Of a DNA stretch of 64,000 bases, positions 1 to 64,000 are shown piece after piece. A model generated the notes under the pieces. It saw nothing but the letters and a program-made list of their open reading frames with translations, was not told where the DNA came from and made no database searches. This DNA is from Candidatus Aminicenantes bacterium (lineage in GTDB: Bacteria > Acidobacteriota > Aminicenantia > Aminicenantales > UBA4085): contig CAWDOL010000006.1 in assembly GCA_963803915.1 (NCBI GenBank), positions 131,150 through 195,149 on the forward strand, given 5' to 3'. The translations under genes and the position numbers were made by a program. Numbering within the stretch: the stretch's first letter is position 1; each line of letters begins with the position of its first letter.

Positions 1-290
1 TCGAGGTTTCGGGGCCGGCGGAGCTCCACATGGCGGTCGATCGTCGTTCCCGTGGCCATATTGGTCAGGACGAGGACGTAGATCGGGCGGCCCAGGCCGC
101 TCCGGCCGATCTCGAGGAGCTCGGACAGATGCGGATAGGCTGCCGCGACCTGCTTCAGGTAGGCGACGGTTCCCGTGTAGCCGTGATAGTCGTTGAAGGC
201 GAGAGGGACTTTTGAGGCGGCGGCTCCCGGAATGGCCAGGGCCAGGGCCAGGGCCAGGGCGACCGTAGCGACAAGGACGGGCTTTTTCAT
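1..290 (-). CDS. M14-family zinc carboxypeptidase, N-terminal part (gene continues past window start)
   Basis: Not in ORF track because it leaves the window. Reverse strand from ATG (cat 288-290): MKKPVLVATVALALALALAIPGAAASKVPLAFNDYHGYTGTVAYLKQVAAAYPHLSELLEIGRSGLGRPIYVLVLTN... This is a signal peptide plus the YP.L..L..IG.S..GR.I pattern typical of M14 N-termini. Confidence 0.6.
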   Translation of the reverse strand, partial: MKKPVLVATVALALALALAIPGAAASKVPLAFNDYHGYTGTVAYLKQVAAAYPHLSELLEIGRSGLGRPIYVLVLTNMATGTTIDRHVELRRPRNL

Positions 291-457
291 GGCATCCTTC
301 CTGCGATGGGCGTTGTCGCCCTTATATCACAGGCAAAAAATCCCGGTCAAACGCCGCCGGGCCGCTCCGTCCCGCCCGACTGACCCGATGGGGATATTGT
401 CTTCGGCTCAAGGTGTGGTACAATAGGCTCAAGATTCCATCGAACCGGGAGGTTCCC

Positions 458-1211
458 ATGAGCAAAAAGTTCCTTCTTCTGCTGGCCGGACTGGTTATCC
501 TGGTCGCCTCGGCTTCGGCCCAGATGCGCTCGGGCGAAGCCGCCATCTTCTTCCGCAGCGGCGACGTCATCATCGACCGCGTCGTCGACATCTCCAGCAC
601 CCGGCTGGTCCTTCAGACCGCCAACAGCGGGGAGTTCCAGCTGCGCGAAGTCTGGATGATCAACTATGTCAACGACAGCTGGGACTTCCCCGGCGAGCGC
701 GATCAGATCGAGACCAACGAGCACTACGTCTTCCTGAAGAACGGCGACGTCATCTCCGGCCGGATCACCGACTTCAGCTCGGAACGGTTCCTCTACCAGC
801 TTCAGACGGGCGACGAGATCGCCCCGGGCCGGATCCGCCGCATCTACTTCTCCAAGCGCGTTCCCGTCGGCCTGCAGGACCAGGGGGGCGAGGGCGCCGG
901 GGGCGGGGCGGTCGACATCGTCCCCGGCACCTACCGGGCCGTGTCCAACAACCGCAACGTCGAGCTGCGGCTCGATGACGGCGGCGTTGCGCGCCTGATG
1001 TTCAACGACGGCGGACAGCGGCGGACGATGAACGGCAACTGGAGCCTGAAGACGCGGCGAAGAGGCCATCGTCATCGTCAACGTCGGCTCCGGCCACCGA
1101 GCGCAAGAGATGACCTTCGGCCGCGACGGTCAGCTGCTGATCGGGATCGTCTACGACAAGGACCTGTCTCGGCGCCCTCCGCCTGCGTCGCCAATAGCTA
1201 TTCGACGATAA
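458..1211 (+). pseudogene. secreted hypothetical protein, reading frame broken near 1050-1060
   Basis: GGGAGG RBS then ATG at 458 and a signal peptide (MSKKFLLLLAGLVILVASASAQ). After ...NGNWSLK the ORF-track frame turns into Arg/His junk. The protein-like text continues in another frame (EEAIVIVNVGSGHRAQEMTFGRDGQLLIGIVYDKDL). The exact end is uncertain (1197 or 1211). Confidence 0.45.
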
Positions 1212-3570
1212 TCTCGTCGGCCATGAGCCAGGCTTTTCCGCCCGCGCCGCTGTGGCCGGGCGGGCATAGGCCGATGGACTTCGCCGTCACCCGGATGTAG
1301 CGGGCCCGCACGCCCGCCGCCTCGATCCGGATATCGCGGCGCAGGGGCTCGCCGTCGCCGTCACCCGGTTCGAACGCGGCGGGGGCGGCCAGCGGCTTGT
1401 AGCTCGTGCCGTCCAGGGAGACGGCCGCTTCGACCGCGCGCGGGAAAAAGATCCAGCTCGACGTGTTCCGGAGAAAGCCGATCGTTACGGCGCCGATCTT
1501 GCGCGCCCGGCCCAGGTCGATGACCGCATCGAGGTCGTCGGCCTCGAATCCCTGCCAGCGTCCGTCGGTATGGGACCGGCTGCCCAGGAGCCCGTCCTCA
1601 AGCCCCAGCGGTCCGCCTCCGGCGTAGCGCGGCTTGAAGGCGGCCCGCAGGCTGGGGCTGCGGCCGAGGGCCAAGTGGGAGCGGAACCGCGTCTCGCTGA
1701 CGGGACCGCGCCTTGAGCCGTTCTCAAACACGGCGGCTTTGATCACGGCCGAGGTCTTGATCGTCAGGGGCGTCTTGTAAGCGGCCGCGTCGGCCTTGGG
1801 GTCCGACCCGTCCGTGGTATAGCGGATGTCGGGCCGATGGGCTTCGCTGCTCATGGCCAGGGCCAAGCCGCCCTCCGCCGCGAGGGCGGGCTGGAGCTTG
1901 ACGGCAAAGAGGCTGCGGGCGTAGTGGATACCCAGCTTGTCGTAGCGGCGAAGCTGGACGTTCAAGCGGCGCAGGAAGTCGTCCCAGTCGCGGCCCGCAG
2001 CGCTCGTCCAGCCCGCTTCGGCCATGGCCGCGATGCGCGGGAAGGTCATGTACTCGGCGTGCGAAGGTGTCGCGACATATTCCGTCCAGAGATTGCCCTG
2101 GGCGCCGATGATGAAGCGGCCTGCCTCGGGCGTCAAGGCCGCCGGCACGGGCTCGAAGGCGTAGACCTTGCTCAGAGGCAGGAAGCCGCCGATGCCCGGC
2201 GGCTCGAGGGCCGGGTCGCCCTGGTAGTAGTCGAAGTAGCAGTTCGAGGTCGGGGTCATGACCACCGGATGGCCGGCCTGGGCGGCGGCGATGCCGCCCT
2301 CGATGCCGCGCCAGGACATGACCGCGGCGTTGGGCGCCAGGCCGCCTTCCAGGATCTCGTCCCAGCCGATCAGAGTCCGGCCCCGGGAGTTGAGGAAGGC
2401 CTCGATGCGCCGGATGAACTAGCTCTGCAGCTCCTCCTCGTTCTTCAGCCCGGCCGCCTTGATCCGGGCCTGGCATTGGGGACAGACCTTCCAGGTGGAC
2501 TTGTCCACTTCGTCGCCGCCGATGTGGATGATCTTGCTCGGGAAGCAGCTCGATCACTTCGCTCAGGACGTCTTCCAGAAAGGCGAACGTCTCATCGTTG
2601 CCCGGGCAGTAGACGTCGTTGATCGGCCAGACGCCGCCGGGCGGCACGGTGAAGGGGCCGCCGGTGCAGGAGAGCTGGGGATAGGCGGCCAGGGCGGACA
2701 GGCAATGGCCGGGCATCTCGATCTCCGGGACCACGGTGATGTGCCGGCTCTCGGCGTAGGCCACGATCTCGCGGATGTCGTTCTGGGTGTAGAAGCCGCC
2801 TAGGTGGCCTTGTCGCCCGGTCCCTGAGGCGGCCGGCTGTTCCAGTGCTTGTCCTCGCGGTCGACCCGCCAGGCGCCGACCTCGGTCAGCCGGGGGTACT
2901 TCTTGATTTCGATCCGCCAGCCCTGGTCGTCCGTCAGGTGCCAGTGGAAGGTGTTCATCTTGTGCAGGGCCAGGTAGTCGAGATAGCGCTTGACGAACTC
3001 CTTGGGGAAGAAATGTCGCGAGACGTCAAGCAGCATGCCGCGCCAGGGCAGGCGGGGCTTGTCCTCGACCTTGACGCAAGGCAGGACGGCGGCGCCGCCC
3101 GCGGTGCCGGCCGCGCCGAAGGCCGCGGGGGGAAGAAGCTGGAGCAGCGTCTGGACGCCGTAGAACATTCCGGCCGCTTCCGGAGCGTCGATGGCGACGG
3201 CGGCGGGAGTGACCGAAAGGGCATAGCCCTCGGCCCCGAGATCTTTGCTCCCGGCGCGCCGAATCATGATCAGACCCTGCGCCTCGACGGGCGGCGCGGC
3301 CGAGACCGGGACGTCGAGCCCGAAGGCCGCGCGGAGGCGCTCGGCCAGGTAGCGGCCGGCGGACTCGGCCGGAAGGTCGCCCGCGGGCACCGCGATGCGG
3401 GAAGCCGAGGTGATGAGGAAGGAGCCGGACTGGCGGACGACCGAGACCGGCTTGGGGACAATGGAGATCTCCAAGCTCTGGGCCGGGACTTCGACCGGTC
3501 GCGGGCTTGCGCAAGCGGCAGCCAGTCCGAGAACGAGAAGGATGAGGGCGGGGGCGGATTTCGCGTTCAT
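1198..3570 (-). pseudogene. GH20 beta-N-acetylhexosaminidase with C-terminal F5/8-type-C (discoidin) domain; 2 frameshifts plus 1 in-frame TAG
   Basis: Start MNAKSAPALILLVLGLAAACAS (RBS GGAAAGGAG). GH20 motifs are present: RGMLLDVSRHFF, MNTFHWHLTDDQGWRIEIKKYP, GGFYTQNDIREIVAYAESRHITVVPEIEMPGH, KIIHIGGDEV. The frame breaks at 2800-2802 (GDKAT-ta-GGFYTQ, expected TAY Tyr codon) and at ~2538. A TAG at 2419-2421 sits where LQS-Y-FIRRIE is expected. Fragments: 2800-3570, ~2540-2790, 1198-2540. Confidence 0.85.
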
Positions 3571-3650
3571 GAAGGCTCCTTTCCCGCCGTCTTTATAACA
3601 CAAGTTCGGGAAGGTCGACCATCCGGAGTTTGGGGTAGAATGGTCGCATG

Positions 3651-4430
3651 GTGCGTCCTGACGCGATGAACGAGGAAGCCGGATGAAGGCCGAGCCGGGA
3701 GTCGCACGCCGCATCGTTCCAGCGGGTGGAAGTCCCGCCCGGGTAAGCGCCGGAGCACCCGGTAGCAGGCCACCGGCGACGGTCGAGAGGCCGCTCGCCG
3801 AAGCGTGGCGTCAAAAGCCTCTGCGGAGGGAGCAAGCCGACGGGCCGCAACATCAAGTGAACCTTGCAGCCTCGACACATTTACAATGGGGAAGCCGAGC
3901 CGCTCATGTCACGGCGAAGGCCACGTCCGCTGCGCGGGAGACCGGAGAGGGAAGCGCGGCGGGTTCCCCCGGGGTAGAGAGGGCGGCACGCGGGCAAGGA
4001 ACGGTGGGGAACAGGAGAGACCCGTCTGGGCGGTTCGAGTCGGGACAAGGCGAGCCGTATAAGCCGAAGGCGAAGTCGGCCGCTGCCCAGCGGGGGTCCG
4101 AGGGGGTCATAGTACCGAGGATGACCGTGCAACAGAACGCGGTCGGAGGGAAGGACCCCTGGGGCCGTTGTGGCAGTCGCGGAGGTAAGCGCGAGGGCAT
4201 GACCGGCAAGACCGGATCCAACAACCCCAGCGGGCGAAAACCCGTTGAAAAAGTGCGAGGACTCCAACGCTGCCTGTATGTCGCGGCCAAGCGGCAACCG
4301 GGACGCCGTTTTCATGCGTTATTCGACCGCATCTGCCGGGGTGACGTCCTGCAGGAGGCATGGAAGCGGGTCAAGCGGAACAAGGGCGCGGCGGGCGTCG
4401 ATGCCCAGACGCTGGCCGACGCGAAGCCGT
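3651..4430 (+). mobile_element. group II intron, 5' fragment (ribozyme 5' domains plus first ~75 codons of the intron-encoded RT/maturase); 3' part deleted
   Basis: Starts with the canonical GTGCG at 3651. About 550 nt of GC-rich structured non-coding sequence follows. Then ATG 4199: MTGKTGSNNPSGRKPVEKVRGLQRCLYVAAKRQPGRRFHALFDRICRGDVLQEAWKRVKRNKGAAGVDAQTLADA, the typical N-terminus of group II intron IEPs. Similarity stops at ~4425, before RT motifs 1-7. Confidence 0.7.
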
Positions 4431-4469
4431 TGGCTCGCCCGCTCCGCGTGCTGATTCTTCTGCCGCCAC

Positions 4470-5830
4470 GCTGTCGGCGGAAACCATCGGGCCGGGCTTG
4501 ACGGCCCGCTTCCGTCTGTTCGGGTCCCTCTACACCGGCGAAAACGCCGCTTTCCACGCCTTTCGAACGCACCAGGCCGGCGGCCTGGGTCCCACCTACG
4601 CCGATCTTGCGTTAGGCGGCGCCTGGTGGCTGACTCCCAAGATCGAATCGGCTTGCGGACCGAGGCGCGCTGGTACCCGAACGGGATTTCGGCGGGGGAC
4701 GACGTGCCCGCCTATGCGCTCGACTACGACGTCCTCGGCTCCGCGTCGGACCGAATTCCGGCTCTCGGAAGCCTGGCTCCGGCTGGCCGGCGTCATGGGC
4801 CGACGGCTTGACCTCAAGTTCGGGAGGCAGCGGATACGGTGGGGCGCGTCCTCCGGCTGGGGCGTTCTCGACGACCTGAACCCGGTCGATTTCGCGCGCC
4901 TCCTGACGTTCGACCCGGCCTCGTGGACCGAGCGCCGGCCGCAGTGGTCGGCCGCGCTGGAGTGGAGGCGCGATGGGTCTTGCGTCCAACTGGTCTGGCT
5001 TTGGGAGCGATCCGAGTCCCCTCTGCCGCGCGGCTTCGTCTATCTCCTGATGGGCAGCAAGCAGGGCCCGAAGATCGAGCTCCAGCCCGCCTCGGAGCGG
5101 GAGGATTGGGGCGGGCCGAGCTTCGGGCTTCGCTGGCGCGTCGCGCCGGGGGCCGTCGCGTTCTCGCTGTCCTACTACCGCGGCAGCTACGCCCTTCCCG
5201 TCCTCGACGGCTGGGCTTTCGATTTCGGTCCGACCAGCCGGTTTCTCTACGCCCGCCAATCGGTGCTGGGCGCCGACGGCGAGGCCGAGGCTGGGGCCGG
5301 TCCGTCTGTGGGCCGAAGCCGGGCTCATCCTGCCCGAGGCCCGCTCCGGGCATCTGGAGTACCTCGGCTGGAACGGCACGACGTATGGCCCTTTGCGGTA
5401 CGCATTTCCGCTCTTCGAGAAAACGGCTTGGAAATATGCCGCGGGGATCGACCTCCGGCTGCCGTGGCTGGAAGCCGGAGCGGGCTTCCTGCGCGGCCTC
5501 TTCGACGAATTCCCCTTCTCGGCCGAGGCGCTGGACGCTTTCGGGAATTACGGTCGCGAGTTCTTCGGGCCCTTGTCAAGCTATCTCACGGGCCGGCTTG
5601 CCCTCGGCGCCGTCTCCTGGCCGGTCCGCTTCCGGACGGAGGCCTTGTGGGAGTTAGGCGAGATTCCCGGCGCGCTTATTCTGCTGCCCCGCCTGGAAGC
5701 CCGACTCGGCCGACGCATCGAGCTGCAAGCCGGCGCCCGGCTGGTCCTTGCATCCGTCGGGGCCGCCCCGAAATTCGGCCTCTTCCGCTCCGACGATGCG
5801 CTCTATGCCTCTCTGGCGCTCGGGCTTTAA
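4470..5830 (+). pseudogene. outer-membrane beta-barrel (porin-like) gene remnant, 5'-truncated and multiply frameshifted
   Basis: Protein-like text is spread over three frames: FRLFGSLYTGENAAFHAF..., RIGLRTEARWYPNG..., EFRLSEAWLRLAGVMGRRLDLKFGRQRIRWGASSGWGVLDDLNPVDF..., and a C-terminal piece 5393-5830 ending ...ALYASLALGL. It shows an alternating beta-strand pattern and has no signal peptide or start. It abuts the intron fragment. Confidence 0.4.
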
Positions 5831-5870
5831 GCCTGGCCGACGCTCACCGGCCGGCTCGCGGCAATGAGAT

Positions 5871-6048
5871 GGGGGACACCATACGCAATTCCCGATCTCG
5901 ATCCGTGTACTTTGGTAGCCAATTCGTAGATATTTGTTGTCAAAGGAGGGAAGACCCTGTCTGACGATGGGGGGCGGCATAAACCAATGGTCTTGTGGTG
6001 TTAACGTTTGTTGACAAAACAATTAGGGAGTTATGTATGGTGTCCCCC
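5871..6048 (+). mobile_element. MITE-like element, copy 1 (178 bp, ~27-bp terminal inverted repeats)
   Basis: Left end GGGGGACACCATACGCAATTCCCGA. Right end, reverse-complemented, GGGGGACACCATACATAACTCCCTA. The interior is low-GC and non-coding. It belongs to the same family as 9418-9597 and shares the flanks GAGAT / AATT. Confidence 0.6.
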
Positions 6049-6068
6049 AATTCTTGAAACTCGGCCTC

Positions 6069-6893
6069 TTATGCACCGACGACACGGTCTTCGCCGCTTT
6101 CGCAGTGGGGCTTTAGGCCTGGGCCGGAGCCGGCAGGCGGCCTTGGGTCCGCTCCCGGCAGATGCAGGGCGCCAGCTCGGGCCCAGCTCTCGTCCTCGCT
6201 CATCTCGACGGGCAGGAAGTCGCGCTTGACGGCGCCGTCCTCGATCTCGACGACCCGGTCGCAGCCGGCCGCGATGTGGCGGTCGTGGGTGACGATGATG
6301 AAGGTCGTCTTGAGGTCCCGGTTGATGTCCCGCAGCAGGCCCTTGACCGCCTCGCTGGTCTCGGTGTCCAGGTTGCCCGTGGGCTCGTCGGCCAGGATGA
6401 TGCGGGGCTGGTTGATGAGCGAGCGGGCGATGGCCACCCGCTGCTGCTCGCCGCCCGAGAGGTTGTTGGCCCGGTTGCCCATGCGCGGCGCCGACGCCGA
6501 CCCGCTCGATAAGCTCCTTGGCCCGCTTGACAGCGGCGGCGTCGGCCCGGCCGTGCCGGATGCGGTAGGGGAGGAGGACGTTCTCCAGGGCGTTGAACTC
6601 GGGCAGCAGGTGATGGAACTGGAAGATGAAGCCCAGGGTCCGGCTGCGGAACTCGGCCAGGGCGTCGTCGTCGGCGGCGAAGAGGTCGCGGCCGTCGAAG
6701 CTCATGGCGCCCGACGTGGGCCGGTCCAGCGTCCCGATGATGTTGAGCAGGGTGCTCTTGCCCGAGCCCGAGCGGCCGATGATGGCCATGTACTCGCCGG
6801 CCTGACGGTCAGGCTGATGCCGCGGAGCGCCACGGTCTGGACGGCCGTGCCGTAGACCTTGCGCGATGCCGTCGCAGCACCAGGTCAGCCATT
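6069..6893 (-). pseudogene. ABC transporter ATP-binding protein (MacB/LolD type), frameshifted
   Basis: Walker A GRSGSGKSTLLN, Q-loop/[18 protein letters not shown], signature [15 protein letters not shown], Walker [12 protein letters not shown] and H-loop VTHD are all present. They are split over at least 3 frames (breaks near 6480 and 6800-6850). The ATG at 6893 overlaps the permease stop. Confidence 0.85.
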
Positions 6894-8114
6894 GCGGATC
6901 ACCTCGATCGGATTGAGCCGCGCCGCCCGGCGGGCGGGCACGAAGGCGGCCAGGGTGCCGGCCAGGGTGGCGATGGCCACGGACAGGACCACGGCCCCGA
7001 GCTCGACGGGGATCGAGGTCAGGCTGGCCGCCCGGTTGGCCTTCTGGATCGAGACGAACATCTCGATCAGGCCCCAGCCGGCCAGGCTGCCGAGCGAGCG
7101 ATCCGATGAAGCCCAGGACGGCGCCCTGGATGATGAAGATGCGGCCGACCTGGCGGGTCTTCATGCCCAGGGCCTTGAGGATGCCGATCTGGCGCGAGCG
7201 CTGGACGACGGAAATGGCCAGGACCGAGGCGATGGCCAGGGTGACCGAGAGCAGGACGAAGAGCTGGATGATATAGGAGGACGAGCCCTGGCCTTGCAGG
7301 GCGGCCAGGAGCTGGGCGTTGGTCTCCTGCCAGCTCAGCCACTTCAGGGCGGGGAAGCTCCGCCGCAGGCTCGGCCGCCCAGTGAGGCGGCCGTGAAGAC
7401 GTCGGGCACCTGGAGCTCCAGCTGGGTCAGGCCCCGGTCGAGCCCGAACAGGATCTGGGCCCGGTTCAGGGAGATGACGATCCAGCTCTCGTTGAGGGCC
7501 TGGTTCTCCAGGTCGAAGACGCCGTTGATCGGGAAGAGGTCGGCGGCACCGCCGGGCACGGTGATGCGGAGGGATGCCCCGACACCGGTCCGGAGCTTGT
7601 CGGCCAGCTCGCGGCCGATCAGGATGCCGTTGCCGCCGACCTCGTAGCGGCCGGCGACGAGCCGGCGGCGGATGTCGTAGAGGGCGTCGGCCCGCTCCAG
7701 GTCGAAGCCGCGCAGAATGACCGGCAGCGACTTCGTCGCCTTGCAGGATGAAGCCCGAGCCCTGGGCCACCGGGATTGACGACCTTGAAGGCGCCCAGCT
7801 TGGCCAGCTGGGCTGTCGATCGGCTCCCAGTTGCGGATGGGCTTGACGCTGCCTTCGTTGGTCACGATCCGCGACAGGACCGGCCGGCCGTCCGTCGGAG
7901 ACGTAGGCGGACGGCCGGCACGGCGTCGGGCATGGAGGCCGTGATGTGCGGCGAGCGGCCGACCGTGTCCTCGACCAGGCTGCGCTGCAGGTCGACGATC
8001 AGGGCAGTTGAGGAAGACCTGGACGGCGATGCCCAGGGTGATGCCGATCAGGATGAGGGCGGTCTGCGACTTGCCCTCTTTCAGGAAGCGGAAGGCGACG
8101 GAGAGGTTGAACAT
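6885..8114 (-). pseudogene. ABC transporter permease, FtsX/MacB/LolE family, multiply frameshifted
   Basis: N-terminus MFNLSVAFRFLKEGKSQTALILIGITLGIAVQVFLN. Periplasmic domain text (...ILRGFDLERADALYDIRRRLVAGRYEVGGNGILIGRELADKL...). FtsX C-terminus (SSYIIQLFVLLSVTLAIASVLAISVVQRSRQIGILKALGMKTRQVGRIFIIQGAVLGFIGS ... ARRAARLNPIEVIRNG). These parts lie in at least 4 different frames. Confidence 0.8.
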
Positions 8115-8115
8115 G

Positions 8116-9320
8116 GTCAGGCCGCCGGGACGGGCTTGATCCGGGCGCCGTCCTTGAGGCCTTGCGGCAGCAGGATCCGATCGCCCGTCCTTCAGGCCCT
8201 CGCCGGACGCCGAACAGGCCGTTGCCGAGGTCCTCCGCTCGTACGGCCGATTCGGCGGGCCCGCCCGCCGACGGCGGTGAAGACGAAGGCCGCGGCGCCC
8301 TCGCGGATGAGAAAGCGCTGCTCGAGCAGGAGCGCGGCCTTGGACTCGCCGACCACGACTTGGACCGAGACCGAGGACTCCGGCAGGAGCTCCTCGTGGA
8401 CGGCCGTCCAGCATCAGCCGCAAGGCAAACGTCCCGCGCTGGGTATCGACGATCGAGGCGATCCGCTCGACGGCCGCCGGGTAGGTTCGGCCGGGATAGG
8501 CGGGGGAGGTGACCACGGCGTTCTGGCCGAGGGCCAGCCGGCCCAGGCTGGCTTCCTCCACCTGGATCTCGACGTACGTCCGGGGCGAGGCCGGGATGAA
8601 GGTGATGACCTTCTGGCCGCTGCGTCACGAACTCGCCTTTGTGGGCCACGTGCTCCACGATCCGGCCGTCGAAGGGGGCGCGCAAGACGGTCTGGCCGAG
8701 GTCGATCTCGGCCCGGCGCAGCGTCATTTTCGGCCTGGGTCACCTGGAGCTCGGCCAGGGTCTTGAGGGTCGTCTCGAGCGAACGCAGCTGATTGGCGGC
8801 CGATTCGAGCGCCGCCTCGGCCAGCTCCTTGTCCCTTTTGGCCTGGTCGAACTGGAGCTGGGGGATGGTTTTCTGGGCCAGAAGCTCGGTCTGCCGGCTG
8901 AAGAAGTCCGAGGCGATAGGCGGCCGTGGCCTTGGCCTGGCGGACCTTCTGCTGCTGGTCGCGAAGGTCCACCGAGGCCTGCTTCTCCAGGTTCAGGCGG
9001 GCTACGGCGAGTGATGTCCGGCGCTGGGCCAGGGTGCCTCTTCGACGGCGCTCTCCTGCCGCATGAGCGGCTGACCGGCCTTGACGCGCGCCCCGTCCGC
9101 GGTCAGCTCCTCGGCGATTCGGCCGGCCCGGTTGAAGGAAAGGGGGATGGTCTTCTCGCCCACCACCCGGCCCGTCGCCAGGACGGTCTCGACGGCGTCC
9201 TTGGCCGTCTAGGACGACATAGGCGGCCCTGGTCCGCTTGAAGGACCCGGCCGCGAAGACCGCCAGGAGCAGGGCGCCCAGGATGATGACGATCCAGATC
9301 GATTTTTTGCTGCGGGCCAT
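8116..9320 (-). pseudogene. HlyD/MacA-family periplasmic adaptor (membrane fusion protein), heavily frameshifted
   Basis: MARSKKSIWIVIILGALLLAVFAAG anchor. Then barrel-sandwich, coiled-coil and beta-barrel text appears piecewise: TAKDAVETVLATGRVVGEKTIPLSFNRAGRIAEELTADGARVKAGQPLM, LNLEKQASVDLRDQQQKVRQAK, TELLAQKTIPQLQFDQAKRDKELAEAALESA, MTLRRAEIDLGQTVLRAPFDGRIVEHVAHKGEFV, VEEASLGRLALGQNAVVTSPAYPGRTYPAAVERIASIVDTQRGTF. Frame changes occur roughly every 100-200 bp. Confidence 0.75.
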
Positions 9321-9417
9321 GCCCCTTCTTCCTTCTCCGGTTGGATGGAGTCTCTTGTTTAAAGTCTATCGGGAATAAGTATTTTATCAGATGCGCCTCT
9401 CCTGCGCAACCGGAGAT

Positions 9418-9597
9418 GGGGGACACCATACATAATTCCCGAATACGGGTGGACAACGTAGGTGGTCAATTTGACGACTTTTGTAGACGGCGAAACGATG
9501 ACTAATCCTGTTATCATGGGGCGAAGCAATACCGGACGGCGTTTCTGTGTAAAATTTAGTTTACAAATGAATTCGGGAATTATGTATGGTGTCCCCC
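9418..9597 (+). mobile_element. MITE-like element, copy 2 (180 bp)
   Basis: Left end GGGGGACACCATACATAATTCCCGAAT. Right end ATTCGGGAATTATGTATGGTGTCCCCC, a near-perfect TIR. Same orientation and same GAGAT/AATT flanks as copy 1. The interior is AT-rich and only partly similar to copy 1. Confidence 0.65.
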
Positions 9598-9616
9598 AAT
9601 TATCTATAATGGATAG

Positions 9617-10798
9617 GTGATCAAAGCCAGGCCGGAAGACTTTATCGTCGAGGAGAAGGCCGATCTGCCGCTCGTCCCGTCCGGGCCCTACCGCGTCTAT
9701 CTCCTGAGCAAGATCGGCTGGACGACCACCGACCTCCTGCGCCGGCTGGCGCGCCAGTTCGGCGTCTCGCCCGCCGCCGTCGCCTACGGCGGCAAGAAGG
9801 ACAAGCACGGCCGGACCTCCCAGTTCATCACCATCCGCGACGGCCGCAATTTCAGCCGCGAAGAGGACGACTTCCGGCTCGAGGCCCGCGGCTTCCTGGC
9901 CAGGCCCATGGGCCCCGACCTGCTCCGGGGCAATGCTTTCCGGATCGTGGTGCGTAATCTGGTCGAAACGGCCTCCGCCGAACGGGCCCTGGCCGAAGCC
10001 GCGCGCTCGGGAGTGCCCAACTACTTCGACGATCAGCGGTTCCGGAGCTACGACCCCGAGCGCGGCTTCTTCGCCGAGAAGATCCTGCATCGGCATTGGA
10101 ACGGAGCCCTGCAGGTCTTCCTGACGTCCACGGCGCCCGGTATGTACGGGCCCGAGAAGATCCGGCGCCGCGAGCTCTTCGAGCGCTGGAAGGACTGGCC
10201 GGCCTGCCTCGAGCTGGCCCATGGCCGGGAGGAGAAGGAGATCTTCGAGCTCCTGGTCGCCCAGCCCAAGGACCAGGTCCGGGCCCTGCACAAGCTGCCG
10301 CAGGAGGAGATTGCGATGCGCTACTCCTCGTTCCAGTCCCACCTCTGGAACGAGCTCCTGCGCGCCGTCGTGCGGAATACGGTCGGCGGGCCGGCGGCGG
10401 TGCCGGGGATCGAGGGCGATTATCTGTACTGGACGGGAGCGCAGGCCCCGGCCGCCGCTCCGCTCCTCCTCCTCGACCTGCCGACCTGCGCCGCGCGCAT
10501 GACCTTCCCCGACGACCGGACGCGCGACCTCTTCGCCGGCATACTCGCGAGCCGCGGGCTGAAGCTCGGCGACTTCCGCACCCGGGCCCTGCAGCGCGTC
10601 TACTTCAAGTCCTTCCCCAGAGCGGCGGCCGTCAAGCCCGAGCGGCCGGTCATCCTCGAGCGGGCGGACGACGAGCTTCATCCCGGCCGCAAGCGACTGA
10701 CGCTGTCGTTCCTTCTTCCCCGCGGGTCGTATGCCACCATCCTGATCAAGCGGCTAAGCCTCGACGAGGCTCAAGGTACCGTTCCGACGAATCCCTGA
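9617..10798 (+). CDS. truD: tRNA pseudouridine(13) synthase TruD
   Basis: Intact 393-aa ORF (GTG start). It carries PEDFIVEE, GGKKDKHGRTSQ (catalytic-Asp GxKD motif), NYFDDQRF and the family-typical length. TATAAT at 9605-9610 lies 6 nt upstream of the start. Confidence 0.85.
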   Translation: MIKARPEDFIVEEKADLPLVPSGPYRVYLLSKIGWTTTDLLRRLARQFGVSPAAVAYGGKKDKHGRTSQFITIRDGRNFSREEDDFRLEARGFLARPMGPDLLRGNAFRIVVRNLVETASAERALAEAARSGVPNYFDDQRFRSYDPERGFFAEKILHRHWNGALQVFLTSTAPGMYGPEKIRRRELFERWKDWPACLELAHGREEKEIFELLVAQPKDQVRALHKLPQEEIAMRYSSFQSHLWNELLRAVVRNTVGGPAAVPGIEGDYLYWTGAQAPAAAPLLLLDLPTCAARMTFPDDRTRDLFAGILASRGLKLGDFRTRALQRVYFKSFPRAAAVKPERPVILERADDELHPGRKRLTLSFLLPRGSYATILIKRLSLDEAQGTVPTNP

Positions 10799-10938
10799 TC
10801 CCCTCATCCGGGTCCGGACCATCGGCCGCATGCCGCGTCCAAAGGCCGGCGCCGGGCCGGCGTCGGGCTTGCGCCCGGCCCGGACTTCGGCGATCATAGG
10901 CCCTTCGAAATCCCCGGTCCATGCCTCGCGAGGTGGTC

Positions 10939-12417
10939 ATGAAGAAGACGATCCTGATCGCGGCGGCTCTGTTCATCTCAGCGGCCTTCGTTTCTTCCCA
11001 GGCGCCGACGCCCTACGAAGCCCGCTTCACCGACAAGGCGCTGCGCCTGGACCTCTACCAGGTCGGCGACGCCGCGGGCGAGACGCTGACCATCGATGCC
11101 GTCTACGAGGAGCCGCTCTGGCCCGAGACCCGGACCCGGCTGGTCGACCCGTTCGGCTACGGCCGCTACGTCCTCAAGGTCTACGACATCGCCTCGAACG
11201 CCCTGATCTACTCGCGCGGCTTCGACACCATGTTCGCCGAGTACAAGACCACGACCCCGGCCATCGAGGGGGCCAAGCGCGTCTTCCAACGAAGCCTGCG
11301 CATCCCCGAGCCCCGGCGCCCGGTGTTGTTCGTGATCGAGGCCCGGGACAAGAAAAACATCCTCCACCCGGTCTTCCAGAAGATGATCGATCCGGCCGAC
11401 TACCACATCATCCGCGAGCCGGCTGCGGCCGGCGACTGGATCTACGAGCCGGTCAGGGCGGGGGACCCGCGGACTTCGCTGGACTTCGTCTTCCTGGCCG
11501 AGGGCTATGCGTCCTCGGGCCGGGACAAGTTCAAGGCCGATGTGGACCGAATGACCAAGGCCCTCTTCGACACGGAGCCGTACAAAAGCTCCCGCGGCCG
11601 GATCAGCATCCGGGCCGTCTTCCGGCCCTCGCCCGAGAAATTCCCCGACGAGCCCCGCCAGCGGGCCTACCGCAAGACCGCGCTGGGCGCCTCGTTCAAC
11701 GCCTTCGACCTGGACCGCTATATGCTCATCGAGAAGGACCACTTGATGCACGAGATCGCCGCCCAGGTCCCCTATGACGCCATCGTCGTGCTCGTCGACA
11801 GCCCCCGCTACGGCGGGGGCTCGATCGCCTTCGACTATTGCATCACCACGGTCGACCATGCCCGCAGCCAGGAGGTCTTCCTGCACGAGCTCGGCCACTC
11901 CTTCGCCGGGCTGGCCGACGAATATTACACGAGCGAAGTCGCCTACAACGACTTCTACCCCAAGGGCGTGGAGCCGTTCGAGCCCAACATCACCGCCCTT
12001 CTCGACCCCGCCGACGTCAAGTGGAAAGACCTCATCACGCCCGGGATCGCCGTCCCGACCGAGTACGGCAAGGAGGCCCAGGAGGCCATCCAGGCCGAGC
12101 GCGCGGCGCGACGCAAGGCCGTGGCCGAGGAGATGGCCGCGGCCAAAGCCAAGGGGGCCGACGCGTCCGCGGTCAAGGCCATCCAGGACAAGGCGGCCGC
12201 CGCCGACAAGGAGTCGCAGGCCAAGGCCGAGGCCATTCGCAAAAAATACGCGGCGCTGTCCGACAAAGTCGGCGTCTTCGAGGGCGCCGGGTACGCGGCC
12301 AAGGGCCTCTACCGCTCGCAGATGGTCTGCATCATGATCGGCAACCCGAAGATGGAGTTCTGCGCCGTCTGCCGGCGGGCGATCGGGGCCATGATCGACT
12401 ACTATGCGGGGAAGTGA
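10939..12417 (+). CDS. M64-family (IgA-peptidase-like) zinc metallopeptidase, secreted
   Basis: GAGGTGG RBS and a signal peptide (MKKTILIAAALFISAAFVSSQA). HELGHSFAGLADEY contains the HExxH zinc site. The layout matches Peptidase_M64, and there is an Ala/Lys-rich insertion near the C-terminus. Confidence 0.75.
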   Translation: MKKTILIAAALFISAAFVSSQAPTPYEARFTDKALRLDLYQVGDAAGETLTIDAVYEEPLWPETRTRLVDPFGYGRYVLKVYDIASNALIYSRGFDTMFAEYKTTTPAIEGAKRVFQRSLRIPEPRRPVLFVIEARDKKNILHPVFQKMIDPADYHIIREPAAAGDWIYEPVRAGDPRTSLDFVFLAEGYASSGRDKFKADVDRMTKALFDTEPYKSSRGRISIRAVFRPSPEKFPDEPRQRAYRKTALGASFNAFDLDRYMLIEKDHLMHEIAAQVPYDAIVVLVDSPRYGGGSIAFDYCITTVDHARSQEVFLHELGHSFAGLADEYYTSEVAYNDFYPKGVEPFEPNITALLDPADVKWKDLITPGIAVPTEYGKEAQEAIQAERAARRKAVAEEMAAAKAKGADASAVKAIQDKAAAADKESQAKAEAIRKKYAALSDKVGVFEGAGYAAKGLYRSQMVCIMIGNPKMEFCAVCRRAIGAMIDYYAGK

Positions 12418-12420
12418 GCC

Positions 12421-12762
12421 ATGAACGCCCGGATGTGGTGGAAAGAGATCCCGGCCGCCGTCACGGTCTGCGACCGCGAGGGCACCATCCTGGAGATGAA
12501 CGAGAAAGCCCTGCAGGTCTTCGCCGTGGACGGCGGTGCGGCCCTGATCGGTACGAACGTCCTCGATTGCCACCCCGAACCCTCCCGAACCAAGCTGCGG
12601 GGCATGCTGGCTGAGGGCCAGGCCAATGTCTACACCATCGAGAAGCACGGGGTAAAAAAGCTCATCTATCAAGCCCCATGGTTCGAGGCCGGGGCGTACG
12701 CGGGCTTCGTCGAGCTGTCGCTCGAAGTGCCCTTTACCATGCCGCACTTCGTGCGCGGCTAG
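12421..12762 (+). CDS. single PAS-domain protein
   Basis: 113-aa ORF starting 4 nt after the M64 stop. VTVCDREGTILEMNEKALQVFA...LIGTNVLDCHPE...VYTIEKHGVKKLIYQAPW fits a PAS fold pattern. Confidence 0.55.
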   Translation: MNARMWWKEIPAAVTVCDREGTILEMNEKALQVFAVDGGAALIGTNVLDCHPEPSRTKLRGMLAEGQANVYTIEKHGVKKLIYQAPWFEAGAYAGFVELSLEVPFTMPHFVRG

Positions 12763-12857
12763 CAAGAACCGTGGCGGAGCGGTCCTGCGGCCGGGCCGTG
12801 CGAAGGCGCGCTTGATTTCCCGCCCCCAACCCCCTATGATAAATCGCGCTTCGCGGC

Positions 12858-12931
12858 GCGCCCGTAGCTCAGCTGGATAGAGCATTTGGCTTCGAACCAA
12901 AGGGTCGGGAGTTCGAATCTCTCCGGGCGCG
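12858..12931 (+). tRNA. tRNA-Arg (anticodon UCG)
   Basis: Cloverleaf read by eye: acceptor GCGCCCG/CGGGCGC, D-arm GCTC-AGCTGGATA-GAGC, anticodon arm TTTGG-CTTCGAA-CCAAA, T-arm GGGAG-TTCGAAT-CTCTC. 74 nt, no encoded CCA. Confidence 0.9.
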
Positions 12932-13310
12932 CTCTTTAATCCCGCCCTAACGGCTATGCAAATCTGTGTCTTAGCCGTTCTCCGGCTGGCGGAAAAGGAA
13001 ATTCTTATCCTTCCGGCTCAGGGATCGTTCGGGCCCGGCCGAGGCGGTCGTCCCTTCGAAAGAGATTATCGGGAGGAACGAATCGGTCGCTGCCCTGGCC
13101 GATAAAGGCGAGTTCGAAAGCTGGCCATTTTTTCCTATAGTCATGGCTAGGGGGACTTCCCACTATTGCCAAACGGAGATTCCCGGCATTAAAATGAAGT
13201 CGGGAATCCAAAGTCAGAGAAGCGGGCCCAAAAGCCGGAAAGCCTTTGGCCGCTCATGCCCATCGCCGTCCCTATGTAACTTCGATATCGCAAGGGCGAG
13301 AGGAGGATCA

Positions 13311-13955
13311 ATGGGCAGATGGTGGGATATTCTTCTGATGATCATCGGGATCGCCGTCCTGATCGTGGTCGCCCTAAGCCCGGAGATCGGATTCCGCTAT
13401 GGGGTGATCGGTTACCTCGGCTCACTGGCCTTGATCGGATTCGGACTCAAGGCCATCATCGACAGTACCCGGGAAAAGAGGGACCGGAAACGGGAGATCC
13501 CCGACGCCCCCGCCGTCGAGATTTTCTACCAAAACACCAAGCAGGCCTGGATGGACGATAGGCTCAGGGACCTGGGGCCGGTCTTCAAGCTCGAAGGCCT
13601 CTCGAATTCCATCAAGCAGCTCAAGACGGCTTACCTGCCCCATGAGGGTAGCGCCCTGAGCGTCTTCTTCGCGCGGTTCAACCCCCAACCGGACGAATAC
13701 CTGATCACCATGTCCCAGGGCCCAAGCCAGGCGGAGAACGCCTGGTTTGTCCTGACCAACAAAAGGCTGGTCCAGAAGAACGGGGAAACGAACGAGTACT
13801 CGGACTTCCCTTTGCCGGACATCGCCGAGTACGCCATCGACAAGGCCAAGGCCGAGCTGAGCCTGAAGACCCGCTCCGGGGAGACGGTCGTCTTGAAGCA
13901 AGTCTCCGGCTTCCCCATGAAGAAGCATGTCGACGCCTTGATCGCGGCCAAATAG
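13311..13955 (+). CDS. hypothetical membrane protein with C-terminal bacterial PH-like domain
   Basis: GAGAGGAGG RBS. Two N-terminal TM helices (WWDILLMIIGIAVLIVVAL, VIGYLGSLALIGFGL). The C-terminal WFVLTNKRLVQKNGETNEY...LSLKTRSGETVVLKQV resembles bPH/YokE-type domains. Confidence 0.5.
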   Translation: MGRWWDILLMIIGIAVLIVVALSPEIGFRYGVIGYLGSLALIGFGLKAIIDSTREKRDRKREIPDAPAVEIFYQNTKQAWMDDRLRDLGPVFKLEGLSNSIKQLKTAYLPHEGSALSVFFARFNPQPDEYLITMSQGPSQAENAWFVLTNKRLVQKNGETNEYSDFPLPDIAEYAIDKAKAELSLKTRSGETVVLKQVSGFPMKKHVDALIAAK

Positions 13956-13965
13956 GAGGCATCCA

Positions 13966-14400
13966 ATGGAAGGCATGATCGTGATCCTTGGGATTTTCGC
14001 AGTCCTGTTCGCTGTCTTCGGCATCATCCTGATGATCAGGAACGCAGCCAACGCCGGCAGGCTGAAGAAAGCGAAGGCGCTGCTGGAGGCGGGAGAGAAG
14101 GGCCCGGCGGTCGAATTGTTCCTGAAATGCCTCAGGTTCCAGCTGGGCAGCCCCAAGGCGACCGAAACGCTCGAGCAGATCCTCACCGTCTACCGAAGCG
14201 GCGGCCGGGGGGAGGCCGAAGTGGACAGGATCAGGGCCGTCTATGCGCAGCTCCATGACGAGCTGAAAAGGGACCTGAAGGAGCTGGAGGGGAAGAAGAT
14301 GAAGGGGAACAAGAAGATCGACGCTACGGCCCTGCTGGACAAGGAATACAAGGTCCGCTTCGACAAGGAGTTCCTGATCCTCCTGCCGAAGATCGAATAG
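13966..14400 (+). CDS. hypothetical single-pass membrane protein
   Basis: 144-aa ORF 10 nt after the previous stop. N-terminal TM (MIVILGIFAVLFAVFGIILMI) followed by a charged helical region. I recognise no motif. Confidence 0.45.
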   Translation: MEGMIVILGIFAVLFAVFGIILMIRNAANAGRLKKAKALLEAGEKGPAVELFLKCLRFQLGSPKATETLEQILTVYRSGGRGEAEVDRIRAVYAQLHDELKRDLKELEGKKMKGNKKIDATALLDKEYKVRFDKEFLILLPKIE

Positions 14401-14566
14401 TCCGCCGGCGCGGCGCCGGTCACCGAAAGCGTCCGCCGAAACAAACGACCGCGCGGGCGGCCGCGCTCGCCTTCGATTTACGGAGAGCGTCCGGGCAACC
14501 GGATGATGCCTTCTTTGCCCATGCGGGGCTCCTGTTTCGCCGCCTCTTTTTCATGGGCCAAGCCGT

Positions 14567-14582
14567 TGGCACGAATACGGCA
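14567..14582 (+). promoter_or_regulatory. candidate sigma54 (-24/-12) promoter
   Basis: TGGCACGAATACGGCA fits TGGCAC-N5-xxGCA (GG and GC spaced correctly). It lies 92 nt upstream of the OmpA-like gene ATG. A sigma54-dependent activator is encoded 4 kb downstream. Confidence 0.35.
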
Positions 14583-14673
14583 CTACCTGGAGAGGCGACT
14601 CCCCGTCATCGCGTCCCTCAACGAAGGGGCGCTGGTGCAAAAGGTGGAGCGCCGCACGAGAAAGGAGAGCCTC

Positions 14674-15342
14674 ATGAAAAGAGCTCTGACGGCGGGAGTG
14701 TTGTTGGTTTTTCTGTTGACGGCTGTCAATTGCGCCTCATGGAACAAGACCACCGGGGGAGCCGTGATCGGCGGCGCCGGCGGCGCCGTCGTCGGCGGCC
14801 TGATCGGCCGTGCCGCGGGGAATACCCTGCTGGGCGCGATCATCGGAGCAGCCGTCGGGGGAGTGGCCGGCGGGTTCATTGGGGCCTATATGGACCGGCA
14901 GGCGGCCGAGCTGCAGCGGGACCTGGCCGGGGCCGAGATCCAACGCATCGGGGAGGGCATCAAGATCACCTTTGACAGCGGGATCCTCTTCGATATCGAC
15001 AAGTCGGACCTGCGCGAAGTCAGCCGGACCAACCTGACGACGTTGGCCACGATCCTCAACAAATACCCCGACACCAACATCCTGATCGAGGGGCACACGG
15101 ACGACACCGGCACGGACGACCATAACATGGGGCTTTCGAAGAACCGCGCCCAGACGGTAGCCTCCCATCTGGCGGCCGCTACGGTGACGTCGTCGCGGTT
15201 CTCGATCGTCGGCTACGGCGAAGCCCAGCCCATCGTGTCCAACGACTCGGATGAGGGCCGGCAGAAGAACCGCCGGGTGGACATCGCCATCATGGCCAAC
15301 GACAAGCTGAAGAAGGCCGCGCTGGAGAAAGCCAAGGGCTGA
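14674..15342 (+). CDS. OmpA-family lipoprotein with glycine-zipper region
   Basis: GAAAGGAG RBS. Lipobox-like LLTAVNC. Gly-zipper GGAVIGGAGGAVVGGLIGRAAGNTLLGAIIGAAVGGVAGGFIGA. OmpA_C motifs are present: FDIDKSDL, NILIEGHTDDTGTDDHNMGLSKNRAQ, NRRVDI. Confidence 0.85.
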   Translation: MKRALTAGVLLVFLLTAVNCASWNKTTGGAVIGGAGGAVVGGLIGRAAGNTLLGAIIGAAVGGVAGGFIGAYMDRQAAELQRDLAGAEIQRIGEGIKITFDSGILFDIDKSDLREVSRTNLTTLATILNKYPDTNILIEGHTDDTGTDDHNMGLSKNRAQTVASHLAAATVTSSRFSIVGYGEAQPIVSNDSDEGRQKNRRVDIAIMANDKLKKAALEKAKG

Positions 15343-15370
15343 TCCGGTCCCGGGACCGAGTGAGTACATC

Positions 15371-15616
15371 ATGGATATTCTGTGGACGATCGTGATCGGT
15401 TGCGTGGTCGGGCTTATCGCCAGGGCGATCATGCCGGGGCGGGACACGGCCGGCCTGATCCTGACCATTCTGCTGGGAGTGGCGGGGGCCTTCCTTGCGG
15501 GCTACCTGGGGCAGCAGTTCGGCTGGTACCAGAAGGGAGAGCCGGCCGGGTTCATCGGCGCGATTCTCGGGGCCATGCTGATCCTGGCCGTCTTCCGGTT
15601 GATCCGGAGGAGATAA
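15371..15616 (+). CDS. GlsB/YeaQ/YmgE-family (transglycosylase-associated) stress membrane protein
   Basis: 81 aa: MDILWTIVIGCVVGLIARAIMPGRDTAGLILTILLGVAGAFLAGYLGQQFGWY...GFIGAILGAMLILAVFRLI. This is the characteristic family pattern. Confidence 0.8.
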   Translation: MDILWTIVIGCVVGLIARAIMPGRDTAGLILTILLGVAGAFLAGYLGQQFGWYQKGEPAGFIGAILGAMLILAVFRLIRRR

Positions 15617-15896
15617 GAGCGGCCGGCATGCTGCGGAATAGGAACAATCCTGTTTCTTAGGACGAATCTCGAAAAGGACGTCGAACGAAGTGAGCCCGCC
15701 GACGAGGCATCGTCGCGCCGCCGGGCCGGCAGCCGTTGCCATGGTCCGGGCCGGGGCTTTGGGCCCATCGATCAGAGAGCCCATGCGCATGGCATGAATC
15801 GTGCAATGGTATCAAGTGATCCTCGCGGAACCAGCCGGCCGTACTGAACCGTTCCGGCGGAATCCGTCGAGAGCTTAAAAAGGAAAGGAGTCCGAT

Positions 15897-16043
15897 ATGC
15901 TCGAAACGATCCTGATCATTCTCGTGGTCCTGTGGGCGCTGGGGCTTTTCGCCTTCCACGCCGGAGGGGTCATCCATGTGCTTCTGGTCATCGCGGTGAT
16001 CATCCTGATCATCCGCCTGTTGCAAGGCCGCCGAGTCCTCTAG
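15897..16043 (+). CDS. lmo0937-family small membrane protein (48 aa)
   Basis: Below the ORF-track size cutoff. AAAGGAG RBS, then MLETILIILVVLWALGLFAFHAGGVIHVLLVIAVIILIIRLLQGRRVL, stop TAG at 16041-16043. Confidence 0.65.
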   Translation: MLETILIILVVLWALGLFAFHAGGVIHVLLVIAVIILIIRLLQGRRVL

Positions 16044-16059
16044 TCGGGACTGCGTCGCC

Positions 16060-17100
16060 ATGGTCGCAACGAAGGTCCGGGCCGGAGGACGAATCGGGGC
16101 TTTCCTCGCCGTCCTGGGATTGCTCACACCCGGGCTCTATTCGGCTCAAGTCTTCAAGTACCCCAAAAACAGGCCCGAACGGGGGCATCTGATCCAGACC
16201 GTCCCCTTCGAAAAGTGGCTCGAGAGGAACTTCTGCGGCCCGGCCTGCCTGTCGATGGTCCTCAACTACTGGGACGAGGCGCGCTCGTTCAGCCAGCAGG
16301 GCATCGCGGCGGACATCTATGACTCCGCGAGCCAGGCGACCTACAACTCCGAGCTGGTCTTCTATCCGCGGAGCAAGGGCTTCGGAAGCTACTCCGGTCA
16401 GGGGAGTCTGCTCCTCCTCAAGGACGTGGTCGCACGGGGCATCCCGGTGATCGTCCTGACCAAGGCCATTAAGCAGATCGACAAGGGCCACTACCGGGTG
16501 GTCATCGGATTCGACGAGGACGAAGATCAGATCATCTTCAACGACCCCTATTTCGGGGATCGGATGGCCATGACCTCCCGGAATTTCCTGAAGGTCTGGG
16601 ATCTGGGGGAGGGCCGCAACCAGGCCCGCTGGATGATGGCCGTAATTCCCGGCCGGACCGAGCTCCCCATCCCCGCCCTGCGCGACGACCCTCTGACGCT
16701 CATCAATCTGGCCACGGCGCATTACCGCAGGTCGGATTTCGCGAAATCGAGGGAACAGTGGACGCTCGTACGGGAGGCCCTCGGCCGGGATCCCTTTCCC
16801 CTGACCAGCCTGGCCATGATCAGCCTTCGCGAAGGCAAGCCCGAGGCGGCCGAAGCCGAAGCCTTGGAGGCCCTGCGCTTGGACGGAGAGAGCGCCTTCG
16901 CCCATGACGTCCTCGGCCTGGCCTATGCCCGGCAAGGCCGGATTCTCCCGGCCTACCAATCCTTGGCCCGGGCCGTCCGGTTGGCCCCCAAGGAAGCGTT
17001 TATTCGTGAGCATTATCTACAAGTTCGGGCCCTCTATATCGAGGCTTCCCGGCTTGAATCCGTTCCAAAGAAGGAGACGTCGAATGAGAAGCAAGGTTAA
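16060..17100 (+). CDS. C39-like (papain-fold) cysteine peptidase domain protein with C-terminal TPR repeats, secreted
   Basis: Signal peptide (GAFLAVLGLLTPGLYSAQ). Catalytic-Cys context NFCGPACLSMVLNYWD and His context GHYRVVIGFDEDEDQIIFNDPY, as in Peptidase_C39_2. TPR-like helices span residues 210-330. Confidence 0.75.
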   Translation: MVATKVRAGGRIGAFLAVLGLLTPGLYSAQVFKYPKNRPERGHLIQTVPFEKWLERNFCGPACLSMVLNYWDEARSFSQQGIAADIYDSASQATYNSELVFYPRSKGFGSYSGQGSLLLLKDVVARGIPVIVLTKAIKQIDKGHYRVVIGFDEDEDQIIFNDPYFGDRMAMTSRNFLKVWDLGEGRNQARWMMAVIPGRTELPIPALRDDPLTLINLATAHYRRSDFAKSREQWTLVREALGRDPFPLTSLAMISLREGKPEAAEAEALEALRLDGESAFAHDVLGLAYARQGRILPAYQSLARAVRLAPKEAFIREHYLQVRALYIEASRLESVPKKETSNEKQG

Positions 17101-17317
17101 GCTCGTCGGAGTCGTGCTGCTGCTCCTCTGTTGCACCTCGCTGGCTGTCGCGCAGAAGCCGGCCGTGCAGCAGGCGGGTAGTTCGGCTCAGCTGGTGATC
17201 GGTGCTCAGGACGTGATCACGGCATCCGATGCCGGGGGAGGCTATCTCACGACACGGGATATCGTCCTCATCTGCGTCATCATCCTGGCCGTGATCGGCC
17301 TGGGCGTCCTCCTGTAG
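17084..17317 (+). CDS. 77-aa secreted or anchored peptide, paralog 1
   Basis: AAGGAG RBS 7 nt upstream; overlaps the peptidase gene end by 17 nt. MRSKVKLVGVVLLLLCCTSLAVAQ|KPAVQQAGSSAQLVIGAQDVITASDAGGGYLTTRDIVLICVIILAVIGLGVLL. It is ~65% identical to 17435-17668, with many synonymous differences. Confidence 0.7.
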   Translation: MRSKVKLVGVVLLLLCCTSLAVAQKPAVQQAGSSAQLVIGAQDVITASDAGGGYLTTRDIVLICVIILAVIGLGVLL

Positions 17318-17434
17318 TCCGGACGGGAGGGTCAAGTCGGAGGCCGGAAGGCCGGGGACGTGCCCGTGGCTTGCCCGGCCCTCCGGCCCGCCCCGGACAG
17401 GTGTTGATCCGCAAATTTAAACTGGAGAAAGTCA

Positions 17435-17668
17435 ATGAAAAAATGGGTGAAGATCGCCAGCGTCTTTTTGATGGTCGCATGGTTCGCCTCGTTCGCCGCC
17501 GCCCAAGTCCCGACGGTCCAGCCGGCGGGGGCCGCGTCTCAGCTCGTCCTCGGCGCCCAGGACGTGATTACCGCGTCCGATGCCGGGGGAGGCTATCTGA
17601 CGACGGGGGATATTCTGCTCGTCGTTCTCATCCTCCTGGCGTTGATCGGCCTGGGCGTCCTTCTGTAG
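17435..17668 (+). CDS. 77-aa secreted or anchored peptide, paralog 2
   Basis: GGAGAAAG RBS. MKKWVKIASVFLMVAWFASFAAAQ|VPTVQPAGAASQLVLGAQDVITASDAGGGYLTTGDILLVVLILLALIGLGVLL. It has the same length and block structure as paralog 1. Confidence 0.7.
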   Translation: MKKWVKIASVFLMVAWFASFAAAQVPTVQPAGAASQLVLGAQDVITASDAGGGYLTTGDILLVVLILLALIGLGVLL

Positions 17669-17672
17669 TCAC

Positions 17673-17942
17673 ATGAGCCCGACAGAGAAGGCCCGGGCCG
17701 TGTCCCCGGGCCCGGCCAAGGCGAAGCCCCCGACGGCAGCGCCGGCGTCGGGTCCGGCCATGAAGGATTGGGTATCCCCCGTGATCGGGGGCGCCGCGCT
17801 CCTCGTCGCGGGCTTGGCGCTCGCTATCCGTCGCCCGCTTGGCGGTGGCCTGGGATTTTCGCGGAACCCGTTCCCCGCCGACCGGCGTGGCTGGGCGGTC
17901 TACTTTTTCAGGGGCAAGAAGGGAAAGCGAACGGACAAATAG
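17673..17942 (+). CDS. hypothetical small membrane protein (start uncertain)
   Basis: ORF with one TM (VIGGAALLVAGLALAI) after a Pro/Ala-rich N-terminus. An internal ATG at 17760 is an alternative start. I see no homology. Confidence 0.3.
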   Translation: MSPTEKARAVSPGPAKAKPPTAAPASGPAMKDWVSPVIGGAALLVAGLALAIRRPLGGGLGFSRNPFPADRRGWAVYFFRGKKGKRTDK

Positions 17943-17999
17943 GACGAATCGGCGTGCGGCTCCGGCGAAGGATCCGTCGCATCGAAGGAGGAGAGAATC

Positions 18000-18212
18000 A
18001 TGAAGCTTGTCGGGATCATCCTTATCATTGCGGGCGTTTTGGCTCTGGTTTACGGGGGAATCCAGTACACATCCAGGGATAAAGTGGTTGACCTGGGGCC
18101 TCTGCAGGTATCGGCGGACCAAAAGCATAATATCCCCCTGCCTCCCATCGTGGGCGGCCTCGCCCTCATCGCGGGTATCGTGCTGGTTGTAGCCGACCGC
18201 AGAAGGTCCTGA
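18000..18212 (+). CDS. small two-TM membrane protein (DUF3185-like)
   Basis: GAAGGAGGAG RBS. MKLVGIILIIAGVLALVYGGIQYTSRDKVVDLGPLQVSADQKHNIPLPPIVGGLALIAGIVLVV. Confidence 0.55.
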   Translation: MKLVGIILIIAGVLALVYGGIQYTSRDKVVDLGPLQVSADQKHNIPLPPIVGGLALIAGIVLVVADRRRS

Positions 18213-18369
18213 GGAGATCGAATCCCCGCCTCTATCGCCGTGGACTATCGGGAGAACGCCTCCTTTGGGCTATAAACAGGGATTTATTCGGAATCCGGAC
18301 AGGGTGGGGGTATTGACGAGCCCGTCCCGATTCTCTAAAATTGACTTAATCGGAAGGGTACGCAGTCCC

Positions 18370-19779
18370 ATGTCTAACATATTAGTCATCGACGACGACA
18401 AGCTGATCTGCGACTGGATTGCCGGCGTCGTAGCCTCTTTGGGACATCGATGTCTCTATGCCCATACCCTGGGAGCCGGGCTCAGGATGGCCGAATCCGA
18501 GCTGCCCGATGTCGTCTTCGTTGATATTCTTCTTCCCGACGGCAAAGGCTTGGATCTCCTGCCGAAGCTTAAGTCCATTCGTTCGTCCCCCGAAATCATC
18601 GTCATCACGGGGCGCGGCAACCCGGATGAGGCTGAAAACGCCATCCTGGCCGGCGCCTGGGACTATTTCGAGAAGCCGGCCTCTTTCGAGGCCATCCGGT
18701 TGCCCATCCTGCGGGCCCTGGAATACCGGGCGGAACGAATCGAAGGCACGCCGCCGGTGGTCTTGAAGCGCAAGGGCATCATTGGAAACTCCGAGAAGAT
18801 CGCCGTGTGTCTGGAGCTGCTCGGCCAGGCCGCCAGGAGCGACGTCAACGTACTCATCACCGGCGAAACCGGGACGGGCAAGGAGCTGTACGCCAAGGCC
18901 GTCCACTACAACAGCGCCCGGGCCGGGAAGAGCTTCGTTGTCGTCGACTGCACGGCGCTGCCCGAGACCCTCGTCGAGAGCGTCCTCTTCGGCCATGCCC
19001 GGGGGGCATATACCGGAGCCGACCGCAGCGAGGAGGGGCTGGTCAAGCAAGCCGACGGGGGGACCCTGTTCCTGGACGAGATCGGGGAGCTCCCTCTCAT
19101 CATCCAGAAGCGTTTTCTCCGGGTCATACAGGAGCATCGCTTCCGCCCCGTCGGGGGAAGGCAAGAGGTATCCAGCGATTTCCGGCTCGTGGCGGCGACC
19201 AACCGGAATCTGGAAGGCATGGTCCGGCAAGGACGATTTCGTGAGGATCTCTTCTTCCGGCTGCGGACCCTGATCATCGACCTGCCCCCCTTGCGCGCCA
19301 TTCCCGGAGACATCAAGGAGCTGACGATCTATTACCTGCATGCCTTGTGCGAGCGGTTCGGGATCGTCTCCAAGGGTGCCTCCCCCGAGTTCTGGGACGT
19401 GGTGACCGAATACAAATGGCCGGGCAACGTAAGGGAGCTGATCCAAGCCCTGGAAAAGGCCTTGCTGTCCGCCAAAGACGAGCCCATGCTGTTCCCCAAG
19501 CACCTTCCGGCACATATCCGTATCCAGGTGGCCCGCAGCTCTTATGCCGCAAGCCCGATCGCCTCCGCCGCCGCGGAACCAGCCGCTCCCGATCCCGGCC
19601 CGCTGCCCCAATGGAAGGATATCCGGAAAGCCGCCGTTTCGGCGGCGGAAATCCAGTACGTCAAAAACATGATGTCTTCAGTCGGTGGGGATATCGAAAA
19701 AGCCTGCCAGCTTTCCGGCTTGTCCCGGTCTCGATTCTACACCCTGCTGCGCAAGAACCGGATCGCCAATAGGTCTTGA
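18370..19779 (+). CDS. sigma54-dependent response regulator (NtrC family: REC + AAA+ + Fis-type HTH)
   Basis: REC domain (ILVIDDD...VFVDILLPDGKGLDLL...EKP). Walker A GETGTGKE. GAFTGA-equivalent ESVLFGHARGAYTGA. Walker B TLFLDEIGEL. FREDLFFRL and WPGNVREL are present. The C-terminal HTH reads ACQLSGLSRSRFYTLLRK. Confidence 0.9.
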   Translation: MSNILVIDDDKLICDWIAGVVASLGHRCLYAHTLGAGLRMAESELPDVVFVDILLPDGKGLDLLPKLKSIRSSPEIIVITGRGNPDEAENAILAGAWDYFEKPASFEAIRLPILRALEYRAERIEGTPPVVLKRKGIIGNSEKIAVCLELLGQAARSDVNVLITGETGTGKELYAKAVHYNSARAGKSFVVVDCTALPETLVESVLFGHARGAYTGADRSEEGLVKQADGGTLFLDEIGELPLIIQKRFLRVIQEHRFRPVGGRQEVSSDFRLVAATNRNLEGMVRQGRFREDLFFRLRTLIIDLPPLRAIPGDIKELTIYYLHALCERFGIVSKGASPEFWDVVTEYKWPGNVRELIQALEKALLSAKDEPMLFPKHLPAHIRIQVARSSYAASPIASAAAEPAAPDPGPLPQWKDIRKAAVSAAEIQYVKNMMSSVGGDIEKACQLSGLSRSRFYTLLRKNRIANRS

Positions 19780-19857
19780 TCCCCTCCCGCTCGAAGGGGG
19801 CGGCGCGACTGGCTGCTCGAATTCCTCCGCCGTTGGGAAGTATTCAGCCGGGCGGTC

Positions 19858-19960
19858 CGTTACATACATTCGCGGCGCGAAACCCCGATTTTCGAATCGG
19901 GGGAAAAGGCGCCGCTCCGTATGAACCCATAAATACCCCGGGGTTTCGAATGGGTTTATC
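19858..19960 (+). repeat. nested-hairpin intergenic repeat, copy A
   Basis: GTTACATACATTC-GCGGCGC-GAAA-CCCCGATT-TTCG-AATCGGGG-GAAAAG-GCGCCGC-TCC-GTATGAAC, followed by CCCAT..CCCCGGGG..ATGGGTTTAT. Same family as 40587-40667 and 48574-48738. Confidence 0.7.
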
Positions 19961-20083
19961 CTAGAATTTTCGCTTCACAGGTGGTACATTAAACGGGGGG
20001 CAGGTCACCGGGGCGAAGGCTTCGGGCTGACCCTTCTTGAAGCGATAACCAGCACGAACGCGGAGCGCAAAGGAGCCTGTCGG

Positions 20084-21403
20084 ATGTTCGAAATCCTGAT
20101 GACCCTGCTGGTGACCCGCAGCGCCCTGGAAATCCTCACCAACGTTCATCTCGGGCCGCTTCAGTTGAACATCCCCTCGCTGACCGGCCTGGCCGTCCTG
20201 GGCCTGGCGGCTTGGCTGTTCGTCCGCCGCAAGAAGGTGGCCTGGCATCCGATCGCCACGGGCTGGGTTGTTTGGCTTGTCGTCCTGCTTCCGTTCGTAT
20301 TCCTCAGCTGGCGGGGTTTCGGGCGCGATGGCTTGATGGCCGCCCGGGAATGGGTCCGGCTTCTATCGATCGCCGCCGTCTTTCTCCTGGCTTACAATCT
20401 GCCCTCCCGGGAGGGCAGGCGCAGCGGCCTTCGTCTCCTGTTCCTCGGGCTCCCCATTCCGCTGGCCGCCGCCCTGTACCAATTGATCTTTCGGAAAGGC
20501 TGGGTCGTCGGCACGGAATACCGCCTGATGGGAACGCTGTCCCACCCCAATTCGCTGGGGGTGTTCCTCCTCTTCTTCATCGCCCTGACCTACTGGAGAT
20601 CCAGGACTTCCAGGCATCCTGTGTGGACGATCCTGATCGCTATCGAGATGATCTTTCTCGTCGGCACCTTGAATATCGGGGGATTTCTCATGGTGGGGGC
20701 GCTCTGGGCCTGGATCTTTCTGCGCGAAGAGCCTCGCGGGAGGATCGTTGTCGTAGGGCTTTGTGCCCTGTTCGCCTTGATGATTCTGACCAACCGGCAG
20801 GCGCCGGCCAAGATGAAGATGGTCGAGGCGGCGGTTCGGACCAGCCAGCAGGCGCCGGTGAAAGGCAAGACAACGGCCCCATCCAAGATCATTCCGGCGG
20901 TCAGGAAGGTGCTCAACACCGGCTCGGTGGGCTGGCGGTTCGCCAATTGGAAGAACTTGGTCGACCTATGGCAGAAAAAGCCCTGGCTGGGGTACGGCCT
21001 GCATACGACCTCCATGGTCAATCCTTGGAAGACGGACCGGAAGATAGGGTTTGCTCCCCACAACGACTTCATCCGCTATCTTCTCGAAACGGGCGCGGTC
21101 GGCTTTCTGGCCTTTTGCGGCTTCATTCTGTTTTCGGGCCTCCAGCTTCTGAAAGCGGCCCGCAGAGCGCCCCCGGCCCGCGGGGCGCCCTTGCTCTGGA
21201 TCCTGGCGGGTGTCTTCCTGGCCTGGCAGGGAGGCAGCCTGGGCGACAACCTGATCTCGACGACGGTTTTCCAGTTCTATCTTTGGGCCGCCCTGGGCTT
21301 CGCTTTGCGGGAGCAGAAAGACGGGGAGGAGCGCCATCCGGCAGCTGGTTTGCTTCTCCCTCTCGAAAAAATGCAGGCCCAAGGAAAGATAGGCTCGGAT
21401 TGA
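20084..21403 (+). CDS. O-antigen ligase (Wzy_C/RfaL)-family polytopic membrane protein
   Basis: 439 aa with ~10-12 TM helices. MGTLSHPNSLGVFLLFFI and the periplasmic-loop motif GYGL...APHNDFIRYLLETGAVGF are typical of Wzy_C proteins. Confidence 0.7.
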   Translation: MFEILMTLLVTRSALEILTNVHLGPLQLNIPSLTGLAVLGLAAWLFVRRKKVAWHPIATGWVVWLVVLLPFVFLSWRGFGRDGLMAAREWVRLLSIAAVFLLAYNLPSREGRRSGLRLLFLGLPIPLAAALYQLIFRKGWVVGTEYRLMGTLSHPNSLGVFLLFFIALTYWRSRTSRHPVWTILIAIEMIFLVGTLNIGGFLMVGALWAWIFLREEPRGRIVVVGLCALFALMILTNRQAPAKMKMVEAAVRTSQQAPVKGKTTAPSKIIPAVRKVLNTGSVGWRFANWKNLVDLWQKKPWLGYGLHTTSMVNPWKTDRKIGFAPHNDFIRYLLETGAVGFLAFCGFILFSGLQLLKAARRAPPARGAPLLWILAGVFLAWQGGSLGDNLISTTVFQFYLWAALGFALREQKDGEERHPAAGLLLPLEKMQAQGKIGSD

Positions 21404-23505
21404 ACCGAACGGCAGCCAGAATCCTCGCCCTGCTCGGCTACGGCCTATTTTTCGCCTGGTTCTATTATCGCTATGTCCCTCTGATTCCCGCCTTCCAGGC
21501 CGTGTTGGCGCCGATCCTGACTTGCCTTTGGATCATGACGGCGGTGGACGTCAAAAAGGGGCTCCTCGCTTTCTGCTTCATCTTTCCGTTGATCAACAGT
21601 CTGCCCTACTTTTTCGGTATTGATGAGACGATCCCGCATGCCCCCGTGGCCCTGGTCGTCTTTCTGGTTTTCGTCCTGGGCCGATTGACGGGTCGGATCT
21701 TCGTCAAGCCGGACTTGGCCAAGGTTCCCCTGGTCCTATCCCTGAAGCTTCTGGCCGTCTGGGGCGGGCTCTCCGCCCTGATCACCTTCCTCCGGTATAT
21801 GGACTTTTTCCCCTTGGTCGCGCCGGGCCTGCATGAGTTCAAGGTCAATGCCGCCGGCCTGTCGGCGGGCGGGGCCCGGATGAGCGTCGTTTTCACCTCC
21901 GCCAGTCTTCTTTCCGGGATCGCCATGTTCATTTTTTTTCGCCGGGCCTTCGCGGATCCATCGTTCAAGAAACGGCTGGTGAACACGCTTACCCTGTCCG
22001 CCTCGGTTTCGTTCCTGTTCGGCTACTTTCAAAGCTTACAGTCCATCGTCTCCGGCAGCACCCCGTATTGGAACAAGCTCGAACAGATCAACGCCACGTT
22101 CAAGGATCCCAACTCGCTCGCCGCCTTCATCGCCGGGTTCGTCCCTCTCGTGATCGTCTACGCCTTGGGCCAGTCCGGGATTAAGCACGCGTTATTAGTC
22201 ATCCTCGGCGGCCTGGGGTTGGGATTGCTGCCTCTGTCGGGATCGCGCAGTGGAATGGCGGCCATCGCCGTTGCCGCCGCCGTGTTCGTGGTGGGAGTGC
22301 TCGTGGGGGCGGGGAAAGCGCTGCGTAAAAGGGTGGCCTTCCATGTGGCCGGATTCCTCCTGATCTTTGTCGCCTGGAATATCGTGGCGGTCCCCAATTC
22401 CGCGCTGTCGCTTCGGATCGGCTGGAGCATCTATCAGCTCAAGGAAATGAAGCCCCCGGCCGAACCTCAGATCCAGGCGGAAGGGCAGGCCCCGGCCGAT
22501 TCTCAGGCCCAGGCCCAGGATCAAGTGGATATCGGCGATTTCTTCAATAAAAGGCTGATCCTATGGTCTGCGGCCGGAGCCATGTTCCGGACCGCCCCGC
22601 TGACCGGCGTCGGGCTGGGGGCTTTCATCGTGACCTTTCCCGACTATCTGAAAGAGCGGGGCTGGACTAAGGGCTTCAGCGATTCGGCCCTGAACCTGGC
22701 TTTTCAGATCGGGGCCGAGACAGGTCTTGTCGGCCTCATTTTTTCTCTGGCTTTTTTGGTCGGGCTGGTCGGCCGCATGGCCGGGATCCTCCGGTTCCGC
22801 GTCCCGGGCAGCGACCGGAACTGGCTGGGGCTGGGGGCGGTCTGCGGATTGACGGCGTTTTTTTTCAATTTCCTGTTTCATACATATGTCGCCAGCTTTG
22901 AAATCCAGTTCTTGTTCTGGTTTTTAGCCGCGCTCGTTTTCAGCCCGGCGGCCGGGCCCGCGACGCCTGGGAAGCCCCGTCCGACGCGCTCCTGGGTCGT
23001 CCCCGCCGCCGTCGTCGGCCTTCTCGTTGCCAGCACCGTCTTTCTGGCCGTCTCGATCGGCAAGTATTCCATCGGCGCTCGCGCCGAAAAATATGGCTGG
23101 ACGCAGGCGTTCGGATTCTATGACCCGGAAACGGATCCCCAGGTCGGTGGATTCCGCTGGACCGGAAAGGCCGCGGGGTTCAGCCTGATCCGGCCCTCTG
23201 CGGGCACGGTCGTGACGCTCAGAGCCGCGAATCCGGACCTGGCCGAACACCCCGTGACCGTCCGCGTTTATCGCGCGGATCGTCATTTCCGCAAGTCCGT
23301 ACTGGCCGGCACGATCGTTCTGAAAGACGCTTCGTGGACGCGATTCCCGATCGAGATATCCGGCGGGAGAGAGGGAACGGCCTATTTCCTGATCGAGCCC
23401 GACCGGACGTGGAGTCCGCGCCGCGCCTTGGGCACAACCGACTACCGCGATCTTGGCGTGGCGGTTGAATCCTCCATTTTGGGAGCGGGGTCACTGCTTC
23501 GATAA
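21400..23505 (+). CDS. second O-antigen-ligase-like membrane protein with ~190-aa C-terminal extracytoplasmic domain
   Basis: Frame of ORF 20212-23505, meaningful only from LNRTAARILALLGYGLFFAW. A TTG at 21400 overlaps the upstream TGA (TTGA). TFKDPNSLAAFIAGF, GSRSGMAAIAVA and TGVGLGAF...DSALNLAFQIGAETGLVGL are Wzy_C-like. A later ATG start cannot be excluded. Confidence 0.6.
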   Translation: MNRTAARILALLGYGLFFAWFYYRYVPLIPAFQAVLAPILTCLWIMTAVDVKKGLLAFCFIFPLINSLPYFFGIDETIPHAPVALVVFLVFVLGRLTGRIFVKPDLAKVPLVLSLKLLAVWGGLSALITFLRYMDFFPLVAPGLHEFKVNAAGLSAGGARMSVVFTSASLLSGIAMFIFFRRAFADPSFKKRLVNTLTLSASVSFLFGYFQSLQSIVSGSTPYWNKLEQINATFKDPNSLAAFIAGFVPLVIVYALGQSGIKHALLVILGGLGLGLLPLSGSRSGMAAIAVAAAVFVVGVLVGAGKALRKRVAFHVAGFLLIFVAWNIVAVPNSALSLRIGWSIYQLKEMKPPAEPQIQAEGQAPADSQAQAQDQVDIGDFFNKRLILWSAAGAMFRTAPLTGVGLGAFIVTFPDYLKERGWTKGFSDSALNLAFQIGAETGLVGLIFSLAFLVGLVGRMAGILRFRVPGSDRNWLGLGAVCGLTAFFFNFLFHTYVASFEIQFLFWFLAALVFSPAAGPATPGKPRPTRSWVVPAAVVGLLVASTVFLAVSIGKYSIGARAEKYGWTQAFGFYDPETDPQVGGFRWTGKAAGFSLIRPSAGTVVTLRAANPDLAEHPVTVRVYRADRHFRKSVLAGTIVLKDASWTRFPIEISGGREGTAYFLIEPDRTWSPRRALGTTDYRDLGVAVESSILGAGSLLR

Positions 23506-23731
23506 GAGAGACACGGGCCAAGGTCTACCCTGAGCCTATCCCGGATGGTTCGGCGACCCCGGGGCAAAGCCGCCGCTGAAGTATCGGCTCGTCAGGCCTG
23601 CTCATGATTATTCGATGCCGCTTCCGGCGCGGGGATTTGTTAAATGGCGCCGCCGGACGTGCAAGCATCCGCCGCGCTGGTGCCTGACGTGCATTCCGTC
23701 TGCGCGACGGCGCCGACGGACGTGCAAGCCG

Positions 23732-25151
23732 TTAAATTCATTTTCGACAGTTAGTTTTTCGAACTCTCTGTAAATGAACGGATTACGGGCGCGAAAAAAT
23801 ACTTTGGCACTACAGACCATCCCCCTAGTCGCATGGGCTCACCGAGCTCGGCGGCCGTACTCCTGCCGCATGGAAGGCCTGATGGGCAACTCCGAGCAGG
23901 TCGGTACGAAGCCGATAGGATCGACCATCCGCCTGCAGGTGCACGGCCTGGACTTGGCTGAGATCCCGCATCAGCGTCGGCCAAGAGACGTCGATTTTAT
24001 GCTCGTCCAGCCGGCGCTGCAGATCGACCTCGAGCCGGAGCGCCAAGAACCCAGCCACGATGTGCCCGATCGTCGTGTCGTCGCGATGGTGGAAGACCGG
24101 CCGCACCTGGATCGCACTTTTCGTCTCCCGGAAGGCCCGTTCCACCCGCCAGAGGCTTTTATAGGTTTTGGCCACCTCGGCGGCGGGAAGATCGGTATTG
24201 GTCCGCAGGACGTACTTGCCGTCGAAGCGGGATTCGAGGAGGATTATATCCTCATCGATCTGGACCGCGTCCTTGGCTACGCGAAGATACCGGGCATAGC
24301 CCTTATTGCCGATCAGGTTCTTGACGCCGCCGGCAAGCTTCTCCCGCAAGGCGTCCAGGATAGCGGCTCGGGCCGCTTCATCCTTCCGCTTCTCTTCCTC
24401 ATTCAGGCAGATGACATAGCGGCGGTCTTCGATCCGGACTTCCTTGACCTTCAGGTTCGGGGCCACGTCTTCATAGCGCCCGGCCCGGCTCAGGACTTCC
24501 GCACCGATCTCCTTCTGTTTCCTCATCCGGCAGCCCAGGATGTAGTCGTAGGGTGCTTTCCCCTCGGTCAGAAGATCGAGGCTCTTTTTCCCCATCATGC
24601 CCCGATCCGCAACAACCACCACATGACCGATCCGGAACCGCGTTCGCAGCTTCGTAATCATCGCCTCGAAGGCCACCGGATCCGCCGTGTTGCCCGGAAA
24701 ACTTCCCACGACACCGGCCAACCTTGGCCGTCCACCGCGATGCTCAAGACCATCTGCGGCAGATCCGGCCGGTGGTCCCGCGAGTAGCCGCGTTTGCGCC
24801 ATTCCGTTTCTTCATCCCGGTGGATGGCGATGCTGGTCGTATCCAGGAAGACGAGCATCCAACTCTTGGGAGAACAGATCCCGATCTCGAGCGAACAGCG
24901 CCCGTTCGAGTTCTCCACGGTTCTCGGCCAGGAAGCCGTTGGTCCGGTACAGCTGCTGCAGGGCGATCTCCGGCAAGCCTTCGACGGTCTCTGTCCATCC
25001 CGAGCCCTGAAGATCCGAGCCCGGCGCGATCAGCCTCTGCAAGACCATGGCGAAGGCGATGCGCTCCAGGTCGAACTCGAACTTGCCGTAAATCGTTTGT
25101 TATGTGAAAACGGGTCTAAAAAGAGTCCTGGGAACTGTCGAAAATGAGTTA
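23732..25151 (-). mobile_element. IS element 1 (IS1634/IS4 family), degraded
   Basis: Terminal inverted repeats TTAAATTCATTTTCGACAGTT (23732-23752) and, reverse-complemented, TTAACTCATTTTCGACAGTT (25132-25151) share a 15/15 core. They enclose a frameshifted DDE transposase. Confidence 0.6.
23825..25110 (-). pseudogene. IS1634/IS4-family DDE transposase, frameshifted (breaks near 24700 and 24850); N-terminal region apparently missing
   Basis: FEFDLERIAFAMVLQRLIAPGSDL..., LVFLDTTSIAIHRDEE..RKRGYSRDHRPDLPQMVLSIAVDGQGWPVSWEVFPGNTAD, VVVADRGMMGKKSL, YKSLWRVERAFRETKSAIQVRPVFHH..IGHIVAGFLALRL. Confidence 0.75.
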
Positions 25152-25166
25152 AAAACATCTTCACAT

Positions 25167-27446
25167 CCTACATTCCGCACTTAGTTGGGACCGTTTTTAG
25201 CAATTAGCCCCCCCACGAGCGACTGCGGCCTAGCGATAGCATCCTGAGCAGGTCCACGTCTCAGCATCTCCGTCAACAAGTCTTTTTGCGATCTTCTTCA
25301 ACCGGACGGGGAAGACGACATGCTCGCTTGCCGCCTTGATACTCGATACCACGGCCAGCATCGGAGAATCATCTCCAGGATCCGCTCGCGCGTCGTCGGC
25401 GCGGGCGACATCCGGCCTTCAGGGAGAACAGGCAGACGAGAATCTTCTTGTTTTTCATCGCTTACAGCCGGACGCTGCGTTCAATCAACGGCATCGAGCA
25501 TCATGGCCAGGAACGTGCATGGAGAAGCCGGACAACCCGTTGCGGCTTCTGAGGTAGACCGGGGCGACTGTCCGACGCTCGGTCTTAAAGAGCGCATGCC
25601 GCTTCGTCTGACATAGGGCTGATCCTTGTAGATCTGCAGAATCTCCTTGCGGGACTCGCGCGTCGAGGTTGGTCAGAAGCGGAAAGACCCGCATCGGTCC
25701 GGGCCGCTGCTCGAAGGGTCGGAGAATCACGGCGGACCGAGATCTGAGTGAGCTCGCGGGAACGAGACTCTCGAAGCGGCGCCCGCCGGCTTCGGCCGGC
25801 CGCGTTGCAGATGACGGATGCGGCGGATCTCGTGCAGTCCCCAACTGTCTCGATCCGGAACAAGGGGCGATACGGCGCCGAGAATCGTGTGGATTTTCTT
25901 TTGAACCGCCGTTCGGCTCTTGTTGCGGCCCTTGTTCAAGGCCGGGTAGCCAGCGTCGTTGATCTGTCGATCGCCTCGACCGGGTGCAGGCCGGCCTCCG
26001 GGCCGCGGCATCCAAAGCCGCCTTCTGCGAACTGCGGAACCAGATCAGGCGGAAGCCGTCGGTGCTTCGCGCCTCGGCGGTCGTCGCGTAGATGTCCGGC
26101 GGATCGTCCTTGCGTGGGCGCCGGGAGCGCCAGGGTCTGCCGCCAGCGGACATCTACCCGTCCGCAGCCGGCGCCCGCATGGCCCTATCCTCGGCCCGGG
26201 TCCGGCGGCATGACGGTCACGAACCGGCCCTGGTACTGACGTCAAATAGGCCAAGTTCTTGCGGGTGCACAGCTTGCTGTCGGCCACGTAGATGAAATCG
26301 TCTCGTGCCCAAAAGAAGCCGGAGTCGTTCGAGGTTGGTCCGGTGGATGGTGTCGTCGGTCCGGTTCCCGCTGTAGACCTCGTGGGAGAGGGGAACCGTG
26401 CCGTCGGCGGTGACGTTCAACCCGAAGACGAGCTGCTTGAGGTCCGGCCGATGGTCCTTGTTGAAGCCATGGATGATGCGGGGCTCGTCCAGGCTGGCCT
26501 CGTAGCGGCCATGGACGGTGACGGTGGTCGTATCGTGATGGATCCGCCGGGTGTCGATCTCGAAGCCGCGGATGATCTGGACGGCCAGCCGGAAAAGAGG
26601 CTGCGGCCGCGGACCGAAGCCAGGTCGTCCAGCACCCGGCCCATCCGATCGTCGTTCAAGGCGCGCTTCTCGTCCTTGGTCAAGCCCAGGGTGGCTGGGT
26701 CGATCGGTTCGGCCCACTGGGCGATGCGGTACATCGGAGCCGGGGACAACAAGATGTTCTGGACAAGAACAGCCAGGGTCTGGGCTTGGTCGAGAAGCCC
26801 GTCACGGGAGCGGCCCAGGCTGGCGTTGACGAGACGGAAGAAGTCCATGCGGGCCAGGAAGTGGCGGAGAATGGGATGGCGGGCCGAGGGGATGGACGGT
26901 CAATCGGGCTTCGCCAACCTCGGGTGCGGCGTCCGCCGGCTTGCCTTATATACATAAGTATGATATATGTATACCACATCAATGTCCACGTCAAGCGAAA
27001 AGCGCACGGTTAAGCACCGGGAGCGCCGGCGGTTGATCCGGACACTGGAATCGAGCCTTCCGTTGGCCATCGGGAGGCGTGGCTCGGGTTCATGCGCACG
27101 TTGCGGGAATCCACGCTGCAGACTGTCGCGATGGAACGGGCCATCCGTCAAGTCGCTGAAAATTCCTGTCTAAAGCGTGCAGCCAAACGCCGCTGCCAAC
27201 TGATACGCCCGGGCGGATGACGAAGCACGGATGCTGGAGGCGGGCGTCGCTATCGGGCCTGGCGTGCAGAGCATGGCGGACGCGACTGTCGCGCCATCGA
27301 AAACCGGCAAAAGGAGATCAATAGGCTGGCGGAAGATGAAGAAAAGCGTGGACCCTGTACAAGTAGCGCTATCAAGCTGTATATAATGGCGTTACGTGAA
27401 TGCGTAATTGCTAAATAATCGGTCCCAACGAAGTGCGGAATGTAGG
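25167..27446 (-). mobile_element. IS element 2 (IS1634/IS4 family, 2280 bp) with 6-bp target-site duplication
   Basis: ~40-bp imperfect TIRs: CCTACATTCCGCACTTAGTTGGGACCGTTTTTAGCAATTA (25167-25206) versus the reverse complement of 27405-27446, CCTACATTCCGCACTTCGTTGGGACCGATTATTTAGCAATTA. A direct TCACAT repeat lies on both flanks (25161-25166 and 27447-27452). Confidence 0.8.
25230..26965 (-). pseudogene. IS1634/IS4-family DDE transposase of IS element 2, many frameshifts
   Basis: Pieces lie in several frames: MYIRQ..., HFLARMDFFRLVNASLGRSRDGLLDQAQTLAVLVQNILLSPAPMYRIAQW..., IHHDTTTVTVHGRYE...GFNKDHRPDLKQLVFGLNVTADGTVPLSHEVYSGNRTDD, FIYVADSKLCTRKNLAYL, ...LFKTE..VAPVYLRS. Boundaries are approximate. 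Confidence 0.6.
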
Positions 27447-27612
27447 TCACATTTATTGGTATTATGCATTATTCGTGCCGAAATTATTTTCCCAGCCGGA
27501 TAATTGAAGACCTGTTTTTTCAGGGAAACATTCGTATATTGGTCGTTCACCGGCGCCGATCGTCCTGCCGAAAAAATCCACTTTATCAGAACTGGCCCAA
27601 AAAATAAGACGG

Positions 27613-30530
27613 CTAGCTCCCATCGTTCGCCTTTCCGGGAGCTGCGACCATTCGGCCCAGCCGCACCCGGACTTGATGCCGGCCGCCGTCCGCAAGCAGG
27701 GGGACTCTCTGGTCGCTTATAACGCTCCCATCCAAGGTGACCATCTGAACGCCGCGGTTGACTCCCTCGGGATTTTCCACGTCAATCAAAAACGTCGTTT
27801 GGCCCGCCCGGTAGGTGACCTGAAAGCTCGGCCAGGCCTTGGGAATGCAGGGATCGATCCGCAAGGACCGACCCATCCGCCGGATGCCCAGGATCGTCTC
27901 GAGGCCCAGGCGATACATCAGGCCGCTGGAGCCGGTGTACCAGGTCCAGCCGCCCCGTCCGCGGCGCGAGGGCGCGCTGGAGATGTCCGCCGCGATCACA
28001 TAGGGCTCGACCCCGTAGCGTTCCGCCTTGGCCGGCGTATCGGCGTGATAAATGGGGTTGAGCATCCGGAAGAGCGCTTCGGCGCGATCTCCCTGGCCGA
28101 GCCGGGCGAACGCCTCCACCGCCCACGTCGCGGCATGTGTATATTGGGCGCCGTTCTCGCGCACGCCGGGCGGATACCCTTTGATGTAGCCCGGGTCGCG
28201 AGGCGTCCGGTCGAAGGGAGGCGCGAGAAGGAGCAGGAGCTGATCCGGGGCGCTCACCAGCCGGTCGGCGACGGAGGCCATGGCTTGCGCCGCCCGGCCC
28301 GGATCGCCTGCCCCCGACAGGACCGCCCACGACTGGGCGACCGAATCGATTTGGCATTCCCGGTTCGCGGCCGAGCCCAAGGGCGAGCCGTCGTCGTAGA
28401 AGGCGCGCAGGTACCAGGCCCCGTCCCAGGCGCATGCCTCGATGGCTTCGGCCACCTCCCGGGCTCGCCGTCGATCCGTTTCCGCCTGGTCCCGGTTGCC
28501 GCAGAGCTCGTCCAGCTCGGCGAAACGGGCCAACGTCGCGCACAGGAACCATCCCAGCCAGACGCTTTCGCCGCGGCCTTCGACGCCGACCCGATTCATG
28601 CCGTCGTTCCAATCGCCGCATCCCATGAGCGGCAGGCCGTGCACGCCGGCCGGGGCGGCCTTCTCCAGGGCCCGGCGGCAATGCTCCCGAAGAGAGGCGG
28701 GCTCGCGGGCGGTGTCGAACTGGGCGTATCGCTCCGTCTCGCCGGGCGGAAGCGGCGGCCCCTGGCGGAAGGGGATGCGCTCGTCGAGCACGCCGGCATC
28801 GCCGGTCGCCGTCACGTAATGGGCCGCGGCGAACGGCAGCCAAAGGAGATCGTCCGAGAAGCGCGTTCGCACGCCCCGGCCCGAGGGCGGATGCCACCAG
28901 TGCAGCACGTCGCCGGCCTCGAACTGGTGTTGCGCCGCCCGCAGGAGGTGCAGGCGGAAGATGTCCGGCTCGGCGTGGGAGAGGGCCATGACGTCCTGCA
29001 GCTGGTCCCGGAAGCCGTAGGCGCCGGAAGATTGATAGACGGCCGAGCGGGCCCAGATCCTGCAGGCGAGGGTCTGGTAGAGAAGCCAGCGGTTGAGCAT
29101 CAGGTCCATGGCCGGGTCGGGTGTTCGCACCTGCACGGTCTCCAGGCGGTGGTCCCAGCTCTCCGCCGATTGCCGCCAGGCTGCCTCGATCCGGTCGGCC
29201 TCCTGGAAGCGTTCGATACAGCCCAAGGCCTCCGCCCGGTCCGCGCCTTGTCCGAGCAGAAAATGGACTTCCTTCGATTCCCCCGGCCCCAGGTCGACGT
29301 GAAGCTGCAGGGCGGCGCAGGGGTCGAGGCCGGGCCCCACGGTGCTGGCCAGGCCGATCCGGTCGAGCCCGGCGGGGCGGCGAAGGTCGCCCCGGCGGCC
29401 CAGGAATTCGGTCCGGTCGGCCGTCAGGCCGTGGAGCGGTTGGCTAGCGGCGGCGAAGGCGACCCGGCCGCCGAAGTCCGGGTTACCGGGGTTGCGCGCC
29501 AGGAGCGCCTGGTGATCGCTGTCATATTCGGAGACCACGTAGGTCTGGGCGGCGTCGCGCAAAGAGCCCAGGACCCACTCGGCGTAGAACGTCGCGGTGA
29601 TCCGACGCGGACGGTCCCATAGGTTGGCCAAGCGCAGGTGCACGATTTTTACCGGCGCATCCGGCGGCACGAAAAGCCGCAGGCGTTGGGACAACCCGTG
29701 GCTGGCGTGTTCGAAGACCGTGGCGCCGGCGCCGTGGCGGACGAGGTAGGGCGCCTCGGCCCCGCACGGCCCGGGTGTCGGCGACCAGACCTCGGCGGTC
29801 TCCTCGTCGCGTAAATAGACCGCCTCTCCGGCCGGATCGGCGACCGGATCGCCGGACCAGGGCGTAAGCCGGTTCTCGCTGCTGTTGCCGAACCAGGTTG
29901 GGCCGGCGCCCGTCTCCGAGACCAGGAAGCCGAAGTCGGGATTGGCGACGACGTTGATCCAGGGAGCGGGCGTCCGCCGGCCCGGCTCGAGATAGACGAT
30001 GTACTCGCGCCCGTCGGGACTGAACCCGCCCAGGCCGTTGTCGAAAAGAAGATTGACGGGCCGTGGGATCGGAGGGGTGATCTCCGGCCCGCCTGGCCCC
30101 GGCATGGGAACGAAGACCGGCAGCTCGGCCGGGCTCCGGTCAAGCTGCCTCAGCTGGCCGGCCAACGGTCCCTCCGAACCCGAGAGCACGACGCGGGCCG
30201 CGGTCTCCAGCGTGATCCGGTCGTCCGGGCTCATCTGATCGGCGTTCAGGGCGAAGAGGCTCCCCGCCGGATGGAATCCCGGCGTGCAGTCGTGGCGGAT
30301 GAAGACGCGCTGCAGCTGGGCGCGAAGATCCTTCCCGTAGGTCGTCGCCTGCAGATTGAGGATGACCAGGTCGATGGGCAGCCCCCGCCGTCGCCAGTAG
30401 AGGTGCGCCTGGAGTGCCTGCCGGACCAGAGGCAGGTCTTCCGCAGCATCCAGCCGGACCATGAGGATGGGGTGATCGCCGGAGATGCTGAACGGCCACA
30501 GCCCCGGCTGTCCGCGGCGATTGGCCTTCA
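27613..30530 (-). pseudogene. cgs: cyclic beta-1,2-glucan synthase, fragment 4/4 (C-terminal GH94-like phosphorylase/cyclase region)
   Basis: ORF 27613-30462 (949 aa); its frame stays open upstream to ~30530 (...QTLKANRRGQPGLWPFSISGDHPILMVRLDAAEDLPLVRQALQAHLYWRRRGLPIDLVILN). It carries GH94-type motifs: AYGFRDQLQDVMAL, MGCGDWNDGMN, GGWTWYTGSSGLMYR. Confidence 0.85.
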
Positions 30531-31285
30531 GGGTCTGCGGCGTCGGCCCGCAGGGCGGCCCGAGGATAGATCAAGGCCGACAGCAGCTGGTCGAACTGTT
30601 CCAGATCGGTCACCGTCAGAGCCGACTTCGTCATTTCGGTCTCGGCCGCGACCCGGGCCTGCTCGAAGGCCCTTTCGATCGTCGCGGCGTCCCGGTAGCG
30701 CTGTGCGAGGGCCAGGGCTTGGCCGCGGGAGCGTGCCGCCACCGTCAGGAAGCTGACCTGGGCCGAGGCGTGCGGCGGAAGCAGGAAGCTCTGGCTGAGC
30801 GCCATGATCGGGTCCAGAGTGGCTCCGGCCGTACCTGTCAACGCTCCGCCCGGCGCCAAGGCCGCCGGCGCGCGCGGCGTTCCGCCGCGCCCCAGGAAGG
30901 GCGTCCGGTCGGTCTCCCAATCCCCTTGGGACGTCTGCCCGGGGGAGACGATGGCCGTGTGGACCAGGCAGACCGGCTCCTCGTCCCCCGAGCGGGACCG
31001 GCGGCGGAAAAGCAGCCCGTTCAAGTCCGGAAGACGTTCGCTTTCGATGAAAAGGCCGTTGTAGGCGCGCTGGCGGGCGTCGGCGGCTTGCCGGGCCAGG
31101 ATGATCTCGCCGTAGCTCGTCAGGGCGATCCGCCGCGGGCCGTCGCCGTGATTGGTCAGAGAGAGGCGGCGAATTTCGACGTCGTCGTCCGGCGCGACGG
31201 CAATCTCCATGGTCAGGCCGAGGCCATGATCGCCGCGCTGGAAGACGGCCATATGGGGATGGAACCGCACCGTCTGGCTTGGGGA
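30531..31285 (-). pseudogene. cgs: cyclic beta-1,2-glucan synthase, fragment 3/4
   Basis: Meaningful part of ORF 30140-31270: RFHPHMAVFQRGDHGLGLTMEIAVAPDDDVEIRRLSLTNHGDGPRRIALTSYGEIILA...LLSALIYPRAALRADA. Frameshifts lie at ~31280 and ~30530. Confidence 0.75.
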
Positions 31286-32400
31286 CGGGACCGGCCGTCG
31301 GCTGATCGGCGGCCGACCAGACCTCGCGGGTCTCGAGATCCCGGCAGTAGATCCAGGTGCCGCATTCTTCCCGGGTCGTGTCGGCCCGCCAGCGCGTCAG
31401 GTCGAGGCCCTTCCAACGGCTGAAGCCGGCGCCTCCGTTCGTGATCAGCACGCTGTAGCTCCCGTTGGACAGGACATGGACCTGCGGGGCGGGCGACCGG
31501 GCCGGAACGGTCCAGGGGATCGCTGCCGCCCGCCGTCGAATGGATGCGCGGCGGCCGCCGCGGCCGTCTTCCGGCCTGACGGCTTCGAGCGGCGCGTCGG
31601 CGGGGACCTTCTCCTGCAGGAAGAACTCGATGCTCCGGACGACCGGATCGGCGTGGAAGCGCCGGGCCATGATGCCGTCCTTCAGGTAATTGACCAGGGA
31701 CAGAAGGATCATCCCCTGGTGATGGGCCATGTAGCTGCGCACGACGGCCCGGGTTTGACCCGGCGGAATTCGGGCCGGCGAGAAATCGACGGCTTCGTAG
31801 AAGCCGTGCGGCCCCATCAGTCCCATTCCGGCCAGGCGAGCCAGGTTCTTGAAGACCCGGCGGGGCCGAAGCGAGAGCGCCAAAAGCGAGGCGTAGGGCG
31901 ACACGACCAGATCATCGGTCCGACGCCGAATGATTCCCAGCTCGGGCACCCCGAAGGCCTGGTACTGGTAGTTTTGATCCGCGTCAAAGGCGAAGTAGCC
32001 CGACTCGGAAATACCCCAGGGGATCTTCTTGCGCCTGGCGTAGGCGATCTGCCCGTCCACGGCGGCCAGGCCGCTGCGCTCCAGCAGCGTGCCGGGGTAG
32101 CTGCGGATGAGCAGGGCGGGCATCAGATACTCGAACATCGTTCCGCCCCAGGACAGCAGCGTGTGCCGTCCGTCCGTCCGGGTCAGGGGACGGCCCAGGT
32201 GCACCCAGTGACCGGCCGGAACCTCGTTCCGGGCGATGGCGATGATGCTGGCGATCCGAGCCTCGGAAGCGAGGAGGTCATAGTGGTTTTCGTCCAGGCG
32301 TTCGGAGGAGACGTTGTAGCCGATGTGGAACAAGTGCCGCCGTTTGTCGTAGAGGAGACGGAAGTTCATGGCCCGGACATGATCGGCGGCCTGCGCGCCG
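31286..32400 (-). pseudogene. cgs: cyclic beta-1,2-glucan synthase, fragment 2/4 (central glucoamylase-like linker region)
   Basis: Meaningful part of ORF 30528-32474: MNFRLLYDKRRHLFHIGYNVSSERLDENHYDLLASEARIASIIAIA...WGISESGYFAFDADQNYQYQAFGVPELG...SYMAHHQGMILLSLVN. A frameshift near 32400 joins it to fragment 1. Confidence 0.8.
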
Positions 32401-35400
32401 CCTCGGCGAAGGCGCTCAGCAGATTCTCGGCCGTCGTCCGTGCGATGGAGAGCCGAAGGGAGAGGCGCCCGCACCAGGCCTGGGTTTCGGAGTCGAGGCC
32501 GGGGATCCCGCTGAGCCGCCGCAGGTTCGCCGCCGCGGCCTTGCAGACGGGGCCGATTTCCTCAAGCCGGGGCGACTTCGGGAAGCCGGCCCGCAACGCC
32601 CGCCAGGCTTCGCGGATCGCGTGCTCTTCCCCGGGGCGAACGGCCGCCGGCGGCGGACTGGCCAGCGCGGCGAGCCAGGGCGTCAACGTTTCGATCTCCC
32701 GCTGGATGCCGACCAGATGTTGGCGGGTCCGGTCGGCGGCGAGTCCGAGCCTTTCGAGCGTCCCGGCGTCCATGACCTCGGCGCGAGAGGCGACCAGCGC
32801 CATCATGGTCCGGTTGAGCTCGTCCCAAGGCTCGCCGATCAGCCGGTTCGCCAGGGCCGGCCAGGCTGCAGGTTCGTCGCGCGCCGCGGCGACCTGGCGG
32901 CGCAGGCCGGACAGGAGGGAGCGAAGAGGGGCGGCCGCCTCGGCGGGAAGCGTCGGACCCAGGTCGTCGAAGAGGCCCAACGTATCGAGCAGGCCGTCCC
33001 AGGCCTCCCTTCGGGGTACGACCTGTCGGGGCAGGGCCCGACAGCCCTGGGCCAGGGCCAGCAGGCAGGCGGCCAAGTTGCCGCTGTCGACCGTGGATAC
33101 GTAGCGGGGCGCCAGCGGCTCGAGCGTCCGGGTGTCGTACCAGTTCAGGAAATGACCGCGGTGCTTTTCCAGACGGGCCAGTCCCTCGAAGGTCGCGCGC
33201 AGGCGGGCCGCCAATTCGGTCGGGCCGAGGTGGCCCAGGTCGTGTGCGGCCAGCGTCGCCAGCAGGAACAGACCCACGTTCGTCGGCGACGTGCTGTGGA
33301 CGACGGCGCCGCGCGGCGATTCCTGGAAATGGTCGGGAGGAAGCCAGTGATCCTCGGGTCCGACGAACTGCTCGAAGTAGGACCAGGTCCGCCGCGCCAG
33401 CCGGCGGAGCTCGGCGGTCTCGGCGGGAGAGGGACGGTCGGGGGCATGTTCGATCGGGCGGCTGATCCACCAGGCGATCAGCGGCGCCAGCAGCCAGCCC
33501 GACAGGAGGGGAGCGGACGCGGCCAGCGCGGCGGGGCGGATGCGGAGGATCAGCCCGGCCAGGGCGCCGACGGACAGAAGTGCCGCGAGGACGTGGGGCA
33601 CGGTCACCCTGCCCGAAGAGGCGCGGACCGTCTCGGCGTAGGAGGTCCATTGCAGGAGATGCATCCGGGTGACGAACAGGCGGACGAGCGTCGTGGCGAC
33701 GCCCCTGAGGGTGAGCCAGGCTTCGTAGAGAAGGAACACCAGCGCCAGCCCCCAGCGCGCCAGCCCGGTGAGGAGAGGGCGGGCCAGGTTCCGGCTAGGG
33801 CTTCCGCCCACGGCTCGGGCCCACCCCTCGGCCAAACCGGTCAGGGAGGGGACGGCCAGAGTCATCGCGGCGGCGAGCGTCCAGAGGACAGGAGAGCCGG
33901 GCAGCCAGAGCCACCCGGAGGCCAGCAGCGCAAACAGGGCCGGAGCCAGCAGGCTGCGCCGCAGATTGTCCAGGATCTTCCAGCGGCCGATGACGGAGAG
34001 ATCGTTGGACATCGTTCCCTTGCCGACCGCGGGCACCCGCGGCAGGAGCCAGGGCAGCAGCTGCCAATCGCCGCGAATCCAACGGTGCGCCCGGCGCAGG
34101 AAGACGAAGTAATGCGGGGGATAGTCCTCGTAGAGGGCGACGTCGGTGACCAGGCCGACGCGGCCGTGCAGGCCCTCGATCAGGTCATGGCTCAGGAGAG
34201 CATTTTCCGGCATCCGGCCGGCCAGACTCCGCTCGAAAGCGTCGACCTCGTAGATGCCCTTGCCGACATAGCTGCCTTCGCCGAACAGGTCCTGATAGGC
34301 GTCGGAGACCGCCCGGGAGTAGAGGTCGAACCCCACGTCGCCGGCGAAGATGCGGGTGAACCGCGAGCGGTTGACGCTGGTGGAGGTGATCTCGATCCGG
34401 GGCTGCAGCAGCGTATATCCGGCGATGACGGCGCCGCTTTGAGGGTCGAAGGCGGCCCGGTTGAGCGGGTGGGCCAGGGTGGCGACCAGGCGATGGGCGG
34501 CCTCCCTCGGCATCAGGGTGTCGGCGTCCAGGGTGATGACATAGCGGATTTCCGGCAGGACCTCCCGGTCGCCGGTCAGCACGCTGAAGGCGGTTTCCGC
34601 GCCGCCGCGCAGCAGGCGATTGAGCTGGTGCAGCTTGCCCCGCTTGCGCTCCCAGCCCATCCAGCGCTCTTCGCTCGGGTTCCATCGGGAATCGCGGTGA
34701 AAGAGGTAGAAAGGCCCCGACGTCTCCCGCCGGTAGCGTGCGTTGAGCGCTCGGATGCCTTCGCTCGCCTGCGTCACCCGCGGATCGGAGCCGGAGGGGG
34801 GCGGATGCGGGGTGTCGGGCAGATCGGTGAGCAGCCCGAAATACAGGTGGTCGTCCTGGCTTCGCAGATAATGGAGCTCCAACTGCTGGAGGAGGGACTT
34901 GACCTCGGCGGCATCCGACAGCAGGGAGGGGACGACCACCAGGGCCTTGAATTCGGCGGGGATGGCCTCCTCGAAGTCCATCTTGGGCAAGACGCGCGGC
35001 GGGAAGGTCAGGGTGATGATCCAGTTGACCAGGCCGACGGAGACGGTCAGCGCCGGGACGAGCAGCAGCAGGCCGACGGCCAGCGTTTGCCGGGTGCTTC
35101 CGCCGGCCGCCCGGACCGCGAGCAGGCCGCCGAGCAGGCCGGCCAAGGTCAGGGTTGCGATGCTCACGAGGTAGACGGGAGCGGGATGATTCCGGGCGCG
35201 GCGTCGTAAGCGGACGCGTCGCGTCGCGCGGCAGCCCAGGCCCTCTTCGAGCCCGGGGCGGCCTTGGTCGATCAGATAGAAGCCGACATGCGATGCGCCG
35301 GGCGGCGCGGAAGCCGAAGGGGCGCGGGCCATTTCGATCGCCAGACGCGCCACCGAGGGTTCGTCGCGTCCGGCGGCCCGGGCCAGGGTTTCGACCACCC

Positions 35401-36046
35401 CCCGATAGCGGTTCCTCGTCTCTCGATCCATGCCGGCGTAGACGCCGGCCGGATCTCCCCGCAGGATCCGCTCGACTCCGCTGACCCCTTCGAAGAAGGC
35501 CAGCCAGTTCAGGTTGGCCAAAAACCGCAGGCTGGTGATGCAGTCGGCGATGGTCTCCTCGCCGGCGGCCGCGGGTGTCGAAGCCGGCGCGGGAAGCAGG
35601 GGGGACGGGGGAATTCCGGTCAACCGGCCGAGACTTTGGGCCAGAAGCTCGATCAGCCCGAGCCGGAGCATCACCGGGAAAGCCCATAGCTCGCCCGTCG
35701 TCAGGCCCGCGAATTGCTGGTAGAGGAGGATGAAGCGCTTGAGGGGCGGCAGGGCAAGCTTGGCCCGGCGCATGGCGATCAGCTTCTCCGCGGCGGCCAA
35801 GATGCGCGGAAAGCCCGGCTTCCGGCGCGACCCCAGCCTCGGCAGCTGGCGGTAGAAGGACGACGGCATCTCCTCACGGATCAGGCGGCAGGTGCGCTGG
35901 ACCAGATAGTCGTTGTCCAACAGCCATTCGCCGGCCTCGGAGAGGGGCAGGGTGGAGGACTCGGAGCGCAGTCGCCGCGTCGCGGCTCGAAAATACTCCT
36001 CCCGGTCCCGCAGGTAGCGGGGCAGAGGGAAGGATGGCGCGGCCAT
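32366..36046 (-). pseudogene. cgs: cyclic beta-1,2-glucan synthase, fragment 1/4 (N-terminal TM + GT84-type glycosyltransferase + TM region)
   Basis: 1226-aa ORF. It has multiple TM helices and a glycosyltransferase core: ALVVVPSLLSDAAEVKSLLQQLELHYL, ITLDADTLMPREAAHRLVATLAHPLN, LLQPRIEI, GKGIYEVDAFE, LSHDLIEG. Summed with fragments 2-4 it gives ~2810 codons, the size of Cgs/NdvB/ChvB. Confidence 0.85.
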
Positions 36047-36049
36047 CCC

Positions 36050-37000
36050 CTAGGGCCTCCCGATTTCGCCGCCGGACTCCGGTAACGGGCCGGATGCCGG
36101 CGCATCCTGTTCCTGCAGGACGACCAGCGGCGTTGTGCCGTAGGCCAACATATGACCGACCACGTCGCCGCCCAGCTTACGGCCCCGGCTCGAGCCTCCG
36201 GGCGCGCTGAGCAGCACCAGATCAGCCCTTTCCTTCTCGATCAGCTCCTGCAGCGCCGCGGCCGTGTGGTCGCTGAGCAGGACGCGGGTCTCGATGCTGC
36301 CGGCCAGGCGTGACCGGAGCTGGTCCAGATACCGGACCGCATCCGCCTGATTGTGCTCCGCGAGCCGGTCCGCGAGCCCGGCATCCTCGCGGCTGGGAAG
36401 GGTCCGCCGGGGCACGTCCGGCTTCCGGACGATGTGGACCAGCACGATCTGGGCCGAATGGGCGCCGGCCAGGAAGGCGGTGGCGGGCAGGATGGACTCG
36501 GCGCGCTGGGTTCCGTCCATCGGGACGAGTATGCGCCGGTAGCGCAGGCCGGCCGGGTCCGGCGCCGCGGGCCCGGCCGCCCGCACAATCATCACGGAAG
36601 TCCGCGCCCGCAGGGCGATCTTGCGGACGACACCGCTGACGCCCCAATCGCTCAAGCCGCTCTGCCCGTGGCTGCTGAGAATGATCAGCTGGGCGGCGGA
36701 TGCGTCCGAAAACCCGATGACCTGCTCGGCCGCCGATCCTTCCAGGATGTGGATCTCCGAAGGCACGCCGTCGGCTTTCAGGCGTCGCTCCAATCCCTGG
36801 AGGTACGTCCGAACCTCCGCTTTCCGGATTTCCCAATGCAGGGGATCCATGGCCCTCCGCCCGCTCGCTTCCCGTGACGTCTCGAGTACGTGCAGGAGCG
36901 CGACTCGTGAGGAGAAGGCCCTGGCGATGGCCACTGCGTGCGGCATGACGCATTCGGCGAGCGAAGAACGGTCCAGGGGGAGGAGAATTTGGTTGAACAT
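36050..37000 (-). CDS. tandem universal stress protein (2 x UspA domains)
   Basis: Start MFNQILLPLDRSSLAE at 37000. Both halves show the Usp pattern (ILLPLDRS...LHV..., IILSSHGQSGL...GSV; ILVPMDGT...VHIV..., LVLLSAPGGSS...G.V). The stop lies 3 nt before the cgs ATG (36046). Confidence 0.8.
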   Translation of the reverse strand: MFNQILLPLDRSSLAECVMPHAVAIARAFSSRVALLHVLETSREASGRRAMDPLHWEIRKAEVRTYLQGLERRLKADGVPSEIHILEGSAAEQVIGFSDASAAQLIILSSHGQSGLSDWGVSGVVRKIALRARTSVMIVRAAGPAAPDPAGLRYRRILVPMDGTQRAESILPATAFLAGAHSAQIVLVHIVRKPDVPRRTLPSREDAGLADRLAEHNQADAVRYLDQLRSRLAGSIETRVLLSDHTAAALQELIEKERADLVLLSAPGGSSRGRKLGGDVVGHMLAYGTTPLVVLQEQDAPASGPLPESGGEIGRP

Positions 37001-37580
37001 AGGATCTTCCTTTTTTCGCGATCCGAACATCAATTCCGCGGCCCGGGAGATCGGCGGTCCGGATGATCCGGTCCGTGCGGAGCCTACGGCAGGTTCGCCG
37101 CCGCATTTCCGCCGTTTTTGGGCGACCCCCGTCCCAGCCCCTTCCCGGTTGGCGTCAAGGGCCCACAACTATACAGCTGATCATATTGCCGGATTCATGC
37201 CAAACTCCGCCCCGCCAGCGGCGGCGAAAAGCCTCCGTCCGCCGGATAAAGACCGACGGCCCGGCCCATCGGGCCAGTCCCCTTTCTGGGAACTGTCCTA
37301 TCCCAAAGGATTTTTCTTGTTAAAGAGCATTGGATCGGCCGGGCTTCGCCGGGCCAATCCGGGATGAGGGATTGAGCGGGCAAACTGAAATTCCGGAAAA
37401 ATTCCTTTTTTTGAGAACTTCCGGATGCCCGACGGATGAGCGGCCCGTCCTTCTCTTCGGCTTTCTCTCGAGATGGGTGTCGGGTGGCCGCGGAATTCGG
37501 GTTGGCATGTTTCTTGAAGCGGTATTGGGTGGGCCCGGGGGCGCGGGAGCGGGAAGGATTCCGTCGAAGGAGAGATATTC

Positions 37581-38192
37581 ATGAATCGCAAGATCCAAGT
37601 CGGATTGGCGGTTGTGCTGTTCTTATTCGTTTCCGGGGCCGCCCTGTTCGCGCAGGACGTTCTGATGAACTCGGCCGAGACGATCAACCAGGGCAACCTC
37701 AAGCTGGCCCTTTTCCCGACCGTGCTGTTCGGCAAGAACGGCGGGGAGTCGCTCTTCGGCCTGGCCGGGCGTTTCGGCTACGGCTTGACCAAGAGCGTTG
37801 ACATCGAAGCCAAGGCCGCGGTCTTCCAAGGCCTCCGGTATTTCGGAGCCGATATCGAGTATTGGTTCCTCAAAGGCGAGAACTTCAATGGCTCGGCGGC
37901 CTTGGGAGGCCATCTGACGGATGCGCGGAATGAGGCGGACAGCTCCGGCATCGATGCGGCGCTCCTCTTCAGCACCCGGCCGGCGGAAAAGCTGGAGATT
38001 TACGGCGGGCTCAAGGCGGCCTTCGATTCCATCAAGAACGAGAATCGGAGCGTCACCCGGCTTCATCTCGTGCCGGGGATCGAATACCGGATCAGCAGTG
38101 ACCTCGACTTACTGGCCGAAGTCGGCATCGGGCTCAACGACTTCTCCCGCAGCTACGCCAGCGTGGGATTGTCGCTGTATCTCTTTCGATGA
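37581..38192 (+). CDS. small outer-membrane beta-barrel protein
   Basis: Signal peptide MNRKIQVGLAVVLFLFVSGAALFAQ. Alternating beta-strand pattern. C-terminus ...ASVGLSLYLFR with the aromatic residue penultimate. Confidence 0.6.
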   Translation: MNRKIQVGLAVVLFLFVSGAALFAQDVLMNSAETINQGNLKLALFPTVLFGKNGGESLFGLAGRFGYGLTKSVDIEAKAAVFQGLRYFGADIEYWFLKGENFNGSAALGGHLTDARNEADSSGIDAALLFSTRPAEKLEIYGGLKAAFDSIKNENRSVTRLHLVPGIEYRISSDLDLLAEVGIGLNDFSRSYASVGLSLYLFR

Positions 38193-39862
38193 GCCAAGGC
38201 CCGCCCTCGCCGCGGCGGCGGGGGCGGGGGAGAACGAAGAAATCGGAGGTCCGCATAGGGAACACCGTGAGGCAAGCCGACGGCCCGATTATAAGCCGGT
38301 TTCGACGGAGGCCGGTACGGACGGCCGCGGCTTGCTGGGTCGGATTCTTCTGCCTCGGGTTTTACGTCTTTGGGGGATTCCAAGCGGGGAGCGTCGATTC
38401 GCCGCAGCCGCCGCAGGGGGAACCGCCCCGGGCCGCGTACGCTGCGGGCTTCAGCCTCGCTGCCGCCGTCTCGGAACGGGCCCCCGGGGCGAAAACCCGC
38501 CTTGGGGCCTCAACGGACTATTTCCAACATCAGCCCTTCAGCCCGGAGGCGGTTCGCCTGAGGGATGACGATCCCGCGTTCAACAAGAGAGCGTCGCCCT
38601 GGTCGGTCGCCCTCAAGGTGGCTGCCTCGAACCTCCTGACCTGGTCCATGGACCGGTTCGTATTCGCTTATCCCTGGGCTCGCGTCGGGCCGGCGAGCTG
38701 GAAGAACAATTTCCAGAAGGGTTGGGAGTGGGATATCGACGCCTTCAATACGAACTTCTTCTTCCATCCCTATTCCGGAGGGGCCTTTTTCCAGTCCGCC
38801 CGGGCCAACGGATACGGCTACTTCGCATCCGTCCCGTTCGCCTTCATGGGCAGCCTGATGTGGGAGTACCTTGCGGAGACGAATCTCCCCGCCTACAACG
38901 ACATCATCAACACGACCGTGAGCGGCGCGCTGTACGGGGAGATCCTCTACCGGCTCAGCTCGATGCTCCTGGACGACCGGACGACGGGGGCGGAAAGGTT
39001 TTTCCGGGAGTTCGGAGCCCTGCTGCTCAGCCCCGGCAGGGCTTTCAGCCGGTTCGTGCAGGGCAAGATGAAGAGGGTCACGAAGAAGGAGATCTACCAG
39101 AAAGAGCCGCTCAATGTCACCGTAACGACGGGAGCGCATTGGTTCAACCAGGGCACGAGCTTTGCAACGGGCAGCCTGAGCGCCAATTTCAGCGTCCATC
39201 TGGACTACGGCGATCCCTTCGAGATCCGGCCCCGCAAGCCGTTCGACTTCTTCAAGCTGCGGACGGATTTGAGCTACGGAAAAAACGTCGGCAAGAGATA
39301 CCTGGACAATTTCATCGGCTATGGGCTCCTCTTCGGGAAGACCTTCCACTCCGGGAGGCTGGACCTGCTGGCGGGCGCCTTTCAACACTTCAACTACTGG
39401 GACAGCAAGATCTTCCAGGTCAGCACGCTGGCCTTCGGAGGCGGGCTCATCGCCCGCTGGCGCCTGTCCGAGGCTTCCAACGTTCAAACTGCCTTCCATC
39501 TCGGGCTCATCCCCCTCGGCGCCAGCGATTCGCCCTACATCGATTTCGTGGAGGAGGGGGTCCATGTCCGCAACTACAACTACTCGGGCGGCGGAGAAGC
39601 CAAGATCGAGTGCACCCTGAACCTGGCCCAGGCGGGACAGATCACGGCGATCTATTATTTCTATCGGCTGTTCCATTTCGTCGGCCCGGCCGGGCACAAG
39701 AACATCATGGTCTTCAAGCCGCGCCTGGCCGTCAAGCTGATGGATAATCTCAGCCTGGGGTTCGAGTATCTGATCTACCGCAAGGATGAGCTTTATCGGG
39801 ATCTGACGGATGTTCATAAGCACAACAGCGAGCAGAAGCTGTATCTGCTCCTCTACTTCTGA
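38189..39862 (+). CDS. DUF3943-like protein (start uncertain)
   Basis: ATGA overlap with the upstream stop. The central block WEWDIDAFNTNFFFHPYSGGAFFQSARANGYGYFASVPFAFMGSLMWEYLAETNLPAYNDIINTTVSGALYGEILYRL matches my recollection of DUF3943. The C-terminal half looks beta-barrel-like and ends LYLLLYF. Confidence 0.55.
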   Translation: MSQGPPSPRRRGRGRTKKSEVRIGNTVRQADGPIISRFRRRPVRTAAACWVGFFCLGFYVFGGFQAGSVDSPQPPQGEPPRAAYAAGFSLAAAVSERAPGAKTRLGASTDYFQHQPFSPEAVRLRDDDPAFNKRASPWSVALKVAASNLLTWSMDRFVFAYPWARVGPASWKNNFQKGWEWDIDAFNTNFFFHPYSGGAFFQSARANGYGYFASVPFAFMGSLMWEYLAETNLPAYNDIINTTVSGALYGEILYRLSSMLLDDRTTGAERFFREFGALLLSPGRAFSRFVQGKMKRVTKKEIYQKEPLNVTVTTGAHWFNQGTSFATGSLSANFSVHLDYGDPFEIRPRKPFDFFKLRTDLSYGKNVGKRYLDNFIGYGLLFGKTFHSGRLDLLAGAFQHFNYWDSKIFQVSTLAFGGGLIARWRLSEASNVQTAFHLGLIPLGASDSPYIDFVEEGVHVRNYNYSGGGEAKIECTLNLAQAGQITAIYYFYRLFHFVGPAGHKNIMVFKPRLAVKLMDNLSLGFEYLIYRKDELYRDLTDVHKHNSEQKLYLLLYF

Positions 39863-39900
39863 CCGGTGCAGCCGGAAGGAAATGGAAAAGGGAAATTAGG

Positions 39901-40290
39901 ATGCAAACCTTCATCTATGCGAGCCGTGACGATCCCGATACAAAAAGACTCGATGAGGTCGTGCGCCGTGTCATCCCCTCCGGCCAGATCGAAAGCTTCG
40001 CCGGCCTGGTGAGATTGAAAGAGAGGCTCCGGACGCTCGTCGAACCCGACTCCATCGCCGTCCTCTTCATGACGGACCGGATGGAGCTCGAGCGGATACA
40101 GAGGCTCAGCGGGCTGCTGACGGAGATCTATGTGATCATGGTCATTCCGGACGGGGAACAAGGCACCTTGGCCCTGGCTCATCTCCTGTTGCCCCGGTTC
40201 ATCAGCCGCAAGGAGAGCGATTTCGTCGACCTGGGCGTCGTCCTGGCCAAGATGTACGCCCATTCCCAAGGCGCTCCCGTGTCCGCTTGA
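39901..40290 (+). CDS. hypothetical protein (129 aa, alpha/beta, receiver-like pattern without recognisable phospho-acceptor motifs)
   Basis: Intact ORF preceded by GGAAAAGGGAAATTAGG. I recognise no motif. Confidence 0.4.
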   Translation: MQTFIYASRDDPDTKRLDEVVRRVIPSGQIESFAGLVRLKERLRTLVEPDSIAVLFMTDRMELERIQRLSGLLTEIYVIMVIPDGEQGTLALAHLLLPRFISRKESDFVDLGVVLAKMYAHSQGAPVSA

Positions 40291-40330
40291 CGGGGGGGGG
40301 CCTCCCGGCCGGCGGCCCGCATAACCGCTG

Positions 40331-40359
40331 TTGACAAACCCCCGGCCGCGGCCTATGTT
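40331..40359 (+). promoter_or_regulatory. sigma70-like promoter (TTGACA-17-TATGTT) with no obvious cognate gene
   Basis: TTGACA at 40331-40336, a 17-nt spacer and TATGTT at 40354-40359. About 440 nt of non-coding sequence follows before the S9 peptidase ATG. Confidence 0.4.
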
Positions 40360-40586
40360 CTGGGTAGATCCGTTGGAGGCTGGTCTCGAGCGGGGCCGGC
40401 CGGGCCGCCGGAGGAGATGGCGGCCGCCCCGCCGGTGCTGCGGGCAGGCGAGCGGCGATCGGACCTCAAGCCCGCGCCGGATGGGGCCTGGCGCCGGGGG
40501 ACGGGATCTTCGGCCTTCCCCGAAAGAAAAGGGCGGGGGAGCGGGTCCCGCCCCCTTGGGCCGGCGCCAACGTCCGATCAATCCCC

Positions 40587-40667
40587 GTTTGTACATTCGC
40601 GGCGCCATACCCCGATTTTCAAATTGGGGTAATGGCGCCACTCCTATGAACCCGACGGGTTAATTGA
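40587..40667 (+). repeat. nested-hairpin intergenic repeat, copy B
   Basis: GTTTGTACATTC-GCGGCGCC-ATA-CCCCGATT-TTCA-AATTGGGG-TAAT-GGCGCCAC-TCC-TATGAAC-CCGACGGGTTAATTGA. Confidence 0.7.
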
Positions 40668-40800
40668 TTTTTTCCGCCGGCTGATATATTAGTCATGCCT
40701 CATGGTTCCCCAACCCGGTCGGACCAAATCAGCTCCGATTCTTCCCATCCGCCCGTCTCCGGACGGCCGACGAATCCACTTTCCCCCTCAAGGAGGCCTT

Positions 40801-43464
40801 ATGAAACGCTTGCCGCGGGCGACCGCCCTCGCTCTCATCCTGCTCCTGGGCTCGATGACGCTCATCGGCGCCCAAGCTCCACCGGCCTCGAAGGCGAACT
40901 ACGACCTGGCTTCCCGCTGGACGTCGGCCAAGGTCGGCAAGCTCGTCTTCGACGGCCAGGTCCAGCCCCGCTGGCTGGAGTCGGGCGACCGCTTCTGGTA
41001 TGCCTATGAGACGAGCCAGGGCCGCAAATGGTTTATCGTCGATCCGGCGGCCAAGACCCGCAAGCCGCTATTCGACAACGCCAAGATGGCCGCCCTGCTG
41101 ACCAAGGCCACCCTCTTCCCCTACGAGGCGCAGCATCTGCCGATCCGGACGATCAAGTTCATTAAGAAGGACACCGCCATCCGGTTTGACATCGAATATG
41201 CCAAAGACGCCGACGTCCGCGTCGGCGAGGTCCTGAAGAAGGTCGGCGACGTGGGCAAGGAGTTCGAGGACAAGGAGAAGGAGAAGGAAAAGCTCCAGGA
41301 CACCGAGAAGAAGGACCAGGACAAGAAGGACCTGGAGAAGAAGGAGGCCGACAAGCCCAAGGAGCCGGAGAGCAAGACCAAGAAGCTCTATTTCGAGTAC
41401 GAGCTGGCCTCCGGCAAGCTGACCATCCTCGAGGACTACAAGGCTCCCGAGACCCGGCCGCGCTGGGCTTCGGTCTCGCCCGACGAGAAGACGATCGTCT
41501 TCGGCCGCGGCTACAACCTCTACATGATGGACGCCGAGAGCTTCAAGAAGGCCTGGAAGAAGGCCGACGACAAGGAGGTCAAGGAAGTCCAGCTGACGAC
41601 CGACGGCGTGGAGTACTACAGCTACACCCGCGTGCTCTCCGACGAGGACAAGAAGACCTTCCAGAAGGACGAGAAGGACCGCAAGGACTACCGCGTTCCG
41701 GCGGCCGGGGTGATCTGGTCCAAGGACTCCAAGAGGTTCTCCATCGAGCGCGACGACGAGCGCAAGGTCGGCTCGCTGTGGGTCATCAACACGCTGTCCA
41801 ACCCGCGGCCGACGCTGGAGACCTACAAGTACGCCATGCCCGGCGAGGAGGCCCAGCCGCAGGCCGAGCTGTGGATCTGCGACGTGGCCTCCAAGGGCTT
41901 GGTCAAGGTCAAGGTCGACAAGTACAAGGACCAGACCTTCAGCGTCTATACCGCGCCGCGCAAGGCAGCCGACATGGAAAAGGACTATCCGCCGCCCGCC
42001 ACTTGGCTGGGCGACCGCTCCGACCTCCTCTACCTGGGCCGCCAGAGCCGCGACCTGCACCGCTATGACGTAAGCACGGTCGATGTCGAGAAGGGCGAAG
42101 TCAAGCCGCTCTTCGAGGAGGTCCTCAACACCTACGTCGACGTCCAGCCGCCGCGGCTCGTAGACGGCGGCAAGGAGATCGTGTGGTGGTCCGAGCGGGA
42201 CGGTTGGGGCCATTACTACCTGTACGACGGCGCGACGGGCAAGCTCAAGGGACAGATCACCTCGGGCGAGTTCGTCGGCGTCGGCATCCAGCATTTGGAC
42301 GAAAAGGCCCGCGTCCTCTATTTCAACGCCTGTGGCAGGGAGCCGGGCGAGGACCCCTACTACGCCCATCTCTACCGGGTCAACCTGGACGGCTCGGGGC
42401 TCAAGCTCCTCAACCCGGGCGACGGCAACCACTCCGCCGCGATGAACGAGGCCGGCCGCTGGTTCATAGACGGCTTCAGCCGGGTCGACCAAGGGCCCAA
42501 GTCCGAGCTCCGCGACGCGCTGGGCAACCTGATCATGCCGCTCGAGACGACGGACATCTCCGCCCTCGTGGCGGCCGGATTCAAGTATCCCGAGACCTTC
42601 ACCTGCAAGGCCGATGATGGGGTGGTCGACCTCTACGGCGTGATCTACAAGCCTTTCGACTTCGATCCGCAGAAGAAGTACCCGGTCATTCTCTACGTTT
42701 ACCCCGGTCCGCAGACCGAGAGCGTCTCCAAGACCTTCGTGCCGCGCAGCGCCAGCCAGCACCTGGCCCAGTTCGGATTCATCGTGGTCGAGGTCGGCAA
42801 CCGCGGCGGCCACCCGCAGCGCTCCAAGTGGTACCACACCTACGGCTACGGCAACCTGCGCGACTACGGCCTGGCCGACAAGAAGCGGACCATCGAATGG
42901 CTGGGGCTCAAGTACCCCTACGTCGACACGGACCGGGTCGGCATCTTCGGCCACAGCGGCGGCGGGTTCATGACGGCCGCGGCGCTGTGCGTCTATCCCG
43001 ACTTCTTCAAGGTCGGCGTCTCCTCCTCCGGCAACCACGAGAACAACATCTACAACCGCTGGTGGAGCGAGAAGCACCACGGGGTCAAGGAAGTCGTGGA
43101 CGACAAGGGTGCCGTCAAGTTCGAGTATGCCATCGAAAAGAACTCCGAGGTGGCCAAAAACCTCAAGGGCCACCTGCTCCTGACCACGGGCGACATCGAC
43201 AATAACGTCCACCCGGGCAACACCTACCGGATGGCCAACGCCCTGATTCGGGCCAACAAGCGCTTCGACTTCTTCCTCTTCCCCGGCCAGCGCCACGGCT
43301 ACGCGGATATGAGCGACTATTGGACCTGGATCCGGGCCGACTACTTCTGCAAATGGCTGCTGGGCGACTTCTCCCAGTCGGTCGACATGTGGGAGCTGAA
43401 CCGCGATAAGGAGCAGTCCGGGGCCAAGGCCGCGGCCGCGACGGGCGGAGGCATCCGCCGCTGA
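40801..43464 (+). CDS. S9B/DPP-IV-family serine peptidase (beta-propeller + alpha/beta hydrolase), secreted
   Basis: AAGGAGG RBS and a signal peptide (MKRLPRATALALILLLGSMTLIGAQA). DPPIV_N-like propeller text. Catalytic GIFGHSGGGFMTAAAL, then ...TTGDIDNNVHP (Asp) and ...GQRHGY (His). There is a Lys/Glu-rich low-complexity insert at ~41230-41400. Confidence 0.85.
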   Translation: MKRLPRATALALILLLGSMTLIGAQAPPASKANYDLASRWTSAKVGKLVFDGQVQPRWLESGDRFWYAYETSQGRKWFIVDPAAKTRKPLFDNAKMAALLTKATLFPYEAQHLPIRTIKFIKKDTAIRFDIEYAKDADVRVGEVLKKVGDVGKEFEDKEKEKEKLQDTEKKDQDKKDLEKKEADKPKEPESKTKKLYFEYELASGKLTILEDYKAPETRPRWASVSPDEKTIVFGRGYNLYMMDAESFKKAWKKADDKEVKEVQLTTDGVEYYSYTRVLSDEDKKTFQKDEKDRKDYRVPAAGVIWSKDSKRFSIERDDERKVGSLWVINTLSNPRPTLETYKYAMPGEEAQPQAELWICDVASKGLVKVKVDKYKDQTFSVYTAPRKAADMEKDYPPPATWLGDRSDLLYLGRQSRDLHRYDVSTVDVEKGEVKPLFEEVLNTYVDVQPPRLVDGGKEIVWWSERDGWGHYYLYDGATGKLKGQITSGEFVGVGIQHLDEKARVLYFNACGREPGEDPYYAHLYRVNLDGSGLKLLNPGDGNHSAAMNEAGRWFIDGFSRVDQGPKSELRDALGNLIMPLETTDISALVAAGFKYPETFTCKADDGVVDLYGVIYKPFDFDPQKKYPVILYVYPGPQTESVSKTFVPRSASQHLAQFGFIVVEVGNRGGHPQRSKWYHTYGYGNLRDYGLADKKRTIEWLGLKYPYVDTDRVGIFGHSGGGFMTAAALCVYPDFFKVGVSSSGNHENNIYNRWWSEKHHGVKEVVDDKGAVKFEYAIEKNSEVAKNLKGHLLLTTGDIDNNVHPGNTYRMANALIRANKRFDFFLFPGQRHGYADMSDYWTWIRADYFCKWLLGDFSQSVDMWELNRDKEQSGAKAAAATGGGIRR

Positions 43465-43489
43465 GAGGGAACCGAATAAGGCCTTTCGA

Positions 43490-43517
43490 AGCCCGGCCGG
43501 CGCAAGCCGGCCGGGCT
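43490..43517 (+). terminator. candidate intrinsic terminator after the S9 peptidase gene
   Basis: Perfect 12-bp GC stem AGCCCGGCCGGC-GCAA-GCCGGCCGGGCT, followed by CTCCATTT. The U-tract is weak. Confidence 0.45.
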
Positions 43518-43567
43518 CTCCATTTGGCCGGGGAAGACGGGATCGACCCCGTCGGGAGGCCGTCGAC

Positions 43568-44032
43568 ATGACAGAGCCGAGACGGGAGGACCGGGGGCGG
43601 TACAGGGTTCGCGACTACAAGCCGGGGGATTTCCCGGCTGTTGAGAACCTCTGGCGCGAGGCGGGCATGGCCTCGCCCCAGCGAGCCGACACAGCCGAGG
43701 TCGTCGACCGGACGCTGGGCCACGAAGGGGCGCGGCTCCTTATCCTTGAGGATGGCGATTCGGGCCTGCTTGTCGGCACGTCGTGGCTGACCTGCGACGG
43801 ACGGCGGCTCCACCTCCATCATTTCGCCATTACCGGGCGGCTTCGCGGCTTGGGGCTATCCAAGATCCTGCTCGAAGCCTCGCTCCGCCACGCCAAGGAC
43901 GCCGGTATCCAGGTCAAGCTGGAAGTCCATAAGGCCAACACCGCCGCCGTCGGCCTCTACCGCAAGGCGGGCTTCGAGACGATCGGGGATTATGAGGTCT
44001 ACATCATCCGTGATCTTACCAGGATTATTTGA
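43568..44032 (+). CDS. GNAT-family N-acetyltransferase
   Basis: 154 aa. The motif A region HLHHFAITGRLRGLGLSKILLEASLRHAKDAG fits the R/Q-x-x-G-x-G/A pattern. NTAAVGLYRKAGFE is also present. Confidence 0.8.
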   Translation: MTEPRREDRGRYRVRDYKPGDFPAVENLWREAGMASPQRADTAEVVDRTLGHEGARLLILEDGDSGLLVGTSWLTCDGRRLHLHHFAITGRLRGLGLSKILLEASLRHAKDAGIQVKLEVHKANTAAVGLYRKAGFETIGDYEVYIIRDLTRII

Positions 44033-46064
44033 AGGCTTCGTCCCGGTTGTGACGCCGGATCCGGCTCCGCCAGGCTCGACGGGCAGAGGCGCCCGCATCC
44101 GTCGGCGCAGCGAAGATCAGCCCGATTGAACCGCCCTCAAGGGACGCGGTGACATCGAAGCGCGAGCCGCGGCGCGTTCTACCGCTCGCGGCATAGGCCA
44201 GAGCATCCCGCCAGATATCCCGTTTTGCTTCCCCGGGCAGGCGGGACCAGGCCGCAGGCGGCTCCCTGCGGGGCCCGAGGACGAGCCCCTCCGGGAACAT
44301 CCCGGCGAACGCGGCCGAGAGGGATGCCCCATCGCCCATCCCAGGGCCGTTTTTTCCCGCCATCCGATCGGCCAACCAGCCCGCTGCCGCGGATCCATCG
44401 TCGAAAGCCTCCGACACCCGGAGCCGATCGATCAGGCCCATCCCTTCGGCCGACAGCCAACGGTTTGAGAGCCCGGATGGAGGCGGCGAAGCGAACCAGA
44501 CTAGGCGTCCCGGCCCGGCCAAGGCGACGCGACCGCTTGTTCCCAAGCGCCGGGCCGCGGATTCCGCGATCCTGGCGTGGGCCCAGCGGTCTTCCTCCCG
44601 CCAGCGCTTGGGATCGTCGAGTCCCCGATGCAAGGAACCCGGCGCGAATTCGGTCCGTCCGATGACGACCGGACCTGCAACCCGGCGCAGGGCTTCAACC
44701 CAGTCGGGGAACGGCATGGGCATCTTCAGCCGGCCGCCGTCCCGTACATTCCCGGCGCGAGATCGGATTGCCAGCCAGGCCGATGCGGCCAGGAATCCGG
44801 CGACGACGGCGCCCGCGGCGGCTGCTTCGTCCGGGAGGAGGAGAGCGGCAGAGGCGGCGCCGAGCAGGGTGAGTCCTCCGGCCGCGATCAACCGGCCATA
44901 GGATCGGGAGGCGAACGCCCTCATTTCCAGGCCGGCCGCCATGGAACGGACGAGGAAGAAAACGGCCGAACCGGCCATCAGGCCGGACGTCAGTCGTCCG
45001 AAGAAGGCCAGCCCAAGCCCAAGCGATCCGGCCCAGGCGGCCAGGCCGGCCGCGGTCACAACGAGCCCCAGTTTGCGCTCGAACGACTCCCGCAGCCGTC
45101 GGAGCAGCGGGACGTCCAGGCGCTTGAGGTCGAAATAGAAGAGCTGGGTCCAGTCGAAGCCCGCCCGGACGAGGGGCGAAGCGGCCAGGACAAAGGCGGC
45201 CGCGGCAGGCAGGCCGCTTCGTCCGGCGGCCAGAAGGGACAAGGGCAGGATCGCGTCCATCCGCATCAGGGCGAAGGCCAGCCCCGCGGCAAAAGCCTCG
45301 GAGCGTCCCCGGTCGGGGCCGGGCAATCCCCCCGTCGCGGGGGCGGAAGGCCTCGGTCGGATCCCGAGGTGACGATAAGCCCTGGAGGTGAAGACCAGGG
45401 ACAAGACCACCGAGACGGAGGCGGAGACAAGCGAGGCGGCGGGCAAGGCCCACGGTCCCACGATCGGCCAGAGCGCCAGGATGGCGCCGAATCCCAGAAC
45501 CTCCAGGCCGGCCAGGGACCAGAAAGGCCGGTACACGCGGCGCACGGCAAAGACGCCGGAATGATAGCCGCGGACGTACGGCTCGGCAGCTAAGCGGAGA
45601 GCCACCACGAAGATGAATAGTTCGAGGGGCCCGAACCCATGTCCGGTCAGGGCGCGCCCGATCGTAAAAGCCGCGCCGGCGCCGGCGGCGAGCAGGCCGA
45701 GGCGCACGGCAAGGGCGAGCGTGCGGCCGATCAGGCCCTCCGCCCGGCGCGGCTTGCCGGCCGCAAATGCTTCGCGGACATCCTCGCGCATCGGTTCCAG
45801 AAAGCCCCACCAGAAGGAACCGAGCAAAAGCGCCGCCGCCTCAGCGGCCAGCACGATACGGAATTCACCGGCCGAGAAGACGCGGTAGGCGATCAATATC
45901 CTGGCCGCGTGCAGGAGTCCCGCGACCGCGGTTCGGGCGGCGAAGAAGCGCAGACGGTGGAGGGCATAGAGGCCGAATCGTCCGCCGATCAGGGCGTCCT
46001 CGATCCCGGGCGCGCGCTCGGTCCGGCGCGCGGCGCGATCAAGCCAGGCCCGGACGGCGTCCAT
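44025..46064 (-). CDS. 679-aa polytopic membrane protein with ~200-aa soluble C-terminal domain; RT-coupled partner of unknown function
   Basis: The ATG at 46064 overlaps the RT stop (TGATG, 46062-46066). It starts MDAVRAWLDRAARR, inside ORF 44025-46493. There are ~10-12 hydrophobic helices in residues 30-470, then a charged soluble region (NVRDGGRLKMPMPFPDWVEALRR...RSRIRRHNRDEAFK). I recognise no motif. Confidence 0.7.
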   Translation of the reverse strand: MDAVRAWLDRAARRTERAPGIEDALIGGRFGLYALHRLRFFAARTAVAGLLHAARILIAYRVFSAGEFRIVLAAEAAALLLGSFWWGFLEPMREDVREAFAAGKPRRAEGLIGRTLALAVRLGLLAAGAGAAFTIGRALTGHGFGPLELFIFVVALRLAAEPYVRGYHSGVFAVRRVYRPFWSLAGLEVLGFGAILALWPIVGPWALPAASLVSASVSVVLSLVFTSRAYRHLGIRPRPSAPATGGLPGPDRGRSEAFAAGLAFALMRMDAILPLSLLAAGRSGLPAAAAFVLAASPLVRAGFDWTQLFYFDLKRLDVPLLRRLRESFERKLGLVVTAAGLAAWAGSLGLGLAFFGRLTSGLMAGSAVFFLVRSMAAGLEMRAFASRSYGRLIAAGGLTLLGAASAALLLPDEAAAAGAVVAGFLAASAWLAIRSRAGNVRDGGRLKMPMPFPDWVEALRRVAGPVVIGRTEFAPGSLHRGLDDPKRWREEDRWAHARIAESAARRLGTSGRVALAGPGRLVWFASPPPSGLSNRWLSAEGMGLIDRLRVSEAFDDGSAAAGWLADRMAGKNGPGMGDGASLSAAFAGMFPEGLVLGPRREPPAAWSRLPGEAKRDIWRDALAYAASGRTRRGSRFDVTASLEGGSIGLIFAAPTDAGASARRAWRSRIRRHNRDEAFK

Positions 46065-47389
46065 CAGCCGCGCCTCCGGCCGCGGTTCCTCTGCTGGAGG
46101 AGCGAGGCCAGGCCCCAGGCCCTGCGGATGCGGCGATAGGGCGTAAACCGGAAGGCCCGGGGCCCGGCGATGCCGGACGCGGCGTGCGCGGCGATGCGGG
46201 CGATCAGAAAGTCCAGGTGGCGGAGGTGCGGGCGGCTGGTCGCCAGGCGCCGCAGGATATCGGCCGACCGCTGGCGGAGGGGGGCGGGATCGGGGCGAAG
46301 GACGCGGTTGATGACCGTGCAAACGGCGCGGCCGCGCTTGTCGGGCTCGGCCTCGCCCGAGGTGCGGGCCGTCCTGGCCGCCCGGTCCGCCAGGTCGCGA
46401 AGGAGCGCGCGCGAGGGCTCCCGGCCGAGGGCGATCGTCCCGTCGGCGCCGACATCCGTGCCGAGGAAGGGGACGGCGGCTGTTCCCTTCCAAACCGCTC
46501 CGGCGGGGGAGGGGCGGGCGGCCCTGTTGAGGAACAGATCGCTGCCCTTCTCCGCCTTCAGCTTCAGCTCAAGCCCGGCGGCTTCTGCCTCAATGATACG
46601 GGCGGCTTCCAGGACCGGGCCGGGCTCGGGGTGGGCGAAAAGGATGTCGTCGGAGTAGCGGGCGTAAAATCCGCCCGCGATCGAGGCGAGCCTCCGGTCC
46701 AGCTCATGAAGGTAGAGGTTGAAGAGAACGCAGGCGATCGGTTGTCCCGTCGGAACGCCGCGCATGAGCCGGAAGGGGCCTCCCTGCGGCCGGATGACGA
46801 GTGGCCGGACGACTTCCTCCAGCGTCGGCCAGGCGGCGGAACCGGCGGACTGGCCGTCGAAGAGCCCGGCCAGCTGGCTCCAGAGGGGAGAGCCGGGGTG
46901 GACCGGGATGGAGTCGGTGTAGGCATCGATGTCGCGCCGCAGCACATGAAGACCCCGTGTGCGCGGGTCGGGATGTTCGCGCTCCCGGGCCCGGACATAG
47001 GCCGCGAACCCGCGGATCGCGTCGGCCCAGGAAACCCCCTTGCGGTAGGAGAAGAGGCATGAGGAGCGCAGGGGCCGGCCGGCTTCCTCTATGACTTCCG
47101 CCGCGACGGCGTGGACCAGCATATCCGTCAACCTGAAGGAATAGACGTCGCGCCGCCGGCCGGCGATCCGGATGCTGCGCACGCGTCCCGGCTCGAAAGC
47201 GTAGCTTCCTCTGCCTGCGGCGCGGGCCAGGCGGCGGGCGATGCCCCTCTGGCCGTCGAAGAGGGCGTCGATCGAGACTCCGTCCTGGCGCAGCGTCCGC
47301 CGCGCGGCCGTGAAGAGGGTGCGGTCAAACAAACGTTCGATCGCCCTGCGGAAGCGGCGAGGGTCCGAAAGAGCGCGTTGCAAGTCCAT
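46064..47389 (-). CDS. reverse transcriptase (orphan; not intron-, retron-, DGR- or CRISPR-type by motif or context)
   Basis: 441 aa, intact. RT motifs: VRSIRIAGRRRDVYSFRLTDMLVHAVAAEV (1-2), FSYRKGVSWADAI (3), VLRRDIDAYTDSIP (A), GVPTGQPIACVLFNLYLHELD (B), ARYSDDILF (C, YxDD), LELKLKAEKG (D), VPFLGTDV (E). A ~130-aa Arg-rich C-terminal extension follows. Confidence 0.85.
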   Translation of the reverse strand: MDLQRALSDPRRFRRAIERLFDRTLFTAARRTLRQDGVSIDALFDGQRGIARRLARAAGRGSYAFEPGRVRSIRIAGRRRDVYSFRLTDMLVHAVAAEVIEEAGRPLRSSCLFSYRKGVSWADAIRGFAAYVRAREREHPDPRTRGLHVLRRDIDAYTDSIPVHPGSPLWSQLAGLFDGQSAGSAAWPTLEEVVRPLVIRPQGGPFRLMRGVPTGQPIACVLFNLYLHELDRRLASIAGGFYARYSDDILFAHPEPGPVLEAARIIEAEAAGLELKLKAEKGSDLFLNRAARPSPAGAVWKGTAAVPFLGTDVGADGTIALGREPSRALLRDLADRAARTARTSGEAEPDKRGRAVCTVINRVLRPDPAPLRQRSADILRRLATSRPHLRHLDFLIARIAAHAASGIAGPRAFRFTPYRRIRRAWGLASLLQQRNRGRRRG

Positions 47390-47405
47390 GGCGGGACGCG
47401 GTTTC

Positions 47406-47603
47406 GACCGGCGGCCGGGCCGGGGTCCGGCGTGTCGTTGGCTTTTTCTCTTCGGTCAGGGATCGGGTTGCGCCCGGCTGGGGCAGGGTTCCCCTTTCCG
47501 CGACCGCGCTTTTCCGGCGACGGCAAGACCGCAATCTCTGCCGGCGCCGCGGTCGCCGCGACGTCATCGCGGGGTCCGCCGGGCCCCGGCTCGGCCTCCG
47601 GTC
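47406..47603 (-). ncRNA. candidate RT-associated structured ncRNA / leader closed by 27-nt inverted arms
   Basis: Forward 47406-47432 (GACCGGCGGCCGGGCCGGGGTCCGGCG) versus the reverse complement of 47577-47603 (GACCGGAGGCCGAGCCGGGGCCCGGCG) match 24/27. The arms enclose 144 nt with several local hairpins. The 5' arm begins 7 nt after a -10 box. The 3' arm ends 16 nt before the RT ATG, and there is no SD. Confidence 0.4.
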
Positions 47604-47609
47604 GGAGCC

Positions 47610-47638
47610 ATTGTCGATCATGCCGGGGGGCTTGTCAA
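47610..47638 (-). promoter_or_regulatory. sigma70-like promoter for the ncRNA-RT-membrane protein unit
   Basis: Minus strand: TTGACA (47638-47633), a 17-nt spacer and GACAAT (47615-47610). Confidence 0.45.
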
Positions 47639-47663
47639 TTCGCCGCGTAGGCGGGTTTGGCGA

Positions 47664-47693
47664 TCGACACGCAGGGCGCGATCATGGTAGATT
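47664..47693 (+). promoter_or_regulatory. sigma70-like promoter giving a leaderless mRNA
   Basis: TCGACA (47664-47669), an 18-nt spacer and TAGATT (47688-47693). The ATG of the downstream gene is at 47701, 7 nt after the -10 box, with no SD. Confidence 0.35.
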
Positions 47694-47700
47694 GTCGGCC

Positions 47701-48531
47701 ATGTCGGACACCGATTTCCTCTTGCGGCTGCTCCTGTCTTTCCTGGTCGGGGGCGGCTGGATCGCCGCCGCGACGATGGCCGCCGACCGCCTCGGCAGCC
47801 GCGTGGGCGGCTTCCTGAGCGGTTTGCCCTCGACGGTCGTGGTCACCTTCTTCTTCATCGGACTGGTCCAGGGGACGGATGCCGCGGCACGGGCCACGAC
47901 CGTTTTCCCCATGGCCTTCGCCGTCACGGGCGTCTTTCTGTTGGTTTTCGCCGCTTGCTCGGGCCGCGGCTTTGCCGCGGGCTTCGCGGCCGGGCTGACG
48001 GTTTGGGTGGCGCTCTCCGCCTGTATCCTGGTGCTCAAGCCGGAGGGCTTCGGTTTTTCCCTGGCCGTCTATGTCCTGGTTTTGGCCGCTGCGATAGGAC
48101 TGACCGGATCGGTCATCCGCCTGCCCCAACCCCAGCACGGCGGCGGCCGCCACTCCCTCCTCCAGGTGACGGCCCGGGCTTTTTTCGGCGGTCTGATCAT
48201 CGTCGTTGCGGTGCTGTTGAGCCGGGTGGGCGGACCCGTTTTCGGGGGCGTCTTCGCCGGGTTCCCGGCCGTCTTCGTCTCGACCCTGGTCATCGGCAAC
48301 CACGAGCACGGGCTGGACTTCGCCCGGGCCATCGTCCGGCCGATGCTCCTGACCGGGATGATCACCATCGGCATCTACGGCATCGGTGTGCGCCTTCTTT
48401 ACCCGGCCTGCGGCTTAATCCTCGGCACTCTGCTCTCGTTCCTCCTGTCGCTCCTGGCCGGGGTCTTCGTCTTCCTCGTTCTGAAACCGCACCCCGCCCT
48501 CCCGCCGGCTCCCGTTAAGCGCACCGGCTGA
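47701..48531 (+). CDS. polytopic membrane protein made of two homologous ~130-aa halves (DUF3147-like)
   Basis: MSDTDFLLRLLLSFLVGGGWIAAA... The halves align: RLGSRVGGFLSGLPSTVVVTFFFIG versus RVGGPVFGGVFAGFPAVFVSTLVIG. There are about 8 TM helices. Confidence 0.6.
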   Translation: MSDTDFLLRLLLSFLVGGGWIAAATMAADRLGSRVGGFLSGLPSTVVVTFFFIGLVQGTDAAARATTVFPMAFAVTGVFLLVFAACSGRGFAAGFAAGLTVWVALSACILVLKPEGFGFSLAVYVLVLAAAIGLTGSVIRLPQPQHGGGRHSLLQVTARAFFGGLIIVVAVLLSRVGGPVFGGVFAGFPAVFVSTLVIGNHEHGLDFARAIVRPMLLTGMITIGIYGIGVRLLYPACGLILGTLLSFLLSLLAGVFVFLVLKPHPALPPAPVKRTG

Positions 48532-48573
48532 CTCCGGGCTACCCCTTCGTCGGACTTAGCGGGTCGGGCGACA

Positions 48574-48631
48574 GTCGTACATTCGCGGCGCGAAATCCCG
48601 ATTTTCAAATCGGGGTCGCGAGCGGGTTTAT
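48574..48631 (+). repeat. nested-hairpin intergenic repeat, copy C1 (short form)
   Basis: GTCGTACATTC-GCGGCGCG-AAA-TCCCGATT-TTCA-AATCGGGG-TCGCGAGC-GGGTTTAT. Directly abuts copy C2. Confidence 0.65.
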
Positions 48632-48738
48632 ACGTTCGCGGCGTAAAACCCCGATTTTTGAATCGGGGTTAAGCGCCGCTCAGTATTACCCTGAATAGAC
48701 CCCGGGCTTTAGCCCGGGGTGTCTAACGGGTTAATTGA
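48632..48738 (+). repeat. nested-hairpin intergenic repeat, copy C2 (long form)
   Basis: ACGTTC-GCGGCG-TAAAA-CCCCGATT-TTTG-AATCGGGG-TTAA-GCGCCGC-TCAGTATTACCC-[ACCCCGGGC-TTT-AGCCCGGGGT]-GTCTAACGGGTTAATTGA. Confidence 0.7.
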
Positions 48739-48763
48739 CTCCCCCCGGGGCCGGCCGTACACT
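48735..48763 (+). promoter_or_regulatory. sigma70-like promoter whose -35 box is supplied by the repeat end
   Basis: TTGACT (48735-48740; its first four bases, TTGA at 48735-48738, are the last bases of repeat C2), a 17-nt spacer and TACACT (48758-48763). It lies ~105 nt upstream of the hybrid kinase ATG. Confidence 0.4.
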
Positions 48764-48870
48764 AGCCATAGGAACAGACGGGAAATCTTGCCGTCCGGCG
48801 AGTGTTGCCGCGCATTTCCAGAGAAGTCCGTTCCTGACCTATAATCTTGCCCGTCCGGAGGAAGCCCGCC

Positions 48871-51456
48871 ATGCCCATGAAAAGGATTCGGCGGCTGTTC
48901 GGCGAGCCGGCTGCGGATCCGGGGCTCAAGGAGGAGTTCGAAAGGGAGACCAAGGCCTTGAGCCTGGAGATGCTCTCCCTGACTTGCCTGATCGGGATGT
49001 TCCTTTTCCCCCTCTTCGGAACTCTGGACATCATTGTCTTTCCCCAGCTCTATCCCGTCTTCTGGGGCTTGCGGCTGATCGAGGTCGCCGTTTGCGCCGC
49101 ACTCTACGCCCTCCTGAAGACGAAGTGGGTCCGTGACCATCCCGCCGACGCAGGTATGCTGCTGATGATCGCCAGCTGTCTCGACATCGTGGCCATGTGC
49201 TGGCTGACGGGCGGGCCGACGAGCGTCTACTACGCCGGCATCAACCTGACCATTCTGGTGGTCATCTTCGTGATGATTCTGGACGCTCGGAGGGTTTTGA
49301 TCGCCTGTGCCGTCGTCTATCTCTTCTTCCTGCTTCCGTTGCTCCGCGGATCGTACGATGCGTCCCGGACCGCGGTCATCATCTCCAACAGCTATTTCCT
49401 CCTGATCACCATGGCCTTGGCCGTTCTCTGGACCTCTGATCAAGAACCGGACGCGGTTGGAGGCCTTGCGCGGCAGGCGGAGCCTGGCCAAGGCCAACGA
49501 GGATCTCAAGCAGCTGGACGCCCTGAAATCGCAGTTCTTCGCGAACGTGAGCCACGAGGTCCGGACGCCGCTGACCTCGATTCTCGGGCCGATCGAGAGC
49601 CTCTATATGGGCGATGTCGGAAGCCTGTCCGGCGGACAGCAGGTCCTGTTGGAGACGACCTACCGGAACTCCCTGAAGCTCCTGGACATGATCAACCAGA
49701 TGCTCGATTTCTCCCGGATCGAGGCGGGCAAGGCCGCCCTCCGCCTGAGCCAGGAGGATCTCGGTGTCCGCTTGCAGGAGACGATCGCCACATTCCAGCC
49801 CCTGGCCGAGCGCAAGGGGCTCCGACTGGGCTTCACCAGGCTCGGCGACGTTCCGGCCGTCGATATCGATGCGGACAAGTTCGAGCGGATCGTGACGAAC
49901 CTGGTCCGCAACGCCCTGAAGTTCACGGAAAAAGGATCGATCGAGCTGTCCTTGAGGACGGCCGGTCCGCGCGTCATCCTGGCCGTGGAGGATACGGGTA
50001 TCGGCATCGCGCCCGAGCATCTTCGCTTTGATCTTCGAGCGCTTCCATCAGGTGGACGGTTCCAGCACCCGCCGCTACGAGGGAACGGGAATCGGCCTGA
50101 CCCTGGTCAAGGAATACGTCGAGCTGATGAGCGGGACGATCTCCGTGCGGAGCGAGCTCGGGCGCGGCACGCGCTTTCAGATCGAGCTGCCCTCGAACCT
50201 GGGCGACCTCGAGCCGGAGGCCATTCGTGACCGGCGGGCGTCGCCGTCCGGCCGCCTCGGTCCGGTCCGTTCCCGACGGGAGCGGCCGCCCACGGCGCGC
50301 CGGCAGGACGACCTGGCCAAGGTCACCGTCGGCGATCTGGCCTGGATGGAACAGGCCTCGGCGCCGCTCGATCCCGAGCTTGCGCCGGGCGAGGATGCGC
50401 TGCCGGCTGCCGACCGGGTGCTGTTGGCCGAGGACAACGCGGATTTGCGCGTCTTCCTCCGGAGCATGCTGGTCCGGTCCGGGCACGACGTCATCGCCGT
50501 CGCCGACGGGGTCGAAGCCTGGGACGCCGCCGAAAGGGAATTGCCCGACCTGATCGTATCCGACCTGATGATGCCCCGCATGGACGGCTACCAGCTGCTG
50601 CGGAAGGTCAAGGAAACGCCGGCCACCCGGAAGATCCCCGTCATTCTGATCACCGCCAAGCCTGGGCTGGAAGCCCGGCTGAAGGGCCTCGAATACGGGG
50701 CCGATGCATACTTGAGCAAGCCCGTCCATGCCCGCGAGTTGGACGCCCGGATCCGCAATCTCGTGGCCGTACGCCGCGGCCAGGATGCCGCCATCCGGAT
50801 GAAGGAGATGGAGTCGCGCGAGGACGAGCGGCTTCGCGGCTTCGACAAGATTCCGCCTGGCCCTGAAGGCCACCGTCCAATCCATCGCCTCGGTCGTGGA
50901 GCTGAGGGATCCCTACACCGCGGGCCACCAAAGACGCGTGGCGGACTTGGCCCGGGCCCTGGGCGCGGAGATGGGGCTCTCCGCCGACCGGATCGAGGGC
51001 ATCCAGACGGCGGGTGTGATTCACGATATCGGAAAGATCCGCATTCCCACGGAGATCCTGAGCAAGCCCTCGAAGCTGACCGCCCTGGAGTTCGACCTGA
51101 TCAAGACCCACGTTCAGGCGGGCGCCGACATTCTCAAGGATATCGACTTTCCCTGGCCCATCGCCCGCATGATTCTGGAACACCACGAACGGATGGATGG
51201 GTCGGGGTACCCGGGCGGCCTGCTGGGCGACAGCCTGCTCCTGGAGTCCCGGATCCTCGCCGTCGCCGACGCCGTGGAGGCGATCTCGACGCATCGTCCG
51301 TATCGTGCCGCCATGGGCGTGGAGGCGGCGCTCGAGGAGATCCTCAACAAGAGGGGCCTGCTTTTCGACGCCGCAGCGGTGGACGCCTGCATCGAGCTTT
51401 TCCGGCGGAGAGGGATACGCGCTTCCGGAATGAGCCGAAAGCCCGGCCTCCCTTGA
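48871..51456 (+). pseudogene. hybrid sensor histidine kinase - receiver - HD-GYP protein, 3 frameshifts
   Basis: GGAGG RBS. About 6 TM helices. HisKA H-box FFANVSHEVRTPLTSI. HATPase boxes LVRNALKFT, VEDTGIGI, GTGIGLTLVKE. REC: RVLLAEDN...DLIVSDLMMPRMDG...ILITAK. HD-GYP: HDIGKIRIP...HHERMDGSGYP. Frames change near 49430, 50020 and 50870. ORF pieces: 48847-50031, 49457-50230, 50028-51470, 50896-51456. Confidence 0.8.
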
Positions 51457-51466
51457 CCGAGCGCGC

Positions 51467-51495
51467 TTGACAGGGCGGCTGATTGTGTCTAGACT
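51467..51495 (+). promoter_or_regulatory. strong sigma70-like promoter (TTGACA-17-TAGACT)
   Basis: TTGACA at 51467-51472, a 17-nt spacer and TAGACT at 51490-51495. An ATG follows 8 nt later (51503). Confidence 0.5.
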
Positions 51496-51502
51496 GGCGC
51501 CC

Positions 51503-51589
51503 ATGAACTCATGGGAGATCGCCGCGATCGCATCCGCCGCCGTCTCCTTGTCCCTCCTTTTCTGGTGGGCGGCCTCCTCCGCCCGATAA
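51503..51589 (+). CDS. 28-codon Trp-rich mini-ORF (candidate leader peptide or small membrane peptide) upstream of trpB2
   Basis: MNSWEIAAIASAAVSLSLLFWWAASSAR: 3 Trp in 28 codons, including tandem TGG TGG at 51563-51568. It is leaderless relative to the promoter and ends 88 nt before the trpB2 ATG. Confidence 0.35.
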   Translation: MNSWEIAAIASAAVSLSLLFWWAASSAR

Positions 51590-51677
51590 CACCACCCCCG
51601 CGCCATTTCTCCTTGTCGAGCCGTCGATCTTCTCGACGTCTTGGGTGCATATCCGCCTAACCGGAAAGGAGCTCATC

Positions 51678-52981
51678 ATGTCCGCTTTCGAACGCTTCGC
51701 CTCGCGGGAAGCCCGCCATCTCCCCGAGGCCTATTACAATCTCAAGGCCGATCTGCCGACCCAACCCCTCCCCGCCCTTCACCCGGGGACGCGCGAGCCG
51801 CTGGCCGCCGCCGATCTGGAGCCGGTCTTTTCGCGGGGCTTCATCGCCCATGAAACGACCCTGGAGCGCTTCGTTCCCATCCCCGCCGCCGTTCGCGAGG
51901 CCTATGCCGCCTTCCGCCCGACGCCTCTTGTGTACGCCGCGGGCCTGCGCGCGGCCTTGGCCACACCGGCCCACATCTTCTACAAGTACGAGGGCGCGGG
52001 GCCGATGGGCAGCCACAAGGGCAACACGGCGCTGGCGCAGGCCTGGCTGGCCGCCCAGGAGGGCATCGCCACCCTGGTCACGGAGACCGGGGCCGGCCAG
52101 TGGGGCAGCGCCCTGGCCCACGCCGGCGCCCGCTTCGGCGTCGAGGTCAGGGTCTTCATGGTCCGGGTCAGCTACCGCCAGAAGCCGGGCCGCAGGATTC
52201 TCATGGAGATGTTCGGGGCCAAGGTAACCGAGAGCCCGAGCCCCGAGACCGCTTTCGGCCGCGCTCTTTACGAAGTCGATCCCGACCATCCCGGCAGCCT
52301 GGGCATCGCCATCTCCGAAGCCATGGAGACGGCGCTCAGGGGGGTGAACTGCCGCTACTCCCTCGGCTCGGTGCTCGACGCGGTGCTTCTCCACCAGACC
52401 GTCATCGGCCTCGAGGCAGAAAGCCAGATGGCGGTCGTGGGCGCGCGTCCCGACGTCGTTATCGGCTGCGTCGGGGGCGGCTCCAACTTCGGCGGCCTGG
52501 CCTTCCCCTTCGTCCGTCGGCGGCTGACCGAGGGAGTGCCGATCCGCTTCGTCGCCGTGGAGCCCGAGGCCTGCCCTTCCCTGACCAAGGGCGAGTTCCG
52601 CTACGACCATGGGGACAGCGCCGGGCTGACCCCGCTCCTCCCCATGCACACCCTGGGCAAGGATTTCATCCCGGCCCCCATCCACGCCGGCGGGCTTCGC
52701 TATCACGGGATGTCCCCGCTGGTCAGCCACCTGGTGGCCGGGGGAGTGGTGGCCCCGGTCGCCTGCCCACAGGAGAAAGCCTTCGAGGCCGCCCGGCTCT
52801 TCTTCGAGACCGAGGGCGTTCTGCCGGCGCCGGAGTCCGCCCACGCGGTGGCGGCGGCCGTGGATGAGGCCCTGGCCGCCAAAGCGTCCGGCGAGGAGCG
52901 GGTCATCCTCTTCAATCTCTCGGGCACGGCTTCCTGGACGTCAACGCCTACGCCGCCTGTGGGCGAGATTCTCTCGTCTAA
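51678..52981 (+). pseudogene. trpB: TrpB-like (TrpB2) PLP-dependent tryptophan synthase beta-type enzyme; single frameshift near the 3' end
   Basis: GGAAAGGAG RBS. PLP-lysine region GAGPMGSHKGNTALAQAW, ETGAGQWGSALA, and glycine loop GCVGGGSNFGGLAFPF. At 52921-52923 GGG appears where GGGG would restore ...ILFNLSGHGFLDVNAYAACGRDSLV* (stop 52979-52981). Confidence 0.85.
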
Positions 52982-53043
52982 CCGAGGTCGTCGATGCTTC
53001 GGATTCCTCCCGCGCGAAGCTATAATGGCGCCAGGAGGCCGCC

Positions 53044-53795
53044 ATGAAGACCATCAGCCCGAAGCCCGCCGACGTCGCCGCCGACATCATCGCCCGGCTG
53101 GAGAGCGGGGGCGATCCCGTCCAGGCCGCGGGCGCCCATCGCTACTTCCGCGAGGAGGTGGACTTCTACGGTTGGACTACGTCCCGTCTGCGCGCCCTGG
53201 TCGCCGGAGATCCAGGCCGCAGTTCGCGCCTCCTGGACGCTGGCCGAGGCCCTGGCGCTGGCCGAGAAGCTCCTGCCCCGCGACAAGTTCGAGGCCAAGG
53301 CGGCCGGGATCCTTCTTCTGCTCGAGTTCAAGAAGGACTTCACGCCGGCCCTGTTCGGGACGATCAAGTCCTGGCTGGCCAAGGACTACTGCGCCAACTG
53401 GGCTTCCGTCGACAGCCTCTGCCCGGAGGGGCTGGGCTGGCTGCTCGAGAGGCACCCCGCGCCTGGCCGACGAAATCCTGGGCTGGACGTCCCACAAGAA
53501 CCGCTGGGTCAGGCGCGGCGCCGTCGTGGCCTTCATCACCCTGGCCAGGCGCGGAAAGCTCCTGGATCAGGCCTACGCCGTGGCCGAGGCGATGCTCGGA
53601 ACCGAGGACGACCTGCTCCAGAAGGCGACGGGCTGGATGCTGCGGGAGGCGGGCAAGACGGACATGGCCCGGCTGGAGCGCTTTCTGCTCCGGCACGGTC
53701 CGGACATCCCCCGGACCTCTCTTCGCTACGCCATCGAGCGGTTTCCCGAGGCCAAGCGCAAGGCGCTCCTGGCCGCGACCAAGATCAAGCGCTGA
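53044..53795 (+). pseudogene. DNA alkylation repair protein (AlkD-like HEAT-repeat family), 2 frameshifts
   Basis: Three frames carry the text: MKTISPKPADVAADIIARLESGGDPVQAAGAHRYFREEVDFYGW...; ...WTLAEALALAEKLLPRDKFEAKAAGILLLLEF...KSWLAKDYCANWASVDSLC...; ...GWTSHKNRWVRRGAVVAFI...LLQKATGWMLREAGK...LRYAIERFPE. Confidence 0.75.
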
Positions 53796-53815
53796 ACGGC
53801 GCGGGAGGCGGGATC

Positions 53816-55145
53816 ATGTGCGACACCTTCGTCGCCCTCGGCGAGGCGACTTCGGATGGAGCGACCCTGTTCGCCAAGAACTCCGACCGCGAGCCCAACG
53901 AGGCGCACGTCCTGCTGCGGGTCCCGGCCGCCCGCCACGAAGCCGGGAAGCAAGGTCCGCTGCACCTATATCGAGGTCCCGCAGGTCGCATCGACCTTCG
54001 CGGTTCTCCTGGCCAAGCCGTTCTGGATCTGGGGCGCCGAGATGGGCGCCAACGAGCGCGGCGTGGTCATCGGCAACGAGGCGGTGTTCACCAAGGTCCC
54101 CTACGACAAGACGCCCGGCCTGATCGGGATGGACTTCCTGCGGCTGGCGCTGGAGCGGGCGGCGACGGCGGCCGAGGCGCGGGACGTGATCGTCGGGCTT
54201 CTGGAACGCCACGGCCAGGGCGGCAACTGCGGCTTCCGACACAAGACCTTCTATCACAACAGCTTTCTCATCGCCGATCCGGCCGAGGCCTGGGTTCTGG
54301 AGACGGCCGGGAGGGAGTGGGCCGCCGTCCGGGTGCGCGGTATCCGCTCGATCTCCAACGGCCTGACCATCGGCGGCGAGTACGACCTGGCTTCGACCGG
54401 CCTGGTCGAGACGGCCCGGAAGAAGGGCTGGACCAAGAGGGGCCGGACGTTCGACTTCGCCCGCGACTACTCGGACGCCGTCTTCACCCGCTTCAGCCGC
54501 TGCCGGGAGCGGTGCCGCCGGACGGAAGAGCTCCTGCGCGCCCGGCAGGGCCGGATCGACGCGGCCGCGATGATGGCGGCCTTGCGCGACCACGGCCGAA
54601 GGCCGAGGGGGACTGGTCGCCGGCCAAGGGGCTTCTGGGCTTCACGGTCTGCGCCCACGCCGGATTCGGGCCGATCCGGGCGACCGCAGACGACGGGATC
54701 GATGGTCTCCCATCTGCGGCCCGGGGCCCAGACCCACTTCCTGACCGGCACCGCCGCCCCCTGCACGAGCGTCTTCAAGCCCGTCTGGACGGGAGGCGGA
54801 GGGATTCCTGAAGAGCCGCTGCCCGAGGGTCATTACGATGCGGCGACGCGCTTCTGGCGGCACGAAGCGCTGCATCGGGCAATGCTGAGGGACTATCCCC
54901 GGCTGTCCGGCCTCGGCCGTCGGGAGCGCATGGAGATCGAGCGCCGGTTCGTTGAAAAAGCGTTGGCCTGCGCCCCCGAGAAACGGGACGAGCTGACGGC
55001 CCTCTGCTTCAACGAAGCTGACGCCTTCGAGGCTCGCCTCTCGGCCGAGATAGGAGCCGAAGCCCCGCGCCGCTACCCGGGCTTTCTCTACGCAGCTGCC
55101 CGGACGAGCTTCGACCGCAAAGCGAGGATGCCCCGGCGGGCATAA
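53816..55145 (+). pseudogene. C69-family (secernin-like, Ntn) peptidase, at least 3 frameshifts
   Basis: N-terminal nucleophile MCDTFVALGEATSDGATLFAKNSDREPNEA. Then VRCTYIEVPQV..FAVLLAKPFWIWGAEMGANERGVVIGNEAVF...GMDFLRLALERA. Frames change near 53955, 54590 and 54680. Confidence 0.7.
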
Positions 55146-55235
55146 GCGCTTAGGTCCGAAGCGCCGGGCCTGCGAGTTGACCGCCGCCAGAGGTGCCGTA
55201 TAATAGGAGGTATCCTCTACGGAAAGGCGAAAGGC

Positions 55236-55673
55236 ATGCCCGACAAAGTCAAGATTTCCTGTTTGCAGTGCGGCTCCACGAATGCTTATCCGGTCAACGC
55301 GGCCGGGAAAGCCGTCGTTTGCGGGCGATGCAAAGCCCCGCTGCCCGTGCCGGGGCGGGTTCTTGAGCCCGCGGCCGAACAGGTCGTCACCCTCATCCAG
55401 AACGGCAAGCTGCCGCTTCTCATCGACTTCTCGTCTCCCACCTGCATGCCCTGCCACATGATGAACCCCATCGTCGAGAGCCTGGCCGCGCGGCGGGCCG
55501 GCGACCTGATGGTCGTCAAGGTCGAGACCGACCGCAACGGCGAGCTGGCGGCTGCCTTTAAAATCCAGGCCGTGCCCACCTTTATCATCATGAAGGGCGG
55601 GTTTGAGGTCGGGCGGACGACCGGGGCCATGAGCGAGACGGACTTTTCGCTCTGGGTGGCGTCCAAGGCCTGA
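55236..55673 (+). CDS. thioredoxin-family protein with N-terminal zinc-ribbon (Trx2/TrxC architecture), atypical CMPC active site
   Basis: CLQCGSTN...CGRCKAPL is a 4-Cys ribbon. The thioredoxin fold follows with LIDFSSPTCMPCHMMNPI and AVPTFIIMKGG (cis-Pro). Confidence 0.75.
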   Translation: MPDKVKISCLQCGSTNAYPVNAAGKAVVCGRCKAPLPVPGRVLEPAAEQVVTLIQNGKLPLLIDFSSPTCMPCHMMNPIVESLAARRAGDLMVVKVETDRNGELAAAFKIQAVPTFIIMKGGFEVGRTTGAMSETDFSLWVASKA

Positions 55674-55693
55674 CCGGCCGCCCGATTCGTCGA

Positions 55694-55722
55694 TTGACCC
55701 AATGCGCGGGCTCGTTTACAAT
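55694..55722 (+). promoter_or_regulatory. strong sigma70-like promoter (TTGACC-17-TACAAT) for the compatible-solute cluster
   Basis: TTGACC at 55694-55699, a 17-nt spacer and TACAAT at 55717-55722. The ~93-nt leader contains a perfect 8-bp hairpin ATCGCGCC-TTGC-GGCGCGAT just before the ATG at 55822. Confidence 0.5.
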
Positions 55723-55821
55723 GGACGAGTATTGCTCTCGTTAAAGAGCCCCCTGTACAACGGGGCCTTCGGAAGAGGGCCGCCTTTTAGACGATCGCGC
55801 CTTGCGGCGCGATGCTTGCCT

Positions 55822-56653
55822 ATGATCGATGTAAGATATATCCTTTTTTCCGATCTCGACGGTACCCTCCTAGACGCCAAGACCTATGGATTCGCCGGAG
55901 CCGAGCCGGCTTTGGCTGCGCTCGGGTCAACGGAATCCTTCCCTCTCATCCTCATGACCAGTAAGACTGCGGAAGAGACGCTTGGCTATGTCCGCGCCCT
56001 GGAAACCGGCGAATCCTTCTCCGTTGAGAACGGCGGCGGTATCTACATCGCGAAGCACCGGGTCGCCGTACCGCCACCCGGCTCGATCGCGGATGGCGCC
56101 TATCATCGTTTAGACCAGGGAGCCCCGATCGAACGACTGTCGGCCTTCCTCCTCGAATTCAACCACCGCTACGGCACGGCTATCAGGGCGCTCACCGACC
56201 TGACGGTCGATGAGGCGGCATCCGCCACTGGGCTGGCGCCCGAGGAAGCCGCGCGGGCCCTACGGCGCGCCTTCGACCTGCCGCTCCTCTTGCCGCCGGG
56301 AGCCGAGAGCGCGCTCGACGACTTGCGAGCCGAGGCCGAGGCGGCCGGCCTGACCATTGTCGACGGCGGCCTTTTCCCGCATCTCAAAGGTCCTTCGGAC
56401 AAAGGGTCGGCTTTCGACCTGCTCCTGCCCCATTATCGGGGGCCGGGAGGAACTCGGACCGTGGCCCTGGGCGATTCGGCCAATGACGGGCCGATGCTGA
56501 CCAAGGCCGACGTCGCCGTCTTGATTCCGCGATCGGACGGGTCCTGGGACGCCCGGCTTGCGGGCGCGGCTCCCGAGAGCTCTCCTTGCGCCGCGTCCGG
56601 GCCCGGCCGGCTGGGCGGAGGCGGTTCTCGACATCATCGAAAAGGGGAGGTAA
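55822..56653 (+). pseudogene. HAD-IIB phosphatase (mannosyl-/glucosyl-3-phosphoglycerate phosphatase family), 1 frameshift near 56580
   Basis: Motif I FSDLDGTLLD, motif II LMTSKT, motif IV GDSANDGPML. The C-terminus is restored in another frame (...GPAGWAEAVLDIIEKGR*). Confidence 0.75.
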
Positions 56654-56656
56654 ATC

Positions 56657-57840
56657 ATGTCCGACTTCTACCAGGAACGCGCCATCACCACGCTCCACAT
56701 CCTCGGCGATCGGGGCTTCGCCAAGATCGAGGCCGAGCTCGAACGGTACGCGCGGACCGACCGCACCACGGTCGTCATCCCGGCCCTTCACAGCGATTTC
56801 GCCCGGCCGGCCATGAAGCACATCCTGGAGGTCTACCGGGACGTCCGATTCGTCGGGCAGATCATCGTGGCGCTCGGCGGGGCCACGGCCCGGGAGATGG
56901 AGGAGGCCAGGGCGGAGCTGGCCGATCATCCCCTTCCCTTCGTCCTGCTCTGGATGGACAACCCGAAGCTGAAGAAGCTCTTCACCCGGCTGGAGAGCGG
57001 CGGCCTCTGGCTCGGCCCCGACGGCAAGGGCAAGTCCTGCTGGACCTCTTTCGGCCTGGCCTTGGCGCTCGGCGACACGAAGATCCTGGCTCTGCACGAC
57101 TCCGACATCAAGACCTTCCACAAGGAGATGCTGGCCCGGCTCATCTATCCGGTGGCCAATCCGAACCTGACCTTCCTCTTCTCCAAGGGATTCTATGCCC
57201 GCTACACCCAGAAGCTCCACGGCCGCGTGACCCGGCTCTTCGTCCTGCCCCTGTTCAAGGCCATCGAGAACGTCATCGGCCCGCACCCGTTCATCCATTA
57301 CCTCAACGCCTTCCGCTATCCCGTTGGCCGGCGAGTTCGCCCTGGACATCGACCTGACCCGGGTCATCCGGTTCCCGGGCGACTGGGGGCTCGAAGTGAC
57401 GACGCTGTACGAGATCTACCGCAACATCGCCGACCAAGCGGATCTGCCAGGTGGAGATCGCGGAGCAGTACGACCACAAGCACCAAGCGCTGTCGTCCAA
57501 GGACGCGGGGGCCGGCCTCCACAAGATGGTCACCGACATCTCCACCAACGTCCTCAAGAACATGGCCGCCGAGGGCATCGTCCTCAACTTCGGCATCCTC
57601 AAGACCATCCAGAAGAACTACTTCAAGCTTGCCGAGGACCTGATCGCCAACTACCACGCCGACGCCATGATCAACGACTTCGAGTTCGACCGCCACGACG
57701 AGGAGACCTACGTCGAGACCTTCTTCAAGGCTCTGGTCGTCGCCAGCGAGCGGTTCCTGAAGGAGCCGATCGGACCCCGGATGCTGCCCAACTGGAACCG
57801 CATCACGGCCGCCTACCCGCGACTTCTCTGGACGAGCTGA
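56657..57840 (+). pseudogene. glycosyl-3-phosphoglycerate synthase-like glycosyltransferase (GpgS/MpgS type), 2-3 frameshifts
   Basis: MSDFYQERAITTLHILG...TVVIPALHSDFARPAMKHILE...GKGKSCWTSFGLALALGDTKILALHDSDIKTF...LAGEFALDIDLTRVIRFPGDWGLEVTTLYEIYRN...VEIAEQYDHKHQ. Frames change near 57325, 57445 and ~57820. The 3' end is uncertain. Confidence 0.6.
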
Positions 57841-57883
57841 AGGACATCGTCACGGCCGACAACGGTCGAGTGGGAGGATCGCC

Positions 57884-59146
57884 ATGGCCTTCAAACCCTA
57901 CGAATCGGCGCTTCGCGAGCGGGTGGCGGGGTGGATCCATCAGTTCGGGCCGGCCGATATCCTGATCGGCATACCCTGTTACAACAACGAGGACACGATC
58001 GGGCATGTCATCGAGCAGGCCGCCCTGGGTCTGAGCCGGCACTTCCCCGGGCTGCGGAAAGCGATCCTCATCTCGGACGGGGGCAGCACGGACGACACTC
58101 GGGTCGTGGCCGAAAAAGCCGTCTGCCCCGAGGATGTCCGGCGGTTCATCTTCATCTACCGCGGCCTGCCCGGCAAGGGCACATCCTTCCGGGCCGTGTT
58201 CGAGGCCGCCCGGCTGATGAAGGCCCGGGCCGTCGCGGTCGTGGATTCCGACCTCCGCAGCATCACGCCCGACTGGATCAAGGCCCTGGTCGAGCCGGTC
58301 CTCGAGGACAAGGCCGACTTCGTCGCCCCCCTCTACAGACGCCACAAGTACGACGGCACGATCACCAACCACATCGTCTACCCGATGACCCGGGCCCTCT
58401 ACGGCCGCCGCATCCGGCAGCCGATCGGCGGCGACTTCGGATTCTCCGGCCGGATGGCCGAGATCTACCTGAGCAAGGACGTCTGGATGTCGGACGTGGC
58501 CCGCTTCGGGATCGACATCTGGATGACGACCGTGGCGCTCAACGAGGCCGGCCGGATCGGCCAGGCCAGCCTGGGCGTCAAGATCCACGACGCCAAAGAT
58601 CCCGGTGCCGACCTGGAGCTGATGTTTCGGCAGGTCGTCTCGACGCTCTTCTTTATGATGGGCAACTACGAGCCGAACTGGATCCAAGTCCAGGGCAGCC
58701 AGGACGTACCGCTCTTCCCGGGCCTGCCGACCCAGAACTCGGTGCCGCCGCTGAATGTCAATGAGAACCGGCTGCTTCGCGAGTTCTCCGAGGGCTTCGA
58801 ACAGTTCGGCTCTTTCTACCGGGAGATTCTGGCTGCCGAGCACAACGAGGGGCTGGCCGCCTCCGTCCGGCAGAAGGCCCAGGGCGGCCCCTTCCTCCTC
58901 GGGCCGGAGCTCTGGGCCGGCATCCTCTACGACTTCGCCTATACCTTCCACACCTGGTCGCGCAACCGCCATCAGCTGGTCGCCATCATGCTGCCCCTCT
59001 ACTTCGGGCGGATCGCCGCTTACGTGGAGGAAGTCAAGGGTATGGACGGGGAAGAGGCCGAAGCCGTAATCGAACGGCAGGCGCTGATCTTCGAGGAGCG
59101 GAAAGCCTATCTCAGGGGCAAGCTGGCCCGCTGGGAAGGGGTGTAG
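57884..59146 (+). CDS. GT2-type glycosyltransferase (possibly the second sugar-adding enzyme of the solute pathway)
   Basis: GGGAGG RBS. ILIGIPCYNNEDTIGHVIEQ, ILISDGGSTDDT, AVAVVDSDLRSITPDWI. Intact 420-aa ORF. Confidence 0.7.
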   Translation: MAFKPYESALRERVAGWIHQFGPADILIGIPCYNNEDTIGHVIEQAALGLSRHFPGLRKAILISDGGSTDDTRVVAEKAVCPEDVRRFIFIYRGLPGKGTSFRAVFEAARLMKARAVAVVDSDLRSITPDWIKALVEPVLEDKADFVAPLYRRHKYDGTITNHIVYPMTRALYGRRIRQPIGGDFGFSGRMAEIYLSKDVWMSDVARFGIDIWMTTVALNEAGRIGQASLGVKIHDAKDPGADLELMFRQVVSTLFFMMGNYEPNWIQVQGSQDVPLFPGLPTQNSVPPLNVNENRLLREFSEGFEQFGSFYREILAAEHNEGLAASVRQKAQGGPFLLGPELWAGILYDFAYTFHTWSRNRHQLVAIMLPLYFGRIAAYVEEVKGMDGEEAEAVIERQALIFEERKAYLRGKLARWEGV

Positions 59147-59201
59147 GCATCCCCGAACGGCTCGGGAGAGTCCTCCTTCGGCCGCGGCGAGGGCCTGGTT
59201 T

Positions 59202-60590
59202 TCAGAGCTTGTACAGGCTTCTCGCGTTCTGGTGCATGATCCGATCGGCCTCTTTCATGGCCTCGTCCCGGCTCAGCCAGCCTTCATCCACCAGCTCCGT
59301 TAAAGCTTGGGCGATCCCCTGCCGGGCGATCGAGGCATGCCCCGGGACAAGCTCCACGGGGATGTAATCCCCTCCGAAGGCGGAGATCTTGTTGGCCGGC
59401 GCCGTCACCAGGAACTGCTTAAGAAAATCCTTGGTCGCCAGCGGATCGATGATCCACGACCAGCACAAATCCATATAAGCGTTGGGGTAATGCTTGGCGA
59501 CGGCGAGCATCTCCTGCTGATAAGGGTAGCCGGCATGGAGGAGGACAAACCGGGTTTCCGGGGAATGCCGGCACAAGTCGCAAACGGCGGCCGGGTTTCC
59601 CCGGACTCTTCGCAGCGGCATCTGACGGTGGCCCGCGTAATAGCCCGTGTGGAGCTTGACGGGCAGGCCCATTTCGGTCGCCCGGCCCACGGCGTACCAG
59701 AACAGATGATCCTCCAGAGCCTTTTGCTCCGCCGGAGCCAGGGGCTCTTTTTGGAGCTTCTTCCGGAATGGTTTATCGGCTTCCTCGGCCGGGGTCGGGA
59801 CACAGTCCAGATCCCGATGGTAAGCCAGGGTCGATTTCACGGCCACGGCCTTCTTGCCGTAGGTCGAAATCCAATAATCGATCACCCGGTGCCAGTCCTC
59901 GAGCGACTTCACGGTCAGCCCCGCCTTGCGGGCGAATTCGGGGTCCCAGCCCTCTTCGATCATCCCGCTGATATGAAGGTCGCACTTGAGCAGGTCGGGC
60001 TGCTCCGATTCCAGGAAGGGCCAGAGATTGACCTGGCAGGATTCGATGTTGCCGACATCCCGAAGCAGACGCCGGTAGAAACCGGGCTTGATGGTCTCGT
60101 GATAAGCCGCCTGCAGCGTCTTGACGGTCTCTCCGGTCAAATCCTCGATCCCGTAGACCTCCTTGAGCGTACGCCGCACGTTGAGCCCGTACCCGGTATG
60201 CTTCACCAGAGGCCAGAGGGGCTCCAGCAGCCTCCATTTTTCGGCGGGACCCAGGTCGGTCCCGAAAAAGCGGTCATAATCGGCCTGACCCATTCCGGCG
60301 ACGGCAAGATCCGAGTCGAAATAATGGCTTAGAAGGAAAGTCCAGTCGTTGGCCTTGTCCCATATCGTGTCCTTGGCCCCGATCCGCTCCGACTCGTTCA
60401 TCAGATGCTCATGCGTGTCGATAAAGGGGGTTTCCGCCACTTTCTGGGCCAGGGTGTCGTTGCGACCGGAGCCTCTCGTCCGGCGTTCCGCCGCTTTGCA
60501 GGAGACACCGGCTCCCGTCAGTGACGCCGCGGTGAGCCCGAAGGCCGAGTACCGGAAGAAATCCCTACGCTTCAGGTCTTTCTGTTTCAT
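59202..60590 (-). CDS. amidohydrolase-2 (TIM-barrel metal-dependent hydrolase) family protein with Tat-type signal
   Basis: MKQKDLKRRDFFRYSAFGLTAASLTGA carries a twin-Arg motif. FIDTHEHL is the metal-binding HxH. LHTGYY and LLHAGYPY are also present. Confidence 0.7.
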   Translation of the reverse strand: MKQKDLKRRDFFRYSAFGLTAASLTGAGVSCKAAERRTRGSGRNDTLAQKVAETPFIDTHEHLMNESERIGAKDTIWDKANDWTFLLSHYFDSDLAVAGMGQADYDRFFGTDLGPAEKWRLLEPLWPLVKHTGYGLNVRRTLKEVYGIEDLTGETVKTLQAAYHETIKPGFYRRLLRDVGNIESCQVNLWPFLESEQPDLLKCDLHISGMIEEGWDPEFARKAGLTVKSLEDWHRVIDYWISTYGKKAVAVKSTLAYHRDLDCVPTPAEEADKPFRKKLQKEPLAPAEQKALEDHLFWYAVGRATEMGLPVKLHTGYYAGHRQMPLRRVRGNPAAVCDLCRHSPETRFVLLHAGYPYQQEMLAVAKHYPNAYMDLCWSWIIDPLATKDFLKQFLVTAPANKISAFGGDYIPVELVPGHASIARQGIAQALTELVDEGWLSRDEAMKEADRIMHQNARSLYKL

Positions 60591-60762
60591 GGGTGAAATG
60601 AGCCTCCCCGCACGCGCGGATCATAACACCGGCCCGAATGCCCAGACAAGCGGCCAAAAGCGCCTTGACATGTTCCCGGGCGGATGAATATGCTTCCCGC
60701 CGAGTCCATGATGCCGATCCCTTTCGGGACACCGGCTTATGATGCCCTTTAGGAGGTCGTCC

Positions 60763-63142
60763 ATGAACAAGCGCTCGCTTCGGACCATTTTCCCGTTGCT
60801 TCTCGTCCTGCTGTCCGCCCTGGCCTTGCAGGCGCAGACGCCTTGGCGGCCGGCCGCCCTCTCGGCCGCCGACTACGCCAAGGCCGAGAGAATGACCTCC
60901 TCCGCGCTGGCGCCGCTCGTCCTGCGGACGGGCGTGCGCCCGACTTGGCTCGCGGGAGAGCGCTTCTGGTACCGTGTCTCGACGGCCGCCAATTCGGCCG
61001 ACTTCGTCCTCGTCGACCCGGCCAAGAAGCGCAAGGCGTCCGCTTTCGATGCCGTCAAGCTTGCGGCCGCGCTGTCCAAAGCCGCCGGGAAGGCCTATAA
61101 GCCCGACTCGCTTCCGTTCTCGACCATCAACGTCTCGGCCGACGGCGGCACGGTCCTCTTCTCGGTCGACGGCAAGCGCTGGGCCTACGAGGCGAAGACC
61201 GGCGTTTGCCGGGAGGATAAAACGGCCGCCGCCGCCGCGGCACCGGCGATGGGCCCGGGCGCCGGCTTCGGCGCCTCGGCCGCGATCTCGCCCGACGGCA
61301 AGTGGACGGCCTTCATCAAGGACGACAACCTCTGGCTGAAGGAGACGGGGACAGGCGCGGAGAAGGCCCTGACGACCGACGGCGTCAAGGACTTCGGCTA
61401 CGCCACCGACAACGCCGGCTGGACCCGCAGCGACCGCCCGGTCCTGCTGTGGTCGCCCGATTCGAAGAAGATCGCCACCTTCCAACAGGACCAGCGCGGA
61501 GTGGGGGAGATGTACCTGGTCGAGACCAGGGTCGGCCATCCCGTCCTGCAGGCCTGGAAATACCCCCTGCCCGGCGACCCGGTCGTGACGACCATCCAGC
61601 GCGTGGTCATCCACATCGACGGTCCCAAGGTCGTGCGGCTGAAGATGAGCCCCGACCAGCACCGCTCCACCTTCAGCGACGACATCAAGGCCCGCGGCGG
61701 CGCCCTGGGCGACGCGGAGTGGAGCCCGGACGGCCGTAAGCTCGTCTTCGTCTCCTCCTCACGCGACCACAAGAAGGCCTGGGTCCGTTCGGCCGATCCC
61801 GAGACGGGCGAGGTCAAGGAGATTTTCGAAGAGACGGCGGCCACATACTTCGAGTCGGCGCACAGCGGGTCCAACTGGCGCTACCTGGGCGCTTCGGACG
61901 AGATTCTTTGGTTCTCCGAGCGCAGCGGCTGGGGCCAGCTCTACCTCTATGACGGCGCGACGGGCCGGCTCAAGAACGCCGTCACGACGGGCGAAGGCCT
62001 GGTCACCCAGATCGTGCGCCTGGACGAGAAGGCCCGCCGGCTCTGGTTCCTGGCCCAGGGCCGCGAGAAGGGCCGCGACCCCTACTTCCGCCACCTCTAC
62101 AGAGTCGGCTTGGACGGCAAGGGCCTGACGCTCCTGACTCCCGACAATGCCGACCACGAAGCGACTCTATCGCCGTCCGGGAAGTATGTCGTCGACGCCG
62201 CTTCGCGCCCGGATGTTCCCCCGACCACGACCCTACGGGACGAGCGACGGCAAGCTTCTCCTGACGCTGGAGAAGGCGGACATCTCGCCCTTGCTGGCCG
62301 CGGGCTGGAAGCCCTGCCTGCCGTTCACCGTCAAGGCCCGCGACGTCATGACCGACATCTATGGGCTGATGTTCCGGCCGACGGACTTCGACCCGAACAA
62401 GAAGTACCCCATCGTCATCAGCATCTACCCCGGCCCGCAGTCCGGCTCGATCGGAGGCCGCTCCTTCTCGCCCGTCCGGGGCGACACCCAGTCCCTGGCC
62501 GAGCTCGGGTTCATCGTCGTCCAGATCGACGGCATGGGCACGCCCGGCCGGTCCAAGGCCTTCCACGACGCCTACTACGCCAACATGGGCGACAACACGC
62601 TGCCCGACCAGGTGGCGGCGGTCAAGCAGCTGGCCGCGCAATATCCCTGGATCGACATCGACCGGGTCGGCATCTATGGCCATTCGGGCGGCGGGTACGC
62701 GGCCTGCGATGCCCTATTCCGCTATCCCGACTTCTTCAAGGTCGGCGTGTCCCAGGCCGGCAATCACGACCAGCGCGGCTATGAGGACGACTGGGGCGAG
62801 AAGTGGCAGGGCCTGCTGACCAAGAACGCCGACGGGACGACGAGCTATGACGACCAGGCCAACCAGAACCACGCCGCCAAGCTCAAGGGCAAGCTCCTGC
62901 TGGCCCACGGCACGATGGACGGCAACGTGCCGCCTTACCTGACGCTTCTCGTGGTGGACGCCCTGATCAAGGCCAACAAGGACTTCGACCTGATCCTCTT
63001 CCCGAACCGGAGCCACGGCTTCGGCGGCGAGCCGTACATGATCCGGCGGCGCTGGGACTATTTCGTCAAGCACCTGCTGGGCGCCGAACCGCCCAAGGAG
63101 TACACCCTCAAGCCGGCCGCCCCGCGCACGCCGGGACGATGA
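60763..63142 (+). pseudogene. second S9B/DPP-IV-family serine peptidase, 1 frameshift near 62235
   Basis: Signal peptide MNKRSLRTIFPLLLVLLSALALQAQ and propeller text paralogous to 40801-43464. After ...PPTTTLRD the frame shifts to ...SDGKLLLTLEKADI...GIYGHSGGGYAACDAL...AHGTMDGNVPP...NRSHGF. Confidence 0.8.
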
Positions 63143-63186
63143 AGGGACGCTGTCCGCAAAGAATCAGACTTGGAAATTGACGAATA

Positions 63187-63230
63187 AGCTCGATACCCAT
63201 AGAAAAAACATGCGTATCGAGCTATTTTGT
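63187..63230 (+). terminator. candidate intrinsic terminator
   Basis: 10-bp perfect stem AGCTCGATAC / GTATCGAGCT with a 17-nt A-rich loop, followed by ATTTTGT. Confidence 0.35.
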
Positions 63231-63298
63231 CCAGGAAAATAGAGCTGCCATCTTGCCGACGAACTTGATACACGGGTTAATCGCGGGAAAGGTGGGAA

Positions 63299-63384
63299 TG
63301 CCGAAGAGGGGACTCGAACCCCTATGAGCCGTTAGGCCCACCAGCCCCTCAAGCTGGCGTGTCTGCCAATTCCACCACTTCGGC
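63299..63384 (-). tRNA. tRNA-Leu (anticodon GAG), class II with long variable arm
   Basis: Reverse strand GCCGAAG-TG-GTG-GAATTGGCAGA-CAC-G-CCAGC-TTGAGGG-GCTGG-TGGGCCTAACGGCTCAT-AGGGG-TTCGAGT-CCCCT-CTTCGGC-A. Confidence 0.9.
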
Positions 63385-63400
63385 AATGGCCGTCGGACGG

Positions 63401-64000
<600 letters not shown>

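What the first reader, a model, noticed from the sequence alone, without database searches (positions are those of the whole stretch)
47390..47640. Promoter plus ~200-nt leader closed by 27-nt inverted arms directly upstream of the RT (retron- or DRT-like ncRNA geometry)
On the RT strand there is a TTGACA-17-GACAAT promoter (47638-47610). The predicted TSS (~47603) coincides with the first base of a 27-nt arm. That arm is 24/27 complementary to a second arm (47406-47432) that ends 16 nt before the RT ATG. The arms enclose 144 nt containing local hairpins, for example CCGCGA-UGACG-UCGCGG and CGGCGA..CCGC-loop-GCGG..UCGCCG, plus a purine-rich single-stranded-looking stretch (GAAGAGAAAAAGCCAACGACA). 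No ORF or SD is present. Terminal inverted repeats flanking a structured RNA just 5' of an RT gene is the arrangement of retron msr-msd (a1/a2 repeats), and it also resembles the ncRNAs of DRT systems. The RNA could therefore be the RT template or primer. A G residue follows the 5' arm immediately, which is where retrons place the branching G.
Basis: partly seen in the sequence, partly recalled or inferred. Interest (0 to 1): 0.75.

Follow-up and report, generated by a model that had tools for sequence, protein, structure and literature searches.

The report
New reverse transcriptase with partner RNA
The DNA just upstream of this reverse-transcriptase gene encodes a ~210-nt folded RNA. The same RNA, kept paired by compensating base changes, sits next to the same enzyme and a transporter-like membrane protein in bacteria of many phyla. 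This marks an apparently undescribed three-part RNA-to-DNA copying system related to the antiviral DRT systems.

Summary
A 33-nt inverted repeat (47400-47432 / 47577-47609, 28/33 complementary) closes a ~210-nt RNA on the RT strand, directly after a TTGACA-17-GACAAT promoter. Only one other repeat of that quality exists in the 64 kb, and none appeared in shuffles.

It is not a one-off. The RT (46064-47389) belongs to a large family (467 clusters at 50% identity). This family is always paired with a ~680-aa membrane protein whose N-terminal part has a MOP/Wzx/MATE-like fold.

A covariance model finds the same RNA in 57 related loci. Its three core helices covary strongly: about 90% of cells are paired versus about 40% for slid controls, 32 of 41 pairs have double changes, and 0 of 500 shuffles reach this. 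The RNA lies upstream of the RT in 49 loci, downstream of the membrane gene in 7 and on the opposite strand in 1. It is therefore a partner RNA, not merely a 5' leader.

The RT matches no named family. Its nearest relatives are Class 2 UG/DRT enzymes (DRT9 by fold, UG26 by profile), all of which use adjacent ncRNA templates.

An invariant AAC-N-ACA motif abutting the closing helix resembles the DRT3a and DRT10 repeat templates. The templating role is inferred, not shown. A retron is unlikely.

The parts
47633..47638 (-). -35 hexamer TTGACA of the ncRNA/RT promoter
   Evidence: Consensus scan. The same TTGACAAG...GACAATGG arrangement stands in front of P1 in L001, L002 and L004.
47610..47615 (-). 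-10 hexamer GACAAT, 17-nt spacer. It abuts the closing helix, so transcription should start inside or at the base of P1.
   Evidence: Sequence read. -10-like hexamers lie 7-10 nt before P1 in L003, L066, L071 and L074.
47400..47609 (-). The whole structured ncRNA, taken to the outer limits of P1. The covariance-model match is 47411-47598.
   Evidence: cmsearch with R1: 125.3 bits, E = 1.6e-19, full model, and the only hit in the window. Fold z = -3.4.
47577..47609 (-). P1, 5' strand of the closing helix
   Evidence: 19 of the 20 modelled P1 pairs show changes on both sides across 41 homologues.
47400..47432 (-). P1, 3' strand of the closing helix. It ends 10 nt before the RT ATG.
47573..47576 (-). 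Junction J1/2: GACC here, G-CUCU in the family. The first G (47576) is invariant.
   Evidence: Column counts in A3: G 41/41, C 35, U 37, C 41/41, U 36.
47556..47572 (-). P2 hairpin, CCGCGAU-GAC-GUCGCGG
   Evidence: 7 pairs, of which 5 have double changes, e.g. GCGGC/GCCGC versus GCAAC/GUUGC.
47516..47548 (-). P3 long hairpin. Its cap, CAGAGAU-UGCG-GUCUUG (47524-47540), is nearly invariant across the family.
   Evidence: The regex AGAGAYYGCGGTCTTG is found in 48 loci. 14 pairs, 8-10 with double changes. The cap pair A-U becomes G-C in six Chloroflexota RNAs.
47458..47494 (-). P4/P5 domain, specific to this clade (group A): GGGGA...UCCCU enclosing UGCCC-CAGCC-GGGCG
   Evidence: RNAalifold on 13 group-A RNAs. 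The pairs are mostly invariant with few covariations, so support is moderate. Other clades carry tandem repeats here instead.
47433..47457 (-). Single-stranded A-rich linker ending in the invariant motif AACGACA (47433-47439), directly 5' of the P1 3' strand. This is the candidate template or initiation site.
   Evidence: Counts in A3: A34 A37 C36 N A40 C40 A36 | C40 G39, out of 41. The template role is an inference from DRT3a ACACAC (PMC13174585) and DRT10 A-B-A' (PMC12632851).
46064..47389 (-). Reverse transcriptase, 441 aa, with an intact active site (FYARYSDD; D153, D247 and D248 invariant)
   Evidence: Pfam RVT_1. Invariant columns. AF2 model with pLDDT 88. Foldseek best match is DRT9.
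44025..46067 (-). Partner gene, 680 aa. The N-terminal ~440 aa is a multi-helix membrane domain with a MOP-superfamily (Wzx/MATE/MurJ) fold. The C-terminal ~240 aa is an alpha/beta domain of unknown kind. Its start overlaps the RT stop (ATGA).
   Evidence: tblastn finds it next to the RT in all 26 full-length genome loci. No Pfam, PADLOC or NCBIfam hit. AF2 pLDDT 84. Foldseek: WzxE 9g9n_A, TM-score (target-normalised) 0.64, E = 3e-5.

Best explanation
The region encodes a ~200-nt non-coding RNA that is the dedicated partner of the downstream reverse transcriptase. It is one component of a conserved three-part module: ncRNA, RT and a MOP-fold membrane protein.

Transcription starts from the TTGACA-17-GACAAT promoter at the base of the closing helix P1. 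This is inferred from the promoter position and its conservation.

The RNA folds so that its 5' and 3' ends pair (P1). P1 encloses P2, the long P3 hairpin with an invariant CAGAGAC-UGCG-GUCUUG cap, and a clade-specific domain. This fold is shown by covariation.

The remaining steps are inferred by analogy with the Class 2 UG/DRT enzymes that the RT most resembles (DRT9, DRT10, DRT3a, DRT2):
- The RT binds this scaffold.
- The RT copies a short single-stranded segment next to P1, the invariant AAC-N-ACA(CG) motif with its phased AC units. Repeated realignment would make a short-repeat, GT-rich DNA.
- Synthesis is probably primed by the protein.
- The DNA product, or the RT-DNA adduct, is sensed through the cytoplasmic C-terminal domain of the membrane protein. 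That protein would act as the effector, giving membrane damage or growth arrest on phage infection.
For: (1) The RNA is real and structured. In a MAFFT alignment of 41 distinct homologues, 89.4% of cells pair versus 37-45% when partners are slid. 32 of 41 pairs have changes on both sides. The covariation score is 0.507 versus 0.222 for shuffles, with 0 of 500 shuffles as high. A model-based alignment that includes the Chloroflexota RNAs gives the same picture: 90.8% paired and 37 of 43 pairs with double changes.

(2) The RNA is tied to the RT family, not to a position. The covariance model R1 hits 57 related loci. Of these, 49 are upstream on the same strand (gap 11-165 nt), 7 are downstream of the membrane gene and 1 is on the opposite strand behind an unrelated gene.

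(3) The module is conserved. The membrane protein is adjacent to the RT in 26 of 26 full-length genome loci, spanning Acidobacteriota, Binatia, Chloroflexota, Verrucomicrobiota, Margulisiibacteriota, Legionella and Chlamydiales. The RT and membrane genes overlap by ATGA.

(4) The RT looks catalytically intact.
- Its top PADLOC hits are Class 2 UG models: UG26, Drt9, UG39, UG17, Drt2 and UG27.
- Its top Foldseek match is the DRT9 RT-ncRNA complex (E = 5e-16).
- Every characterised Class 2 system copies an adjacent ncRNA (PMC13174585 summary). DRT10 ncRNA also has SL1 formed by its 5' and 3' ends (10.64898/2026.06.29.735271).

(5) The only invariant single-stranded elements flank the P1 junction: G-CUCU on the 5' side and AAC-N-ACA on the 3' side. 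The latter resembles the DRT3a ACACAC template and the short A-B-A' templates of DRT10.

(6) DRT10 similarly pairs an RT and an ncRNA with a membrane effector, SLATT (PMC12632851).
Against: - No experiment or transcript data are available, so binding, templating, priming and defence are all inferred.
- The RT is not a member of any named UG group. Its best score is 46 bits for the window protein and 106 bits for a relative against UG26. No phylogeny was computed, so 'Class 2-like' rests on ranked weak hits and fold similarity. Group II intron RTs score almost as well by fold.
- The candidate template has its stable helix on the 3' side. In DRT10 the essential boundary stem-loop lies 5' of the template.
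- A test for longer A-B-A' duplications of the terminal motif was negative (observed 141 versus 145.8 expected, p = 0.8).
- The gene context does not look like a defence island. In this lineage the module sits in conserved synteny with housekeeping genes. It was found on no plasmid or phage record.
- A MOP-fold transporter is not a known defence effector.
Confidence: 0.7

Rival explanations
1. Retron-like msr-msd. P1 would be the a1/a2 stem. The invariant G right after the 5' strand would be the branching G whose 2'-OH primes cDNA synthesis, starting at the nucleotides just 5' of the P1 3' strand. This would give a branched RNA-DNA (msDNA), with the membrane protein as the retron effector.
For: - The geometry fits. 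Terminal inverted repeats enclose the RNA.
- The G after the 5' arm is invariant in 41 of 41.
- The conserved residues flank the P1 junction, which is where retron priming and initiation take place.
- The RNA is upstream of the RT in most loci.
- Retrons commonly carry an accessory effector.
Against: - Retron RT models score at noise level. NCBIfam retron_St85 gives 24.7 bits against a cut-off of 235. PADLOC retron models give at most 26 bits, on the YxDD region only.
- Retron RTs rank 30th or lower by fold, behind DRT9, group II, G2L4, DRT2, DGR and LINE RTs.
- The RT is 441 aa with a long helical C-terminal domain, unlike ~300-aa retron RTs.
- In 7 loci the RNA is downstream of both genes.
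- No long msd-type hairpin lies adjacent to the 3' arm. That region is single-stranded.
Confidence: 0.1
2. A cis-acting 5' leader that only controls expression of the RT and membrane-protein operon. It could be a riboswitch, an attenuator or an autoregulatory RT-binding site, with no role as template.
For: - In the window and in 49 of 57 loci the RNA lies immediately upstream of the RT on the same strand (median gap 36 nt).
- No terminator-like site lies between the RNA and the RT gene on the RT strand.
- The P1 3' strand ends 10 nt before the ATG, where it could occlude ribosome access.
Against: - In seven Chloroflexota loci the RNA follows the membrane gene, about 2.2 kb after the RT. In L006 it is on the opposite strand, beyond an unrelated 596-aa ORF. 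A cis leader cannot work from either position.
- The gap to the start codon varies from 11 to 165 nt.
- No Rfam riboswitch or leader family matches.
- RT families of this kind are known to use neighbouring RNAs as templates.
Confidence: 0.1
3. Chance complementarity in GC-rich DNA, or the terminal inverted repeats of a small mobile element (MITE).
For: - The window is about 70% GC in this region.
- One other long inverted repeat in the window (9414-9601) does look like a MITE.
Against: - There is only one copy in the window.
- No inverted repeat of this quality appeared in 10 shuffles.
- The arms differ in sequence between homologues but stay complementary. This is the signature of selection on RNA pairing, not of repeat copies.
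- The inner helices covary too.
Confidence: 0.01

Closest known systems
DRT9 (UG28 RT plus ncRNA)
   Same: - Best structural match of the RT model (9vma_A, E = 5e-16, TM-score (query-normalised) 0.65).
- Second or third best PADLOC profile.
[quoted passage not shown]
- It is sometimes accompanied by a membrane protein (SLATT).
   Different: - Sequence identity is only about 15%, and profile scores are 50-78 bits, so this RT is not a member.
- The DRT9 template is a universally conserved poly-U tract. There is no such tract here.
- The partner here is an obligatory 680-aa MOP-fold protein.
DRT10 (UG17 RT plus ncRNA plus SLATT)
   Same: - Tripartite layout: RT, structured ncRNA and a membrane protein.
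- The ncRNA has a basal stem formed by its 5' and 3' ends, decorated with smaller stem-loops.
- A short microhomology template (A-B-A') sits in a single-stranded segment (PMC12632851; 10.64898/2026.06.29.735271).
   Different: - RT_UG17 profile hits are weak (34-69 bits).
- The membrane partner is a 2-3-TM SLATT protein there and a ~12-14-helix MOP-like protein with a soluble domain here.
- The DRT10 template sequence varies between homologues. The motif here is invariant.
- The stable helix lies 3' of the motif here, not 5'.
DRT3a (UG3) ncRNA with the 5'-ACACAC-3' template
   Same: - A conserved AC-repeat motif in a single-stranded part of an RT-associated ncRNA. L015 even reads AACACAC.
- The ncRNA may lie downstream of the protein genes, as in the Chloroflexota loci here (PMC13174585).
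   Different: - DRT3 has a second RT (DRT3b) and no membrane protein.
- Drt3a profiles score at most 57 bits.
- The motif here is AAC-N-ACA rather than a pure (AC)3.
UG26 (uncharacterised Class 2 UG/Abi group, Mestre et al. 2022, PMC9226505)
   Same: It is the best-scoring named RT profile for several family members, with near full-length alignments (L013: 106 bits over model positions 26-391 of 398; L024: 83 bits).
   Different: - The scores are far below what members of a group give. The window RT gets 46 bits.
- UG26 is reported with a YcjD-like endonuclease in some loci, not with a membrane protein.
- No ncRNA has been described for it in the papers I could read.
Retrons (msr-msd plus retron RT plus effector)
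   Same: - Inverted terminal repeats close the ncRNA.
- A conserved G follows the 5' arm.
- The RNA is upstream of the RT.
- The module has three parts, including an effector.
   Different: - The RT is not of the retron clade.
- The RT is about 130 aa longer.
- The position of the RNA is not fixed.
Telomerase RNA plus TERT
   Same: Class 2 UG RTs group with TERT in a published phylogeny (PMC12632851). Both have a structured RNA with a short repeat template next to a helix.
   Different: This is only a distant analogy. No relationship was tested here.

Membership tests
Retron | The RT belongs to the retron RT clade and matches retron RT profiles above threshold | tested here: not met
   NCBIfam retron_St85 scores 24.7 bits against a cut-off of 235, and Ec67 17.9 against 450. 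PADLOC retron models score at most 26 bits, on the YxDD region only. Retron structures rank 30th or lower in Foldseek.
Retron | Inverted repeats a1/a2 flank the msr-msd RNA | tested here: met
   P1 is 33 nt and 85% complementary, and it covaries.
Retron | A conserved branching G lies immediately 3' of a1, and the product is a 2'-5' branched msDNA | tested here: inconclusive
   A G at that position is invariant in 41 of 41 homologues. The branch itself cannot be tested with these tools.
Class 2 UG/Abi (DRT2, DRT9, DRT10, DRT3a type) RT-ncRNA systems | The RT falls in the Class 2 UG clade | tested here: inconclusive
   The top-ranked named profiles are Class 2 groups: UG26, Drt9, UG39, UG17, Drt2, UG27 and UG4. 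The top fold match is DRT9. However, scores are low and no tree was built.
Class 2 UG/Abi (DRT2, DRT9, DRT10, DRT3a type) RT-ncRNA systems | Membership of one of the named groups (profile score at member level) | tested here: not met
   NCBIfam Drt2 scores 41.3 bits against a cut-off of 390, and Drt3a 28.7 against 200. The best PADLOC score for the window RT is 65 bits, to a generic RT model; Drt9 gives 50 and UG26 gives 46.
Class 2 UG/Abi (DRT2, DRT9, DRT10, DRT3a type) RT-ncRNA systems | A conserved structured ncRNA is encoded next to the RT | tested here: met
   The covariance model hits 57 loci. Covariation is shown.
Class 2 UG/Abi (DRT2, DRT9, DRT10, DRT3a type) RT-ncRNA systems | A short template with microhomology in a single-stranded segment of the ncRNA is copied into repetitive or concatenated DNA | tested here: inconclusive
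   The invariant AAC-N-ACA motif has phased AC units. There is no enrichment of longer A-B-A' duplications. The DNA product is not testable here.
Class 2 UG/Abi (DRT2, DRT9, DRT10, DRT3a type) RT-ncRNA systems | Confers phage defence | not testable with these tools
   The gene context is ambiguous. There is housekeeping synteny in this lineage, and a type I R-M system lies 4 kb away in one relative.
Group II intron | An intron RNA (domains I-VI) surrounds an RT/maturase ORF | tested here: not met
   Rfam finds no intron domain near 44-48 kb. The only group II hit is at 3720-3855. TIGR04416 scores 38.5 bits against a cut-off of 300.
Cis-regulatory 5' leader / riboswitch | Always located in the 5' UTR of the regulated gene | tested here: not met
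   7 of 57 RNAs lie downstream of the operon and 1 lies on the opposite strand. No Rfam match.
MOP-superfamily transporter (partner protein) | 12-14-TM MOP fold (Wzx/MATE/MurJ) | tested here: inconclusive
   In Foldseek, 35 PDB chains score E <= 1e-3 and the listed matches are all MOP members, with target-normalised TM-scores of 0.45-0.64. There is no sequence-level Pfam hit. Transport activity is not testable.

The most novel reading that the evidence does not exclude
The module may not be an abortive-infection system at all. In this reading the RT makes a defined short-repeat DNA, or a protein-DNA or RNA-DNA adduct, from the AAC-N-ACA motif. The MOP-fold partner is a relative of lipid-linked-oligosaccharide flippases and drug exporters and carries a dedicated cytoplasmic domain. 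It would translocate or anchor that product at the membrane. That would make this an RT-driven pathway for exporting or displaying nucleic acid.

Two observations would fit such a standing cellular role. The module sits in stable synteny with housekeeping genes across relatives whose RTs are 62-69% identical to the window RT. It is also absent from the plasmid and phage records searched.
Probability: 0.1. Interest if true: 0.95.

Novelty: new variant of a known kind. Interest (0 to 1): 0.8.

Why it matters
RT-ncRNA defence systems (DRT2, DRT3, DRT9, DRT10) have each revealed a new way of making DNA: de novo genes, homopolymers, and telomerase-like repeats. Class 2 UG RTs have been proposed as the bacterial relatives of telomerase.

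This locus points to a further large and deep family:
- It has 467 clusters at 50% identity and members in at least eight phyla.
- It has its own strongly covarying ncRNA and an unprecedented partner, a MOP-fold membrane protein.
- It is absent from PADLOC, NCBIfam, Rfam and the papers I could search.

The ncRNA model, the invariant cap and the AAC-N-ACA motif give precise handles for experiments. Members in Legionella longbeachae and L. gratiana make the system accessible in culturable bacteria. If the product is a templated repeat DNA, the family adds a data point on how repeat-addition RTs evolved. If the transporter-like partner handles the product, that would be a new kind of output for a bacterial RT.

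Tried and rejected
- **Rfam.** No family matches the region at the gathering threshold or at E <= 10. The best hit is snoZ206 at 22.6 bits against a gathering score of 50, which is noise.
- **Named RT families.** PADLOC, NCBIfam, Pfam and PDB sequence searches give only generic RT-core hits.
- **DRT2-like hidden never-ending ORF.** Stop-free frames in the inter-arm region are no more frequent than in dinucleotide shuffles (e.g. window 5 versus 4.25). The length is a multiple of 3 in 15 of 22 RNAs, but in only 7 of 13 distinct lengths. The test is uninformative in GC-rich sequence.
- **Tandem repeats as template in the window RNA.** The variable region carries significant tandem repeats in 21 of 45 homologous RNAs (periods 8-28 nt). 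The window RNA and its clade have none.
- **Longer A-B-A' pattern.** I tested for duplication of the terminal motif within 28 nt upstream. Observed 141 versus 145.8 expected, p = 0.8, so this is rejected.
- **C-terminal domain of the membrane protein.** A profile search finds nothing credible in PDB sequences (best E = 0.045) or in Pfam.
- **Mobility.** There is no tblastn match to the RT in 72,556 plasmid or 50,697 phage records.
- **Defence-island context.** The window neighbours are a DPP-IV peptidase, a GNAT acetyltransferase, a DUF3147 protein, a histidine kinase/response regulator and a PLP enzyme. There is no clear support for defence.
- **The repeat finder with an 8-nt seed** missed the repeat, because its exact seeds are shorter. 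I replaced it with my own exhaustive scan.
- **DGR.** The DGR RT ranks below DRT9, group II and DRT2 by fold. The repeat and tblastn searches around the module turned up no template/variable repeat pair and no Avd-like gene, but this was not pursued further.
- **Literature.** Searches for UG26, DRT11-14, RT plus flippase, RT plus MATE-like and RT plus Acidobacteriota found no description of this family.
Full report
**1. What is in the sequence**

On the minus strand, the interval between the divergent DUF3147 gene (start 47701, + strand) and the RT start codon (47389) holds the following, in order:
- A sigma-70-like promoter, TTGACA-17-GACAAT (47638-47610). It matches 10 of 12 consensus positions. 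The scan found 2 such sites in the 1-kb region against 0.0 expected.
- One base later, the first arm of a 33-nt inverted repeat (47577-47609). It pairs with 47400-47432 at 85% complementarity, with 144 nt between the arms.

A transcription start 5-9 nt after the -10 hexamer falls where those 27-nt arms begin.

The 221-nt stretch folds at -120.7 kcal/mol, z = -3.4 against 200 dinucleotide shuffles.

An exhaustive scan of the window looked for 33-nt inverted repeats with at least 28 Watson-Crick matches and a loop of at most 250 nt. It finds only this repeat and a MITE-like element at 9414-9601. Ten block-wise shuffles gave none.

**2. The genes it belongs to**

The ORF at 46064-47389(-) is a 441-aa reverse transcriptase:
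- It matches Pfam RVT_1.
- Its catalytic residues are invariant (D153, Y-S-D247-D248).
- The AlphaFold2 model is confident (pLDDT 88).

Its stop codon overlaps (ATGA) the start of a 680-aa ORF at 44025-46067(-). That ORF has no Pfam, PADLOC or NCBIfam match.

The AlphaFold2 model of this second protein (pLDDT 84) has two parts:
- About 440 aa of membrane helices. Their fold matches MOP-superfamily proteins. Examples are WzxE 9g9n_A (E = 3e-5, target-normalised TM-score 0.64), MATE and MurJ. In all, 35 chains score E <= 1e-3.
- A ~240-aa alpha/beta C-terminal domain with no detectable relative by sequence.

**3. The family**

- The RT has more than 230 close homologues of about 445 aa in metagenomes.
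- A profile search of 1.84 billion representative proteins gives 467 clusters at E <= 1e-30.
- A scan of one genome per species returned 26 full-length relatives. They come from Acidobacteriota/Aminicenantes, Binatia, Margulisiibacteriota, Chloroflexota, Verrucomicrobiota, Pseudomonadota (including Legionella gratiana and L. longbeachae) and Chlamydiales.
- In all 26, tblastn finds the 680-aa protein next to the RT.

RT plus MOP-like protein is thus an obligate gene pair.

**4. The RNA is conserved and covaries**

The upstream regions of most relatives share a striking pattern. The 16-mer AGAGAYYGCGGTCTTG occurs in 48 loci, on the RT strand in 47 of them.

The common architecture, 5' to 3', is:
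- P1, 5' strand.
- Junction G-CUCU.
- P2 hairpin.
- P3, a long hairpin capped by CAGAGAC-UGCG-GUCUUG with one bulged G.
- A variable region.
- The single-stranded motif AAC-N-ACA.
- P1, 3' strand.

Two alignments support this structure:
- A MAFFT alignment of 41 distinct sequences with the variable region excised (A3). On my structure, 89.4% of cells pair, against 37-45% when the 3' partners are slid by 1-3 columns. 32 of 41 pairs show changes on both sides. The covariation score is 0.507 against 0.222 +/- 0.009 for shuffles, with 0 of 500 as high. 19 of the 20 P1 pairs covary.
- RNAalifold on 18 full-length RNAs of the window's clade independently predicts P1, P2 and P3, with 25 of 41 pairs compensated.

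A covariance model (R1: 191 positions, 43 pairs) scores the window RNA at 125 bits (E = 1.6e-19). This is the only hit in the window. The model also finds full-length matches in 57 loci.

In an alignment that includes the Chloroflexota RNAs, 90.8% of cells pair and 37 of 43 pairs are compensated. Even the otherwise invariant cap changes A-U to G-C in six sequences.

The Legionella and Chlamydiales relatives escape the model. By eye they have a closing helix and a hairpin with a C-UGCG-G loop. For L. gratiana, folding confirms a closing helix, a P2-like hairpin and a UGCG-capped hairpin (z = -3.8).

**5. Partner RNA, not just a leader**

Positions of the 57 RNAs:
- 49 lie upstream of the RT on the same strand, with a gap of 11-165 nt (median 36).
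- 7, from Chloroflexota-type loci, lie directly downstream of the membrane gene.
- 1 (L006) lies on the opposite strand, beyond an unrelated 596-aa ORF.

An element that keeps its structure and its association with the gene pair while changing position and strand is a separate functional component. This argues against a purely cis-regulatory leader.

**6. What kind of RT**

No named family is met:
- NCBIfam Drt2 41 bits against a cut-off of 390.
- Drt3a 29 against 200.
- Group II intron RT 38 against 300.
- Retron St85 25 against 235 (all).

In PADLOC, the window RT's best hits are a generic RT model, Drt9, a Cas1-RT model and UG26. For relatives, the ranking is led by Class 2 UG groups (UG26 up to 106 bits over nearly the full model, Drt9, UG39, UG17, Drt2, UG27, UG4). 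A generic RT model also ranks first or second for each.

By structure the best PDB match is the DRT9 RT-ncRNA complex (E = 5e-16). GsI-IIC, G2L4 and DRT2 follow, and retron RTs rank 30th or lower.

According to the literature:
- Class 2 UG RTs synthesise ncRNA-templated products (PMC13174585).
- In DRT2 and DRT9 the ncRNA lies upstream of the RT (PMC11100668, PMC12483538).
- In DRT3 the ncRNA lies downstream (PMC13174585).
- In DRT10 the ncRNA has a basal stem made of its 5' and 3' ends, and works with a membrane effector (PMC12632851; 10.64898/2026.06.29.735271).

The present module works like these systems but is not a member of any of them.

**7. Likely mechanism, with shown and inferred steps marked**

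Shown:
- The RNA structure.
- Its linkage to the RT and membrane-protein pair.
- The intact RT active site.
- The invariant single-stranded elements on both sides of the P1 junction. On the 5' side the counts are G 41/41 and C-U-C-U. On the 3' side they are A34 A37 C36 N A40 C40 A36, followed by C40 G39 of P1.

Inferred:
- The RT binds the P1/P3 scaffold.
- The RT initiates on the AAC-N-ACA segment next to P1. The phased AC units resemble the DRT3a ACACAC template and the 2-4-nt A/A' microhomologies of DRT10. They would allow realignment and synthesis of a short-repeat GT-rich DNA.
- Priming would come from a protein hydroxyl, as in DRT9 and DRT10.
- The product would be sensed by the cytoplasmic domain of the MOP-like protein.

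I give about 0.7 to the RNA being the RT's scaffold and template partner. I give perhaps 0.3 to the specific template assignment.

Weaknesses:
- The stable helix lies 3' of the motif, not 5'.
- A test for longer A-B-A' duplications was negative.
- Nothing shows defence.

**8. Clade differences**

In 21 of 45 distinct RNAs the variable region consists of significant tandem repeats. The periods are 8, 11, 12, 23 and 26-28 nt, and L017 shows a 67-nt match at a 28-nt period (several copies).

The window RNA and its clade have instead a GGGG...CCCC helix enclosing a small hairpin (P4/P5, 47458-47494). This is supported mainly by conservation, with few covariations.

What these repeats do is unexplained. 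They may be alternative templates or multimerisation sites.

**9. Context**

The window neighbours are housekeeping-like: a DPP-IV peptidase, a GNAT acetyltransferase, a two-component protein, and a PLP enzyme with a DNA-alkylation-repair domain.

Two relatives, with RTs 69% and 62% identical to the window RT, have the module between the same neighbours. The module is therefore vertically inherited in this lineage. One of these relatives has a type I R-M system 4 kb away.

No homologue is on a plasmid or phage record. The patchy spread over many phyla suggests horizontal transfer at deeper levels. Defence is plausible by analogy, but context does not support it.

**10. Novelty**

I found this RT family, its RNA and the RT-MOP pairing in none of the following:
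- PADLOC 2.0.
- NCBIfam 20.
- Rfam 15.
- The searchable literature.

That literature is limited to open-access papers and bioRxiv up to mid-2026, so a description elsewhere cannot be excluded.

I class the finding as a new variant of a known kind (RT-ncRNA systems of the DRT type), with a new RNA family and an unprecedented partner protein.

Noticed in passing
window 5870-6049 and 9417-9598: There are two copies of a ~180-nt element bounded by near-perfect terminal inverted repeats, TGGGGGACACCATAC(A/G)(T/C)AATTCCC. The arms are 28 nt at 100% in one copy and 24 nt at 88% in the other. It looks like a MITE.
   Followed up: partly
window 3720-3855 (+): Rfam group II intron D1-D4-4 match (93 bits, E = 3e-19). 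A group II intron lies about 40 kb from the RT studied here and is unrelated to it.
   Followed up: no
window 48585-48679: A 32-nt inverted repeat (81%) lies just after the DUF3147 gene. It contains two copies of the small palindrome CCCGATTT(T/TT)(C/G)AA(A)TCGGGG. It is probably a bidirectional terminator.
   Followed up: no
L017 4540-4830; L081, L076, L107, L096 (group C); L007-L010, L073, L075, L085, L087 (group B): The variable region of many homologous ncRNAs is made of tandem direct repeats. Examples are 28-nt units in several tandem copies in L017, 11-nt CCAGGTCCTCA-type units in two blocks in group C, and 23-nt CCATGCCGCCTGCGGCCG units in group B. They are significant against shuffles in 21 of 45 RNAs but absent from the window's clade. 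Their function is unexplained.
   Followed up: partly
L011, L012, L014, L016, L018, L019, L094: In Chloroflexota-type loci the ncRNA is downstream of the membrane gene. Its cap reads AGGGAC-NNNG-GUCCUG, a compensated version of the invariant AGAGAC...GUCUUG.
   Followed up: yes
L006 786-981 (-) versus RT at 3007-4350 (+): The ncRNA is on the opposite strand. It is separated from the RT by an unrelated 596-aa ORF (1062-2852).
   Followed up: partly
L023 6322-7449 and the equivalent position in L025 (Legionella gratiana / L. longbeachae): In the Legionella loci an extra gene lies between the RT and the MOP-like gene. In L023 it encodes a cyclic-nucleotide-binding domain fused to an Rce1-like CAAX protease (Abi/CPBP-type). 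In L023 a GGDEF-EAL protein lies upstream.
   Followed up: partly
window 46064-46067: The RT stop codon and the start codon of the membrane-protein gene overlap as ATGA. This suggests translational coupling of the two proteins.
   Followed up: no
window 40702-44032 and 51645-53795; L146, L148: The RT module lies between the same neighbours in relatives whose RTs are 62-69% identical to the window RT. DPP-IV-type peptidase and GNAT acetyltransferase lie on one side. PLP enzyme and DNA-alkylation-repair genes lie on the other. This is unusually stable synteny for a putative defence module.
   Followed up: partly
window 47433-47576 and homologues: The length between the P1 strands is a multiple of 3 in 15 of 22 ncRNAs examined (144 nt in the window). 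Counted by distinct lengths it is only 7 of 13, so this is probably an effect of relatedness.
   Followed up: partly
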